IMG/VR virus record: IMGVR_UViG_3300047554_000765
Span: 1-54,214 of that record
DNA length: 54,214 bases
Source: a virus
Lineage: Duplodnaviria > Caudoviricetes
Reading direction: 5' to 3' (one strand)
The notes beneath the pieces were generated by a model. It made no database searches. It saw only the letters and a list, made by a program, of their open reading frames with translations, and was not told where the DNA came from. Positions 1-54,214 of this stretch are shown here, one piece after another (the stretch's first letter is position 1; each line of letters begins with the position of its first letter). Made by a program: the position numbers and the translations under genes.

Positions 1-28
1 ACCCTAGTTGCAAAGACTAGGGTTTTTT
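1..28 (+). terminator. Rho-independent terminator (from upstream gene)
   Basis: ACCCTAGT(1-8)/ACTAGGGT(16-23) perfect 8-bp stem followed by a T-run. Confidence 0.7.
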
Positions 29-36
29 GCTAATAT
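8..36 (+). promoter_or_regulatory. sigma70/SigA-type promoter for polA
   Basis: TTGCAA(8-13)-17 nt-TAATAT(31-36), upstream of RBS AAAGGA and ATG at 62. Confidence 0.55.
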
Positions 37-61
37 AAATCTCCTATCGAAAAGGATTTAT

Positions 62-1879
62 ATGGCAGGACTAGAAGGCATTCAGCTAGAGCTGGTAGAC
101 AGTGCCGAACAAGCGTCTAAGTTTATTAGTTGGCTTGGAGAGAGGCGTCCACTAAATGCCATTGCTATTGACACCGAGACCGGAGAACTTCCCGGCAACC
201 CCCGCGATCACGCGCTATCGCCTTGGCATGGGCGTCTACGCCTAGCTCAGGTTGGCGACGGAATGACGGGGTGGGCAATTCCTTGGGATGAGTGGGCTGG
301 TGTTTTTTACGAAGCCATGGACAAATTTGACGGCCCTATTGTTTGCCACAATATTGCCTTCGAAGCTAAGTGGTTCGAAATTCAGTCGCGATGGAGTATG
401 CCTTGGCACCGTTCGCACGATACTATGATTATGGCTCAGCTGATTGATCCTCTAGGTCAGGGTGGGTTGAAGCCATTAACCGAACGCTATGTAGATCGAC
501 ACGCAGCTTATTTACAGACTCAGTTAGATGTCGGGCTCGCTGAGAATGGGTGGACTTGGGGCACCGTACCAACAACCTTTGCGCCCTATTGGTCTTACGG
601 TGCTCTTGACACAATTCTTACCATGCGTCTCTTCGAGCAGTTTTGGGAAAAGTGTGCCCCCGGGCGTCCATACTCGCAGGCCTATGAATTAGAGATGAAT
701 ACTCGCCGTATCGTGACTCGGATGGAGCTCAATGGTGCTCGTCTAGATTTGGATTACTCGCAGAAAAAATTTAATGACTTGCTTCAATACACCGAGCAGG
801 TAAAAGACTGGGTACAGAAAACATACAATGCTTCAGTAACAAGCAACCCTCAGATGGCGCGAGTGTTCGAAGAGCAGCTAGGTTCTCAGATTACCGAGAC
901 CACTCCTAGCGGTCAGAAATCACTAACCAAGGATCAGCTAAAGCTATTTACTATCCACGGCTCCGAGGAAGTTAAGCAGCTAGCAGACACGATGCTCAAG
1001 CAACGAAAAGCAGACAAGCTTGCTAACACATACTTTCTCAACTTCATCAACGATAACGTTAGTGGCTTCGTACACCCATCTGTTAAGACCATGGGTGCTC
1101 GTACTGGACGTATGTCTATTCAGAACCCCGCGCTACAGACCCTTCCAAAGGGTGACGACACTGTACGCCGTGCGTTTCTACCTAAAGATGAGGACCATGT
1201 CATTGTCACTTCGGACCTTGACCAAGTCGAGTTCCGTATGTTTTCGTCTCTATCTCAAGATGCAAACTTAATCAACCTATTCAACATGGCTGACGCAACT
1301 GGCTCTGACCCGTTTACCGAAATTGGTCGTGAGATCTATGCTGATCCGACCATGCAGAAGTCTGATAAGCGCCGCAGTCTGATCAAGGGTGTGGTCTATG
1401 GACGCCTCTACGGTGCTGGTGTTACTAAGCAGGCGCTGACTGCTGGAGTTCCAGAGGAACAGATGCGTGCGGTATCGAATGCGTTCGATGATCGATTCCC
1501 TGGAATGTCTTTGTTCCAGAAGAAGGTAGAAGATATCGGAATGCGCCGCCTACGTGCAGAGGGTCAGGGCTATGTCAATACTTGGACTGGACGTCGCCTA
1601 CCTTGCGATGAAGACCGCGTTTATACCCTTGTTAACTACCTAATTCAGGGTGGCGCAGCTGAAGTCTTCAAGTCAAACCTCATCAAGCTAGATCAGGCAG
1701 ATTTGACTGACCTTTTAATTGTCCCCGTACACGATGAAATTGTGCTAAATGCACCTCGTAAAGACGTAGAAGAGATTAAGAAGTTAGTGCGAGAATGTAT
1801 GACAACTCGCGAGGGCTGGGCCGTGCCCCTCACGGCTGATGTTGATGGACCTCTAGAAAATTGGGGAGAAAAGTACTAA
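62..1879 (+). CDS. polA: Family A DNA polymerase with 3'-5' exonuclease domain, no 5'-3' exonuclease
   Basis: ExoI AIDTET, ExoII HNIAFE, ExoIII YGALD; TGRMS..NP.LQ; motif A DLDQVEFR, motif B RSLIKGVVYGRLYG, motif C VHDEIV. Start moved to ATG 62 (RBS AAAGGA). Confidence 0.95.
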   Translation: MAGLEGIQLELVDSAEQASKFISWLGERRPLNAIAIDTETGELPGNPRDHALSPWHGRLRLAQVGDGMTGWAIPWDEWAGVFYEAMDKFDGPIVCHNIAFEAKWFEIQSRWSMPWHRSHDTMIMAQLIDPLGQGGLKPLTERYVDRHAAYLQTQLDVGLAENGWTWGTVPTTFAPYWSYGALDTILTMRLFEQFWEKCAPGRPYSQAYELEMNTRRIVTRMELNGARLDLDYSQKKFNDLLQYTEQVKDWVQKTYNASVTSNPQMARVFEEQLGSQITETTPSGQKSLTKDQLKLFTIHGSEEVKQLADTMLKQRKADKLANTYFLNFINDNVSGFVHPSVKTMGARTGRMSIQNPALQTLPKGDDTVRRAFLPKDEDHVIVTSDLDQVEFRMFSSLSQDANLINLFNMADATGSDPFTEIGREIYADPTMQKSDKRRSLIKGVVYGRLYGAGVTKQALTAGVPEEQMRAVSNAFDDRFPGMSLFQKKVEDIGMRRLRAEGQGYVNTWTGRRLPCDEDRVYTLVNYLIQGGAAEVFKSNLIKLDQADLTDLLIVPVHDEIVLNAPRKDVEEIKKLVRECMTTREGWAVPLTADVDGPLENWGEKY

Positions 1880-2334
1880 TGAAATATATCTTGGCCGTTG
1901 ATCCCGGGAAAGCCACCGGGATGGCACTATTTAGCCTAAAATCAGGCTCTGAGCCGATCCTAGAGTGGTCTGGAGAGTTCCAACAGCACGAATACGCAGC
2001 GCCAATTCGAGCCTCTCTGGCGACCGTACAGGGCGAATTAGAGGTGGTTTGTGAGCGCTTTACTATCAATGCTCAGACCGTAAAGAACTCTCAGGCTCCG
2101 TTTTCTTTGGAGCAGATTGGTATCCTCAAGCAATGCCTCATGGACGTTGGCCGAGCAGCTGATGATATCTATTTTCAGAGTCCTGCAGACGCAAAGGCCA
2201 TGTTTTCTAACGAAAAGTTGAAGAAGCTTGGCTACTGGCACAAGGGTGGCGAGGGCCACGCACTTGACGCAATCCGACACGGTCTGCTAAGGTGCATTAA
2301 GTCTGGTTGGAAACCAGTACAATTATTAAATTAG
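1879..2334 (+). CDS. RuvC-like Holliday junction resolvase
   Basis: ILAVDPGKATG, VVCE and HALDA acidic motifs of the RNase H/RuvC fold; ATG overlaps the polA stop (TAATG). Confidence 0.75.
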   Translation: MKYILAVDPGKATGMALFSLKSGSEPILEWSGEFQQHEYAAPIRASLATVQGELEVVCERFTINAQTVKNSQAPFSLEQIGILKQCLMDVGRAADDIYFQSPADAKAMFSNEKLKKLGYWHKGGEGHALDAIRHGLLRCIKSGWKPVQLLN

Positions 2335-2353
2335 TTATTATCAAAAAAATAAC

Positions 2354-2383
2354 TTGACAAAGTTTTTTTCTGATAATATAAAT
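2354..2383 (+). promoter_or_regulatory. Promoter for the helicase operon
   Basis: TTGACA at 2354-2359 followed by AT-rich TGATAATATAAAT (-10 region) in an intergenic gap. Confidence 0.6.
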
Positions 2384-2408
2384 ATACGTAAAGACGCAAA
2401 GGATAAAA

Positions 2409-4220
2409 ATGTCAGTTTTTGTTGAGCTAGAGGAATCTGGCGTAGACATCATTATTAACGCCGAGTGGCGTCTAAAAGAGCTGTGCAAGAGCATTCCTGG
2501 CGCTACTTGGAACTCTAAGGAAGGCGTCTGGCGACTAGCTGCGTCTTGGGCTGGATGTCTAGCCTTGCGCTCTACCTTTAAGGAGAGCCTTGAGATCGGC
2601 CCTCGCTTGGCCGAGTGGGCTAAGAACGAAAAGCTTAACCGCATTGATCCGTCTAACCACCTACGCGATGTAGACATGATGGAAGACGGAGATCAGGATC
2701 TTTTTCCTCACCAGCGCGCTGGAGTTGAATTTTTAAGTACTGCTCGCCGTGCTCTTCTTGCTGATGAACCTGGACTTGGTAAGACTGCTCAGGCTATTCG
2801 TTCTCTGAAGCGCCTACACGACAAGGGTGAAGCTGTATTTCCGGCACTAATTGTCTGCCCAAACACGCTCAAGAAAAACTGGGAGCGCGAGTTTGATAAG
2901 TGGTGGCCTGGAGTAAATGTCACCGTTATTGGTGGCTCTGCTACTCAACGTCGCGCTCAGTTTGAGAGTGAAGCAGAAGTTTATGTAATCAACTGGGAGT
3001 CGTTGCGTAGCCACTCTCGTCTTGCTCCTTATGGCTCAATTGCTTTGGCTCGATGCCAAGATTGTGACGGGCATGACTCGCGCATTACGCCTGCTCGCTG
3101 TGAAGTGCACCGCCGTGAACTAAACACCATTGACTTCAAGTCTGTTATTGCCGATGAGATTCACCGCTCTAAAGACCCTAAGTCTAAGCAGACCCGCGCT
3201 CTCTGGGCCGCGACTGGCGAAGCGGATATCCGCTATGCACTAACTGGTACTCCAATTGCCAATGACGTTGTAGATCTTTGGCCAATTCTTCACTGGATCT
3301 CTCCAGAGGAGTGGCCAAGCAAGACTCGCTGGATTGACCGCATGATCAACACTATGCTCAATGCATTCGGTGGAATGATGGTCCTCGGCGTGAAGCCAGA
3401 TATGGAGCAAGAGTTCTACGCAGCTATTAATCCGCGCATGCGCCGTATGCTTAAGGCGAAGGTGTTGCCATGGCTACCTGAAGTAATGACAGAGCGTCGT
3501 GACGTCGAGATGGGTGCTAAGCAGGCTAAGGCTTATAAGCAGATGCTTGATAACATGATTGCTCTAATTGAGGCCCCTGATGGCACCCCTGGAGATGCAG
3601 TTGTTGCTCCTAACCCGCTTACTCAGGCTCTGCGCCTACTACAGTTTGCCAGCTCTTACGCGACTATCGAGATTGATGAGTCGGGGCAAGAAAGCCTTAT
3701 TTTGTCAGACCCTTCTTGTAAGGTTGATGCTCTTATGGATGATATGAAAAATGGTGACTTTGGTGACGACTCTGTTGCAGTCTGTGCCGTGTCTCGCCAA
3801 CTAATTGAAATCCTCAGTGCTCGTCTTACCAAGGAAGGTATTGCTCACGGATTGATTACTGGCTCAATTAGTGCTGATGATCGCCAGAAGGCTATTGATG
3901 ACTTCCAGTCTGGAAAGACTAAGTGGATTTTGTTTACTGCTCAGGCTGGTGGTGTTGGCGTCACCTTGACAACAGCGCGTCGCCTTGTTATGCTTCAAAG
4001 GCCATGGTCTCTTGTTGACTACAAGCAGGCCTTGGACCGTGTTCACCGCATTGGCTCTGAAATTCACGATTCAGTGATCATCACCGACTACGTGACTCAG
4101 GGGACTGTCGAAGAGCGTGTAATCCAGGCCCTAGACACTAAAGCTGACAATTTTGAGCAGATTGTCCGTGACAAGCACCAGCTGCTCCAAATGCTTAAAG
4201 AAAGCAAGGCAACTCTATAA
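2409..4220 (+). CDS. SNF2-family (SF2) DNA helicase
   Basis: LLADEPGLGKT, LIVCP, DEIH, LTGTP, AGGVGVTL, QALDRVHRIG motifs. Confidence 0.92.
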   Translation: MSVFVELEESGVDIIINAEWRLKELCKSIPGATWNSKEGVWRLAASWAGCLALRSTFKESLEIGPRLAEWAKNEKLNRIDPSNHLRDVDMMEDGDQDLFPHQRAGVEFLSTARRALLADEPGLGKTAQAIRSLKRLHDKGEAVFPALIVCPNTLKKNWEREFDKWWPGVNVTVIGGSATQRRAQFESEAEVYVINWESLRSHSRLAPYGSIALARCQDCDGHDSRITPARCEVHRRELNTIDFKSVIADEIHRSKDPKSKQTRALWAATGEADIRYALTGTPIANDVVDLWPILHWISPEEWPSKTRWIDRMINTMLNAFGGMMVLGVKPDMEQEFYAAINPRMRRMLKAKVLPWLPEVMTERRDVEMGAKQAKAYKQMLDNMIALIEAPDGTPGDAVVAPNPLTQALRLLQFASSYATIEIDESGQESLILSDPSCKVDALMDDMKNGDFGDDSVAVCAVSRQLIEILSARLTKEGIAHGLITGSISADDRQKAIDDFQSGKTKWILFTAQAGGVGVTLTTARRLVMLQRPWSLVDYKQALDRVHRIGSEIHDSVIITDYVTQGTVEERVIQALDTKADNFEQIVRDKHQLLQMLKESKATL

Positions 4221-5158
4221 TGACGACTAACCCTATTCGCATCTCTAACTCCGAGATTCAGACCTTTAAGGACTGCCGTCGCCGGTGGTGGTTTACCTAC
4301 TATCGTCGCCTACAGCCAAAGGTTAAGGACTTTACTGGGGCGCTAGCACTCGGTTCTCGTATCCACGAAGCCCTAGATCAGTACTACACCTCCAATATGG
4401 AGCGTGACCTACTGCAGATCCATTCTGAGCTGGTTGCTGCAGATATGAAGACTCTTACTGACGAGTTTCGTGACACCACTAGTTTAGAGACCGAAGCTGA
4501 GCTTGGTCGTGTAATGCTAGAGGGCTACCTAGAGTGGATGGAGCTCGAGGGTATTGATGCTGAACTTGAAATGATTTCCACGGAAGAAATTATCGAGCGT
4601 CCAATGATGGATGGTCGCGTAACCCTTCAGGGGAAGATTGACATGCGTGTTCGTCGCAAGATTGATGGCGTTCGTATGTTCCGTGACTTCAAGACAGTCG
4701 GCGGCTCTTTTGCTGACTTTGGATCCATTGCTCACATGAACGAGCAGGTCCTAACATACATGGTTCTCGAAGAGGCTCAGAATAAGGAGGGTGAGCGTTC
4801 AGAGGGCGGAATCTTTACCATGCTTCGTAAGGTTAAGCGCGGTGCTTACGCTAAGCCACCGTTCTATGACCAGATCGAGGTTCGCCACAATGCGTTTACT
4901 CTACGCTCGTTTTATCAGCGCCTAGAGGGTACACTCGAAGACATTCTACGTGTACGCGATGGTCTAGATGCTGGTGAAAGCCACTACAAGCTTGCATATC
5001 CAAAGCCGTCTCGTGACTGCAAGTGGAAATGCCAATTCTTCTCTATTTGCCCGCTGGTTGACGATGGTTCGGCAGCTGAAGCAGCAATTAGCGATGCGTT
5101 TGCGGTCGCCGACCCTTACGGTTATTACGGAATCGAAGAAAAGAAAGGAAGTGAGTAA
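4220..5158 (+). CDS. PD-(D/E)XK RecB/Cas4-like exonuclease
   Basis: ISNSEI..F..C.RRW, GSRIH, GKID, DFKT, QVLTY, C-terminal CKWKC..C. Confidence 0.85.
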   Translation: MTTNPIRISNSEIQTFKDCRRRWWFTYYRRLQPKVKDFTGALALGSRIHEALDQYYTSNMERDLLQIHSELVAADMKTLTDEFRDTTSLETEAELGRVMLEGYLEWMELEGIDAELEMISTEEIIERPMMDGRVTLQGKIDMRVRRKIDGVRMFRDFKTVGGSFADFGSIAHMNEQVLTYMVLEEAQNKEGERSEGGIFTMLRKVKRGAYAKPPFYDQIEVRHNAFTLRSFYQRLEGTLEDILRVRDGLDAGESHYKLAYPKPSRDCKWKCQFFSICPLVDDGSAAEAAISDAFAVADPYGYYGIEEKKGSE

Positions 5159-5160
5159 GA

Positions 5161-5925
5161 ATGTCGGAAGTCGATCGCAGTTTAACAATTATGGTTTATG
5201 GCGAATCGAAGGTTGGTAAGTCAACCTTTGCCGTTACAGCTCCTTACCCACGTCTTATGCTTGACGTTGAGGGTGGACACCGTTTCCTCCCGATCACCGT
5301 CAAGTACTGGGACCCTATTCGCGAAGAACCACCGGTTGCTGATGGAACTTGGGACACTGTTGTGGTCCAGGTTCGTGACTACGATGTAGTCCTCAAGACC
5401 TTCCAGTGGCTTCAGAGTGGGAAGCACCAGTTCAAGTCCTTGATCATTGACTCAATCTCTGAGTTGCAGGTCAAGTGCATGGACAACATTGCAGGAACCG
5501 AACAGATGAAGATGCAACAGTGGGGCGAATTGCTTCGTCACATGGGCGCGCTACTTCGTGATCTTCGTGACCTGACAATGCACCCAACTCAGCCTCTCGA
5601 GGCTGTAGTTCTGACCGCTATGGCACGTAAGGGTCAGGACGGCGTTTACCGTCCTTATCTACAGGGTCAGCTAGCAATTCAGGCCCCGTACTTCTATGAC
5701 ATTCTGGGCGCAATCACAGTGGAGCAGTTCCCTAACCCGGACCCACTGCAGCCTCCATACAAGGTGCGACGCATGTACGTTGAGCGCACACCTGAATATG
5801 AAGCTGGAGAACGCGTCCAGGGTCGTCTAGGAAAAATCGTCGAGCAGGGAGACCTTGGTGTCGAACGCATGCTCGATGTAATCTTTGGCGAAAAGACAAA
5901 GACCACAAAGAAAACAAGTAACTAA
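5161..5925 (+). CDS. AAA_24/Sak4-like P-loop ATPase (recombination)
   Basis: Walker A YGESKVGKST, Walker B LIIDSISE; sits between the exonuclease and the SSB. Confidence 0.8.
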   Translation: MSEVDRSLTIMVYGESKVGKSTFAVTAPYPRLMLDVEGGHRFLPITVKYWDPIREEPPVADGTWDTVVVQVRDYDVVLKTFQWLQSGKHQFKSLIIDSISELQVKCMDNIAGTEQMKMQQWGELLRHMGALLRDLRDLTMHPTQPLEAVVLTAMARKGQDGVYRPYLQGQLAIQAPYFYDILGAITVEQFPNPDPLQPPYKVRRMYVERTPEYEAGERVQGRLGKIVEQGDLGVERMLDVIFGEKTKTTKKTSN

Positions 5926-5933
5926 GGAAAATC

Positions 5934-6515
5934 ATGAGTTCACTCAATTGGAGCGACCTAATCAAGGACGCTGGAGAACCTACTAGCTACGAGCCACTAC
6001 CTGATGGTGACTACGAACTAAAGGTTATCGAATCAAAGGCTAAGAACACTCAGTCTGGTAAGACTATGTTCAGTATCACCACCGAGGTTCAGGGTGGCCC
6101 ACACGCAAAGCGTCGTGTCTGGGACAACCTGACCGTATCACCTGAGAACCCAAAGGCATTGGCTATCTTCTTCTCGAAGATGGAGTCCCTAGGTCTACCT
6201 CGTGATTTCTTCACCACGTCCAACCCAAGCAACGCGCAGATCGAGCAGGCTCTACTAGGTCGTTCGTTCCGCGGAACGCTAGGCAAGAAGACCTACAATG
6301 GTACTGTCAGCAACGAGATTACCAAGTACTTCCGCCTAGTGGCCGATGCAACTGCGGGAGCACCAGTACCACCTGCTCCAGCTGCAGCACCAGCACCTGC
6401 TCCTGCCGCTCCAGTAGCCACTCCGTTTGACGGACCATCGGTTGCTAACGCAGCGCCAGCACCTGCTCCTGCACCAGCACCTGCGGCTCCTGTTTCATCA
6501 GAAGAGCCGTTCTAA
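5934..6515 (+). CDS. ssDNA-binding protein (DUF669-like) with Pro/Ala linker and acidic tail
   Basis: YEPLPDGDY N-terminal motif, PAPA-rich linker, C-terminal EEPF. Confidence 0.75.
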   Translation: MSSLNWSDLIKDAGEPTSYEPLPDGDYELKVIESKAKNTQSGKTMFSITTEVQGGPHAKRRVWDNLTVSPENPKALAIFFSKMESLGLPRDFFTTSNPSNAQIEQALLGRSFRGTLGKKTYNGTVSNEITKYFRLVADATAGAPVPPAPAAAPAPAPAAPVATPFDGPSVANAAPAPAPAPAPAAPVSSEEPF

Positions 6516-6526
6516 ATAAAAGTATC

Positions 6527-6560
6527 GAGGGGGTGTCTTATAGGCACCCCCTCTTTATTT
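6527..6560 (+). terminator. Rho-independent terminator
   Basis: GAGGGGGTGTCT/AGGCACCCCCTC stem then TTTATTT, just after the SSB stop. Confidence 0.85.
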
Positions 6561-6573
6561 ATAAAGGGTTAAG

Positions 6574-7614
6574 ATGAAAGTACTATTTACTGGAATGCTG
6601 TCCGCCCACTGTAAGGTGCCGACAGATGTCTCAAACAAGACTTTTTACACTGCATTTTCTTTAGTGTTTAGAGATCTATATCCAGAAGCTGAAATCGAGT
6701 GGAAAGCGCCGTCTCTAGCATGGGACGAGGAATATCTTTCCCAGTATGATTTCATTTTTATTGGCATGGTTCCACCTACTTCGATGAGTGCCAACATGAT
6801 CTACGGAACCCTTAAGTGTCTAGATACCGTCTACGATTGGACTAATGTTCGTCTGATAATGGACTCCCCGCAGCTGTGGCAGTATGCCCCTGGGCTATCT
6901 GCTATCAGTAAAGACCCTACTTACTTAGTGAGTAGTTTCTACTCTAAGCGCCCGGGCTATAAGCAGGCCGACACCTACAAAACACTATCTAGCTTCAAGC
7001 GAGTAGCCGAGAGGCTTCTTACCGAGAAGTGGCCAAAAGTAGTATATCCAGAACTTCCTTGGCACGACTCGGCCCGTAAGAGTGAATTGATTTCTGATCA
7101 CCTCCCCCATGTCACTGACGCTTTCGGGCTAAATTTAGACGGATACTTTTTAAACAATAAAAACCCGGATTATAGAGAGATTTCCGATGCTCCTTGGTCT
7201 GTCGATAGTTTCAAATCTAAATGGGCCGGAAAGCTTAGCAGAACTGTAGCTATGGAATTTAATGAACTGAAGCTCGGAAAATCATTTAATGATGTCCATG
7301 CAGAAGCTTTGCTTCGTACCTCAATTGGTCTTATTGTCCCACCAGCGGACCGCAACGTTGGTACGTGGTGGAGCTACCGTTATGTTCAGGGGCTACTCTC
7401 TGGCGTTCCGGTAGCTACTGAATGGACAGAGTCTAAGGCCCTAGGCCCGTCTTGGGCGGTATTGCCCTACCAAATTGAAGACATGACTCCAGCTGAGCGT
7501 AAGGAGTTAGCACAGAGGCAGCTAGAAGCGTATAAGGATAACGCGCTTAGCTTTTCTGAATTAAAGCAAAAAATTGCACTAGTATTGAACTATAAAGGAG
7601 AACAAAATGCCTGA
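6574..7614 (+). CDS. Hypothetical protein, possible GT-B fold glycosyltransferase
   Basis: Rossmann-like start MKVLFTG; C-terminal RYVQGLLSGVPV...ERKELAQRQ resembles GT-B C-lobes; weak. Confidence 0.4.
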   Translation: MKVLFTGMLSAHCKVPTDVSNKTFYTAFSLVFRDLYPEAEIEWKAPSLAWDEEYLSQYDFIFIGMVPPTSMSANMIYGTLKCLDTVYDWTNVRLIMDSPQLWQYAPGLSAISKDPTYLVSSFYSKRPGYKQADTYKTLSSFKRVAERLLTEKWPKVVYPELPWHDSARKSELISDHLPHVTDAFGLNLDGYFLNNKNPDYREISDAPWSVDSFKSKWAGKLSRTVAMEFNELKLGKSFNDVHAEALLRTSIGLIVPPADRNVGTWWSYRYVQGLLSGVPVATEWTESKALGPSWAVLPYQIEDMTPAERKELAQRQLEAYKDNALSFSELKQKIALVLNYKGEQNA

Positions 7615-8035
7615 AGTAAATGATGAGTGGGTAAGACAACAACTAGAAGAAGCCAAGGTTCGTGTAGGATCTGGAAAAGCTATTCTTAGGTTGCTACAAA
7701 CATGGGACTCTCTTGGAGATCTATCAGAGAATATTTCTAAAGAAACCATCGAAATCTTTAGTCGACTAGCTCTAGGTAAATTAGCGAAGGATCCAGAGCC
7801 TAAACTAGACGAGATCTGGGTTCCTGCTCAGCCTGGTCAAATTAATGTTGGCGATGAGGTTCGAGTACTGATTGATGCGTTTAGTGACAAGACTGGCGTG
7901 GTTCATAATGGCCGCCGTGGAAAGGTAACTGCTGTTCGCTATGGTGATGTTATCTTTAGGTCAACGGACGGTAAGACTCCAGACCTAGATGGTGTCCACT
8001 ACTCACCATACAAACTGGAAAAAAGGATTAAATAA
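7607..8035 (+). CDS. Hypothetical protein with C-terminal SH3/KOW-like beta domain
   Basis: RBS AAAGGAG; VGDEVRV...GRRGKVTAVRYG pattern. Confidence 0.6.
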   Translation: MPEVNDEWVRQQLEEAKVRVGSGKAILRLLQTWDSLGDLSENISKETIEIFSRLALGKLAKDPEPKLDEIWVPAQPGQINVGDEVRVLIDAFSDKTGVVHNGRRGKVTAVRYGDVIFRSTDGKTPDLDGVHYSPYKLEKRIK

Positions 8036-8271
8036 TGCGAACCAGTTTTGAGGTTAGGGTCTATGCAAACACTCTAGAAGACGCCAAAACTAAGGCCTAT
8101 CAAGAAATCTCTAGGTTTATGGAAGTGTCTCCCGAAGACGCCAAAAGTGTTGTTGATCTAGAACTAAAAGTCAAGACATATGAACTTAAGGATGATGCCC
8201 CCGAGCCAGATGGTGAGTTTGAGGTGGTTGTTTTTGGTGCTGTCAAACATAACATTTTAAAACCACTATAA
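8035..8271 (+). CDS. Hypothetical protein
   Basis: 78-aa ORF translationally coupled (TAATG) to the previous gene. Confidence 0.6.
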   Translation: MRTSFEVRVYANTLEDAKTKAYQEISRFMEVSPEDAKSVVDLELKVKTYELKDDAPEPDGEFEVVVFGAVKHNILKPL

Positions 8272-8277
8272 ATTAAT

Positions 8278-8306
8278 TTGACAAAATTTAACGTAAGCGG
8301 TACAGT
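8278..8306 (+). promoter_or_regulatory. Leaderless sigma70-type promoter
   Basis: TTGACA(8278-83)-17 nt-TACAGT(8301-06)-6 nt-ATG 8313. Confidence 0.8.
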
Positions 8307-8312
8307 GTTTTT

Positions 8313-8804
8313 ATGCAAACATTTGTACCGCTTACTTCTTCTTTTGAAGATATCGCTCGCACGCTAGATCGTGCCCGTCTCAACAAGCAAGCCCTCGAAG
8401 GCTGGCAGATTTTGATGACTCTCCTTGAGCTAGATCCTCAGGGTAATTACCGCGCCCCCAAAGGCTGGGTAAACCACCCGGCTGTCAAGATGTGGCGTGG
8501 CCATGAAATGGCTCTATATCTATACATTCAAGCTATGGTTGATGAGTGGAAGCGTCGTGGCTACAAATCAACTATTGGCGATAAGGCTAAAGAAACAATT
8601 AAGGTCGCTCTATCTAAAGGGTTACTAGCCTCTTCGGTATCTACTAACCCGCACTGGATCTCTGATATGAAGCTATTCAAAGAAGTAGCTGCAAGCCATC
8701 GATTGGCACTACTTACTAAAGATTATGAATGGTATTCGCAATTTAATTGGGACGAAGATACTGGTAAAAAGCCAGAAACCTACGAATACGTCTGGCCAAA
8801 GTAA
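8313..8804 (+). CDS. Pyrimidine-dimer DNA glycosylase/endonuclease V-like (MSMEG_6728 family)
   Basis: MQTFVP...LDRARLNKQALE..QI, GWVNHPAVKMWRG, SHR..LL.KD..WY, YVWP. Confidence 0.8.
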   Translation: MQTFVPLTSSFEDIARTLDRARLNKQALEGWQILMTLLELDPQGNYRAPKGWVNHPAVKMWRGHEMALYLYIQAMVDEWKRRGYKSTIGDKAKETIKVALSKGLLASSVSTNPHWISDMKLFKEVAASHRLALLTKDYEWYSQFNWDEDTGKKPETYEYVWPK

Positions 8805-8863
8805 ATTTGTAATTTACGGTACTTAACACGAAATAATTAAACTTCAACTGTAAAATCTTTCTT

Positions 8864-9208
8864 ATGAAAGATTCTCGAATTGGCGAATCGCTTTGGTTTA
8901 TTTGGGACACCCCAAACAACCAATTTGGTGATTATCCGATTTTCTATACCGAAGATCATGTTGATATGGACAATGAAGTCGTCCGCCGTGCCTTAGCGTC
9001 GGCAATTCAACGTGAGGGGATTGTATCGTCTTTAGGAGAAGGATACTTTCTCATTGATCATGGAGATACTTGGCAAGGGTACTCTGGATCGGTAGATTCT
9101 AACGAAGTAGAGGATCTTCACGAATGTGATGAAAATGGTTCAACTTCTGATGGAGAAATTATGTCAGAATTTGCTCGAACTACTTGGGTTAGGATTTTTG
9201 ACTTTTGA
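8864..9208 (+). CDS. Hypothetical acidic protein
   Basis: 114-aa ORF; TAAAAT (8851-56) 7 nt before the ATG (leaderless). Confidence 0.65.
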   Translation: MKDSRIGESLWFIWDTPNNQFGDYPIFYTEDHVDMDNEVVRRALASAIQREGIVSSLGEGYFLIDHGDTWQGYSGSVDSNEVEDLHECDENGSTSDGEIMSEFARTTWVRIFDF

Positions 9209-9660
9209 TAGATACACCTGAATGGTATGAAGATGCTGAGTGCTCTAAGCCAATTTACAGAGATAAAGTTAAAAACTTTTTCTTGAACAAGCCCGCTCAG
9301 CAAGTTCCGGCCCTTAAGATCTGTGACTCATGTCCGGTCAAAAGAGACTGTTTAAAGATGGCTCTAGAGAATAAAGAAATATGGGGAATTTGGGGTGGAC
9401 TAACACCTAAAAAGATACGTAGAACCCTGTCTGTTAATTGGCAGGGCCAAGAAATGCGTCACAAGCGCCCGCCGCTGTGTCCAGCCTGTAGGTCAAAGAC
9501 TGACAAACTTATAACTAAGACAGTTAATCGCCCTAATGGTGGACGCTGGGCAACTATGAAACTAGTTGAGTGCGTGGAGTGTAGTTTCTCGTGGCAGAGT
9601 AGAACAAGTGCTAATGCCGTAGAGGCGTTTCACCTGCTAAAAACTAAGAAGAAGTCTTAG
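9205..9660 (+). CDS. WhiB-family regulator with C-terminal zinc ribbon
   Basis: W...AEC, CDSCPVKRDC, GIWGG; extra CPAC...CVEC. Confidence 0.85.
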   Translation: MIDTPEWYEDAECSKPIYRDKVKNFFLNKPAQQVPALKICDSCPVKRDCLKMALENKEIWGIWGGLTPKKIRRTLSVNWQGQEMRHKRPPLCPACRSKTDKLITKTVNRPNGGRWATMKLVECVECSFSWQSRTSANAVEAFHLLKTKKKS

Positions 9661-10735
9661 CTGCCATCTTGTAGTATTCTAGGTTGTTTTTAAGTCGTTC
9701 ATTATTTGGCTCGTGGGATACTGCAACTTTTCCATAAATCAAAGCCTCTTCGTACATACCTAAGTTGTACGCTGCTATAGCAGCCAAGTCATTTGGCAAT
9801 GCTCCCCAAGCAAAGTCCTCGCAAAGATAATCTAATGGCTTCTCTTTGATCCTAAGAGCATCCAGCGAAACCTCGTAGCAATCGGCCCAGTTCTTTTCTT
9901 CGTACAAAAATTGCGCATACTCTACTAGTGATTCCCTACGCCCCGGGGCTTCATCTATAGCTGAGACTAACCATGTAGAGCGATTGTCTGGCTCACACTT
10001 AGCAAGGTAGCGCATTGACGCCGCTCGCTCTGGCCTCCAAGTTGCGCTAGGAATTGATAGGTGCCTTTTAAATTCTTTAGCAGCTTCTTCATAATGAGCA
10101 TAGAAGAAAAGCTCTCTGGCGTAGTAGAAGGCGCTTCTATCGTCATTTGGTGTCTCTTTTACGGCAAGTTTTAGCAGCGGAAGATACTGACCTCGGCTCT
10201 TGCTCGGGTCAGCCCTGTGGTGCAGAATTACCTCTGGGATAGTTACTCGACTCTCTGGTCGATCCATTTCCCAGTAAAGAGTCTCGTGGCAAGGTTGACG
10301 CCAGCGGTACCCAAAACGTCCGTGAATTTTGTCAGCATAGAACTGAATGCCTGGAGTTACCCCATCTTCTTTCCAGTTCCAGATGTAGTCATAGGCGATG
10401 CGATCAATGTTTCCGTTGGTTTCTTGCCAAGCCTTATCTATTGCATCTGCCCAGCCTGGTTGTAGATACTCGTCTAAGTCGATTGATAGGCAGATATCAA
10501 TGTCCGCTGGAATGAGACTTAAGGCTGTATTTCTAGGAACATCAAAACGCCACGGCTTCTGAGTAATCTCATAAACGACTGCCCCGCGCTCTCGTAGACG
10601 TTCTACGGTGCCGTCTGTTGATCCGGTGTCGCAGACTAGAACAAGATCTGCTCCCTCGTTTGCATCCATGAATTTGTCTACATGCTTGATCTCATTTAGA
10701 GCAATTGCATATACACAGGTTCTTACCTTACGCAT
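9644..10735 (-). CDS. GT2 glycosyltransferase with TPR-like C-terminus
   Basis: VYAIALNE, DTGSTDGT, WRFD..RN, DLDE, HETL, helical C-terminal repeats. Confidence 0.85.
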   Translation of the reverse strand: MRKVRTCVYAIALNEIKHVDKFMDANEGADLVLVCDTGSTDGTVERLRERGAVVYEITQKPWRFDVPRNTALSLIPADIDICLSIDLDEYLQPGWADAIDKAWQETNGNIDRIAYDYIWNWKEDGVTPGIQFYADKIHGRFGYRWRQPCHETLYWEMDRPESRVTIPEVILHHRADPSKSRGQYLPLLKLAVKETPNDDRSAFYYARELFFYAHYEEAAKEFKRHLSIPSATWRPERAASMRYLAKCEPDNRSTWLVSAIDEAPGRRESLVEYAQFLYEEKNWADCYEVSLDALRIKEKPLDYLCEDFAWGALPNDLAAIAAYNLGMYEEALIYGKVAVSHEPNNERLKNNLEYYKMAAKTSS

Positions 10736-11774
10736 TTGATCCTTCGTACCACTTCATGTTTTCAATAAGTCTCGGGTTGTCTGGGTCTAATTCTAGTGCG
10801 AGTGCGCCGTGCTTAAGAGCCAACTCCATATCTCCGCAGTAGTATGCAGAAATTGCAACAATATCATGCGGGCCACTTCCCCATGCTTCTGCAGAGTAAG
10901 TAAATCCGTCTCGGCGTTCAGTAACTTCTAAACACTCTAAGGCAGCTTTAAGAGCGGTCTGGTGCTCCCCAGTCAAGGAGTATAGCTTAGAGATTTCATA
11001 CAAAGTTTCGCGTTCTTTGCTTTGCTTGTAGGCTAGACCAAGCCATGACTTAGCTGACTCTAGATCGCCTTGCATTTTGTAGTTCAGGGCAACGTTCTTT
11101 GCAATATATGACTTCACAACTGGGCCATCTAAACACTTGGCATAGCTCTCGGAGCGCCAATCAATGGCCTCATCTAGATTTCCAATAGCTTGGTAGTCGT
11201 TAGCTAGAAAATATCTTGTACGCCAATCCTCGTCCCCCTCGTTGATCTTCTTGTGCAGGAGATTTAAATAGCTGCGTCTACTCTTTGCGGTGTCTTGCCA
11301 CTCGTCCAATAGGATGTGCTCACTCCAGAGGGCCTTCTCTGGGATTGACCAAGACAGTGTCTCGTGTACTGCTCCCACCCACTTGCAGTTGTGACGAGCA
11401 TGTATCTTAGAATGCCACTGCAATGACCCACCGTTATGTCGGTATCTGTGATTCAAAATCGTGGCATCTGATTCCCACGACTGCTCTAGTAACATTCGCC
11501 ACCCTGGAACAAGAACTTCATCAATGTCAAGCGACACTGCTACATCTATATCTGGCGGTAGAAGGTTTAGAGCCGCGTTTTTAGCGTCATCAAAGCGCCA
11601 CGGATCAATTTTAATCTTATAGACGTGGACACCTAATGATTCAGCTAGTTCAGTGGTGGTGTCAGTTGATCCAGTATCAGCCAATAAAATATAGTCGGCT
11701 TCTTTAGCGGACTCTACCCAGCGGGGGATGAACTGCTCTTCATTTAGAGCTATAGCGTATACCGCTACTTTCAT
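10728..11774 (-). CDS. GT2 glycosyltransferase with TPR-like C-terminus (paralog of the neighbour)
   Basis: VYAIALNE, DTGSTD, WRFD..KN, DIDE, VHETL. Confidence 0.85.
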   Translation of the reverse strand: MKVAVYAIALNEEQFIPRWVESAKEADYILLADTGSTDTTTELAESLGVHVYKIKIDPWRFDDAKNAALNLLPPDIDVAVSLDIDEVLVPGWRMLLEQSWESDATILNHRYRHNGGSLQWHSKIHARHNCKWVGAVHETLSWSIPEKALWSEHILLDEWQDTAKSRRSYLNLLHKKINEGDEDWRTRYFLANDYQAIGNLDEAIDWRSESYAKCLDGPVVKSYIAKNVALNYKMQGDLESAKSWLGLAYKQSKERETLYEISKLYSLTGEHQTALKAALECLEVTERRDGFTYSAEAWGSGPHDIVAISAYYCGDMELALKHGALALELDPDNPRLIENMKWYEGSNA

Positions 11775-11776
11775 AT

Positions 11777-12982
11777 CTACTCCACTGTAATAACGCTGAT
11801 AAATTCTCGAGGATTGAAGTCCCCTCCCAAAACCATAGTAAGTAGGCCAGCGTTAGAAGTTGCACCAGCACGGTCGCGGTACCACTCTGATCCCGGGTCT
11901 GTGGTTGGACACTGACACCACAAGCGGTGTCCGATATCCATTGTGCGGAAGTTGTGGTAGTGGCCAGAGATCCATACATCACAAAGGCCAAGGGCTGTTT
12001 GCCCCAGAGACTGTTGCTGTAAATACTTCTCTGGATTGTTTGCACTCATCTGGTGGCCGTGGAAAAGTCCGAGCATCGTGCCATTGATATCCACAGCGAG
12101 AGTCTGGTGTCCCGACGCAGGGAAGCGGAATTCAACATGCGACAGAGCTTGGTTTTCTGCACACGCATCCTGAACAGCAGATGCAATTTCCACATTCCAT
12201 CCGTCTGCAGGATCTGCAGCGACTTGGCGAGTTACCTCGTCGTGATTTCCGTTTACTACGGGGACAACCATGCGCTCCGCCATTGGAGCAAAAGATTTAA
12301 TCTGAGACATGAGAAGACGTCGAGCAACGCGTACCTGTTCGGTCAGTCCTAAGTCTGATGCAGCTTGACCTTGTAGGCGTCCACCCTGAGAAACAATTCC
12401 CTCTACGTGGTCGCCTGGTAGTGCCAAGACAATAGTTCCTAGATCTAAACCAATCTTCTTATATGCTTCGAATTTGCTAACTGCTTTTTGTGTTCCAGCA
12501 AGAATTCGATCAATAGATTGTTGAGTTCCGTTACCCTGAGCTTTCTTACCAATCTGCTGATCGCTAGGTGCCACTAAATATGCACCTTTACCAGTGTGCT
12601 GTTTTATGCCTCGCTCTGGACGCCACTTTTTAATTTCGTCAATAAGCTTTTCTGCGTCTAAAGCATTTTCTCGATCTGCCCAAGCATTGTTTGGAGTCAG
12701 ATTTACTCGTACTGACTCGAGAAATTCTCCGTCATATTTTTGCCACTTCCCGCGGCGCATGGACGACACTGTCCAATCTTCGGGATCAAGTCCGAACTCT
12801 TGGAGGATTGCATTTGCATCTGGAATCTCCGATGACGGGCGTGGTTTCGAAATTACAAAACCACCCCTTGAGGAATCAACGTCCATTCTTGGACGCCAAT
12901 CTTCTGGAATATTTAAAGATTTAATGTCAGATCCGGTTGTTCCGGGTGAAGCTAGTTTCTCTAAGCGTTCGCTTAGGCTCAT
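11777..12982 (-). CDS. Calcineurin-like metallophosphoesterase
   Basis: SDQQIG, GDHVE, GNHDE, HGH, GHYH motifs. Confidence 0.8.
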   Translation of the reverse strand: MSLSERLEKLASPGTTGSDIKSLNIPEDWRPRMDVDSSRGGFVISKPRPSSEIPDANAILQEFGLDPEDWTVSSMRRGKWQKYDGEFLESVRVNLTPNNAWADRENALDAEKLIDEIKKWRPERGIKQHTGKGAYLVAPSDQQIGKKAQGNGTQQSIDRILAGTQKAVSKFEAYKKIGLDLGTIVLALPGDHVEGIVSQGGRLQGQAASDLGLTEQVRVARRLLMSQIKSFAPMAERMVVPVVNGNHDEVTRQVAADPADGWNVEIASAVQDACAENQALSHVEFRFPASGHQTLAVDINGTMLGLFHGHQMSANNPEKYLQQQSLGQTALGLCDVWISGHYHNFRTMDIGHRLWCQCPTTDPGSEWYRDRAGATSNAGLLTMVLGGDFNPREFISVITVE

Positions 12983-13242
12983 TTCTGAACCTTCCTATAG
13001 CATGTACAAATCTTTCCCCTATGACGATCAAAGGAGCTCTTTGATACATCATACCCCTCTTCACGCATAAGTTGGGATAAAGTTACATTAGACACGCTAG
13101 CGGGGTCATCATAAGACACTGCCATCACTTCGTTCAAAAGCTGTACGTCTTTAGAGGGCAGTTTAGAAAGTATCCGCCCCACTTTGCATTTTAAATTTGA
13201 AGACTCTGACTGCGCTTCAGAAAGCTTTTTGGATAGGGACAC
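12979..13242 (-). CDS. Small putative DNA-binding protein
   Basis: 87 aa, C...helical region...HR..ICTC; overlaps the phosphoesterase start. Confidence 0.6.
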   Translation of the reverse strand: MSLSKKLSEAQSESSNLKCKVGRILSKLPSKDVQLLNEVMAVSYDDPASVSNVTLSQLMREEGYDVSKSSFDRHRGKICTCYRKVQK

Positions 13243-13308
13243 ATGTGCTCCTTCATTTTGTCTATTTCGTCATTTTATAGCTTATCAACATTCAAGTCAA
13301 TATTTAAA

Positions 13309-13668
13309 CTATTCTGGTTTTTTTCGAGGCTTTCTTCGCACTGGAAGAGGCTCTTCAGTCATTTTGAGACCGCCTAGATCTAGGCCATTTTTAGCTAAAA
13401 TTATGTCCTTTATAAGCTCTGTCTCTGCTGACATCTTCACAACATGGGTCTCGATGCTGTTGACTCGATCCGCCAAAGAGCTGCCACCATTTTCCCAGAG
13501 TTGGTGTTCCACACGGTCTAGTCGGTCAGAAATGGTCCTACCTTGGCTGTCAGCGCCCAACACTTGGCTCAGGCGGTGCACGATTCTAAAGGTAGCATAT
13601 ACGCCACCGAAGATAACGCCAAGGGCAGTTATTACAGCGGCAATGGTTAAAATAATCTCGACAGTCAT
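13309..13668 (-). CDS. Membrane protein with coiled-coil (holin/membrane-associated candidate)
   Basis: N-terminal hydrophobic helix IILTIAAVITALGVIFGGVY, ENGGSSLAD motif, basic tail. Confidence 0.6.
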   Translation of the reverse strand: MTVEIILTIAAVITALGVIFGGVYATFRIVHRLSQVLGADSQGRTISDRLDRVEHQLWENGGSSLADRVNSIETHVVKMSAETELIKDIILAKNGLDLGGLKMTEEPLPVRRKPRKKPE

Positions 13669-13897
13669 GACCTATAATAGAAATCTACTCGGTGAACCAA
13701 TTAGGTTTGTTTCATCTATTTTACCCTAATAGGGTCTTCCTTATTTGGCTGGGCGTTAGATCGCCCCCCTGAATAAGTCTGCTGGCAATCTGCCATTTTA
13801 ATTTTTCAGTTTGCATTTGCCGTCTTTGGCTGTATGCTGATGTTAGTATTTTCGGAGAGTTTATGTATTTCTTTAGTGACGGCAAGGCGGTAGCGTA

Positions 13898-16537
13898 ATG
13901 AGCGCATGGGAGACAGCGGGCAATGGAAAACTTGCTCGAGGAGCCGCTTGGTTTGCAAATCAAGGCTGGGTATTGCTACCAGTCCACGGAATCACTGATG
14001 GTCGATGCACTTGCGGTAAGCCTCACGGTGACGCAAAGGATATCGGTAAGCACCCTGCACTAAATAATTGGAACACAGAAGCGTCTAATGATCCTGCTGT
14101 AGTAGCTAAGTGGTACGAAGAAAATCCTGACTACAATATCGGCGTTTTCTGTAAGCCATCTGGATTCTTTGCAATCGATATTGATCCACGTTCTGGTGGT
14201 GATGATTCGTTTGAGATCCTCGAAGCTCGCGCTGAAGGCGCTCTTCCTCCAACCGTAGAAGCACAGACTGGAAACTATACGGTTCGTGGAAAAGTTGTAC
14301 GTGGTCGTCACTTGATTTATAAGTGTGACCCTAATGAGAAGTTCTTAGGCAACTTAGAAAAATCTGGCCTAAAGGGAATTGATATCAAACACAATGGGTA
14401 TATCCTCATTGCCCCCTCTCGACACTTCTCGGGCACTACATATGATTGGAAGCCTGGCCACGCTCCGTGGGATTTCCCGGAGGGGCCTACTGAAGCTCCT
14501 GAAGAACTACTTGCTGTTCTACGTGCACGTACGCCTCGTCAGGGTTCTGGCAGCTCTTACAAAGAGGGTTCGTGGGATTGGCTGGATGATCTTGAATTCA
14601 GTGGCGAAAAAGTCGACATTGAAAAAATTCTTAGTGAAGGTATTGATGAAGGCCATCGTGCAACAGAGGTTTATCGCCTAGCCTGTGCTTTGGCAAACAA
14701 GTTTGGAACTAGCCCCGAATCTCGATTGATGATCGAATCAATGCTAATTCGATTTAACCATGAGATGATCCGTCCGCCTATGGAGTTGGAGGGTTCAAAC
14801 TCTCTATTGATGCACACTCACCGCGCTATTGATTTCGTTGCCAATAGTCCTAAGCTTGACCGCAAGTGGGAGGGATTAACTGAATGGGCACGTAATGGTG
14901 GCAATGAGTGGGCCAAAAAGTCTCAGGAAGAAACATCCCAAGCGTTGGTGCAATCTGGGTCAGATAGTTCAGCTACTCCAGTAGCTAGCATGCCTCCTAA
15001 GTTTGTTGGAGATATCGTTACTGATCTTATTGAGAGTGGTGTTTCCGTAGCAGACGCTACCAATAAGGGAAATACTCCGCTACCTAAAGACGTTGACGCG
15101 ATTAGCGCCGAAGACGGTGGACGTCCAGGTTATCGAACTCTTACCGATGTTGGTAATAGCCGTAGGCTAATTGACACCTACGGGTCTGCGATTCGCTACA
15201 CTCCGGGCCTAGGTTGGTTTTACTGGGAGGGTCAGTACTGGTGCCCTGATAACGAGCAACTTCATCTAAAAGAACTAGCCAAGCGTATCTCTACTGTTAT
15301 TGCCAGCGAGGTAATTAACTACGATGAAGATGACCCTAAGCGTTCAGAGCTGGTTAACCACGCTAAGCAAGCAAAGTCGGCCGCAAAGATCTCAACTATG
15401 ACAACACTGGCAGACTCTGATGAACGAGTCGCTGTTGCCGTAGAGCAGTGGGACAACGCGCCTCACCTGCTGGGTGTTGTAAACGGTGTAGTTGATCTCC
15501 GCACTGGAGAACTTCTACGTGGTCGTCCAGACCTTCACATTACAAAGCGTGCTCCGGTTTCCTACAACCCGGGCTTACGAAACGTACGTTGGGAGCAGTT
15601 CATTGACTACGCAACTGGCGGAGACAAGGAACTTCAGGAATGGATCCAAAAGGCTGCTGGATATACGCTGACTGGTCTTAGCAATCAAGATGTTTTGTTC
15701 TTGGTTTATGGTCCTCCCGGTTCTGGTAAAAACACTTTCGTTGAAACCATCGTAAATGCACTAGGTGCCGAGCAGTATGCTGGTAAGTTGCCATCTGAAA
15801 TTATGGCTTCTGGTCAAGCACAGAACTCTTCTAACCAGTACTACATGGCAGAGCTTCGTGGTAAGCGTATGATCTGGATTGACGAGTTGCCAGAGTCAGA
15901 GCGTCTAAATGAAAACCAGATTAAGCAGCTTACTGGTTCGTCAACAATTCAGGGTCGCTCGCCTGGTGAAAAGCCGTTTACATTTAAGGCTCAGGGTAAG
16001 ATGTGGATTACTACTAACCACCGCCCTATTATTACGGACGATGCTATGTGGCGTCGTTTGCGTCCAATTCCATGGTCAAACATCCCTGAGACCTCGGATC
16101 CAGATCTAAAAGCATATTTGTCTGATCCAGAAGGCGGACTCCCCGCTGTCCTTTCTTGGGCAGTCGAGGGTGCAATTAAGTACCTAAATTCATCGGCTCG
16201 TGATCCACTTGGAATGTGTGGTGCAGTGCGTGATGCCTCTGATATCTATCGTAAGAATGAAGATCGAATCGGTATCTTCCTTGACGAAGAAACTAAGGAA
16301 TCGGTAGGTGCGTCTACTCAGATCAAGAGTCTCTACTCGGTTTACCGTGTTTGGAGTGATGAACGTGGTGAACGTCCTATGTCTCAGATTGCGTTCCAGC
16401 GTAAGCTGTCTGATCGTGGTCTAGCAGTGAACGGTCAAGGAGCAAAGGCTACCCTAGAAAACCGTGCTCTAAACCCACGCGTAGTCCCTAGTGACAATGT
16501 AGACTGGGGTATGGCAACACGATTGGCTCAGATCTAA
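13898..16537 (+). CDS. Bifunctional primase-polymerase fused to a D5/SF3 helicase
   Basis: CTCG..H...GKHP, NIG, IDIDPR, GRH (Prim-Pol); GVVDLRTG, GPPGSGKNT, DE, TTNH, D.AMWRR (P4/D5 helicase). Confidence 0.92.
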   Translation: MSAWETAGNGKLARGAAWFANQGWVLLPVHGITDGRCTCGKPHGDAKDIGKHPALNNWNTEASNDPAVVAKWYEENPDYNIGVFCKPSGFFAIDIDPRSGGDDSFEILEARAEGALPPTVEAQTGNYTVRGKVVRGRHLIYKCDPNEKFLGNLEKSGLKGIDIKHNGYILIAPSRHFSGTTYDWKPGHAPWDFPEGPTEAPEELLAVLRARTPRQGSGSSYKEGSWDWLDDLEFSGEKVDIEKILSEGIDEGHRATEVYRLACALANKFGTSPESRLMIESMLIRFNHEMIRPPMELEGSNSLLMHTHRAIDFVANSPKLDRKWEGLTEWARNGGNEWAKKSQEETSQALVQSGSDSSATPVASMPPKFVGDIVTDLIESGVSVADATNKGNTPLPKDVDAISAEDGGRPGYRTLTDVGNSRRLIDTYGSAIRYTPGLGWFYWEGQYWCPDNEQLHLKELAKRISTVIASEVINYDEDDPKRSELVNHAKQAKSAAKISTMTTLADSDERVAVAVEQWDNAPHLLGVVNGVVDLRTGELLRGRPDLHITKRAPVSYNPGLRNVRWEQFIDYATGGDKELQEWIQKAAGYTLTGLSNQDVLFLVYGPPGSGKNTFVETIVNALGAEQYAGKLPSEIMASGQAQNSSNQYYMAELRGKRMIWIDELPESERLNENQIKQLTGSSTIQGRSPGEKPFTFKAQGKMWITTNHRPIITDDAMWRRLRPIPWSNIPETSDPDLKAYLSDPEGGLPAVLSWAVEGAIKYLNSSARDPLGMCGAVRDASDIYRKNEDRIGIFLDEETKESVGASTQIKSLYSVYRVWSDERGERPMSQIAFQRKLSDRGLAVNGQGAKATLENRALNPRVVPSDNVDWGMATRLAQI

Positions 16538-16544
16538 GGACAAA

Positions 16545-17300
16545 ATGAAACTCTTTATCGGTACTCCGATGTATGGCGGAAACTGTAAAACAGCTTACGT
16601 TCAAAGTCTTCTTGATTTAATTTTGAAGTTAAAAGAGATAGATGGCTACGAGGTCGAGTGGAATTTTATTTACAACGAAAGTTTAATTACTCGAGCTAGA
16701 AATACTATTGTTGACAACTTTTTAAACTCTGACGCTGATGCTCTTCTATTTATTGATAGTGATCATGGGTTTTCTCATATTGATATCATCAAAATGATCA
16801 ATTCTGGTAAAGACTTAATTGGTGCGGTGTATCCTATGAAATCTTTGAATTGGGATAGAGCTATAGAAGCTGCAAATCTTGGTTACTCTGATATTGAACA
16901 CTACAGTGGGCATTTTGCAACTAACTTACTGCCAGGAACCGTGGACTTTAATATCCTAGAGCCACTAGAAGTAGCTGCAGTTGGCACCGGAATGATGTTT
17001 ATTACTAGAAAAGTCTTTGAAGAGATGGCTCCTCATTGCCAAACGTATGCAAGGCATTCTCAGGGGAGCGGTTTAATATCTTTTACTGATGAGCCCTACA
17101 CTGAATTTTTCAAAACAAGTATTGATGAGCGCGGAGTTCTCTTATCCGAAGACTATGAATTCTGTCGTATGTGGCGATCCCTAGGAAACGCTGTTTATGC
17201 AGCTCCATGGGTTACTATTACCCATGCCGGGGAATACGTATTCACTGGAAGCTTTGCTAGAACTTTGATGTATCTAAGCGATAAAGAAAAAAAGCATTAA
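16545..17300 (+). CDS. GT-A fold glycosyltransferase-like protein
   Basis: IGTPMYGG, ESLITRARN, LFIDSD, GTGMMFI, LSEDYEFC. Confidence 0.7.
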   Translation: MKLFIGTPMYGGNCKTAYVQSLLDLILKLKEIDGYEVEWNFIYNESLITRARNTIVDNFLNSDADALLFIDSDHGFSHIDIIKMINSGKDLIGAVYPMKSLNWDRAIEAANLGYSDIEHYSGHFATNLLPGTVDFNILEPLEVAAVGTGMMFITRKVFEEMAPHCQTYARHSQGSGLISFTDEPYTEFFKTSIDERGVLLSEDYEFCRMWRSLGNAVYAAPWVTITHAGEYVFTGSFARTLMYLSDKEKKH

Positions 17301-17611
17301 TCTATTCTAGAAATAAGATCTTCTAGGGTTACTGGTGGAAGTGGATTATTTTCTCTTGTATCTGGAGTAGTAAAATTGTCTGAAACAAATTGAATTGCCT
17401 GTTCTGCAGTTAAAGGTATAAAATCCCATTGAGATAGATCTACTGCGGTTAAATCAACGTATAGTTTTCCTAAAATCATATGAACAGAATTAAATATCCC
17501 GCTATAGATTGGTTCAGCGGAGCCTCCAGAATCAATGACTACTTGCTCTGGTCCTAAATAATATTTACCATCTTCTGTAGTAAGATTCCAAAGTCCGTAG
17601 CTCTTATTCAA
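17297..17611 (-). CDS. Hypothetical protein (paralog of 20817-21128)
   Basis: Shares YG.WNL, GPE, GKL and W.F motifs with the 103-aa ORF. Confidence 0.7.
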   Translation of the reverse strand: MNKSYGLWNLTTEDGKYYLGPEQVVIDSGGSAEPIYSGIFNSVHMILGKLYVDLTAVDLSQWDFIPLTAEQAIQFVSDNFTTPDTRENNPLPPVTLEDLISRID

Positions 17612-18143
17612 TTTCTTTCCCGCCTAATGTAGGTAGTTCATAATTTTCTAAAAAAGTTTCGAGCTTTCCTATTTGCTTCACTGCGTCTAGCTGAGCCATG
17701 TCAACATAGCCTTGGCCAATTGCTTGCAGTCCAGCTTGTCTAAATAGACGTTTCTCCCAGTATTCGGGCTGAGCGTCTTCGATCTCCTGCCTAGTGTATT
17801 TGTGGCTAAAGGAGTTGTAGATGTCAATTAATATCTCGAGCTCCCGCTGAGCCCCATACATTGACAAAGCTTTTTGTCTTAAAGAAATTTGTAGTTTTTC
17901 AGCTTCGATGTGATCAATCTCGTCACTAGATTCTTTTAGTCGGTCAATAAAAATTGATGTTTTTCTGATTTCTAGTTTTGCCAGCTCCATGGACGTGATC
18001 AGCTCGTTTATTTCTAAGCAAACTTGTAAATACTGCATCTCCACTGTGTCATGTTGCCCTACTACAAATTTTTCTAGTTGAAATCTAGATCTAGACTGTT
18101 GTATTTCAGAGATACTAGAAAGAATTTCGTCTATTGCCGTCAT
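17604..18143 (-). CDS. Coiled-coil protein (paralog of 20276-20809)
   Basis: Shares EIQQ.RS.FQ...FVVGQH.T.EMQY.Q, QRELE.L and KYTR.EIE..Q.EYW..RL. Confidence 0.75.
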   Translation of the reverse strand: MTAIDEILSSISEIQQSRSRFQLEKFVVGQHDTVEMQYLQVCLEINELITSMELAKLEIRKTSIFIDRLKESSDEIDHIEAEKLQISLRQKALSMYGAQRELEILIDIYNSFSHKYTRQEIEDAQPEYWEKRLFRQAGLQAIGQGYVDMAQLDAVKQIGKLETFLENYELPTLGGKEIE

Positions 18144-19078
18144 TAGTTTCCTATCGAAGATGTAAGTGGGCCAACAAAGTCGTCCCTCTGTGGCATAGCG
18201 CCTATGTCAGATATGGTGTCGTTTACAAAGCTTATTTTTTTAATTGTGTCATAGTTCATAGAACCAACTATATATCCTGCAACGGCATAGTTAGAAAATT
18301 GGTTTGGATATGAACCATTAAAATATAAATTTGATGTTGTTGTACTTATTGTATCTGTACTAAAAGGCCACTTCCAATAATTTCCTATGCCTTGCATTGA
18401 CGTAGGTGATGTTTGATAAAATCCTCCAGCAACATACCCTGCTGTACCAGAATTTGAAAAGCCGTTTTGTGCTTCAGTAACTGCTAAAGGGAGATAAAAT
18501 GTACTTCTTGTTTCGTTAGAGTATGGCATTTTATCTATATTTGAGTACGGTGTTGTATATGGGTTTCCGTAGGTCTCTCCACCAGCCGAGTACATAGCTA
18601 CGGCATTATTGTTAATGCTGGCTACATGTGCCCTGGCTTGGCTTAATGTGGTTGACATGGAAGAGGCAGATTCAGAAGTGAAGGAAAATTTATCAATTGA
18701 CGCTAAATACCCCCCATAATATCCACCTGCTGTATATCCTGCAACTCCGTTATTGGAGGCTCTAGATGGACTAGTTCTTCCAAGAGTAGGAAATGTTCCT
18801 GAAAAAGACATTTCGGTATTAGTTTGTAAATTTATTTTGGTGATTGAAGATAAAAAATCTGTAGCATACCCTTGACCAAAGTATCCCATTTGGCTAGTTA
18901 TGTTTGCCAAAGCAGATCTTCCATACCTAGGCTGAGACAAAGTTTGAGGTAAAATTACGATGGTTTCAGTGGCGAAATAAAACTTTTGCATTGTTGTCTG
19001 GTAGGTTCTACCACCGACCATTAAAGATCCATCTCTGGAAATTCTTTTATTTACACTAAACCGAGCCACGCCTAGCAT
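18143..19078 (-). CDS. Kelch-like beta-propeller repeat protein
   Basis: About six ~45-aa repeats with GYxAGG...IDKFxF motifs. Confidence 0.7.
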   Translation of the reverse strand: MLGVARFSVNKRISRDGSLMVGGRTYQTTMQKFYFATETIVILPQTLSQPRYGRSALANITSQMGYFGQGYATDFLSSITKINLQTNTEMSFSGTFPTLGRTSPSRASNNGVAGYTAGGYYGGYLASIDKFSFTSESASSMSTTLSQARAHVASINNNAVAMYSAGGETYGNPYTTPYSNIDKMPYSNETRSTFYLPLAVTEAQNGFSNSGTAGYVAGGFYQTSPTSMQGIGNYWKWPFSTDTISTTTSNLYFNGSYPNQFSNYAVAGYIVGSMNYDTIKKISFVNDTISDIGAMPQRDDFVGPLTSSIGN

Positions 19079-20190
19079 TATGCAATCGCCAAATCTCCGA
19101 ATACTCGGTATTGTCCTGAAGAAATTCGCACAATAGTTGCAATTGAATAACGCGTTCTAGTTTTTAACACCCCGGCGTCTGTTCCAGCTCCGCTAAGGGT
19201 TACTCCAGAACCAGACAGGGTTATCTGTCCAGTGTTATCTTGCAAAATAGTTATAGATTGACCGTCTGTCAATACATCAGTAACTGTTAGGGTAATTGAA
19301 GAAGTAGAAGTAAATACAAGTAACGCTCCGTTATTTCCAGAGCTTGTGGTGTGCGTGGTTCCGGATATGGTTGTAACTGTGGTCTGAGCCTGAGATGTAT
19401 TGATACTTATGCTGCTTTGATTTATTGCTACAGTCTGGGTGCCAGAATCATATGTCACTGGACTAGTTGCAGTAACCACTCCAGTTGCACCAGTTGGTCC
19501 AGTCGCCCCGCTTGCACCTGTAGGGCCTGTAACACTTGGACCTGTAGCACCTGTGTTTCCTGTAATCCCTGTAGGGCCTGTAGGGCCAACCACGCCCTGA
19601 GAACCAGTTGGTCCTGTTACGCCTTGCGCACCCTGTGCACCTGTTGGGCCGACTGCTCCCTGTTCTCCTTGGGCTCCGGTCGGACCTGTCACTCCTTGGA
19701 TACCCTGGATACCTTGAACACCTTGGGCACCCGTAGGGCCTACTACACCCTGTTCACCTTGAATCCCTGTTGGGCCAGTTGGACCATCAATACCCTGATC
19801 ACCTTGTGGCCCTGTAGGTCCAACTTCTCCCTGCGGTCCTGTAGCGCCAGTATTTCCCTGAATACCCTGTACACCCTGTACACCCTGAGTACCTTGAATA
19901 CCCTGAGGCCCCGTAGGACCGACTTCTCCTTGGTCCCCTTGATTACCTTGGGTACCAGTAGGACCTGTAGGTCCGACAACCCCCTGCTCCCCTTGAGAAC
20001 CAGTAGGTCCGGTGGCACCAATTCCGGTGGGGCCTGTAGCCCCGACCTCTCCCGTGCTTCCAGTAGGGCCAGTAGGGCCGATTATGCCTTCTCTAACTAC
20101 AGTCCAAGTACTGCCGTCCCACACCCAGCGGGTTTCGGCAGCTACAAACTCGTCATTTACTGACGGATTGTCTGGAAAGTTAATGGCCAT
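19078..20190 (-). CDS. Collagen-like fibre protein (370 aa)
   Basis: MAINFP..P N-terminal motif, ~200 aa of G-X-Y (GPTG/GAQG), C-terminal beta domain ending FGDLA. Confidence 0.85.
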
Positions 20191-20275
20191 TTTTAATCCT
20201 AAGCTATCTCAAACAACAATTTTACCATACGATCTCTAGTAACTAAAAGCTCTATAAACCAGAAAAATCTTGATA

Positions 20276-20809
20276 TTAACCCTCTAGTTCGTCTGGTTTT
20301 TTTGGAGAAACATTGGATACAAAATCCTCTAAAATACCAATCTGATCCATGGTCCCTAGGTGGGTAGGGTTTACGGATCCTGCCAATGCCTGCATCTCTA
20401 CGTCATGAGTTAGACGAGCTCTCCAATACTCGGCTTGTCCAGCTTCTATTTCAGCGCGAGTATATTTTTTGGGTGCCGACTCCCATAGGCTATATAGGTG
20501 CTCCAGCTCTCGCTGGCTCCCGGCTATGGCGTTTTTAGTCTGCTGCACACTAAGCTCTAGTTTAAGCGCCTCTAATAGTGATATATCGTCGCCAATTTTT
20601 CGTAAATCTTTGATTTTTAGTTCTTGTATTTGAACGTCTATTAGTGCAGTTTTGTGTTTATACAACATATCATTAAGCTCTAAAAGCAACTGATAGTACT
20701 GCATTTCTGGGGTGTGGTGTTGTCCGACAACAAAATAATTTATTTGAAAATTTGAACGTGCTTGCTGTATTTCAGTAATTGCTTCATCAAGGTTTTTGTC
20801 GTTTATCAT
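20276..20809 (-). CDS. Coiled-coil protein (paralog of 17604-18143)
   Basis: Same conserved blocks as the 179-aa ORF. Confidence 0.75.
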   Translation of the reverse strand: MINDKNLDEAITEIQQARSNFQINYFVVGQHHTPEMQYYQLLLELNDMLYKHKTALIDVQIQELKIKDLRKIGDDISLLEALKLELSVQQTKNAIAGSQRELEHLYSLWESAPKKYTRAEIEAGQAEYWRARLTHDVEMQALAGSVNPTHLGTMDQIGILEDFVSNVSPKKPDELEG

Positions 20810-20816
20810 TGTTCTC

Positions 20817-21128
20817 CTAATCCAAATTTTCTAATGCCATGTTTAAGGTATATTCCTTTATACCCCTATCAGTGTCCTCGGGAGTGTAGATGAATGTGCT
20901 CTCTATTAGACTTGCGGCCTCTTCTTTAGAGATCTCTGTAAAGTTCCATGCCTCTAAATTCTCTGGTATTGCACTTAGTTTACCGACAATTAGTCCGCCA
21001 TTCTCTGGCATCCCTATAGACCATACTGGATATATTTCTATTCCTTGTAGTCTGATTGCTTCTTCTGGTCCAGTGCCAGAATTGACGTTCTCACTGAAGT
21101 TAAGATTCCAAGTTCCGTATACAGTCAT
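20817..21128 (-). CDS. Hypothetical protein (paralog of 17297-17611)
   Basis: YGTWNL, GPEE, GKL, WNF motifs; RBS AGGA. Confidence 0.7.
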   Translation of the reverse strand: MTVYGTWNLNFSENVNSGTGPEEAIRLQGIEIYPVWSIGMPENGGLIVGKLSAIPENLEAWNFTEISKEEAASLIESTFIYTPEDTDRGIKEYTLNMALENLD

Positions 21129-21139
21129 ATATTTCCTAA

Positions 21140-22051
21140 CTAAATAGAGTTAGATACTCCTATGCCAAACGCTATCAAGGTGCTCATTGTGCTTGCATTG
21201 GTCGAGACACTATCATTTGAGTAATTTATTTTTACAATTGTATTAAGTCCAGCATAGTTGCTCGGTGCATTACATCCACCAGCAAAATACCCGGCTACTC
21301 CCTGCTTATGAAAGCCTGACACTGCCCAGCGGCCTTCTGGCATGGTAGCGCCCAATGTGCTTCGTGAGTCGGTGGAATATGTTATTTTCTCGAAAATATT
21401 TGTACCATAAGTAGTAACATCTACGAATCCACCACCAATATATCCAGCGGTACCAGAGTTAGATGCTCCAGTAGCATATCCTCGCCCTACTGATAAGGCC
21501 GCTCCAAGTGTTGATCTACTATCATTAGAGAAAGCAATTTTATCCGTAGAGGTTTTTGCATTATCACCAGCTGCAGCATAAGCCGCGACACCCTGATTTC
21601 CAAAACCAGCACTACCGTATTTCGCTACGCTTAGACCTGTACCTAGGGTTGTTCTAGTGTCTGTTGAATAAGTAAATTTGTCAACAGTGGTGGCTGGGGT
21701 GTCTCCACCCATAGCGTATCCAAATGATCCAGAGTTGGAGGCTCCAGCAGACGATCCTCTGCTTGTTGATAACACTGGAGCTGAAGCAGCCTTAGTGTCA
21801 CTTTCAAACAGTATCTTTTCTCCAGATCCGCCGTTCATTAGGTAGCCAGCGACGTTAGCATTACCTAGCCCGGTTCCCATGTTACCGCCAGTAGATCTAC
21901 TCCAAGACAAGGCTGATACTACTTCCGTAGAGTAAACCATTTTATGTGCGGTAGTTGTGTCTCTTCCTGTTACATATCCTCCAGGTAAAAGCTCTACTTT
22001 TGACATTAATCCAAAAGCCTTAGCTCCACCGAAACGAGTGAGTAGTGGCAT
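21140..22051 (-). CDS. Kelch-like beta-propeller repeat protein
   Basis: Repeats GYxMGG...DKFTYSTD.R.TLG..LS..R. Confidence 0.7.
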   Translation of the reverse strand: MPLLTRFGGAKAFGLMSKVELLPGGYVTGRDTTTAHKMVYSTEVVSALSWSRSTGGNMGTGLGNANVAGYLMNGGSGEKILFESDTKAASAPVLSTSRGSSAGASNSGSFGYAMGGDTPATTVDKFTYSTDTRTTLGTGLSVAKYGSAGFGNQGVAAYAAAGDNAKTSTDKIAFSNDSRSTLGAALSVGRGYATGASNSGTAGYIGGGFVDVTTYGTNIFEKITYSTDSRSTLGATMPEGRWAVSGFHKQGVAGYFAGGCNAPSNYAGLNTIVKINYSNDSVSTNASTMSTLIAFGIGVSNSI

Positions 22052-22060
22052 ACGTTACCC

Positions 22061-25000
22061 CTAAGCAAACTTAGTCTGAGATGCCAGAACTGTATAAGTT
22101 GATGATGCTGTTTTTAAAATTGCAAAAGAGTAAACATCAATAGAGTTTGCATTTCCGCTAGTAGGGGCGGTTCCTCCTTGCCATTTAGGTGTAATCGAAG
22201 ATCCGTCAATTTGAAAAGCAGTTGGATAGTAGGCCGTAGACCCATTTGTGATCATAACGGTGAGTGTTACTGTTTTTCCTACTGGAAGACGACTATCTAA
22301 AGTTTTAGCATCTGTCCATGAAATATTGAGTGTTCCATTTGACGTCGCATTGGATGTCAAATATATAACTTGACCTCCAGCTCCAGTATTTGACACTTGC
22401 GCGTTATAACCAGCAAAAGCGGTAGCAGTTATGTACGCGGCTTCAAACATATTTCCGTTTAGTAACGATAACCCAGTGAATTCAGTGTATGAAAGCCCAG
22501 AGTTGGTTTCACTTATAATAGGCGTTAGTAGCGTTTTATTGCTTAATGTTTCTACACCCAAAAGTGATGCTTTATCGCCTAACTGAGTCTGAATACTTGA
22601 TGTAACACCATCTACATAGTTCAACTCGGTTGTACTTAGGGTTGCACCGTCTAGGATATTCAGCTCACTGGCAGATGCGGTGACGCCGCTTATTCCCGGG
22701 CCAGTAGGGCCAGTAGGGCCAGTTGCACCAGTATTTCCAGTGAGTCCCGTAGCACCAGTTGGACCAGTTGGACCTTGTACACCTTGAGAACCAGTCATAC
22801 CTGTGGGGCCAGTGGGTCCTGACACGGTCGAGTCAGCGCCCGTAGCGCCCGTGGGTCCAGTAGCCCCGATGTCGCCAGTTGCACCTGTAGGACCTGTAGG
22901 ACCAATATCACCTTGAGCACCTGTGGATCCGACATCTCCAGTTGATCCTGTTGGTCCTGTTGCCCCGCCGTCTGCTACTGGAGTCCAAGACGCATTTACT
23001 GCTCCTGGGGTTGGTGGGTAACCTGGATTATTTGGGTTACCAGTACGGTAGTAGAAGCCACCACTATAAGAAACTGCGTCCCCGTAGCCATAGTCTGCAC
23101 CATTATCATATGCTCCAACAAATGTCCAAGGTTGAGGCCCTGTAGCACCAGTAGGACCCGTGGCTCCTATTTCGCCTGCAACACCTGTAGGACCAGTCGG
23201 TCCGCTTTGAGGACTTACAAACTCATATAGGCTATCTGCAGCATTCCAAGCGAGAACATAACCATCTTGCTTGCCGACCATAGTAACGTCATGAATTTCA
23301 TTTAGCTCGTAGCCGTTTTGGACCTTAACAAAAATCTCACCGTTATTTTGCTGGACACGAGTTACGATTCCAATAAAAACTAGATGTGCCGGTGCTACTG
23401 GTTTGTTAGTAAGACCATAAATTAGATTACCAGAAGTGCCTAGCCACACGGGGTCTCCGGCGGTTGCAGCTGAGGTGTCAAGTCCGGCTAGTAAGCCTTC
23501 AGCAATAACTTTTACTATGTCATTAGTAATTCCACTTGTTTCCAGCAGACCTAGGGTCTTTGAGGAAGTTGCTTCTGTAGCATTACTCGCCTTAGAGACA
23601 ATCATATTGGTACCGTCTGCACTAGAGACATATACAACTTGCCCCTTGCTGATTGACTCTCCGAGTTTTACATCGTGTTTTATCTGAGACGTGTAATTAT
23701 CAATCCACTCGGTGTTGTAGTCAACTCCATCAATCTTTGCAAGAATTTGACCTTCTGTACCGCCTGCAGCTATTCCTTCTCCAGTTGCACCAGTTGGTCC
23801 AGTCGCCCCGCTTGCACCTGTAGGTCCAGACGCACCAATTTTAGAGCTTGCCCACTCTACCCAATATCCGTCATAGTAGACATATGTGAGCATATTGGTT
23901 GTATTAAACCAAACATCACCAACATTAATATTTGAGGTCGGGGCTGTGTCTGAAGTATAGAATGATCCTTCTGCACCTGTAGGGCCCGTTGCTCCAGTCT
24001 CGCCAGTAGCACCTGTAGGTCCGGTGTCACCAGTAGTTCCATTAGGTCCGGTCGGCCCTGTATCTCCCTGAACACCCTGATCCCCTTGTACACCTTGAGG
24101 GCCTGTGGGTCCTATGTCTCCTTGAGACCCCTGAGGACCAGTGGGACCTTCAACAGTGGAATCTGCACCTTGAGGGCCGGTTGCACCAGTCGGACCGACC
24201 TCACCTTGTGGGCCAGTAGGTCCCACTTCACCCTGATCACCTTGAGTGCCTTGAATACCCTGCGCCCCAGTTGGTCCTACAGCGCCTTGGGCTCCAGTAG
24301 GCCCTTGAGGACCTACAATTTGCCCAACGTTATCCCAAGTTGTGCCGTTCCAAACATACAAATCTCCATCTGCAGAAACAACCCAAGCGTCATTTACAGA
24401 GTTACCGCTTGATGGCAGGTCACCAACTGTTGCCTTTGTTCCCTTAAGAACAATAGAGACACCTTGATCACCTTGATCACCTTTAGCACCAGTTGGACCC
24501 GTTGCCCCTGTTGGACCCGTTGCCCCTGTTGGACCTACTATACCTATAGGACCAGTTACACCAGTAGGACCGGTTACGCCTTGAATGCCTTGGATACCCT
24601 GTGCACCAGTAGGACCGGTTACGCCTTGAATGCCTTGGGCACCCGTAGGGCCTACTATACCCTGATTACCTTGAATACCTTGGATACCTTGGATACCTTG
24701 GGTACCAGTTGGACCTGCTATACCTTGAGCACCAGTAGGCCCTGTTGGGCCTTTAATACCTTGCGAACCTTGGGTACCAGTTGGACCTGTGGCACCAACG
24801 CTTCCTTGAATACCTTGAGAACCAGTGGGGCCGGTAGCTCCCTGAGCACCTTGAATACCTTGAGAACCTTGAGGGCCGGTTGCGCCAGTTGCTCCCGCTG
24901 GGCCAGTGTCTCCCTGACTACCTTGAGATCCAGTGGGGCCTGTAGGTCCAGCTTCACCTTGAGATCCAGTAGATCCTTGGTCTCCCTGCGATCCGGTTGG

Positions 25001-25684
25001 TCCTGTTACACCACGTAATCCTTGAGTACCTTGTATACCTTGAACACCCTGAGGGCCAGTGGCTCCTATTGCGCCTTGCGCACCCTGTGCCCCCTGTGCG
25101 CCAGTTGGCCCCGTAGCGCCTACGGCACCAGCAGCACCCTGCGAACCTTGAGAACCAGTTGGTCCTGTTACGCCCTGTGCACCCTGTGCGCCCTGTGCAC
25201 CGGTAGGACCTGTTGCACCTAAAGCTCCTGCAATACCTTGACTACCTTGTGCACCAGTCGGGCCTGTTGCCCCGGCAACACCTTGGGTACCAGTTGGGCC
25301 AGCAACATTACTTGCAGCACCAGTTGGGCCTGTTGCCCCTGAGGCACCTTGAGAACCGGTAGGTCCTGTAGCACCAACGGAGCCTTGTGCACCAGTTGGA
25401 CCCGTTGCTCCATCAATACCATCAGATCCGCTAGTGCCTGACGCACCAGTCGGACCAGTAGCACCTACAGCGCCAGTTGCACCGACGGCACCAGTTGGTC
25501 CGGTCACATTGGAAGCTGCACCAGTGGCACCTGTCGCACCAGTTGGTCCCGTAGGTCCGGTAGACCCAAGCTCACCCTGAACACCAGTTGGGCCACCCGC
25601 TGGGCCCGCTGGTCCGGTTGGTCCCGCTGGTCCTTGAACACCAACCGCTTTAATTTCTACATACGCGAAATCGTCAGAAAGCAT
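22061..25684 (-). CDS. Large collagen-like fibre protein (1207 aa)
   Basis: Several long G-X-Y blocks interrupted by globular modules; C-terminal WQGGTAPT...DVYSF domain. Confidence 0.88.
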
Positions 25685-26046
25685 TATTTAGTTACCTCCG
25701 CGCGAACAGTAAGATTTCCTTGAAGAAGTCTAGTGACTGTTCCAGTTGATGTCTCTTCTAGCTCTAGATCATAGACATAAATGCCAGGAGTCATGGCGGC
25801 TGTTTGAGATGGGTTGATTAAGATGATAACGGATCCTATTGATGCATTTATAGAGAGTCCGTTTGATGGGCTAGTAAGCTCTAAGATGGTGTCTGCGTCT
25901 GGAGTCTTTTCACGAATATCCATGCGGGCTGTGTACCCCGTTAGCGGTACAGCATTTTTTGCAGAACTTTTAAGCGCTATAGATCGATGCAAGGTAGCAC
26001 CCTGATCTACTACTATATCATAAACATTAGTGGTTGCGCAATACAC
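25684..26046 (-). CDS. Fibre adaptor/baseplate-upper-like protein (paralog of 40028-40390)
   Basis: QGAT, GYTARM.IR, LELT, YVYDLEL, QGN..VR.EVT. Confidence 0.7.
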
Positions 26047-26115
26047 GGGAATCCTCTGGAGAAAAGGCTAGTCCCTTATATTTTACCGTATTTAGGGTTT
26101 TCCTAGTTGCCCTGA

Positions 26116-26850
26116 CTAGGCGTACTTGTTGCCCTTTTCCCATTCGATTTTCTGCTCTGCTTGAGCAGCTCGAACTTCTTTAATTTCGGCTTCCCAAGCG
26201 GCTTTTTTGTCATCTGAATAGGTCGCGTCTGCGAAGTCCCAGAAGGAGACCATGGTGTAGCGGGTACCCTCGGTGATTTCTTTTACACCGTGGATATTCT
26301 CTACTCCACCAGGAAAGCAAATATATGAGTAGGCAGCTGGCTTAAATTCAATATCATGCTCTGGGAAGTAAAGGGTTCCGCCCTCGTAGTTGTCATTTAG
26401 GTAGAGAATTCCCACATACTTGTTGATCTCGAATGCATTAGGGGTTCCGTCGAAATCAGAGTTGTCCGAGTGTGGGGCTGCAAAGCCGCCAACATCCCAT
26501 TTTTGAGCATGTGATGTGTTTGCTGTAACCTCTCGTTCAAACACTAGCTCAATGGCTTCTTGAAACTTCTGACGAAGATGCTCAAAAAACATAGGAGGTA
26601 GAGAGTAATCTGCTAGCCGAGGATCGTCTGGGTGAATTCCCATTCCAGAAGATCCATAGAAGGCAATGTCTCCCCATTCGGAAGAATATGATTCTACATA
26701 GTCAATTATGCTTTTAGCTGCGTCTGGGGTCACAAAGTTTGGAATCTCTACAATTCTATTTTGTGGAATGCCTAGCTCACCCTTTACATTGGGTTCGTCC
26801 TTGTAGGTAATAAACGTATCTTTGTTGATTGTTTCAAGATATAAAGACAT
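26116..26850 (-). CDS. 2OG-Fe(II) oxygenase, prolyl-4-hydroxylase-like
   Basis: HSD, YLNDNYEGGTLYF, distal H (NIHGV), RYT. Confidence 0.88.
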   Translation of the reverse strand: MSLYLETINKDTFITYKDEPNVKGELGIPQNRIVEIPNFVTPDAAKSIIDYVESYSSEWGDIAFYGSSGMGIHPDDPRLADYSLPPMFFEHLRQKFQEAIELVFEREVTANTSHAQKWDVGGFAAPHSDNSDFDGTPNAFEINKYVGILYLNDNYEGGTLYFPEHDIEFKPAAYSYICFPGGVENIHGVKEITEGTRYTMVSFWDFADATYSDDKKAAWEAEIKEVRAAQAEQKIEWEKGNKYA

Positions 26851-27623
26851 TAGTGATCAATACCTTTCAGGTTGTAGCGTCCAGAATTTCGCTCTACACG
26901 TTCGCGTTCTTTTTCCATTTCGGCCCAGGCTTCGTGGCCGTATTTTGCTTGACCATCCCGCCACTCCTGAGTGCCTTCAAACTCGTACTGCCAGAAAGAT
27001 CGTACGAAGTACTTCTGACCAGCGGTAGTTTTATTAACACCGTGGTAGTAAGGAGCTCGAGAGGGAAACACTAGGACGTCTCCCGCCTGAGGCTTATGCA
27101 TGAAGAACTCTACGTCTGTTCCTTCTTCGTTGAGGACCTTAAAGCAGATTTCTCCACCCTCGTAATCTCCATTTAGATACATGGTGCATGTCATAACTGG
27201 CTTGTCTCCAGGGGCGTCTGCGCGCTCCTGCTGAAAGTCTGTGTGATAGAACATACCCACGTTAGTGTCTGCTCCACCATCTGTTTTGTACATGCAGATA
27301 GCAGGGGCAGTGAACTTCCAGTTGGGAATGCTGTCAGTGAAATACGTATCGTGATAGTGCTTAGTTGCTGTATAGAAAGCTTGCATAATTTTCTTTGCAG
27401 CTGGGGTCAGATCTTTGTCTGAGTTTATTAGCGTTTCGTACCATTCGGCAGGGGCAGGGAACTCACTAAACGTGTGGTTTTTCACCTTTACAGTTGTTAG
27501 ATCACCAAATGTGAACCACTGACGCCACTCACTATTGTTTTTGTGATATTCAATAACCTCTTCTGGGTTTTCATATAGACCACGATAAACGATTACATTT
27601 GGATATAGCTCAATAATCTCCAC
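26850..27623 (-). CDS. 2OG-Fe(II) oxygenase, prolyl-4-hydroxylase-like
   Basis: HTD, YLNGDYEGGEI, FPS...YHGV, KY; probable GTG start overlapping the upstream TAG (track start 27635). Confidence 0.88.
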   Translation of the reverse strand: MEIIELYPNVIVYRGLYENPEEVIEYHKNNSEWRQWFTFGDLTTVKVKNHTFSEFPAPAEWYETLINSDKDLTPAAKKIMQAFYTATKHYHDTYFTDSIPNWKFTAPAICMYKTDGGADTNVGMFYHTDFQQERADAPGDKPVMTCTMYLNGDYEGGEICFKVLNEEGTDVEFFMHKPQAGDVLVFPSRAPYYHGVNKTTAGQKYFVRSFWQYEFEGTQEWRDGQAKYGHEAWAEMEKERERVERNSGRYNLKGIDH

Positions 27624-28306
27624 TAGATTCCACACTGGCTTTCATGGGAAAGAATTGTCCAGAAGAATGGGCAAGTATACCGAGTTCCAGAGGTTATCTC
27701 CGTAACTCCATGAATGTAATTCATGTCCCCTGGGAAGAAGTATGCAGCTCCGGCCTTTGGCTTAAACTGAATCCCTTGGTTAGGGAAGTAAAGCTCTCCA
27801 CCTTCATAGTCGTCATTTAAGTAGAAAAGACCCGCGATATCGTAGTAGGGAAAATCATTTGGCTTTCCACGATCTTCGCCTTCGTGCAGCTCTTTGTCTG
27901 CGTGAGGCATCTGAAGCTGACCTGGAAGCCAGCGGACCAGTGCTGGTGAAGTAGGGACGGCGTCTACTTTAAAGAACGCGTCTACTTCTTTCTTTAGTCG
28001 GTCAACCATTCCGTTAATTACTATCGGAATGTTTGGATCTACTGCACGAATGGTGTCATATGTTGCAACGCGATCTTTCCAGTAGCCCGAGTCGTAGATT
28101 ACCGTACCCTCTTCGTTATAGTGGGTCTCGGTCACGTCCCATGATGTGTTTCCTCTGATGAACTCGTTTAAAGTAGTCAGCTCTTCAGAGGTCATAAAGT
28201 TTTCTCGAGTCTGGATATTTGCGGGATCATTGCCAAAAAATCCAGATGGAGTAATTGACACCCTGTTGTCTCGCCTAGAGTTTTGATAATCTACAATCGG
28301 TTCCAT
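27623..28306 (-). CDS. 2OG-Fe(II) oxygenase, prolyl-4-hydroxylase-like
   Basis: HAD, YLNDDYEGGELYF, YIHGV, RYT. Confidence 0.88.
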   Translation of the reverse strand: MEPIVDYQNSRRDNRVSITPSGFFGNDPANIQTRENFMTSEELTTLNEFIRGNTSWDVTETHYNEEGTVIYDSGYWKDRVATYDTIRAVDPNIPIVINGMVDRLKKEVDAFFKVDAVPTSPALVRWLPGQLQMPHADKELHEGEDRGKPNDFPYYDIAGLFYLNDDYEGGELYFPNQGIQFKPKAGAAYFFPGDMNYIHGVTEITSGTRYTCPFFWTILSHESQCGI

Positions 28307-28322
28307 ACTTATATCCTACCTA

Positions 28323-29054
28323 TTACTCGTACACTCGTCTGGTCCAGACCTCTTTTTGATAAACGCCACCATCTGGAACACGATATTTTTTACTATTTGC
28401 GTTGTTGTCCATTGCCATCTTCATGTATGGAACTTTGTCATCAACCTCTGATTCCCAGTCTTCGCGCTTAAATGGCAACATTTGAGCGTAAGGTGTTCCG
28501 GCTGGTAGTACTCCAGTAAAACCCTTTACGACAAAAAATGGCATGGTGCCTGGAAGGTTGACTTTGTCGTTGTCAATAATGCCACTAGTTGTTAAAAATG
28601 GAAGCTCGAACCGATTAAATGGCTGAGTATATAGAACGCTATATCCTTCAGGAACTTCTACGGCCCAATCAGACCACCAAGCAAAGTGAACCTCGTGGTA
28701 ACCCATTGGCGGGGTGAACTGAGGCATCGGTGGTCGGTTTTGGATAAAATCTTTATTTTGAGGATCTAGAACTTTTACCTTGATGGTTCCATTTTCTTCA
28801 TAAAATTCGATGTCACATGGGGTTCGGTAGACATATCCTGTTCCCATGATGTCAAACACTGCCGGGCAAGCCTTCCAAGTCGGAATTTTACCGCCAACAA
28901 AAGGGTCTTTCCAATACTCGCCATCAGGTTTAATAGCAAAACGATCTGCTTTTCGATACCACTCCGGGATAGTTTTAATAGTTGGCTTTGGTGCAGATGG
29001 ACTATCCGCGGTAAGCCACGGCCTATTCTTGATAAACCTAATCAGTTGTTTCAA
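28323..29054 (-). CDS. DUF6065-like beta protein
   Basis: IPEWY, KACP..D...GY, GYS.L...P.N, GIID.D, GTPYAQ..PFKR. Confidence 0.55.
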   Translation of the reverse strand: MKQLIRFIKNRPWLTADSPSAPKPTIKTIPEWYRKADRFAIKPDGEYWKDPFVGGKIPTWKACPAVFDIMGTGYVYRTPCDIEFYEENGTIKVKVLDPQNKDFIQNRPPMPQFTPPMGYHEVHFAWWSDWAVEVPEGYSVLYTQPFNRFELPFLTTSGIIDNDKVNLPGTMPFFVVKGFTGVLPAGTPYAQMLPFKREDWESEVDDKVPYMKMAMDNNANSKKYRVPDGGVYQKEVWTRRVYE

Positions 29055-29772
29055 TTGTCATTCCTGTCACTGGACATGTTACTGTCTTTAGTTTGATGTT
29101 TTTAGACTCGTGCTGTCCCATCGAGCTGCCGTCATAGTTTATGGCATCTCGGTACATCCTTGACCAATCGCCTCTTGCATTCTTCTCTTGAGCTGCTTCT
29201 CCATATTTCCTAAGCTCATCCCAGTACTCGAACGGTAAGTCACCTTCGGTAATTTCCATTTGATAGTCGTTCTGAAGACTGCCAACAGAAATCGGCAAAA
29301 TTACTGCCACTGGAGTGCCTGCAGGAATGACAATCTCCCTGTGTGGCTCCGTAATCTTTACGGCTAGTGGATACTCGCCCTTATAGAAGGATGTGCTTAG
29401 TAAAGTTGTGAATGACTGGATGCCCCTAATAAATTGGTTTGGTACTGGCATGGTCATCATTGAAACGTCTGGATCTGTGTTAACAACTAATCCCGTATAG
29501 AAGCTAATAGTTCCTTGGCCTCGCCCCGTGTAGGCGATTTCGCTGCCCTCAAGAATGGTCACGTTGTCTGGGGACGGGGTCTCTTCTCCGTTCCAGATAG
29601 CTCGAATATCCCTATCAAAAGAAATTGCCCAGCCTAGAGAGTTTGTTAGGGTGACCGGAAAGCACATATAAGCATGCTTCTCGGGAGTGTTATCCATCCA
29701 TGTTCGAGTAGCCTTTACTTGCTCTACTGTGGCGGATTCTTTTCGTAGTCGTCTTACAGAAATAGTCTTCAT
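29038..29772 (-). CDS. DUF6065-family protein
   Basis: RTWMD.T..KHAY.CFP....N..GW, P.PN, AGTPVA..LP. Confidence 0.65.
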   Translation of the reverse strand: MKTISVRRLRKESATVEQVKATRTWMDNTPEKHAYMCFPVTLTNSLGWAISFDRDIRAIWNGEETPSPDNVTILEGSEIAYTGRGQGTISFYTGLVVNTDPDVSMMTMPVPNQFIRGIQSFTTLLSTSFYKGEYPLAVKITEPHREIVIPAGTPVAVILPISVGSLQNDYQMEITEGDLPFEYWDELRKYGEAAQEKNARGDWSRMYRDAINYDGSSMGQHESKNIKLKTVTCPVTGMTIETTD

Positions 29773-30521
29773 TAGTTCCCTGTTTCAACCATAAATTGTG
29801 GGCGATGGAACTTATCCGAAAAGTCGAGCATAGTAACCATAGAGTATTTGGTACCAGAAATTACTGGCATTGCTCGGTGCGGATACATGTAATTAGACGG
29901 GAAGATATATAGATCTCCAGCCTTTGGCTTGATAGACACGTTCTGTAGCCTAAACGAAAGCTCTCCACCCTCGTAGTCGTCGTTAGGAAACGCAACTAGC
30001 GAGGTGACACAGTTGTACGAAAACCCATGGTCATGGTGTTCTTGGAAGTGCTGTCCTGGACCGTACTTAATAAAGTTGGTTGCTTCCCAGTAGCGAAGCT
30101 CTCCGATGTTATACATCTTTGTGTAGTGCTTGACGGCCTGAAGCTGACGGTAATGAGTGTCGTCCCAGAGATCAGCTAACTTCTTGGCAGCTTCAGATGT
30201 ATCATTCTGAATGTCTGTCTTTTTGTACTTAAAATCGAAGCAGTCGCGATACTCTGGCATCTTTACACCGTAACCAACCAAGGCCTCTTCGTACTTGTAT
30301 CGGTTGCTAGGGTCTAGCAATACATCTTCTAGTCGATCAATTACATTCATTGATTTAGGTAGAACATCTTCATAGACCCAGATGCCACTGCTCGGGGCTA
30401 CCTCCCTAGCGTCTGACCAGGTTTTTTCTTGAATCTCGTACCAAGCCATGAGGCGATCATTGTGTGAAGCAATTTCTTGCTTCATCTGGTCAGTAGGCTC
30501 GCTAACGTGTTGGTTTTGCAT
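29772..30521 (-). CDS. 2OG-Fe(II) oxygenase, prolyl-4-hydroxylase-like
   Basis: KYGPGQHFQEHHD, NDDYEGGEL, FPSNYMYPH, KYS. Confidence 0.88.
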   Translation of the reverse strand: MQNQHVSEPTDQMKQEIASHNDRLMAWYEIQEKTWSDAREVAPSSGIWVYEDVLPKSMNVIDRLEDVLLDPSNRYKYEEALVGYGVKMPEYRDCFDFKYKKTDIQNDTSEAAKKLADLWDDTHYRQLQAVKHYTKMYNIGELRYWEATNFIKYGPGQHFQEHHDHGFSYNCVTSLVAFPNDDYEGGELSFRLQNVSIKPKAGDLYIFPSNYMYPHRAMPVISGTKYSMVTMLDFSDKFHRPQFMVETGN

Positions 30522-30529
30522 GTAATCCC

Positions 30530-31273
30530 TTAGTACTTCAGCTTATACTCTTGAATGATTGGGGAAACCTTGTGGTTGACATCACCGCGGTCGTTGTAGT
30601 CAGTCATGATCACAACAGCATATTTTGTTCCAGAAATCATATCCTGTGAAGCGTGCTCATAGATGTAGGTTGATGGGAACACGACTACGTCTCCAGCTTT
30701 TGGTTTGATAGATAGACCATCCATTCGAGGGAACCAGATTTCTCCGCCCTCGTAGTCATCGTTCAAATACACAACTACTGAAACAGTACAGACATATGTA
30801 GGTCCGTGGTCAGCGTGTACCTTGAAGTGAGTTCCTGATCCTTCGTACTTTACGAAGTTAAAAGCCTCGTATGAGCAGATTCCTACTCCCCAGTAGCGGC
30901 CGTAGTCATCTACACACTGGCGAACTGCCTGGAACACGGCTTCGTGTACGTCATACAGCTCGGCGTTGTGCTCATTACGTGGGCCTAGTCCGGTGGAGTT
31001 GATTTTAAAGTCTTGTGCATTTCGGGCACTAACATCCACTTCGGCAGAAGAAGTGACCTTTGCTCCCTGCCAGCGATATCGTCCAGTACCATCTAGATTT
31101 TTTTCTAGGGTCTCGATGTAGTGTTGACCCTGCTCTTTAGTAATTGCGCCACTGTAGACATTGATTCCTACGGCTGGGTTGGTTACTGTAATAGCTGGGT
31201 TAGTGGTGGCCTGTCGTTCAGGCATGCGATTAGATGCGGTCTCTGACCTGTCTTTAGTGAACCAATCATTCAT
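30530..31273 (-). CDS. 2OG-Fe(II) oxygenase, prolyl-4-hydroxylase-like
   Basis: HFKVHAD, YLNDDYEGGEI, FPSTYIYEH, KYA. Confidence 0.88.
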   Translation of the reverse strand: MNDWFTKDRSETASNRMPERQATTNPAITVTNPAVGINVYSGAITKEQGQHYIETLEKNLDGTGRYRWQGAKVTSSAEVDVSARNAQDFKINSTGLGPRNEHNAELYDVHEAVFQAVRQCVDDYGRYWGVGICSYEAFNFVKYEGSGTHFKVHADHGPTYVCTVSVVVYLNDDYEGGEIWFPRMDGLSIKPKAGDVVVFPSTYIYEHASQDMISGTKYAVVIMTDYNDRGDVNHKVSPIIQEYKLKY

Positions 31274-31306
31274 AGCACCTATGATACATAAGTTTTTTAC
31301 TTTTTG

Positions 31307-31903
31307 CTAGTTTTTGCCATATTTTTCAATATATTTTGGACTTAAGTTGTAGGAGTCAGAGTCACCCAAAACTCCCATCTTCTCCAGCTCATAGATATAG
31401 TCTGGACCTTCGGTAAAATACCAGTGATCGCTCGGGCAGAAATGAAACATAACCACCTCTACCCTATTATTCTCTGAGTCGGGCATATCATTTCTCCAAT
31501 GAGAGTCGTAACCTCCCATGAATGCGAGGGCCTGACCCTCTCCAAAAATAAATTCCTCATTCTCCACCACGACCCCCCAAGGTGTTCTTGCAGATAAGCA
31601 GTAGTCAATAGTGTATGTAGATGCGTTATTATCTTTATGCGCTGGTAGTTTGGATGTTGGTCTATTGTAATCAAGATACGCTGCGTAGCTTGGTTCTAGA
31701 GTTTTATCGGCAAAAATTTCCCTAGCCACTTGTTGTAGTTTTTTACTGAAGTACGTGTCAAGCTCTGTAAATCGCTTAACACCCCTATCTCTCTTAGAGT
31801 CTACCCAAGAGCGACCCGCCTCATCGCCATTGACTAGGTTTTTTAGTGCTTGGTGATCTTCTATCGTAAATAGATTTTCAAGTATTTTAGGTTGAAAGTG
31901 CAT
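31307..31903 (-). CDS. Divergent 2OG-Fe(II) oxygenase-like protein
   Basis: PSY....Y, LPAHKD, YTID, HWR, MFHF. Confidence 0.7.
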   Translation of the reverse strand: MHFQPKILENLFTIEDHQALKNLVNGDEAGRSWVDSKRDRGVKRFTELDTYFSKKLQQVAREIFADKTLEPSYAAYLDYNRPTSKLPAHKDNNASTYTIDYCLSARTPWGVVVENEEFIFGEGQALAFMGGYDSHWRNDMPDSENNRVEVVMFHFCPSDHWYFTEGPDYIYELEKMGVLGDSDSYNLSPKYIEKYGKN

Positions 31904-31905
31904 TT

Positions 31906-32916
31906 TTAAATCAGCTTAAACGCTGGCCCCTCTCTGAAACTCTGTGCATGCCTGTCGTACTCTAGTTTGTCATAATTTGGATCGTACTCACACCATTTTG
32001 GATCTAATCCAGAGAACTCGCAGTATTTTTGAATACACTCTTTGCTTGCTTCGGATGTCCTACCAGATAGTAAATTATTGAGTTTTATCATGGTTTCGTC
32101 AGATTGTTGCCAAAAAGCTTCTTTATTTAGGTCGCTCCATGGGCGGTGAGTTGTCATTCTCGAGAGCTGCTCTTTTGGGTATTCTTTTACCGTGTCATGG
32201 TAATACATAATCACTGGACTTGCAAACATCCGCCACCCAGCGCACCAAGTTTTTACCGTCATATAAATTTCTTCTGCATGGTAGTTAATCTCTGGGTCTA
32301 AAGGAACCTCTTTTACGTAATCCTTATTTGCAAACACCCAGCTGTATTGAAGGTAAGTTTCTTCTACTACGTCATTTACATCTTCTACTGGGAATTGGCT
32401 TGACCAGCCATAGCCCGGGACGTAGTCCTTATCTAATACACCTCTACGATAATTTAAGGTTCTCCCCCTAGCTGTGTTAATTAACGCCTCTCCTTCGCTC
32501 GAGTAAAAAATCTCTGGAGCTGCAAAGGTTAAAACTGGCTTGTCGCTATAAGAATAGGCTTTTTTATATTCGAATATGGCAAGTTCATCCCATGAATTAG
32601 CAAATCTATTGTGACCGCAGGTATAGAGTATGTAGTCATACGGCTTATCTACTTCAGTAGTTTTGTGTCTAGACCAGAGCACACCACGGTACTCCGAGAG
32701 ATCATACTTTCTATAAATAAGTTGGTCTGACGGGATAAAACTTAGGTCTGCATGAAGGCTATCTAGGGGTTGTTCGGAGACAATAGAAAATATAAGACGG
32801 GTTGGATTACTTGCTTTTTCGTAGCAGTCTTTTACTGACTCAGCCAGATACTTTTCTCGATATGCAATCATCGAAACAAGTATTTTAGGTTCGTTTAATG
32901 TATCCTGGTATGTCAT
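31906..32916 (-). CDS. Glycosyltransferase resembling Skp1 hydroxyproline GlcNAc-transferase (Gnt1/GT60, Pfam GlcNAc)
   Basis: ILVSMIAYRE, KASNPTRL, RGVLWSR, YILYTCGHNRFANSWD, EVPLDP, EE......W..GW....P, YH match the family pattern as I recall it. Confidence 0.7.
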   Translation of the reverse strand: MTYQDTLNEPKILVSMIAYREKYLAESVKDCYEKASNPTRLIFSIVSEQPLDSLHADLSFIPSDQLIYRKYDLSEYRGVLWSRHKTTEVDKPYDYILYTCGHNRFANSWDELAIFEYKKAYSYSDKPVLTFAAPEIFYSSEGEALINTARGRTLNYRRGVLDKDYVPGYGWSSQFPVEDVNDVVEETYLQYSWVFANKDYVKEVPLDPEINYHAEEIYMTVKTWCAGWRMFASPVIMYYHDTVKEYPKEQLSRMTTHRPWSDLNKEAFWQQSDETMIKLNNLLSGRTSEASKECIQKYCEFSGLDPKWCEYDPNYDKLEYDRHAQSFREGPAFKLI

Positions 32917-33688
32917 TTATAAAATCCTCGTCCACCACGGAACACTGCGAACATCCATTTGGTGTGCATATATAGTTTTCTGGTGGAATTCCATCAAACC
33001 TAGGGGCATGTCCTCGATATTCATAGTATCTAATATCACCATCAAGTTTATAGATATCCATCGTTTCACGGAGTTCTTTATCTTGATTTGGATCATAAGC
33101 GTCTAAGTCATATAGCCAGTGTTCTGGTCCAACAAATAAAGCAAACATAAGAGTAACATAGGCGTCTGGATTATCCACTGGATAGGGTGGACGAGAGTGT
33201 GTTTGTTGCTGTCCCATGAAGAGAACGCCACTGTTTGGAGATTCATCAAACTCCTCATCATCAATGATTAGCCCCCAACTTTCAATTCCCGGAGACTCTA
33301 TGCATATGTCCATGGTGTACTGGGTCCCCGGCTGGTCCATATGCTCCCATAGATAGGGGGTGGCTCCTTTGTGTTGTTGATATCTTGCAAACCATATAAT
33401 TTTCAGTCTTAGATCTGACCTACCCCAGGACTCTGAAGCAAGTGTGCGCAGGTGGTTCCAGATATGCTCTGGCATATCAACCTCTACGGTCCAGCGACCA
33501 GTTATCGTGTGGTATTGAGCTCCACCGTACTGTTCGTCTGTTTCTGGCCCCCAATTAGCGTTCTTTTTTAGAAGAAACTTTATTTCTTCTAACATTTCTT
33601 CAGAAAAAATATTTTTCTTTTGGAATGCAGGAACACCCTCGGGAAGTGGCCATTTAATGTTTGGGCTATTGTCTGCTGTTACTGGCAT
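32885..33688 (-). CDS. Divergent 2OG-Fe(II) oxygenase-like protein with Cys-rich tail
   Basis: ARY, LWEHMD, YTMD, HSR; similar to 31307-31903; C-terminal CTPNGCSQC. Confidence 0.65.
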   Translation of the reverse strand: MPVTADNSPNIKWPLPEGVPAFQKKNIFSEEMLEEIKFLLKKNANWGPETDEQYGGAQYHTITGRWTVEVDMPEHIWNHLRTLASESWGRSDLRLKIIWFARYQQHKGATPYLWEHMDQPGTQYTMDICIESPGIESWGLIIDDEEFDESPNSGVLFMGQQQTHSRPPYPVDNPDAYVTLMFALFVGPEHWLYDLDAYDPNQDKELRETMDIYKLDGDIRYYEYRGHAPRFDGIPPENYICTPNGCSQCSVVDEDFINDIPGYIKRT

Positions 33689-33699
33689 TATCTCGTCCT

Positions 33700-33736
33700 A
33701 AAAGAATAGAGGGGTAGATTTCTCTACCCCTCTATT
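33700..33736 (-). terminator. Rho-independent terminator after the FN3/Phe-Pro gene
   Basis: Perfect 14-bp stem AATAGAGGGGTAGA/TCTACCCCTCTATT, GAAA loop on the minus strand, then CTTTT. Confidence 0.85.
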
Positions 33737-33740
33737 TTAC

Positions 33741-34682
33741 CTATTCGGCTTTCGGCTCTTTTGGATCCTCTTCGGTATCTTCTACCGAATCCGCTTCCTT
33801 AGCCAGTTCGCGCTCATCAATAGAGGTGATTGCAAAGCGTGGTGGGAAGAACGGGAATCGAGGTGGGAAGAACGGGAAGAACGGGAAGAACGGGAAGTAT
33901 GGGAAAAACGGTGGGAAGAACGGGAAGAACGGGAAGAACGGGAAGTATGGGAAAAACGGTGGGAAGAACGGGAAGAACGGGAAGAACGGGAAGTATGGGA
34001 AAAACGGAAAGTAAGGAAAATAAGGGAAGTAAGGAAAATAAGGGAAGTAAGGGGGAAAAAACGGTGGTGTGGTATTGCTGATAGAGTATCCGGACCACTC
34101 AGAGGTTCCATTTGCGTTGGTGGCTCGCACCCTATACTGCTGTGAGGTATCTGCTTCTTGAGCTACGTTTGCAGTTGTTCCTGCTGTGTTTCCTGATTTA
34201 GCATCATTACTTTCCCAGTAATAGACACCGAGAAGTTTACCTCCGTTTGCTGGGGCAGTCCAAGATACATAGTCTGTTTGGTCGCCAGAGTAGTTCTGCA
34301 CTGTAGGTGCGTTTGGCGTGGCTGGAACTGTGGTAATTGCTACTGGTGATGACTCTGTGGAAAAAGCAGATGTTCCAGCTGCGTTTGTTGCTGATACCTT
34401 AAAAGTATATGAGGTATCTGAATTTAGTCCACCAACTACTATTGGAGATGATGATCCGGTAGTTCCTGTTGCTGTAGTGTCTTCCGAACTGCCAGGAAGG
34501 TAGGCTTTTACAGTATAAGAGGTTGCAGCAGGCGAGTCGGCAGGTAGTTCGAATGACACACTGGCAGCGCCATCATTGAAGGCGCGACTAGTTCCGACGT
34601 CAGTAGCTGTAACGTTTATCGGAGCTTTAGGCTCCAAAAAGTCATTCTGCTGCTGAGACTTTCTACCTGAACGCTTACTCAT
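33741..34682 (-). CDS. Two-FN3-domain protein with a Phe/Tyr-Phe-Pro repeat tail and acidic C-terminus
   Basis: FN3 hallmarks (P.AP, GLNSDTSYTFKVSATNAAG; YRVRATNANG.S.WS), then 78 aa of almost only F/P/Y, then an acidic 30-aa end. Confidence 0.85.
   Translation of the reverse strand: MSKRSGRKSQQQNDFLEPKAPINVTATDVGTSRAFNDGAASVSFELPADSPAATSYTVKAYLPGSSEDTTATGTTGSSSPIVVGGLNSDTSYTFKVSATNAAGTSAFSTESSPVAITTVPATPNAPTVQNYSGDQTDYVSWTAPANGGKLLGVYYWESNDAKSGNTAGTTANVAQEADTSQQYRVRATNANGTSEWSGYSISNTTPPFFPPYFPYFPYFPYFPYFPFFPYFPFFPFFPFFPPFFPYFPFFPFFPFFPPFFPYFPFFPFFPFFPPRFPFFPPRFAITSIDERELAKEADSVEDTEEDPKEPKAE
33834..34067 (-). repeat. Coding tandem repeat: 9-nt units, including three exact 48-nt copies (33862-34005)
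   Basis: Plus-strand unit ggt(gggaagaac)x3 gggaagtat gggaaaaac repeated three times; encodes FFPYFPFFPFFPFFPP. Confidence 0.95.
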
Positions 34683-34705
34683 AATATGTCATTCTACTCT
34701 ATCTA

Positions 34706-37700
34706 CTAAGACGCTAGGTCTCCATAAACTATCCAGCTATTTGAGCCAATCTTCAAGCATGTAGCCGAAGAGTAGCGAGCTCGAAGGTTCAACCCTGGTG
34801 TAGCAACTACTGATGTAGTTCCTGCGTTTGCTGCAGCGATGTTTAGTGCACCTGTATTTAATCTTATAACATCAAATGAAGTTCCCACAGGGAAATTAGT
34901 GGTTGCATCTGTAGGAATACTTACTGTAGCACTTGAAGTGGAATCTACAAGAATAATCAAGTCACGCTCTGCAGTACCCGAGTCTGCACCCACGGTATAT
35001 GAGGCAGTTTTTGTTGCAAAGACAGAAATAGATGGTACTCCAGCTTTTGTTTGTGTAGCATCAGTAAATGCTACTCCGCTAGCTGATACAGTTACGGTTC
35101 CGGTGAAGGTGGGGTCTGCGGTTGGAGCTTTAGAATCTAACTGAGTTTGAATAGCTGAAGTTACACCATTCAAGTACTGAAGCTCGGTGTTTGATACATC
35201 TCCAATAGTTGCCGAGTCAGCGGTTAAAGACTCTACTGCAATTGGGGCTAACCCAAAACTTGAGTGAGCAGTGTTGATAAAAATTGCGTCATCTGGCTCG
35301 GGTGTGTAGCCATCAAAAATCTTAAAGACCCCGTCGCTAGCATCTCTAAACATACCAGCGTGAGCGTATCCAACACCGTTTACAGTGTCGTAGCGCCCGG
35401 CGGCCCAGCCGAGGTCTGGGTTGAAGTGGACCTTGCCTCGCGCGGTTCCACCGCTAGTGTATGTGTCGGTCACGGTACTAGTTACTGTAAAGGTCGTGCT
35501 TGTTACAGCTGTGATTTGTAGCCCATCTCCAGAAATGTTGAATGAAGATGGGGTTACGTCTGATACCGTTACATAGTCTCCGGCCTCGTAGCCGTGAGTA
35601 GCCTGAGTTGTATATACAACACTTGTACCATCGCCAACAGCGTTAGTAATTACGCTTGCTCCGGCTTGGTTCAGGTAAATCATGTTATCGCGGAGCTTTA
35701 GATCAGCGGCGCTAACGGTTGTAGTCGTCCCCTGAACTACTAAGTTTCCAGTAATAGTTAGGCCGGGGATCTCTACTGAACCAGTAAAGGTTGCTCCAGA
35801 GAGAGCAGCTTTAGCATCTAGCTGCGTCTGGATTGCAGAGGTTACGCCATTTACGTATCCGATTTCAGTTGAAGAAACATCGCCAATCGAGGTAGTCGAC
35901 GGTAACGATATTGTTCCGCTAAATGTAGCGTTAGCACTAGGCGCTTTTAGATCTAAAGCACCCTGAGTTGCTGTGGAAATTGGCTTGTCTACATCCGCAG
36001 TATTATCTACGTTACCAAGGCCCACCATAGACTTTGTAATACCGGACACTGTCCCTGTGAAAGTTGGGTCATTAATAGGGGACTTAGCATCTAGCTGCGT
36101 CTGGATTGCAGAGGTTACGCCATCTACATAGTTCAACTCGGTTGTGGTAGCGGTAAGTCCATCTAGTGTGTTTAACTCTGCAGTGCTTAGAGTTGCTCCA
36201 GATAGTAGGTTTATCTCTACAGCGGTTGCAGTAACACCATCAAGAATATTTAGTTCGGCTACACTGGCGGTAATTCCATCAAGAGTATTTAGCTCGGCTG
36301 TGGATATCATTGCACCACTGAGAATATTGATCTCTGCTGCGGTTGCAGTGACCCCGCTCAGCGTATTTAGTTCCGAGGTAGTGAGGGTTGCGCCATCAAG
36401 AATATTCAGTTCTGAAGTAGAAGCAGTTATCCCATCTAAAGTGTTAAGTTCAGACGCTGTAGCAGTGACACCGTCAAGAATATTCAACTCCGAGGTGGAT
36501 GCGGTAATTCCAGTTAAAATATTAAGCTCTAAAGTAGACGAAGTTAGTCCATCTAGAAGGTTTATCTCAGCAGTGCTGGCTGTTACTCCGTTAAGAATGT
36601 TCAGCTCTGCGGTACTTGATAGTATTCCATCTAAAGTGTTTAGTTCTGCAGTAGATAAAGTAGCACCATCTAAAATACTGAGCTCGGTGCCACTTGCAGT
36701 TAGGCCTGATAGTAATGCAATCTCTGATCCAGTGACCGTTCCAATGGTTGTGGTGCTTGGAAGAGAGACGTTTCCGGTTAGGGTTGGGCTTTCCTTATAT
36801 ACCAAGTTTGCGGTATCAGTTATGCCGTGAATGCTAACGGTTGCATCTGAGTGGTTCTCTACAGCAGTCGAAACATCGGTTAGATATGCCAAGTTATTTG
36901 TATCTGAGATTCCATGAATCTCTGTAGTTCTATTGTGAGCAGTAACTTCATCATCTACATACCCCTTAGTGGCTGCGTGTAGACCTGTAGTTGGGGCTCC
37001 AGACAGTACTAATGCACCAGTCATGGTGTCCCCGGCTTTGGAGACCTTAGTGCCAATTGAAGTTGCTACAGTAGTAGAAAAGTTTGCATCATCACCAATT
37101 GCCGCGGCTAGCTCATTTAAGGTATCTAGTAGGGCCGGGGCAGTATCTACAATTCCGGCTACAGCGGTGTCTACATAGCCTTTAGTAGCTGCGTCAGTGT
37201 TCAGTGATGGCGTTGCCAAGTTGGTTACAGTGTTACCATCAGCATCCAACTCCGTACCTAGAGTTTTATATGACAGAGTTTGAATATCAGTTGTTCCAAC
37301 TACATCACCAATAAGGCCGTGGACTCCATTAGTCTCGATGGAGTGCGCGCCAACAGCGCCAGATATTCTGTCAGTAACCGTGTTTCCGGTGGTTCCGTCA
37401 ACGGTAACATCACCAATCAGATCGTCGGTGTAGTCCGTTGCATTTGTTTCTGCAGTTGACGCGGCACCCGAGGCGTCATACCAAGTGTCAACGGTAGTGC
37501 GGTCAATCTGAATCTGACCAGTAGCGATCTCGAGACCGCCATTTGTAGCAAGATCAGCCGAAATAGTTCCGGTCAAATAACTAATGCCATCACCACCGCT
37601 TAAGTGGCTATCTACACGTGCATCGGTGTAGTAGAGATTGGTAGTGCCCTCGGTAAGATCATCGGTATCAGAATCCGCTACGCCATTTTCTGCAGTAATG

Positions 37701-38041
37701 GTAAGCCCAGATCCATTGCCTGTAATGGTAATGTTGGAAAGGGTAGCGCCAGTTAGTAGCTCTGCAGCGTCGGTCTTTGCACGCGCTTCAGTGTAGTAGA
37801 GATTGGTAGATCCCTCTTCAATGTCATCTGTATCTAAAGCGTCAATAGCTGCGGTTATAGCCGAGCTAATTTCGGATACGCTGTTAGTTGCGTACCCTAG
37901 GCTTGTCCAGGCAGTAGCTCCGTCACCAATTTTAAACTTTTTGGTGTTGGTTTCTAAACCAACTTCTCCAACAGCAAGCGTTGGATTATATGAAGTCCAG
38001 TTAGTGGCTGTATCGTGCCTAATAATAATTTTAACTGCCAT
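34706..38041 (-). CDS. Long fibre protein (1111 aa) with Mtd/hyaluronidase-like N-terminal motif and 13-aa repeats
   Basis: RHDTATNW...NPTLAVGEVGLETNT..FKIGDG, AATKGYVD, LDTLNELAAAI, ELNILDG repeats, C-terminal YGDLA domain. Confidence 0.85.
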   Translation of the reverse strand: MAVKIIIRHDTATNWTSYNPTLAVGEVGLETNTKKFKIGDGATAWTSLGYATNSVSEISSAITAAIDALDTDDIEEGSTNLYYTEARAKTDAAELLTGATLSNITITGNGSGLTITAENGVADSDTDDLTEGTTNLYYTDARVDSHLSGGDGISYLTGTISADLATNGGLEIATGQIQIDRTTVDTWYDASGAASTAETNATDYTDDLIGDVTVDGTTGNTVTDRISGAVGAHSIETNGVHGLIGDVVGTTDIQTLSYKTLGTELDADGNTVTNLATPSLNTDAATKGYVDTAVAGIVDTAPALLDTLNELAAAIGDDANFSTTVATSIGTKVSKAGDTMTGALVLSGAPTTGLHAATKGYVDDEVTAHNRTTEIHGISDTNNLAYLTDVSTAVENHSDATVSIHGITDTANLVYKESPTLTGNVSLPSTTTIGTVTGSEIALLSGLTASGTELSILDGATLSTAELNTLDGILSSTAELNILNGVTASTAEINLLDGLTSSTLELNILTGITASTSELNILDGVTATASELNTLDGITASTSELNILDGATLTTSELNTLSGVTATAAEINILSGAMISTAELNTLDGITASVAELNILDGVTATAVEINLLSGATLSTAELNTLDGLTATTTELNYVDGVTSAIQTQLDAKSPINDPTFTGTVSGITKSMVGLGNVDNTADVDKPISTATQGALDLKAPSANATFSGTISLPSTTSIGDVSSTEIGYVNGVTSAIQTQLDAKAALSGATFTGSVEIPGLTITGNLVVQGTTTTVSAADLKLRDNMIYLNQAGASVITNAVGDGTSVVYTTQATHGYEAGDYVTVSDVTPSSFNISGDGLQITAVTSTTFTVTSTVTDTYTSGGTARGKVHFNPDLGWAAGRYDTVNGVGYAHAGMFRDASDGVFKIFDGYTPEPDDAIFINTAHSSFGLAPIAVESLTADSATIGDVSNTELQYLNGVTSAIQTQLDSKAPTADPTFTGTVTVSASGVAFTDATQTKAGVPSISVFATKTASYTVGADSGTAERDLIILVDSTSSATVSIPTDATTNFPVGTSFDVIRLNTGALNIAAANAGTTSVVATPGLNLRARYSSATCLKIGSNSWIVYGDLAS
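36115..36730 (-). repeat. 16 degenerate 39-nt repeats (T.S..ELNxLDG)
   Basis: 16 units counted in the translation from EIALLSG to ELNYVDG; boundaries approximate. Confidence 0.85.
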
Positions 38042-38043
38042 GA

Positions 38044-38391
38044 TTATCCGTTCGCGCCTCCACCATTTACGGTGACTAGATAGGTAGAGCCTGCGGTCCC
38101 ACCGTCTAATACGTCATAATTTGTTCCAGTCAACACGTCGGTATCAACGTTGACCCATTTTTCAGAAGTTGAGTTATAAATAGCTACTTGATTATTAGCT
38201 AAGTTCGTGAGCTCCACGTCCGACAATTCAGCAAATGACCCGACGCCACCCTGAGATATTGCCCACGCTGTACCGTTATGTACATAAAGTGCTTGTTCGT
38301 CTAGTTTATAGAATAAATCGCCAGCGGAACCTACCGAAGGGAGTGTATTCCCCTTCGGTAGGTTTACTGGGGTTAAAAACTTTCTAGACAT
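38044..38391 (-). CDS. Small virion fibre-associated protein
   Basis: MSRKFLT start shared with the neighbour; GDLFY, ELSDV, YNS...KWVN fibre motifs. Confidence 0.7.
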   Translation of the reverse strand: MSRKFLTPVNLPKGNTLPSVGSAGDLFYKLDEQALYVHNGTAWAISQGGVGSFAELSDVELTNLANNQVAIYNSTSEKWVNVDTDVLTGTNYDVLDGGTAGSTYLVTVNGGGANG

Positions 38392-38410
38392 TTAGTGCTT
38401 TCTAATGCTA

Positions 38411-39700
38411 CTAGCTTGTTACAACAACTCTATAGGTGTCTGCTGCTACCTCAGAAGACGCTACCCAGCTGAGGGTCACTACTGAAGTACTTGTGCGTAT
38501 AACATCTACCTCTACCTGAGCATAGCCTGAAACTTCGTAAACTTGGACTATAACATCACGAGATCCTAGGTTGTGAGTCACTGTCCATGTAACAGATCCG
38601 CTAGTAGGGGTCAGTGCGGTGTTATTGGTTGCATATTTAGTTGCACTGATTGCATCCGAAATCTCGGTATCTACATACTGCTTAGTGGCTGCGTGAAGAT
38701 TGCTGGTCGGGTCAGCGTGTAGAGTTAGCGCACCGGTCATGGTGTCGCCAGCCTTAGCTACCTTTTCGCCGATAGCAGTAGTGATGGTCGCCGAGAAAGA
38801 GGCGTCATCATTGATGGCTGCAGCAAGCTCGTTAAGAGTGTCGAGCAGCGCTGGAGCACCGTCAACTAGGTCTGAAATTGCAGTGTCTACATATAGCTTG
38901 GTAGCTGCATCGCCGTTGCTTGTTGGGGCAGTTAGGTTAGCAATGGTGTACGAGCTATTGGCGCTAACATTTGCACTTAGGACAATGCCTGAGCCTAGAG
39001 TTTTGTTTGTTAGCGTCTGATTGTCTGTGGTGCCAACAACGTCGCCACTTACTCCGTGAGCGCTAGTGTCGTTGATGTGAGTAGTTAGATTGCCCGATAC
39101 AGTACTAGCTGATCCGGCTGCGTCATACCAAGTATCGACAGTAGTTCGGTCAACTTTGATCTGGCCCGTATCAATAGACAAGCCACCGCTAGTCTTTAGG
39201 TCAGCTGAAATAGCACCAGACGAATAGGTGATGCCGTCGCCACCGCTTAAGTGGCTGTCTACACGTGCGGTGGTGAAATATAGGTTGGTTGATCCCTCGG
39301 CTAAATCATCAGTATCAGAATCTGCAACACCGTTTTCCGCGGTGATGGTTAGGCCCGAGCCGTTACCAGTAATGGTGATGTTAGTTAGTGTTGCACTTGT
39401 TAGAAGAGCTGCAGCATCAGTTTTTGCACGTGCAGTGGTGTAATAAAGATTACTACTGCCTTCTTCGATATCATCGGTGTCTAGTGCGTTAATTGCGTTA
39501 GCAATTGCAGTGTCAACGCTGCCACCTTGAGCCAAAGTTAGCCAAGCAGTGCCGTTCCAGTAGCGAAGGGTGTTGTCGCTAGTGTTGTAGTATATCTGAC
39601 CCGCTACTGGGTTTGACGGTGCAGTTGATAGGTTTTGGATTCTTGCATTTAGAAGCTCATTCTTATTAAGATTGAGCCCCGTTAGGAATTGACGTGACAT
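38411..39700 (-). CDS. Fibre/minor structural protein, partly paralogous to the 1111-aa fibre
   Basis: Shares near-identical blocks ALDTDDIEEGS.NLYYT...NITITGNGSGLTITAENGVADSDTDDL and APALLDTLNELAAAI; C-terminal HNLG domain. Confidence 0.8.
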   Translation of the reverse strand: MSRQFLTGLNLNKNELLNARIQNLSTAPSNPVAGQIYYNTSDNTLRYWNGTAWLTLAQGGSVDTAIANAINALDTDDIEEGSSNLYYTTARAKTDAAALLTSATLTNITITGNGSGLTITAENGVADSDTDDLAEGSTNLYFTTARVDSHLSGGDGITYSSGAISADLKTSGGLSIDTGQIKVDRTTVDTWYDAAGSASTVSGNLTTHINDTSAHGVSGDVVGTTDNQTLTNKTLGSGIVLSANVSANSSYTIANLTAPTSNGDAATKLYVDTAISDLVDGAPALLDTLNELAAAINDDASFSATITTAIGEKVAKAGDTMTGALTLHADPTSNLHAATKQYVDTEISDAISATKYATNNTALTPTSGSVTWTVTHNLGSRDVIVQVYEVSGYAQVEVDVIRTSTSVVTLSWVASSEVAADTYRVVVTS

Positions 39701-39710
39701 TTAAGGTTCC

Positions 39711-40028
39711 TTATGAGAGATGAGCTTTTCCAGATATCGAGGCTGAAAAATCAATGGTTAGGGTTGTTTCGTCGCTGTGAGTTACTGCGCCTTCTACCAT
39801 TGATCCCCCGCTATCGAATACCGTTACGTTGGGGTAGAAGTTTAGGTTGTGGACGATTGTCCACGAGTTAGACGTTGCGTTCTGGTTGTGCGTGTATGCA
39901 ACTAAATCTGGTATATCAGAGTTCTGAGTACCGTCAATACCTGCCGGACCTTGCGGACCAGGTGCGGTAACTACGATTTGCCTAACGTAGCGCCCAGTAG
40001 TAATGCTGCTTGGAATGTCTCCAGCCAT
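39711..40028 (-). CDS. Small structural protein with short collagen stub and HNL domain
   Basis: GPQGPAG; WTIVHNLNFYP.VTV.D. Confidence 0.7.
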   Translation of the reverse strand: MAGDIPSSITTGRYVRQIVVTAPGPQGPAGIDGTQNSDIPDLVAYTHNQNATSNSWTIVHNLNFYPNVTVFDSGGSMVEGAVTHSDETTLTIDFSASISGKAHLS

Positions 40029-40390
40029 TACCTAGTCACCTCCGACCTAACTACAAAATTGCCTTGTATTAATTTGTAAATATATACATCGCTAGTTGGC
40101 GCTATTAGCTCTAGGTCATATACATATTTGTCTTCTGGAATTGCAGCCATGATTTCATCCGAAACCAGAAGGGTTATTTGGCCGTTAGTTCTGTGTAGAG
40201 AGATTCTGCCGTTTTCGGTAGTTAGCTCTAAAACTACAGTTGAACTATCAGTTGCTTTTCTGACTTGCATTCTGGCTTTGTAGCCCTCCATAAGAATTGG
40301 CTTTTTAGCTGGATCACGCCACACGATAGTGCGGGAAAACGTAGAGCCTTGGTTGGCTACTATGTTATAAAGACCAGCAGGGGTGCTCAT
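40028..40390 (-). CDS. Fibre adaptor/baseplate-upper-like protein (paralog of 25684-26046)
   Basis: QGST, GYKARMQVR, LELT, YVYDLEL, QGNF.VRSEVTR. Confidence 0.7.
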   Translation of the reverse strand: MSTPAGLYNIVANQGSTFSRTIVWRDPAKKPILMEGYKARMQVRKATDSSTVVLELTTENGRISLHRTNGQITLLVSDEIMAAIPEDKYVYDLELIAPTSDVYIYKLIQGNFVVRSEVTR

Positions 40391-40422
40391 GGCGGGCTTT
40401 CGGCTAAATACAAGACACTATT

Positions 40423-40451
40423 ATTGTACCTCATTTATTTTGTGGTAAGAT
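40423..40451. promoter_or_regulatory. Divergent promoters (structural operon leftward, nrd-containing region rightward)
   Basis: Minus-strand GGTACAAT (40423-40430); plus-strand extended -10 TGGTAAGAT (40443-40451). Confidence 0.55.
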
Positions 40452-40461
40452 GTTGAAATTC

Positions 40462-40508
40462 TGCGTACATTTAGTGTTTTTTCTATAGAAGACCACTACA
40501 TCTTGTGT
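40462..40508. promoter_or_regulatory. Tandem NrdR-box-like operators
   Basis: TGCGTACATTTAGTGT (40462-77) and CCACTACATCTTGTGT (40493-508), 31 bp apart, matching the acaCwAtATaTwGtgt consensus; upstream of nrdHIEF. Confidence 0.65.
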
Positions 40509-40544
40509 TTTTGAGGGTTTTTAAAATCAAACTATAATTATGAA

Positions 40545-41471
40545 ATGAAGCAAATTGGGTTTGAAGATTTTGGGGGAGAGACTTGGCGCATCCTAAGACT
40601 TGCTGATCCCGCTGATCATCGCTGGTCTGCCTTCAATCCTTCTATTGCTTACTCTCCAGAGGAGGGTTACAAGGTTCTTTTCCGGTCTAGTAATTATTTT
40701 TTAGATCCTACGACTACTGATGCCAAAATGACCGACGGCCCTACTGTAAAAAGCAATATGTGGCTCGGTACTTTAGGCGCTGATTGGCAAATAAGCTCCT
40801 TGGAAAAAATTGATTTTTCAGACGCTGGGCTTATATTTACTCGAGGTGCCGAAGATGGGCGCTTGTACTGGGTGGATGGGGCTTGGGAAATTACCGCGGG
40901 GCTTAAGGAGCCCTCTGTGCCTCTGCCCAGGATCGCTAGATTCCGTCTCGAAGGGCTAAAAGCCAAGCTTGTGAAAATATATGAAGATGGCCCTCTTTAT
41001 GATGTAGAAAAGAACTGGATGGCTCCAGTGACCAAATCTGACAAGTTTGACTACATTTATAATCCAATTGCCGTCTACAAAGATGGCGTTGGCCCAGTAA
41101 AAGTTCGAGAAGCTTCGGAATCGGTTAGACACGTAAGGGGTGGAAGTCAGCTCTGGCCCATTGAAGGGGGCTACTTGGCAATAATTCATGAAGCCGTCGT
41201 CAAACTGGTGTATATGTATATACCTCGCTACTTTGGATATAAAAATGTTAAAGTTCGTCACTATTTACATAGATTTGCAAAGTACGATCTAAACGGTAAG
41301 CTATGTGCCTTGTCTGATACATTTAAATTGTCCGACGCACGTATTGAGTTTGCAGCTGGACTGGTTGTAGACAAAGATGATGTGATTGTTTCGTATGGCT
41401 ATAAAGATGTTGCTTCATACTTAGGCAAAATTAAACTAAGCAAAGTTCTAGCTATGTTAAAGAAGGTTTGA
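40545..41471 (+). CDS. Beta-propeller glycoside hydrolase/phosphorylase-like protein (GH130-like)
   Basis: FNPSI, EDGRL, EKNW, RGGS, IEFAAGL, VSYG..D; TATAAT (40533-38) 6 nt before the ATG. Confidence 0.6.
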   Translation: MKQIGFEDFGGETWRILRLADPADHRWSAFNPSIAYSPEEGYKVLFRSSNYFLDPTTTDAKMTDGPTVKSNMWLGTLGADWQISSLEKIDFSDAGLIFTRGAEDGRLYWVDGAWEITAGLKEPSVPLPRIARFRLEGLKAKLVKIYEDGPLYDVEKNWMAPVTKSDKFDYIYNPIAVYKDGVGPVKVREASESVRHVRGGSQLWPIEGGYLAIIHEAVVKLVYMYIPRYFGYKNVKVRHYLHRFAKYDLNGKLCALSDTFKLSDARIEFAAGLVVDKDDVIVSYGYKDVASYLGKIKLSKVLAMLKKV

Positions 41472-41473
41472 CT

Positions 41474-41707
41474 GTGAGCACTGAAACATTAGAGTCCACT
41501 GACGTAACCGTAGAGTTTGATGAAGACGGGAATGAGAAGCTAGCGCATTACGCTGAATCTGTTTCTGTTACCGAGGGTTATGTATTAGGAACTCCAATTC
41601 AAGCCATCTGTGGAAAAATTTTTGTACCTTCTCGCGACCCGGAAAAACTTCGCAAGTGCCCGATTTGCGTTGAAATCATGGACGCGTTATTCTATTCAGC
41701 GGACTAA
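41474..41707 (+). CDS. DUF3039-family protein
   Basis: AHY, V.GTP..AICGK.FVPSRDP....CP.C. Confidence 0.8.
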   Translation: MSTETLESTDVTVEFDEDGNEKLAHYAESVSVTEGYVLGTPIQAICGKIFVPSRDPEKLRKCPICVEIMDALFYSAD

Positions 41708-41829
41708 AATCAGTCCGAAGAAATTGTCTTATACTGGTATTCCAGCTCCTGACGAAACCCCGGTTCTCGGGTCTAACTCAAGTTTAGACGTCAGGATTTG
41801 GCTTATCTATCACCCTTGGAAGGTTCAAA

Positions 41830-42051
41830 ATGGTAACTGTCTACACTCTCCCGTCATGCGTTCAGTGTGAAAGCACCAAGAAATTCTTAGCAAAGAATGA
41901 CGTGCCGTTTGAGACTGTAGACCTTAGCCAAGATGAATCAGCTATGGCTCGTGTTCGTGCGCTTGGATACCAAGCAGCTCCAGTTGTTATTGCTGGTGAA
42001 GAACACTGGAGTGGGTTTCGACCTGATAAGCTAAACGCCCTTACCGTATAG
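41830..42051 (+). CDS. nrdH: Glutaredoxin-like NrdH
   Basis: CVQC, APVV, WSGFRPD. Confidence 0.95.
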   Translation: MVTVYTLPSCVQCESTKKFLAKNDVPFETVDLSQDESAMARVRALGYQAAPVVIAGEEHWSGFRPDKLNALTV

Positions 42052-42062
42052 AAGGGGCAGAT

Positions 42063-42482
42063 GTGTTTGACATCGTTTATTTTTCGAACGTGTCCGAAAA
42101 CACCAAGCGATTTGTAGAGAAACTAGGTTTTTCTAACACAAGAATCCCGATCAAGTGGGATGACAAGTCCCCCTTGGTTGTTGAAAAAGACTTTGTCTTA
42201 GTGGTCCCGTCTTATGGTGGGGGAGCTGAGGGTAGGACTGTACCTAAGTCAGTCGTAAAATTTTTGAACATTGAGCAAAATAGAAACTTGCTCCGCGGTA
42301 TCGTTGGTACGGGTAACACTAACTTTGGTGTCCACTACTGCAAAGCTGCGGAAATCGTTGCAGTAAAAACTGGTGCGCCATTACTGTATCGAGTAGAAAT
42401 AACTGGCACACCAGACGATGTTATTCAAGTAAAAGAGAGGCTGAGCCAGCTGTGGACAACAAATATAGCTACCACGAACTAA
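42063..42482 (+). CDS. nrdI: Flavodoxin NrdI
   Basis: [25 protein letters not shown]. Confidence 0.95.
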
Positions 42483-44569
42483 ATGCAATGATCAATCTGT
42501 GGGATGCTGATGGTAAATTACAGCTCCACAAAGACAAAGAAGCTGCTCGCGCCTACTTCCTAGATCACGTAAACCAGAACACTGTCTTCTTCCACAGCTT
42601 AGAGGAAAAGCTCGGCTACTTGGTTGACAACGACTATTACGAGAAGGAAGTGCTAGATCAGTATGACCCAGAGTACGTGAAGGATGTCTTTAAGTATGCA
42701 TACTCTTTCAAGTATCGCTTTGAAGCTTTCATGGGTGCTTACAAGTTCTTCAGCTCGTATGCCCTCAAGACTTTTGATGGTGAGCGGTACCTAGAGCGTT
42801 TCGAAGACCGAGTTGTAATGAACGCACTTACTCTTGCTCGAGGGGACCGTGAAATGGCAATGAAGCTCGTAGAAGAGATCATTACCGGTCGTTTCCAGCC
42901 AGCAACTCCAACTTTCTTGAACGCTGGTAAGAAGCAGCGCGGAGAGTTCGTATCCTGTTTCCTGCTTCGCATCGAAGACAACATGGAGTCGATTGCCCGC
43001 GGTATCAACTCAGCCCTGCAGCTTTCAAAGCGCGGTGGCGGTGTCGCACTAAACCTCAGCAACTTGCGCGAGGCTGGAGCTCCTATTAAAAAGATCGAGG
43101 GTCAGTCTTCAGGCGTAATTCCTGTAATGAAGCTTCTCGAAGACTCGTTCAGCTACGCCAATCAGCTTGGTGCTCGCCAAGGTGCAGGTGCGGTTTACCT
43201 AAACGCCCACCACCCAGACATTCTAAAGTTTCTTGACACCAAGCGCGAGAACGCTGACGAGAAGATTCGCATCAAGACCCTTTCTATTGGTGTTGTTATT
43301 CCAGACGTAACGCTCGAGCTTGCTAAAAGTGGTGACGACATGTATCTGTTCTCTCCATACGATGTTGAGAAGGTTTACGGCGTTCCATTCGGCGACATCT
43401 CGGTTACTGAGAAGTATCAAGAGATGGTTGACGATGCGCGCATCAAGAAGACCAAGATCAAGGCTCGTGTTTTGTTCGAGCGCATTGCAGAGCTTCAGTT
43501 TGAGTCGGGCTATCCGTACATCATGTACGAGGATACCGTAAACAACTCCAACCCTGTAGCTGGTCGCATCAACATGTCGAACCTCTGCTCTGAGATTCTT
43601 CAGGTAAACACCCCGTCTACTTATAAAGCAGATCTTGGCTATAACATCATTGGTAGCGATATTAGCTGTAACCTAGGCTCGCTGAACATTGCCAAAGTAA
43701 TGGACGGCGGTAAGTTTGCTCAGACCATCGAAACTTCGATTCGCGCTCTTACTGCAGTTTCTGATCTAAGCTACATCGACTCAGTGCCTTCTATTGCCGA
43801 GGGTAACAAGCGTGCCCACGCAATTGGTCTGGGACAGATGAACCTGCACGGTTATCTTGGACGCGAGAAGATCCACTACGGTTCAGAAGAAGGTTTGGAT
43901 TTCACAAACATCTACTTCTACACCGTTTTGTTCCACGCGTTGAAGGCATCTAACAAGATTGCCAAGGAGCGTAACGAAGTCTTCCACGGGTTCTATGAGT
44001 CAAAATACTCTAGCGGTGAGTTCTTTGAGAAGTATCTGACTCAGGAGTGGAAGCCTGCTACCGACAAGGTCGCAAAGATTTTTGCAGATGCTGGTATCGA
44101 GATCCCCACTCAGGATGACTGGAAGAAGTTGAAGAAGTCTGTACAGACTTATGGTATCTACAACCAGAACCTTCAGGCTGTGCCACCAACCGGTTCAATT
44201 TCGTACATCAACAACTCAACCAGCTCGATTCACCCGATTGCGTCAAAGATCGAAACTCGCAAGGAAGGAAAGCTTGGTCGCGTTTACTACCCAGCTCCGT
44301 TCTTGGCTGATGATAACCTCGAGTACTTTGACGATGCTTATGAAATCGGCCCGGAGAAGATCATTGACACCTACGCCGCTGCAACCCAGCACGTTGACCA
44401 GGGTCTATCGCTAACCCTGTTCTTCAAAGACACAGCAACCACCCGCGATGTTAACCGTGCACAGATTTACGCATGGAAAAAGGGCATCAAGACCATTTAC
44501 TACATCCGTATTCGTCAGCTTGCGCTAGACGGAACTGATGTGGAACAATGTGTTAGCTGCATGCTATAA
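42452..44569 (+). CDS. nrdE: Class Ib ribonucleotide reductase alpha subunit
   Basis: [30 protein letters not shown], terminal CVSC. Confidence 0.97.
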
Positions 44570-45532
<963 letters not shown>

Positions 45533-45541
45533 GGAGGAGTT

Positions 45542-45592
45542 ATGGACGACTGCAAATGCGGCGGATCTTGCCCTTGCGGTAAAGACAACTAA
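45542..45592 (+). CDS. Unannotated 16-aa Cys-rich peptide MDDCKCGGSCPCGKDN
   Basis: Strong RBS AAGGAGGAG (45531-39); ORF fills the gap between the nrdF stop and the terminator. Confidence 0.6.
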   Translation: MDDCKCGGSCPCGKDN

Positions 45593-45596
45593 AGAA

Positions 45597-45624
45597 GACC
45601 ACCCTTCGGGGTGGTTTTTCTTTT
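45597..45624 (+). terminator. Rho-independent terminator of the nrd operon
   Basis: GACCACCC-TTCG-GGGTGGTT then TTTCTTTT. Confidence 0.9.
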
Positions 45625-45637
45625 GTAAGATATAACT

Positions 45638-45823
45638 ATGCCAACATATGAATACAAGTGCTCTGAAAATAGCGAACACACGTACAAAGAAATTCGCGGA
45701 ATGAGCGAAGAAGCTACTCGCTCGACTTGCGTTAAACCAGACTGTCCAGGTAGACTGATACGTGTATTTGGAACACCTCCGATCACTTTTAAAGGGACCG
45801 GATTCAGCGCAAAACGAGGGTAA
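45638..45823 (+). CDS. FmdB-family zinc-ribbon protein
   Basis: MPTYEYKC...H, C..PDC, FKGTGF; TAAGAT 6 nt before the ATG. Confidence 0.8.
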   Translation: MPTYEYKCSENSEHTYKEIRGMSEEATRSTCVKPDCPGRLIRVFGTPPITFKGTGFSAKRG

Positions 45824-45829
45824 CTACAT

Positions 45830-46153
45830 ATGTTCTTAGGATCCATTCTTCCAGCAGACTATCCTGATTTTGAGGAGTTTGGAACAGCCCCCTGTGCTGA
45901 GAGTGATCCTGATGCATTTTTTCCAGAAGAACGCCCCGACGGAAATCTGATGCCTAACAGGTCGGCATATCCGATGGAGCGTGAGGCTAAAATGACCTGC
46001 CGTGACTGCCCCTATAAGCTTCGATGTTTAGAATATGCTCTCAAAAATGAGGATACCCAGGGGATTTGGGGTGGGTTTACCGAACAGGAGCGTCGCAAGT
46101 TGCGCCGAGGAATGCCTGTTCGTATGAGGATTCCTGAGGCCAAGCACATCTAA
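45830..46153 (+). CDS. WhiB-family regulator
   Basis: CAESDPDAFFP, AKMTCRDCPYKLRCLEYAL, GIWGGFTEQER. Confidence 0.9.
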   Translation: MFLGSILPADYPDFEEFGTAPCAESDPDAFFPEERPDGNLMPNRSAYPMEREAKMTCRDCPYKLRCLEYALKNEDTQGIWGGFTEQERRKLRRGMPVRMRIPEAKHI

Positions 46154-46217
46154 ATAGGTGTGGTAAAATATAACTGCCGGGAGAGGGTGTCTAATCAACC
46201 TACTCTTGGGAGAAAAT

Positions 46218-46478
46218 ATGGAAATCGCAAAAAAGATCTTCAAGCGCACTATTGCTCTTGTGATCCTAAAGGTTAGCGGTGTTTTGGCCGCTGGATCTAT
46301 CGCTGGAGTTGAACTCTGGCAATCTGCTCTTGTAGCTGCGTTCGTTGGTGTAATGGAGGTAGCCGAGTCTCTAGCTCGTGCTTACGTTGTTGACGGTAGC
46401 CTTTCTGACGAAGAAATTGATGTTGCATTTGCAAGCTCGGCTGAGGCTGAAGTAGCTCGTAACAAAAAAGTAGACTAA
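46218..46478 (+). CDS. Small membrane protein (holin-like)
   Basis: Two hydrophobic segments; RBS GGGAG before ATG 46218. Confidence 0.6.
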   Translation: MEIAKKIFKRTIALVILKVSGVLAAGSIAGVELWQSALVAAFVGVMEVAESLARAYVVDGSLSDEEIDVAFASSAEAEVARNKKVD

Positions 46479-46493
46479 TCGTCCTTTAAAAAT

Positions 46494-46525
46494 AAATGCC
46501 TCCGCTTGCGGGGGCATTTGTTTTT
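46494..46525 (+). terminator. Rho-independent terminator
   Basis: AAATGCCTCCG-CTTG-CGGGGGCATTT then GTTTTT. Confidence 0.85.
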
Positions 46526-46557
46526 ATGTAGGATGTGACTATCAACGAAAGGAAATC

Positions 46558-46689
46558 ATGGCAAAAGGCAAGGGTGGCGGAGCTCCGGCTCCTCAGAAGA
46601 CAACTACTGACCGCAAGAACGGAAAGGCTTCAAAGAAGCGCCCAAAGGTCTGGGACCCGGAGAAGCGTCGTCTAGTTTCTGGTAAATAA
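46558..46689 (+). CDS. Unannotated 43-aa basic protein MAKGKGGGAPAPQKTTTDRKNGKASKKRPKVWDPEKRRLVSGK
   Basis: RBS GAAAGGA; own promoter TTGCGG(46506-11)-17 nt-TAGGAT(46529-34); ATG..TAA. Confidence 0.75.
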   Translation: MAKGKGGGAPAPQKTTTDRKNGKASKKRPKVWDPEKRRLVSGK

Positions 46690-46702
46690 GGTATAATAAT
46701 TA

Positions 46703-46876
46703 GGCGGTGCGGCTCCTACGTATGTAGGGTGTCCAAACTCGCTGAATGCAGAAGGTAGCTTATAACTATCCTCTAGCCGTCAATTCGTTATAAGTGGCTT
46801 GGCACACCCTGTTCCAGCGCTGGGCAGAAAAATCCCTAGCAATAGGGTCGGACGTCACCCTTGAGGTGGCGTCCTC
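46703..46876 (+). ncRNA. Candidate structured non-coding RNA of unknown class
   Basis: Follows TATAAT (46692-97); several complementary stems and a GCAA tetraloop; ends just before tRNA-Asn. Confidence 0.5.
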
Positions 46877-46878
46877 AT

Positions 46879-46950
46879 TGACCATTAGCTCAACGGCAGA
46901 GCAGAGAGCTGTTAACTCTAAGGTTCCTGGTTCGAATCCAGGATGGTCAG
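46879..46950 (+). tRNA. tRNA-Asn (GTT), CCA not encoded
   Basis: Acceptor TGACCAT/ATGGTCA, D arm GCTC/GAGC, anticodon loop CTGTTAA, T arm CCTGG-TTCGAAT-CCAGG, discriminator G. Confidence 0.95.
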
Positions 46951-46974
46951 CGCAACACATATAACTAAATACAA

Positions 46975-47296
46975 GGGCCTGACTGGTTTCGACAGTGAAA
47001 CTGAAGTCGGTGAAGCAAGCAGAGACGCTCGTAACTCTTAGATCGAGCAAAAAATATAAATGCTGAATCACGTTCAACATTCGCTCTAGCTGCTTAGCAA
47101 TAAGTAGTTAGAACCCCTAGCAAAGCACTAGTCTTAGGTGGGCAGCTAGGCTTCAAATAAATAGGACAACCAAGAGCGATCTACAGCAGCTCTTTAATCA
47201 AGCAGTGGACCCGCAGGACCGTGGCTGGTAGAGCCTAAGCTTGTAGAAGAACGATGGAACTTTTGCTGGACGCGGGTTCAATTCCCGCCAGGTCCA
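46975..47296 (+). ncRNA. ssrA: tmRNA, tag (A)AESRSTFALAA
   Basis: GGGCCTG/CAGGTCC acceptor with G3.U, GGTTTCGAC 5' motif, T arm GCGGG-TTCAATT-CCCGC, tag frame 47062-47097. Confidence 0.95.
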
Positions 47297-47911
47297 CTAG
47301 AGTAATTTTTCAATTTCAGAGCAGATCAACTCGTAAGCTTGCTCGGCGGTGAGGGGCTCGTGATCGTGCTCGTCAATTGTTATTACACCATTCTTGACGT
47401 TTTCGTAGTAGTAATCAAGAAGGGTAAAGTTAGGGAATCTCTTTACCAAATTTCCTTCTCTATCAACCAAGAACTTTTCAAAGTTGCCACCCATAGGAAA
47501 CTCTTTAGGGGTGAGGGCTTCATAGAGTGGGTGTGGGTCGCGCCAGTTGTCTCGCTTCTTGCGCCAATACTCATCTACTTGCGATGTAATCATCTCTGAG
47601 AAGTCGTAGGTTACGGCATAAGTCTCGATGGCGTACATTCTTGCATCATTGGCACAGGTAATACCGTCAACCCACTTGTCGTAGGTGATTCCAGGACCGC
47701 AGTAGTCGTTTGTAGGGATAGCTGCAATCTCAAATCCTCTGTCCTTGTACTTCTGGTAAATCTCTTCCAGAGGCTTTAGCTGAGGGGCATTTCCGCAATT
47801 GGCGGTTACGTTAACTATTAAAGTAACTTTGCCCTTGTACTTGGATAGAAAGTCTGCTTTATCGTCCCATGATTTAATGGGAATGTCGTAGATTGATTTA
47901 GTTGCTTCCAT
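47297..47911 (-). CDS. Glutathione-peroxidase-family (Cys-type) thiol peroxidase
   Basis: YKGKVTLIVNVTANCG, L..IY.KY..RGFEI.AIPTN, NFEKFLVDREG; probable start MEATK at 47911. Confidence 0.8.
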   Translation of the reverse strand: MEATKSIYDIPIKSWDDKADFLSKYKGKVTLIVNVTANCGNAPQLKPLEEIYQKYKDRGFEIAAIPTNDYCGPGITYDKWVDGITCANDARMYAIETYAVTYDFSEMITSQVDEYWRKKRDNWRDPHPLYEALTPKEFPMGGNFEKFLVDREGNLVKRFPNFTLLDYYYENVKNGVITIDEHDHEPLTAEQAYELICSEIEKLL

Positions 47912-47921
47912 GGTACCTCTA

Positions 47922-48521
47922 TTATATATTTTGTTGCTCTGGACGATTAAAGCTAGGGTCATTAGGTCGATATTGAAACCCTATGGCTGCTCTAGGCTGA
48001 TCGGCCCTAACTTGATGTATGACGCCTTCAGCAACAAAAATTACATCGCCAGGCTGTAGAACATACTCTGCTCGAGGATATCTATCTTCTAGCGAGTCAT
48101 ATATATGCCAAACAGCCTCGCCGATGCACTGCCAGTAGATTGTTTCTCTATTGTCGGTGTGGGCTCCGCCGGCCTTCTCTCTACCAATAAAATTGATAAA
48201 CGCGCTAACTGGAGATATTTCAGTATTCAAAGCTTCGTTGAAAATGTCATGCACTGCTTGACTCTCCGGGTAGTAGTGCTGGGTTGGGCCATCTACCATT
48301 AAATAAAACAGCCTACGTTGAATTACTCCATTTATGATGCGTTGCTCTAGTGGTTCCTGAGACGGACTAGGTTGAAAGTTGTGAATAGCGTCATCTAGGT
48401 GGGCAATGAATTGATCCCATGTTGGGGTGGCTGGAGCCAAGTTTTTAAATACATAGGCTTTTTCACCGTTTCTTACGGCTTCTATCTTTTCTATCACTCT
48501 AGAGATATTTACGTTATTCAT
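47922..48521 (-). CDS. JmjC/cupin-type oxygenase
   Basis: HTD, IYWQCIG...W, LQPGDVIFV.EG..HQV, R. Confidence 0.75.
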   Translation of the reverse strand: MNNVNISRVIEKIEAVRNGEKAYVFKNLAPATPTWDQFIAHLDDAIHNFQPSPSQEPLEQRIINGVIQRRLFYLMVDGPTQHYYPESQAVHDIFNEALNTEISPVSAFINFIGREKAGGAHTDNRETIYWQCIGEAVWHIYDSLEDRYPRAEYVLQPGDVIFVAEGVIHQVRADQPRAAIGFQYRPNDPSFNRPEQQNI

Positions 48522-48527
48522 ACTAAA

Positions 48528-48554
48528 ATTTTACTGTAGAACCTCTGATAGGAT
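48528..48554. promoter_or_regulatory. Back-to-back leaderless promoters
   Basis: Minus TAAAAT (48528-33) 6 nt before ATG 48521; plus TGATAGGAT (48546-54) 6 nt before ATG 48561. Confidence 0.65.
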
Positions 48555-48560
48555 TTAATA

Positions 48561-48989
48561 ATGGTTGACATTCAAATAGAAGTAGATAGCCCCGAATTAG
48601 TGCCTTTTTACGCCAATGTTGGTGATGCTGGTGCTGATCTCCGGGCATCGGATGCCTGTGTGGTATATCCGCGCGACCGAGTACTGGTTAAGACTGGTCT
48701 AAAAATAGCCCTCCCCGTTGGATATGTAGCCCTAGTGCACCCTCGCAGTGGGCTAGCTCTTAAGCACGGAATTACAGTATTAAATACCCCGGGGACGATT
48801 GACTCTGGGTATCGTGGTGAGGTGGGGGTTATTCTTTACAATGCTTCGGATCAGCCATTCTTGGTAAACAAAGGTGACCGTATTGCTCAGATGGTAATTC
48901 AAAAGTATGAGACCGCGGTTTTTTCTGTAGTTGATAGTTTAGATGAGACTGACCGTGGTAGCGGTGGCTTTGGGTCTACAGGGGTATAA
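48561..48989 (+). CDS. dut: Trimeric dUTPase
   Basis: AGADL, PRSGLA, GTIDSGYRGE, GDRIAQ, RGSGGFGSTG. Confidence 0.96.
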   Translation: MVDIQIEVDSPELVPFYANVGDAGADLRASDACVVYPRDRVLVKTGLKIALPVGYVALVHPRSGLALKHGITVLNTPGTIDSGYRGEVGVILYNASDQPFLVNKGDRIAQMVIQKYETAVFSVVDSLDETDRGSGGFGSTGV

Positions 48990-48991
48990 AT

Positions 48992-49651
48992 ATGGATCCA
49001 GTAGTAGTTGAAGATTTTATTGATCAATCTACTTGTGAAGTGGTTATGGATCTTCTAGACCCTCTTTTACAGGAGACTCCTAGATTTGGAATTAGGGGTG
49101 CCTTGGGTTATGAAACTTCAGTACAAGCTGCTTCGGTAGGAAACGGGACTAGAGCCCTAAGTAACTACAACAGGGAGGCTCAAGAAGAAGCCGTCTCTAA
49201 GCTGGAAGAAATCTATAAGAATGTTAAATCTGAGATGGAGCGTCATTTCGGGTTGGAACTAGACCTTGTAAATTGCACATACCAAGAACTGGTAGAGGGT
49301 GCTGAAAATCTTTTGCACTCAGATAGTACCAAGTTGGATGGGTCTCCTTGGAGGGATGACGGGATCCCCGAAGAGTTGGAGTACTCGGCTTTAGTTTATT
49401 TGAATAATTGGGGTGAAGACTTTACTGGAGGGGAGATAGAGTTTCCGCTTCAAAATGTGTTGATTCATCCTAGGCAGGGTCAACTTCTATATTTTAAAGG
49501 TGACGTAGAACACATCCATGAGGTTAAAAGAGTAGAAAGTGGTATTAGAAAAAATCTAGTTTTTTTCTACGCTCGTAAAGGAAACATTTCTGACTTAAGA
49601 TATTTCGAAGATAGCGGCGAAACGATAAAAAACAAAGAGGAATACCTCTAG
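48992..49651 (+). CDS. 2OG-Fe(II) oxygenase, prolyl-4-hydroxylase-like
   Basis: HSD, YLN....FTGGEIEF, HIHEV, R. Confidence 0.85.
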   Translation: MDPVVVEDFIDQSTCEVVMDLLDPLLQETPRFGIRGALGYETSVQAASVGNGTRALSNYNREAQEEAVSKLEEIYKNVKSEMERHFGLELDLVNCTYQELVEGAENLLHSDSTKLDGSPWRDDGIPEELEYSALVYLNNWGEDFTGGEIEFPLQNVLIHPRQGQLLYFKGDVEHIHEVKRVESGIRKNLVFFYARKGNISDLRYFEDSGETIKNKEEYL

Positions 49652-49660
49652 TATATAAAC

Positions 49661-50368
49661 ATGGATATTCAGTTTCGAAGTGATGTAACCGTAGAATTAG
49701 TAAACTCCATGGCAAAAGACTCTGATGTAGCAATGGCTGCTCGTGTATCTACTGTCAGCGGAAACCACGAAAAAATAGTGGACTTAGAAAAAGACGCTGG
49801 CCTCATCAACTATCTGATGCGTGATCGCCACGGTTCACCTTTCGAGCACAACGCTTTTACCTTCTATATCGAAGCGCCAATCTTTGTGTTCCGAGAGTTC
49901 ATGCGCCACCGAATCGCAAGCTATAACGAAGAATCGGGTCGCTACAAGGAGCTGAGCCCGGTGTTTTATGTTCCTGGCGCGGATCGTAATTTAATTCAAA
50001 TTGGTAAGCCAGGTGCTTACACCTTTGAAGAGGGTAGTCTTGATCAACGCTCTCTGGTTGAGGGCGGATTAGCTGAAGGAATGTCTATTGCTTACGGTAA
50101 ATACAAAGAACTTTTAGAGGCTGGTGTTGCTCGAGAAGTTGCTCGAATGGTTTTACCTGTTGGCATATACTCTTCCATGTACGTGACAATGAATGCCCGT
50201 AGCTTGATGAACTTTCTAAGTCTTCGCACTCAGCGCGAGGGCACTCACTTCCCATCATTCCCTCAGCGCGAGATTGAAATGGTTGCGGAGAAGATGGAAT
50301 GTCATTTTGCGGAAAAGATGCCTATTACGTATGATTCTTTCAATAAGAACGGGAGAGTTGCCCCGTAA
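49661..50368 (+). CDS. thyX: Flavin-dependent thymidylate synthase
   Basis: AARVS, HGSPFEH, RHRIASYNEESGRY, NARSLMNFLSLR. Confidence 0.96.
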   Translation: MDIQFRSDVTVELVNSMAKDSDVAMAARVSTVSGNHEKIVDLEKDAGLINYLMRDRHGSPFEHNAFTFYIEAPIFVFREFMRHRIASYNEESGRYKELSPVFYVPGADRNLIQIGKPGAYTFEEGSLDQRSLVEGGLAEGMSIAYGKYKELLEAGVAREVARMVLPVGIYSSMYVTMNARSLMNFLSLRTQREGTHFPSFPQREIEMVAEKMECHFAEKMPITYDSFNKNGRVAP

Positions 50369-50634
50369 TGGAAGATAAGGACGACATCATCGTGTCTAAG
50401 ATTGGCCCTACAGTCCGACTAGCTATGGCAGCTAAGGAAACTTTGAATGATGCAATTGCATCTGCAATTGAAACTTCGACTGACTTTGGATACGCCCTTG
50501 GCGCGGCTGATGAGCGAGATAAAATTATTGAAGTTCTGAGAAATGAAAAAGATGCTCTACAAGAGTTGGATATGAACGAGCAGTATATTTCTGGAATTAC
50601 CCACGCTATCGTGCTACTAGAGGCAACTAAGTAA
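50368..50634 (+). CDS. Hypothetical protein
   Basis: Coupled ORF (TAATG); G...ERDKII motif. Confidence 0.65.
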   Translation: MEDKDDIIVSKIGPTVRLAMAAKETLNDAIASAIETSTDFGYALGAADERDKIIEVLRNEKDALQELDMNEQYISGITHAIVLLEATK

Positions 50635-51527
50635 TGAAGATCTACATCGCTGGTCCGATGACTGGCTACAAAGACTGGAATTTCCCTGCTTTTTTTGAGG
50701 TAGAGAAACAGCTAGAAGCTTTAGGACATGAGCCAATTAATCCAGCCCACAACGACGGGGCAACTGTTCAAGCAGCGTTAGAGTCGGCAGGTAGCCCGGA
50801 GGCCCCTAATAACCCTTGGCGTTGGTATATGCGTCGCGATCTGCCTCATGTGTTGGGAGTTGATGCTGTTTGTGTCCTACCTGGCTGGCAGAAGTCTAAA
50901 GGTGCTTCTCTTGAAGTTACTGTAGCTAAGGCAATTGGACTGCCTATTATGGTTCTGAAAGATGATCAATTGGTCCCTCGAGTGCGGGCCGTCGGTCTCT
51001 CTGGGTGGGCCAGATCTGGTAAAGATACGGTTGCGGATGTTTTAGTTACTCAAGGTGGGTATGTAAAAGTTTCTTTTGCTGATCCCATGAGGGAAGCACT
51101 TCTTCGTCTAAACCCAAACATTACTTATGGTGACATGAGGAATGTCCCCCTAACAAGTGCGATCCGTGACTCCTCCTCATGGGACAATGTCAAAGAGTTT
51201 AGCCCAGACATCCGTCCGCTCATGCAGAGGCTAGGAACTGAAGTAGGCCGAGAAATGTTCGGCGAGAACTTCTGGGTTGATTTGGCTATTGACCGAATCC
51301 CCGACGGGTCTAAGGTTGTTTTCGCGGATGTTAGATTTCCTAATGAGGCACAGGCTGTAAAGGCGCTTGGGGGTCAGGTTTGGCGAGTTATGCGTAATGG
51401 AGTGGGTCCAGCCAATGATCACATCTCAGAACATGCCCTCAATGATTACCATGAGTTTGATCAATTGATTCTAAATAACGGGTCAATTGAGGACTTGGCT
51501 TTGATGGTAAAAAAGTTTTTAGATTAA
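50634..51527 (+). CDS. DUF4406 (nucleoside deoxyribosyltransferase-like) fused to a deoxynucleoside monophosphate kinase
   Basis: IYIAGPMTG, INPA, LPGWQKSKGA.LE; then GLSGWARSGKDT, FADP, Q.LGTEVGR, DVRFPNE, HISE. Confidence 0.85.
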   Translation: MKIYIAGPMTGYKDWNFPAFFEVEKQLEALGHEPINPAHNDGATVQAALESAGSPEAPNNPWRWYMRRDLPHVLGVDAVCVLPGWQKSKGASLEVTVAKAIGLPIMVLKDDQLVPRVRAVGLSGWARSGKDTVADVLVTQGGYVKVSFADPMREALLRLNPNITYGDMRNVPLTSAIRDSSSWDNVKEFSPDIRPLMQRLGTEVGREMFGENFWVDLAIDRIPDGSKVVFADVRFPNEAQAVKALGGQVWRVMRNGVGPANDHISEHALNDYHEFDQLILNNGSIEDLALMVKKFLD

Positions 51528-51528
51528 T

Positions 51529-51557
51529 TTGACATTTTTATAAAAACCCTGTAGGTT
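51529..51557 (+). promoter_or_regulatory. Leaderless sigma70-type promoter
   Basis: TTGACA(51529-34)-17 nt-TAGGTT(51552-57)-7 nt-ATG 51565. Confidence 0.75.
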
Positions 51558-51564
51558 TAGTGCC

Positions 51565-52764
51565 ATGAAGAAAAACATGGTAATCGCAGCTGTGGCTGCT
51601 GCTGTAATTTCAGTCACCTCCGTGCTACCGGCTTCGGCTATGGTGGCAACCTCTTGGGGCCTAGATCGTATTGATGGTGCCCTAGACGGCTCATACAACC
51701 CCCCTACACTCACTGGCGCTGGGGTTACCGCCTATGTTTTGGACTCTGGCGTCAACATTTCTGACTCTGGTTTTGGTGGGCGTGCTTCTGGTGATGTTGA
51801 TTGCATGGGTCACGGTACTCACGTGGCTGGCATTATTGGTAGCTCTGAGTTCGGCGTGGCTCGTGGCGTAAAGCTGGTTTCAATCAAAGTAACTGATAAC
51901 TGCGGTGGTGGAGTTACTGCTAAAAATCTAGTTGCTGGAATTGACAAAGTTCTTTCTATGCACCAAGCAGGGACGCCCGGAGTTGTCAATATCAGCATCA
52001 CTATTGGTAAGGATAAGCTGGTTGACTCGGCTATTGGTCGTCTTTATGACGCTGGACTTTTACCTGTAGTTGCAGCTTCTAACGTAGGAGCAGATGCCTG
52101 TCTATACAGTCCGAGCGGTGCTTCTCGTGCTTTCACGGTTGGTGGTATTAATAAGAACGACTACCGCACCAACACATCTAGCTGGGGAAACTGTGTGGAT
52201 ATTTTTGCTCCTGGCGGTCTTATTGTTTCTGAAAACCTAAACGATCCTAACGGATCTAGGACTATGACTGGGACCTCGATGGCTACTCCTCACGTAACTG
52301 GTGTAGCTGCTCTGTATCTAGAAAAAAATCCTAAGGCTAAGCCTGCTGAAGTAGAGGGTGCTCTACGGTCTGGTGCACTATCTGGTGTTGTAGTAGATGC
52401 TAAGTCTGCGAATGGAAACTACCTTCTAAGTACAGCGTTTTTGTCTGGACAAGTTGTAACAAACGCACCTATTGTTGTTGCACCTCCTACTGCGGTAGAA
52501 GTTCCTACTAAGGTCTCTGGAATCAGTGCGACCCGTGCAACAAATGGGTATATTGTGTCTTGGAAGGCTTCGACAAATGTGTTGAATGCTGGAGCCGTCA
52601 CCTATAAGGTGGAAGCAAGTACTAATAAAACTTCTTGGGCAGTGGTTGCTCAGGTAGCAGAACCTTCGGTAACTGTTCCTACTTGGAAGTATTACCGTGT
52701 TACTGCAGTAGGTACGCTTGGTGCAAGTGCGCCAAGCCTGATTTTGATGGTGGTGACTAAGTAA
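51565..52764 (+). CDS. Secreted S8 (proteinase K-like) serine protease with C-terminal FN3-like domain
   Basis: Signal peptide ending ASA, WGLDRID, LDSG, HGTHVAG, AASN, GTSMATPHV. Confidence 0.92.
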   Translation: MKKNMVIAAVAAAVISVTSVLPASAMVATSWGLDRIDGALDGSYNPPTLTGAGVTAYVLDSGVNISDSGFGGRASGDVDCMGHGTHVAGIIGSSEFGVARGVKLVSIKVTDNCGGGVTAKNLVAGIDKVLSMHQAGTPGVVNISITIGKDKLVDSAIGRLYDAGLLPVVAASNVGADACLYSPSGASRAFTVGGINKNDYRTNTSSWGNCVDIFAPGGLIVSENLNDPNGSRTMTGTSMATPHVTGVAALYLEKNPKAKPAEVEGALRSGALSGVVVDAKSANGNYLLSTAFLSGQVVTNAPIVVAPPTAVEVPTKVSGISATRATNGYIVSWKASTNVLNAGAVTYKVEASTNKTSWAVVAQVAEPSVTVPTWKYYRVTAVGTLGASAPSLILMVVTK

Positions 52765-53174
52765 TGACTACATACATTAAAACCCCCCACTCGGGCATTG
52801 ATCTAAGTTCTAGTTTTGACAATAACTTGTCAAAGCTACTTGACCTAAAAGTAGAGGGAGATATCGCATACGTGATGAAACGCTCTGACGGCTTGTGGGC
52901 TATTAAGAGTGATCCTCGTGGTACTAGTAAGTGGTATAAACTCTCTGGTCCAAATGCTGGTGAAACTATGGATCCAGGCAAAGCTAAATTTAGGGCTTCG
53001 GTAGAACCAGAATTAGTTGGCGAAAAACAAGAAGAAAAACCTAACTACCAACTAGGCTGGTATCAAAGTCCTAAAGCTGATCTTTATAAGTATGACGGAG
53101 AGCAGTGGACTGACGGAAAGAAAACTGTATTAGTATCAAACCCCTTGTTCAATACCTTAGAGTTCTTAGGATAA
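52764..53174 (+). CDS. Hypothetical protein with DUF2510-like GWY..P...DG..WTD motif
   Basis: GWYQSP...YKYDGEQWTD; coupled to the protease gene. Confidence 0.55.
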   Translation: MTTYIKTPHSGIDLSSSFDNNLSKLLDLKVEGDIAYVMKRSDGLWAIKSDPRGTSKWYKLSGPNAGETMDPGKAKFRASVEPELVGEKQEEKPNYQLGWYQSPKADLYKYDGEQWTDGKKTVLVSNPLFNTLEFLG

Positions 53175-53176
53175 AA

Positions 53177-53446
53177 ATGGCAGACGCAGAGAACCCAGAA
53201 CTAAAAACCATTACCTTAGAAAATATGACGGAGGCTCAGGAATTGGCTGTTCGAATCGTAATGGACACTGGCAAATACAATGAGCGGGATCGAATCCGAG
53301 AGTTTGTGTTGCACTACTCGAGCCGTATCGAGATGGAGCCTGGCAACTACATTCGTGATTCTATTACGCTAAGTGTTACTGACTTTCTGAGGCTTCTACA
53401 TAGTGATAAGTCTCGTCTAGAGGAGCTATCTGATGGCAAAGAATAA
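53177..53446 (+). CDS. Hypothetical protein
   Basis: 89-aa ORF in the operon; G...ERDRI motif. Confidence 0.6.
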   Translation: MADAENPELKTITLENMTEAQELAVRIVMDTGKYNERDRIREFVLHYSSRIEMEPGNYIRDSITLSVTDFLRLLHSDKSRLEELSDGKE

Positions 53447-53729
53447 GAAAGAAGATCGCAAGATTTATCGTGATTTTACATTAGATGAGTTCGACGAGTT
53501 TACCTTCGATAGGTTAGATGACGGGGCCAACGAAGAACGCGGTAAACTCATTGCTGAACTGGAGCGTCGTAGTCAGCAATTGATGTTTTTTTCAGAAACT
53601 GCCGAACTAGTTCCTGATCGAGATATTTTTGCTCAGCGGGCGTATGGACTGCAGATGGCAATAAAAATTATTCAAAACACCCGTAAATGTGTAGACAACG
53701 TTGGTTGTCCAGAATGTGAAGGTTTTTAA
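53433..53729 (+). CDS. Hypothetical protein with C-terminal Cys cluster
   Basis: RBS GAGGAG; G...ERGKLI motif; C....GCPEC. Confidence 0.6.
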   Translation: MAKNKKEDRKIYRDFTLDEFDEFTFDRLDDGANEERGKLIAELERRSQQLMFFSETAELVPDRDIFAQRAYGLQMAIKIIQNTRKCVDNVGCPECEGF

Positions 53730-54052
53730 TGAGTTACGCGAGAATGAATGGTGTAGATAGTGATGTCTATGTTTACGAACACTCCTCTGGCTTTATCGAA
53801 TGCTGCGGATGTCGACTGACTGATCCCGAGGAATATGAAGATGTTGGCTTCGCTAGATTGAGCACTGCTCGTGAAGCTCTTGCTCATCTGGGGTGGCACG
53901 TACGTGAAGGCGACATGGTTCCGGAGCGAGCATTCGAACGGATTAGAGAAGAGCATCCGGACCTAGACGCCGCTATTGAGCCATACGTTACTCCCCCTGA
54001 GGTGCGAGAGCGTCAGCTTAAACGTATGCGGGAGCTGTTTGGCAGTGATTAG
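53729..54052 (+). CDS. Hypothetical protein (possible Zn-binding)
   Basis: MSYAR...SDVYVY, CCGC, HL..H...GD.VP. Confidence 0.65.
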   Translation: MSYARMNGVDSDVYVYEHSSGFIECCGCRLTDPEEYEDVGFARLSTAREALAHLGWHVREGDMVPERAFERIREEHPDLDAAIEPYVTPPEVRERQLKRMRELFGSD

Positions 54053-54165
54053 ATTTCGCTGGTATCCGAAGAAGCCACTGAAGTATAGCGCTTGGGATAC
54101 TCAGTGGGGGTGGCAGCTTTGGGGCCACAAAGCTAATGGCATTAATGGTCCATATAGGTGGACAC

Positions 54166-54193
54166 TTGACATTTATCTAGGAAAGCGTATACT
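54166..54193 (+). promoter_or_regulatory. sigma70-type promoter for a gene beyond the window
   Basis: TTGACA(54166-71)-16 nt-TATACT(54188-93); the window ends in an RBS-like GGAAGGAG. Confidence 0.6.
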
Positions 54194-54214
54194 TGTGATT
54201 ATCTTTGGAAGGAG

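Follow-up and report, generated by a model that had tools for sequence, protein, structure and literature searches.

Between a small open reading frame (ORF) and the tRNA-Asn gene of an uncultivated phage lies a stretch of DNA that comparison with related loci identifies as an insertion peculiar to one phage lineage. We give about an even chance to the reading that this element is a lineage-specific, non-coding and mosaic leader of the tRNA-Asn/tmRNA transcript, made up of hairpin modules and released by RNase P. Nothing so far indicates that it belongs to a new class of conserved RNA.

Genomic context of the element

The window, by which we mean the whole stretch of DNA that was analysed (54,214 nt), is IMG/VR record IMGVR_UViG_3300047554_000765, an uncultivated virus whose completeness is estimated by CheckV at 32%. 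It contains replication, ribonucleotide reductase, tail-fibre and WhiB-like genes, and the WhiB-like gene indicates an actinobacterial host; the phage group to which it belongs is uncultivated and from freshwater, with hosts that are probably actinobacteria. The element and its neighbours are arranged as follows:

46558 to 46689, plus strand: small ORF of 43 aa, basic, from the ORF list; a marker of the locus that lies outside the RNA
46692 to 46697, plus strand: TATAAT, a -10-like box seen in the sequence, 2 bases past the small-ORF stop
46698 to 46878, plus strand: inserted non-coding stretch, absent from kin and bridged by contigs of other runs with 0 to 2 differences
46879 to 46951, plus strand: tRNA-Asn (GTT), called by ARAGORN; Rfam 63.6 bits
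46975 to 47297, plus strand: tmRNA with tag AESRSTFALAA, called by ARAGORN; Rfam RF00023, 125.8 bits, full length

The tRNA-Asn and tmRNA genes are separated by 23 bases. The small ORF is lysine- and arginine-rich and has no Pfam or PHROG family match. Its relatives, of which we found 20 among 80 NrdF-anchored loci, 184 in IMG/VR and 177 in metagenome contigs, almost always lie 7-44 bases upstream of tRNA-Asn or tmRNA, and a search of species genomes returned as sole match a 1.8-kb contig of a Microbacteriaceae MAG, which is without the element. The phage encodes its own tmRNA (46975-47297), and 57 distinct tmRNAs were found in kin loci, with tags mostly ending in FALAA. Further upstream, at 46497-46524 of the window and following a 90-aa ORF, a strong G+C hairpin between A and T runs has the look of a two-way terminator; this hairpin is the source of weak Phe_leader Rfam matches on both strands.

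The TATAAT pointed out in an earlier, sequence-only reading of this DNA is present at 46692-46697, and its position is conserved among kin, with a TA[TC]A[ACG]T hexamer standing 2-8 bases past the small-ORF stop in nine of the 12 distinct kin spacers of 27-47 bases that precede tmRNA. We presume that it is the promoter of the leader, tRNA-Asn and tmRNA. A generic consensus scan found no full -35/-10 promoter of the sigma-70 type at the box, which leaves room for another origin of the RNA, as the 3' tail of the message of the small ORF.

On the leader reading, transcription would start a few bases past TATAAT, near 46704, and the first ~175 bases would fold into a chain of local hairpins, named H1, H2, H3 and H5 below. 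The presumed leader RNA would accordingly extend from about 46704, a 5' end placed from the -10 box, to 46878, the last base before the RNase P site of tRNA-Asn. RNase P has an established role in tRNA 5'-end processing. Because the element, with its -10-like box upstream at 46692, ends at 46878 and tRNA-Asn starts at 46879, cleavage at 46878/46879 would release the leader and define its 3' end. The sequence-only reading had proposed such an end; the direct adjacency to the tRNA stands, and the cut itself would follow from the enzyme's role. The strong hairpin that the released RNA would carry, 4 bases short of its 3' end, is expected to slow 3' exonucleases, so that this by-product of tRNA processing may persist.

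Distribution among related loci

Related loci were anchored on the NrdF gene (80 of 357 IMG/VR matches kept), on the small ORF (80 loci used out of 184 in IMG/VR, and 80 out of 177 in metagenome contigs) and on the tRNA-Asn variant (22 contigs). Across 95 kin loci, the gap between the small ORF and the following tRNA or tmRNA is at most 13 bases in 46, 14-60 bases in 18, 61-330 bases in nine and larger in 22. In four kin loci (L004, L007, L012 and L016) tRNA-Asn begins 7 bases past the ORF stop, and when the junctions are aligned with theirs, about 180 extra bases are seen in the window only. The closest kin, L002 and L003, are 86% identical to it over 7 kb and are without both the element and tRNA-Asn; in L002 the tmRNA lies 85 bases past the ORF stop.

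Other cargo occupies the same junction elsewhere: a 204-aa ORF on the opposite strand in L006, 550 bases of other non-coding DNA in L005, and, in one contig of sequencing run X11, 356 other letters in place of 46695-46973. These comparisons mark the junction between the small ORF and the tRNA or tmRNA as an insertion hot spot, and the element would have arisen there by recombination, where kin hold other cargo. We infer that the phage group, taken together, can do without it and that it has no essential function. Protein-coding cargo of 500-800 bases at the junction was also seen at L006:4404-5018 (minus strand) and in the spacers of L174 and L133.

No full-length relative was found by blastn, tblastx or nhmmer in up to 285 loci (1.48 Mb), and the whole records behind 50 kin loci gave only fragments at E 0.18-0.21. 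Four pattern scans of IMG/VR, three of them derived from the element (from its stem A, H5 and H2, described below), returned no homologue of the whole element, and it was upstream of none of the 22 tRNA-Asn-variant contigs. The H2 pattern had no match; the stem-A pattern had a single match, L082, which is unrelated and due to chance; and the H5 pattern matched 19 contigs, of which 17 belong to an unrelated A+T-rich phage group and two are other unrelated sequence. In loci L267-L285, from the unrelated A+T-rich group, the 10-pair stem of H5 carries a different loop and is followed by a T run, as in a terminator. The sequence-only reading had proposed a distinct ncRNA and possibly a new motif; such a claim needs conservation, and an insertion of one lineage with no full-length relative in these searches does not provide it.

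The element is nonetheless real DNA in nature, nearly invariant across four studies. Between 0.53 and 1.00 of its sampled words are contained in 14 DNA runs, one of which may be the source, the other 13 coming from four studies; for runs X13 and X14, uncovered parts of the element do not mean absence. In three other runs it is spanned by contigs that show 0, 1 and 2 differences. The fraction of sampled words found in RNA runs X15-X20 is only 0.07; these words probably stem from the tRNA, and the runs are uninformative on expression.

Coding potential and RNA family searches

The element is non-coding: the ORF list holds no ORF of at least 30 aa wholly inside it, although short frames of 20-30 codons exist. 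It could encode a small peptide, or a read-through extension of the small ORF, but to this we give next to no credence, as none of its frames has a relative by tblastx in 105 loci, none reaches 30 aa wholly inside it, and kin small ORFs stop at the same position.

Searches against Rfam matched no known family, with nothing at gathering score and nothing of note at E up to 10, and upheld the earlier observation that tRNA, SRP and RNase P signatures are lacking. Neither a tRNA or tmRNA cloverleaf nor a tRNA-like domain with a T arm was found by ARAGORN or Rfam, which give only the neighbouring genes; calls made inside the element with relaxed ARAGORN settings were low-scoring, spurious artefacts. 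The manA model (RF01745, threshold 55.2 bits) did not match at gathering score, nor when 601 or 186 bases were searched with E up to 10, and a profile of nine kin manA copies likewise gave no match to the element, from which the invariant blocks of the kin copies are missing. Nhmmer profiles of four further kin spacer families (clusters 1, 3, 4 and 5) left it unmatched except for one fragment at E 5.8.

A ribozyme or an RNA-polymerase-binding, 6S-like RNA had also been suggested, and neither finds support. The Rfam ribozyme models (hammerhead, twister, pistol, hatchet, HDV-like) do not match at E up to 10, there is no Rfam match to 6S, and the predicted folds have no end-to-end closing stem with a central bubble. 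Nor does the 3' hairpin H5 resemble an intrinsic terminator: no T run follows it and a plus-strand terminator scan does not call it.

Predicted fold

The helices considered here, four local hairpins and two long-range stems, are the following:

46711 to 46733, plus strand: H1, local hairpin with a 4-base loop; 46711-46735 folds at -9.4 kcal/mol (z -2.18); in the minimum free energy (MFE) structure; rivals the 5' half of stem A
46748 to 46777, plus strand: H2, local hairpin; its fold shape is common to the window and to positions 496-531 of metagenome contig L232
46806 to 46848, plus strand: H3, composite hairpin that includes the small hairpin of the sequence-only reading; 46803-46850 folds at -16.3 kcal/mol (z -2.59); in the MFE structure
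46850 to 46874, plus strand: H5, 10-pair G+C-rich 3' hairpin; -18.6 kcal/mol (z -3.96); 4 bases before tRNA-Asn
46724 to 46812 (46724-36/46799-812), plus strand: stem A, long-range helix around H2; pairs present; alternative to H1 and H3
46758 to 46795 (46758-66/46787-95), plus strand: stem B; 9 pairs present; excludes H2

Fold statistics were taken from dinucleotide shuffles, with G-U pairs allowed in the helix count. The MFE of the whole stretch has a z of -2.45, with five of 200 shuffles folding as well; for 46702-46875 the z is -2.38, with one of 200 shuffles as good, and the minus strand gives -1.88. The fold beats chance only modestly. The helix content of the element is not above chance: a helix of at least 10 pairs occurs in 35.6% of 1000 shuffles, and at least three helices of at least nine pairs in 14.4% of 1000 (three observed, shuffle mean 1.27).

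The MFE structure is a chain of local hairpins comprising H1 (46711-33), H2 (46748-77), H3 (46806-48) and H5 (46850-74). Its frequency in the ensemble is 0.013-0.017, and the folds compete with none dominant; among the local hairpins, H5 alone is strong by itself. Every stem named in the sequence-only reading can be found in the letters. Stem A (46726-36/46799-810) has 11 pairs and one bulged C and extends to a 9-pair stack at 46724-32/46804-12; stem B (46758-66/46787-95) has nine pairs, one of them G-U; the small CCCTA-GCAA-TAGGG hairpin lies around 46834-46847; and the 10-pair hairpin 46850-59/46865-74 does end 4 bases before tRNA-Asn. As an observation the earlier description is borne out in part: letters and stems are as stated, and an excess of these helices over chance is not established.

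The long-range arrangement fared less well. H1 and H3 each use one half of stem A, and H2 uses the 5' half of stem B, which forms its loop and top. Forcing stems A and B together gives -58.5 against -64.7 for the MFE, a cost of 6.2 kcal/mol; stem A forms in the predicted fold of 46720-46815 by itself and in that of the minus strand, and is absent from the MFE structure of the whole stretch. The letters of the proposed pseudoknot do give a 6-pair complement (46709-14/46775-80), the 3' partner of which is overlapped by H2. Neither the long-range stems nor the pseudoknot has comparative support. The comparative evidence, though little, goes against the long-range model, because the conserved internal hairpin H2 (46748-46777) is incompatible with stem B and overlaps the pseudoknot partner, and L232 does not retain the segment of stem B in the top of H2. 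The variants observed within the element number only three and do not discriminate between the fold models: 46764 A>G falls in the H2 loop or makes a G-U pair in stem B, 46768 A>G retains an H2 pair as U-G, and 46784 T>G is unpaired under both. On the plus strand the two A>G changes are thus unpaired or preserve a pair as G-U, which agrees with the leader reading.

The exclusive folds could be read as a cis-acting switch, in which H1 with H3 and, alternatively, stem A enclosing H2 tune read-through or processing of the tRNA-Asn/tmRNA precursor. That stem A shares bases with H1 and H3 and is preferred when the core is folded alone agrees with this. We nevertheless hold a switch to be very unlikely, in view of the missing terminator-like site on the plus strand and riboswitch family match, of the fact that most kin express the same genes without such a leader, and of how commonly alternative helices this long arise by chance. 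A further idea, that the element base-pairs with tmRNA, with tRNA-Asn or with the message of the small ORF, was rejected, as 39, 54 and 12 of 60 shuffles, respectively, gave a duplex energy at least as low.

Counterparts of two modules in contig L232

The comparative support for the leader reading comes from one second sequence, L232, a metagenome contig with the order small ORF, 89-base spacer, tRNA-Asn, 233-base spacer, tRNA-Gly and tmRNA. Two modules only, H5 and the internal hairpin H2, have counterparts, both in L232 and both in another order and context. The H5 module is identical at 33 of 34 bases to L232 833-866, immediately before tRNA-Gly, and the single change, C to T, turns a C-G pair into U-G and so keeps the pairing. 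Upstream of this hairpin L232 carries a manA-class RNA, identical at 149 of 184 positions to the copy in L066; the L066 copy passes the Rfam threshold and L232's own falls below it. This placement of H5 after a manA-class RNA hints at a cassette of structured RNA, hairpin and tRNA, within which the core of the element could be a functional analogue.

The 89-base spacer of L232 contains a hairpin with the base and flanks of H2 in the window and a different top, and both fold alike. All 10 pairs are standard in both sequences, and three of the five distal pairs are changed on both sides; with two sequences only, 62 of 500 shuffles reach as much covariation. Conservation of the pairs despite these two-sided substitutions suggests that the hairpin is under selection. 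A model of it, R1, found only the window and L232 copies at E below 0.1 in 99 sources, and the pattern of H2 flanks occurs only in these two among 285 loci. The top of the H2-like hairpin in L232 resembles the top of H5, with a score reached by seven of 1000 shuffles.

Structured RNAs in the tRNA arrays of related phages

Adjacent tRNA/tmRNA genes of kin are separated by 116 gaps, of which 75 are under 100 bases and 32 measure 125-249 bases. The long gaps hold no consistent ORFs and group into sequence families, among them manA (RF01745, 61.5-72.1 bits), which lies between the tRNA genes of kin phages in five loci. Examples of the families are:

L068:9514-9695, L073:11787-11968, L024:12029-12210, L033:11829-12009 and L066:11491-11677: kin manA RNAs, matches to RF01745
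L073:12289-12457, L007:4909-5090 and L005:9324-9505: cluster 1
L073:12041-12213 and 12609-12822, and L068:10162-10378: clusters 3, 4 and 5

Cluster 1, a spacer family of about 170-180 bases with 20 distinct copies, adjoins tRNA-Thr or often stands just before tmRNA. Compensatory changes occur in 13 of its 21 predicted pairs, and a scan of two loci against Rfam (E up to 1-5) gave no match for it, which makes it a candidate new structured RNA family. Clusters 3, 4 and 5 are further non-coding spacer families with eight, five and seven distinct copies and no Rfam match in the loci scanned. The kin manA RNAs, lying between tRNA genes, cannot be 5' leaders of protein genes; the phages that bear them have a WhiB-like gene and come from freshwater, and so fall outside both the marine and cyanophage range and the 5'-UTR position described for manA.

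Several other spacers drew our attention. At L115:1630-1910, at L109:1630-2180 and in the 230-base spacer of L207, the small ORF is followed by strings resembling T arms and acceptor stems, none of them called by ARAGORN; unusual tRNA-like RNAs or decayed remnants of tRNA or tmRNA may lie behind them. L112:1636-1700 and the 111-base spacer of L196 have in common a hairpin whose loop, about 22 bases long, is conserved and whose stems differ yet pair (L112, -29.1 kcal/mol, z -5.3). A general rule of 3' hairpins was rejected: a terminal hairpin near the tRNA is present in 24 of 50 long kin spacers, against 99 of 250 control windows, so that no excess is evident, and the families cannot be counted as independent. 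Apart from the manA papers, a narrow literature search found none on structured RNAs located within the tRNA arrays of phages.

Alternative explanations

The z of about -2.4 and the near-invariance in four studies would also fit a functional RNA, that is, a structured, trans-acting small RNA of an accessory class matured from the tRNA/tmRNA precursor, like the manA-class and inter-tRNA RNAs of kin. Its position and size match the inter-tRNA spacer RNAs, whose families include manA and one with compensatory changes in 13 of 21 pairs, and H5 follows a manA-class RNA in L232. We regard this as unlikely, if well short of negligible, given that the element has no homologue and thus no covariation, that all five kin-family profiles miss it, that its folds compete (MFE frequency 0.013-0.017) with helix content within chance, and that the closest kin are without it. 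A more elaborate version, which strikes us as distinctly improbable, makes the element an orphan of a large, undescribed accessory repertoire of structured RNAs, among them the manA-class RNAs and the covarying cluster 1, as swappable cargo of the tRNA/tmRNA operons of freshwater actinobacterial phages that is excised by tRNA-processing enzymes; the element's internal hairpin would mimic both ends of the tag frame of tmRNA and could thereby engage trans-translation.

The same junction, as a recombination hot spot, lends itself to the opposite view that the element is recombination debris with no role at the RNA level, a set of shuffled hairpin modules of which part may be a decayed tag-coding region of tmRNA. 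Its modules are common to L232 piecemeal, in another order and context, and the likeness between the tops of the L232 H2-like hairpin and H5 (seven of 1000 shuffles) is of this kind; model R1 gives a weak match (14.9 bits, E 1.2) to kin tmRNAs in their tag region, and the L232 spacer can be read as 11 codons and a stop, the same length as the kin tag. The tmRNA likeness is, however, not significant, its best local scores being reached by 16 and 15 of 100 shuffles and, under stricter scoring, by 74 and 10 of 100, and the Rfam tmRNA model does not match the element; moreover, H2 retains its pairing through two-sided changes, which suggests selection. Debris we regard as unlikely, to the same degree as the trans-acting RNA. 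The RNase P-released leader keeps what stood of the sequence-only interpretation, namely a non-coding element of no known family next to a tRNA, and leaves aside the new motif, the long-range stems and the ribozyme or 6S-like role.

Comparison with known systems

Taken alone, the element matters little, being an orphan insertion of one lineage without a demonstrable conserved fold. Its surroundings matter more, since structured non-coding RNAs accumulate in the tRNA/tmRNA region of these freshwater phages, a hot spot. That kin tRNA arrays carry manA RNAs and one or more further spacer families with clear compensatory changes and no Rfam name is the more interesting observation. If such RNAs are indeed freed by tRNA processing and act alone, the reading of manA would change, and the spacer RNAs of kin would open a set of phage RNAs for study.

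The 6S RNA is similar in length to the element, which differs from it in having no Rfam 6S match and no closing stem that joins its ends around a central bubble. To the tag region of tmRNA the likeness lies in two short blocks of H2 and of the L232 spacer, which are ordered and spaced like the two ends of the tag frame in kin tmRNAs; it is not significant by shuffling, and the element has neither a tRNA-like domain nor a match to the tmRNA model. The idea of a tmRNA fragment, which had come from block likeness by eye and weak model matches, was set aside on the shuffling result.

The published accounts of manA (PMC2864571, PMC9964418) describe a likely 5'-UTR element known from marine metagenomes and from cyanophages; manA RNAs have been described as candidate cis-regulatory riboswitches of marine cyanophages. 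Like the element, manA (RF01745; Weinberg et al. 2010, PMC2864571) is a phage-borne structured non-coding RNA, of about 190 bases. Its kin copies sit between tRNA genes and the L232 copy precedes the element's 3' hairpin. The element differs in failing the manA model at E up to 10 and the 9-copy kin profile, and in being without the invariant blocks.

Two features of T4-type phages are also close in kind. Their genomes are said to contain promoter/stem-loop cassettes that mediate modular shuffling, and the element resembles these in joining a promoter-like box to stem-loops at a hyperplastic junction with varied cargo. The cassettes are reportedly repeated many times per genome; no second copy of the element was found within the 54-kb window. 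The tRNA cluster of phage T4 reportedly also yields species 1 and 2 RNAs, small and stable RNAs of unknown function which, like the element, are said to be non-coding, 100-200 bases long, co-transcribed with tRNAs and excised by tRNA-processing enzymes. Accumulation has reportedly been shown for the T4 RNAs, unlike the element, which is known from its sequence. The element is best filed as an orphan example of this known kind, a non-coding RNA embedded in a phage tRNA operon.
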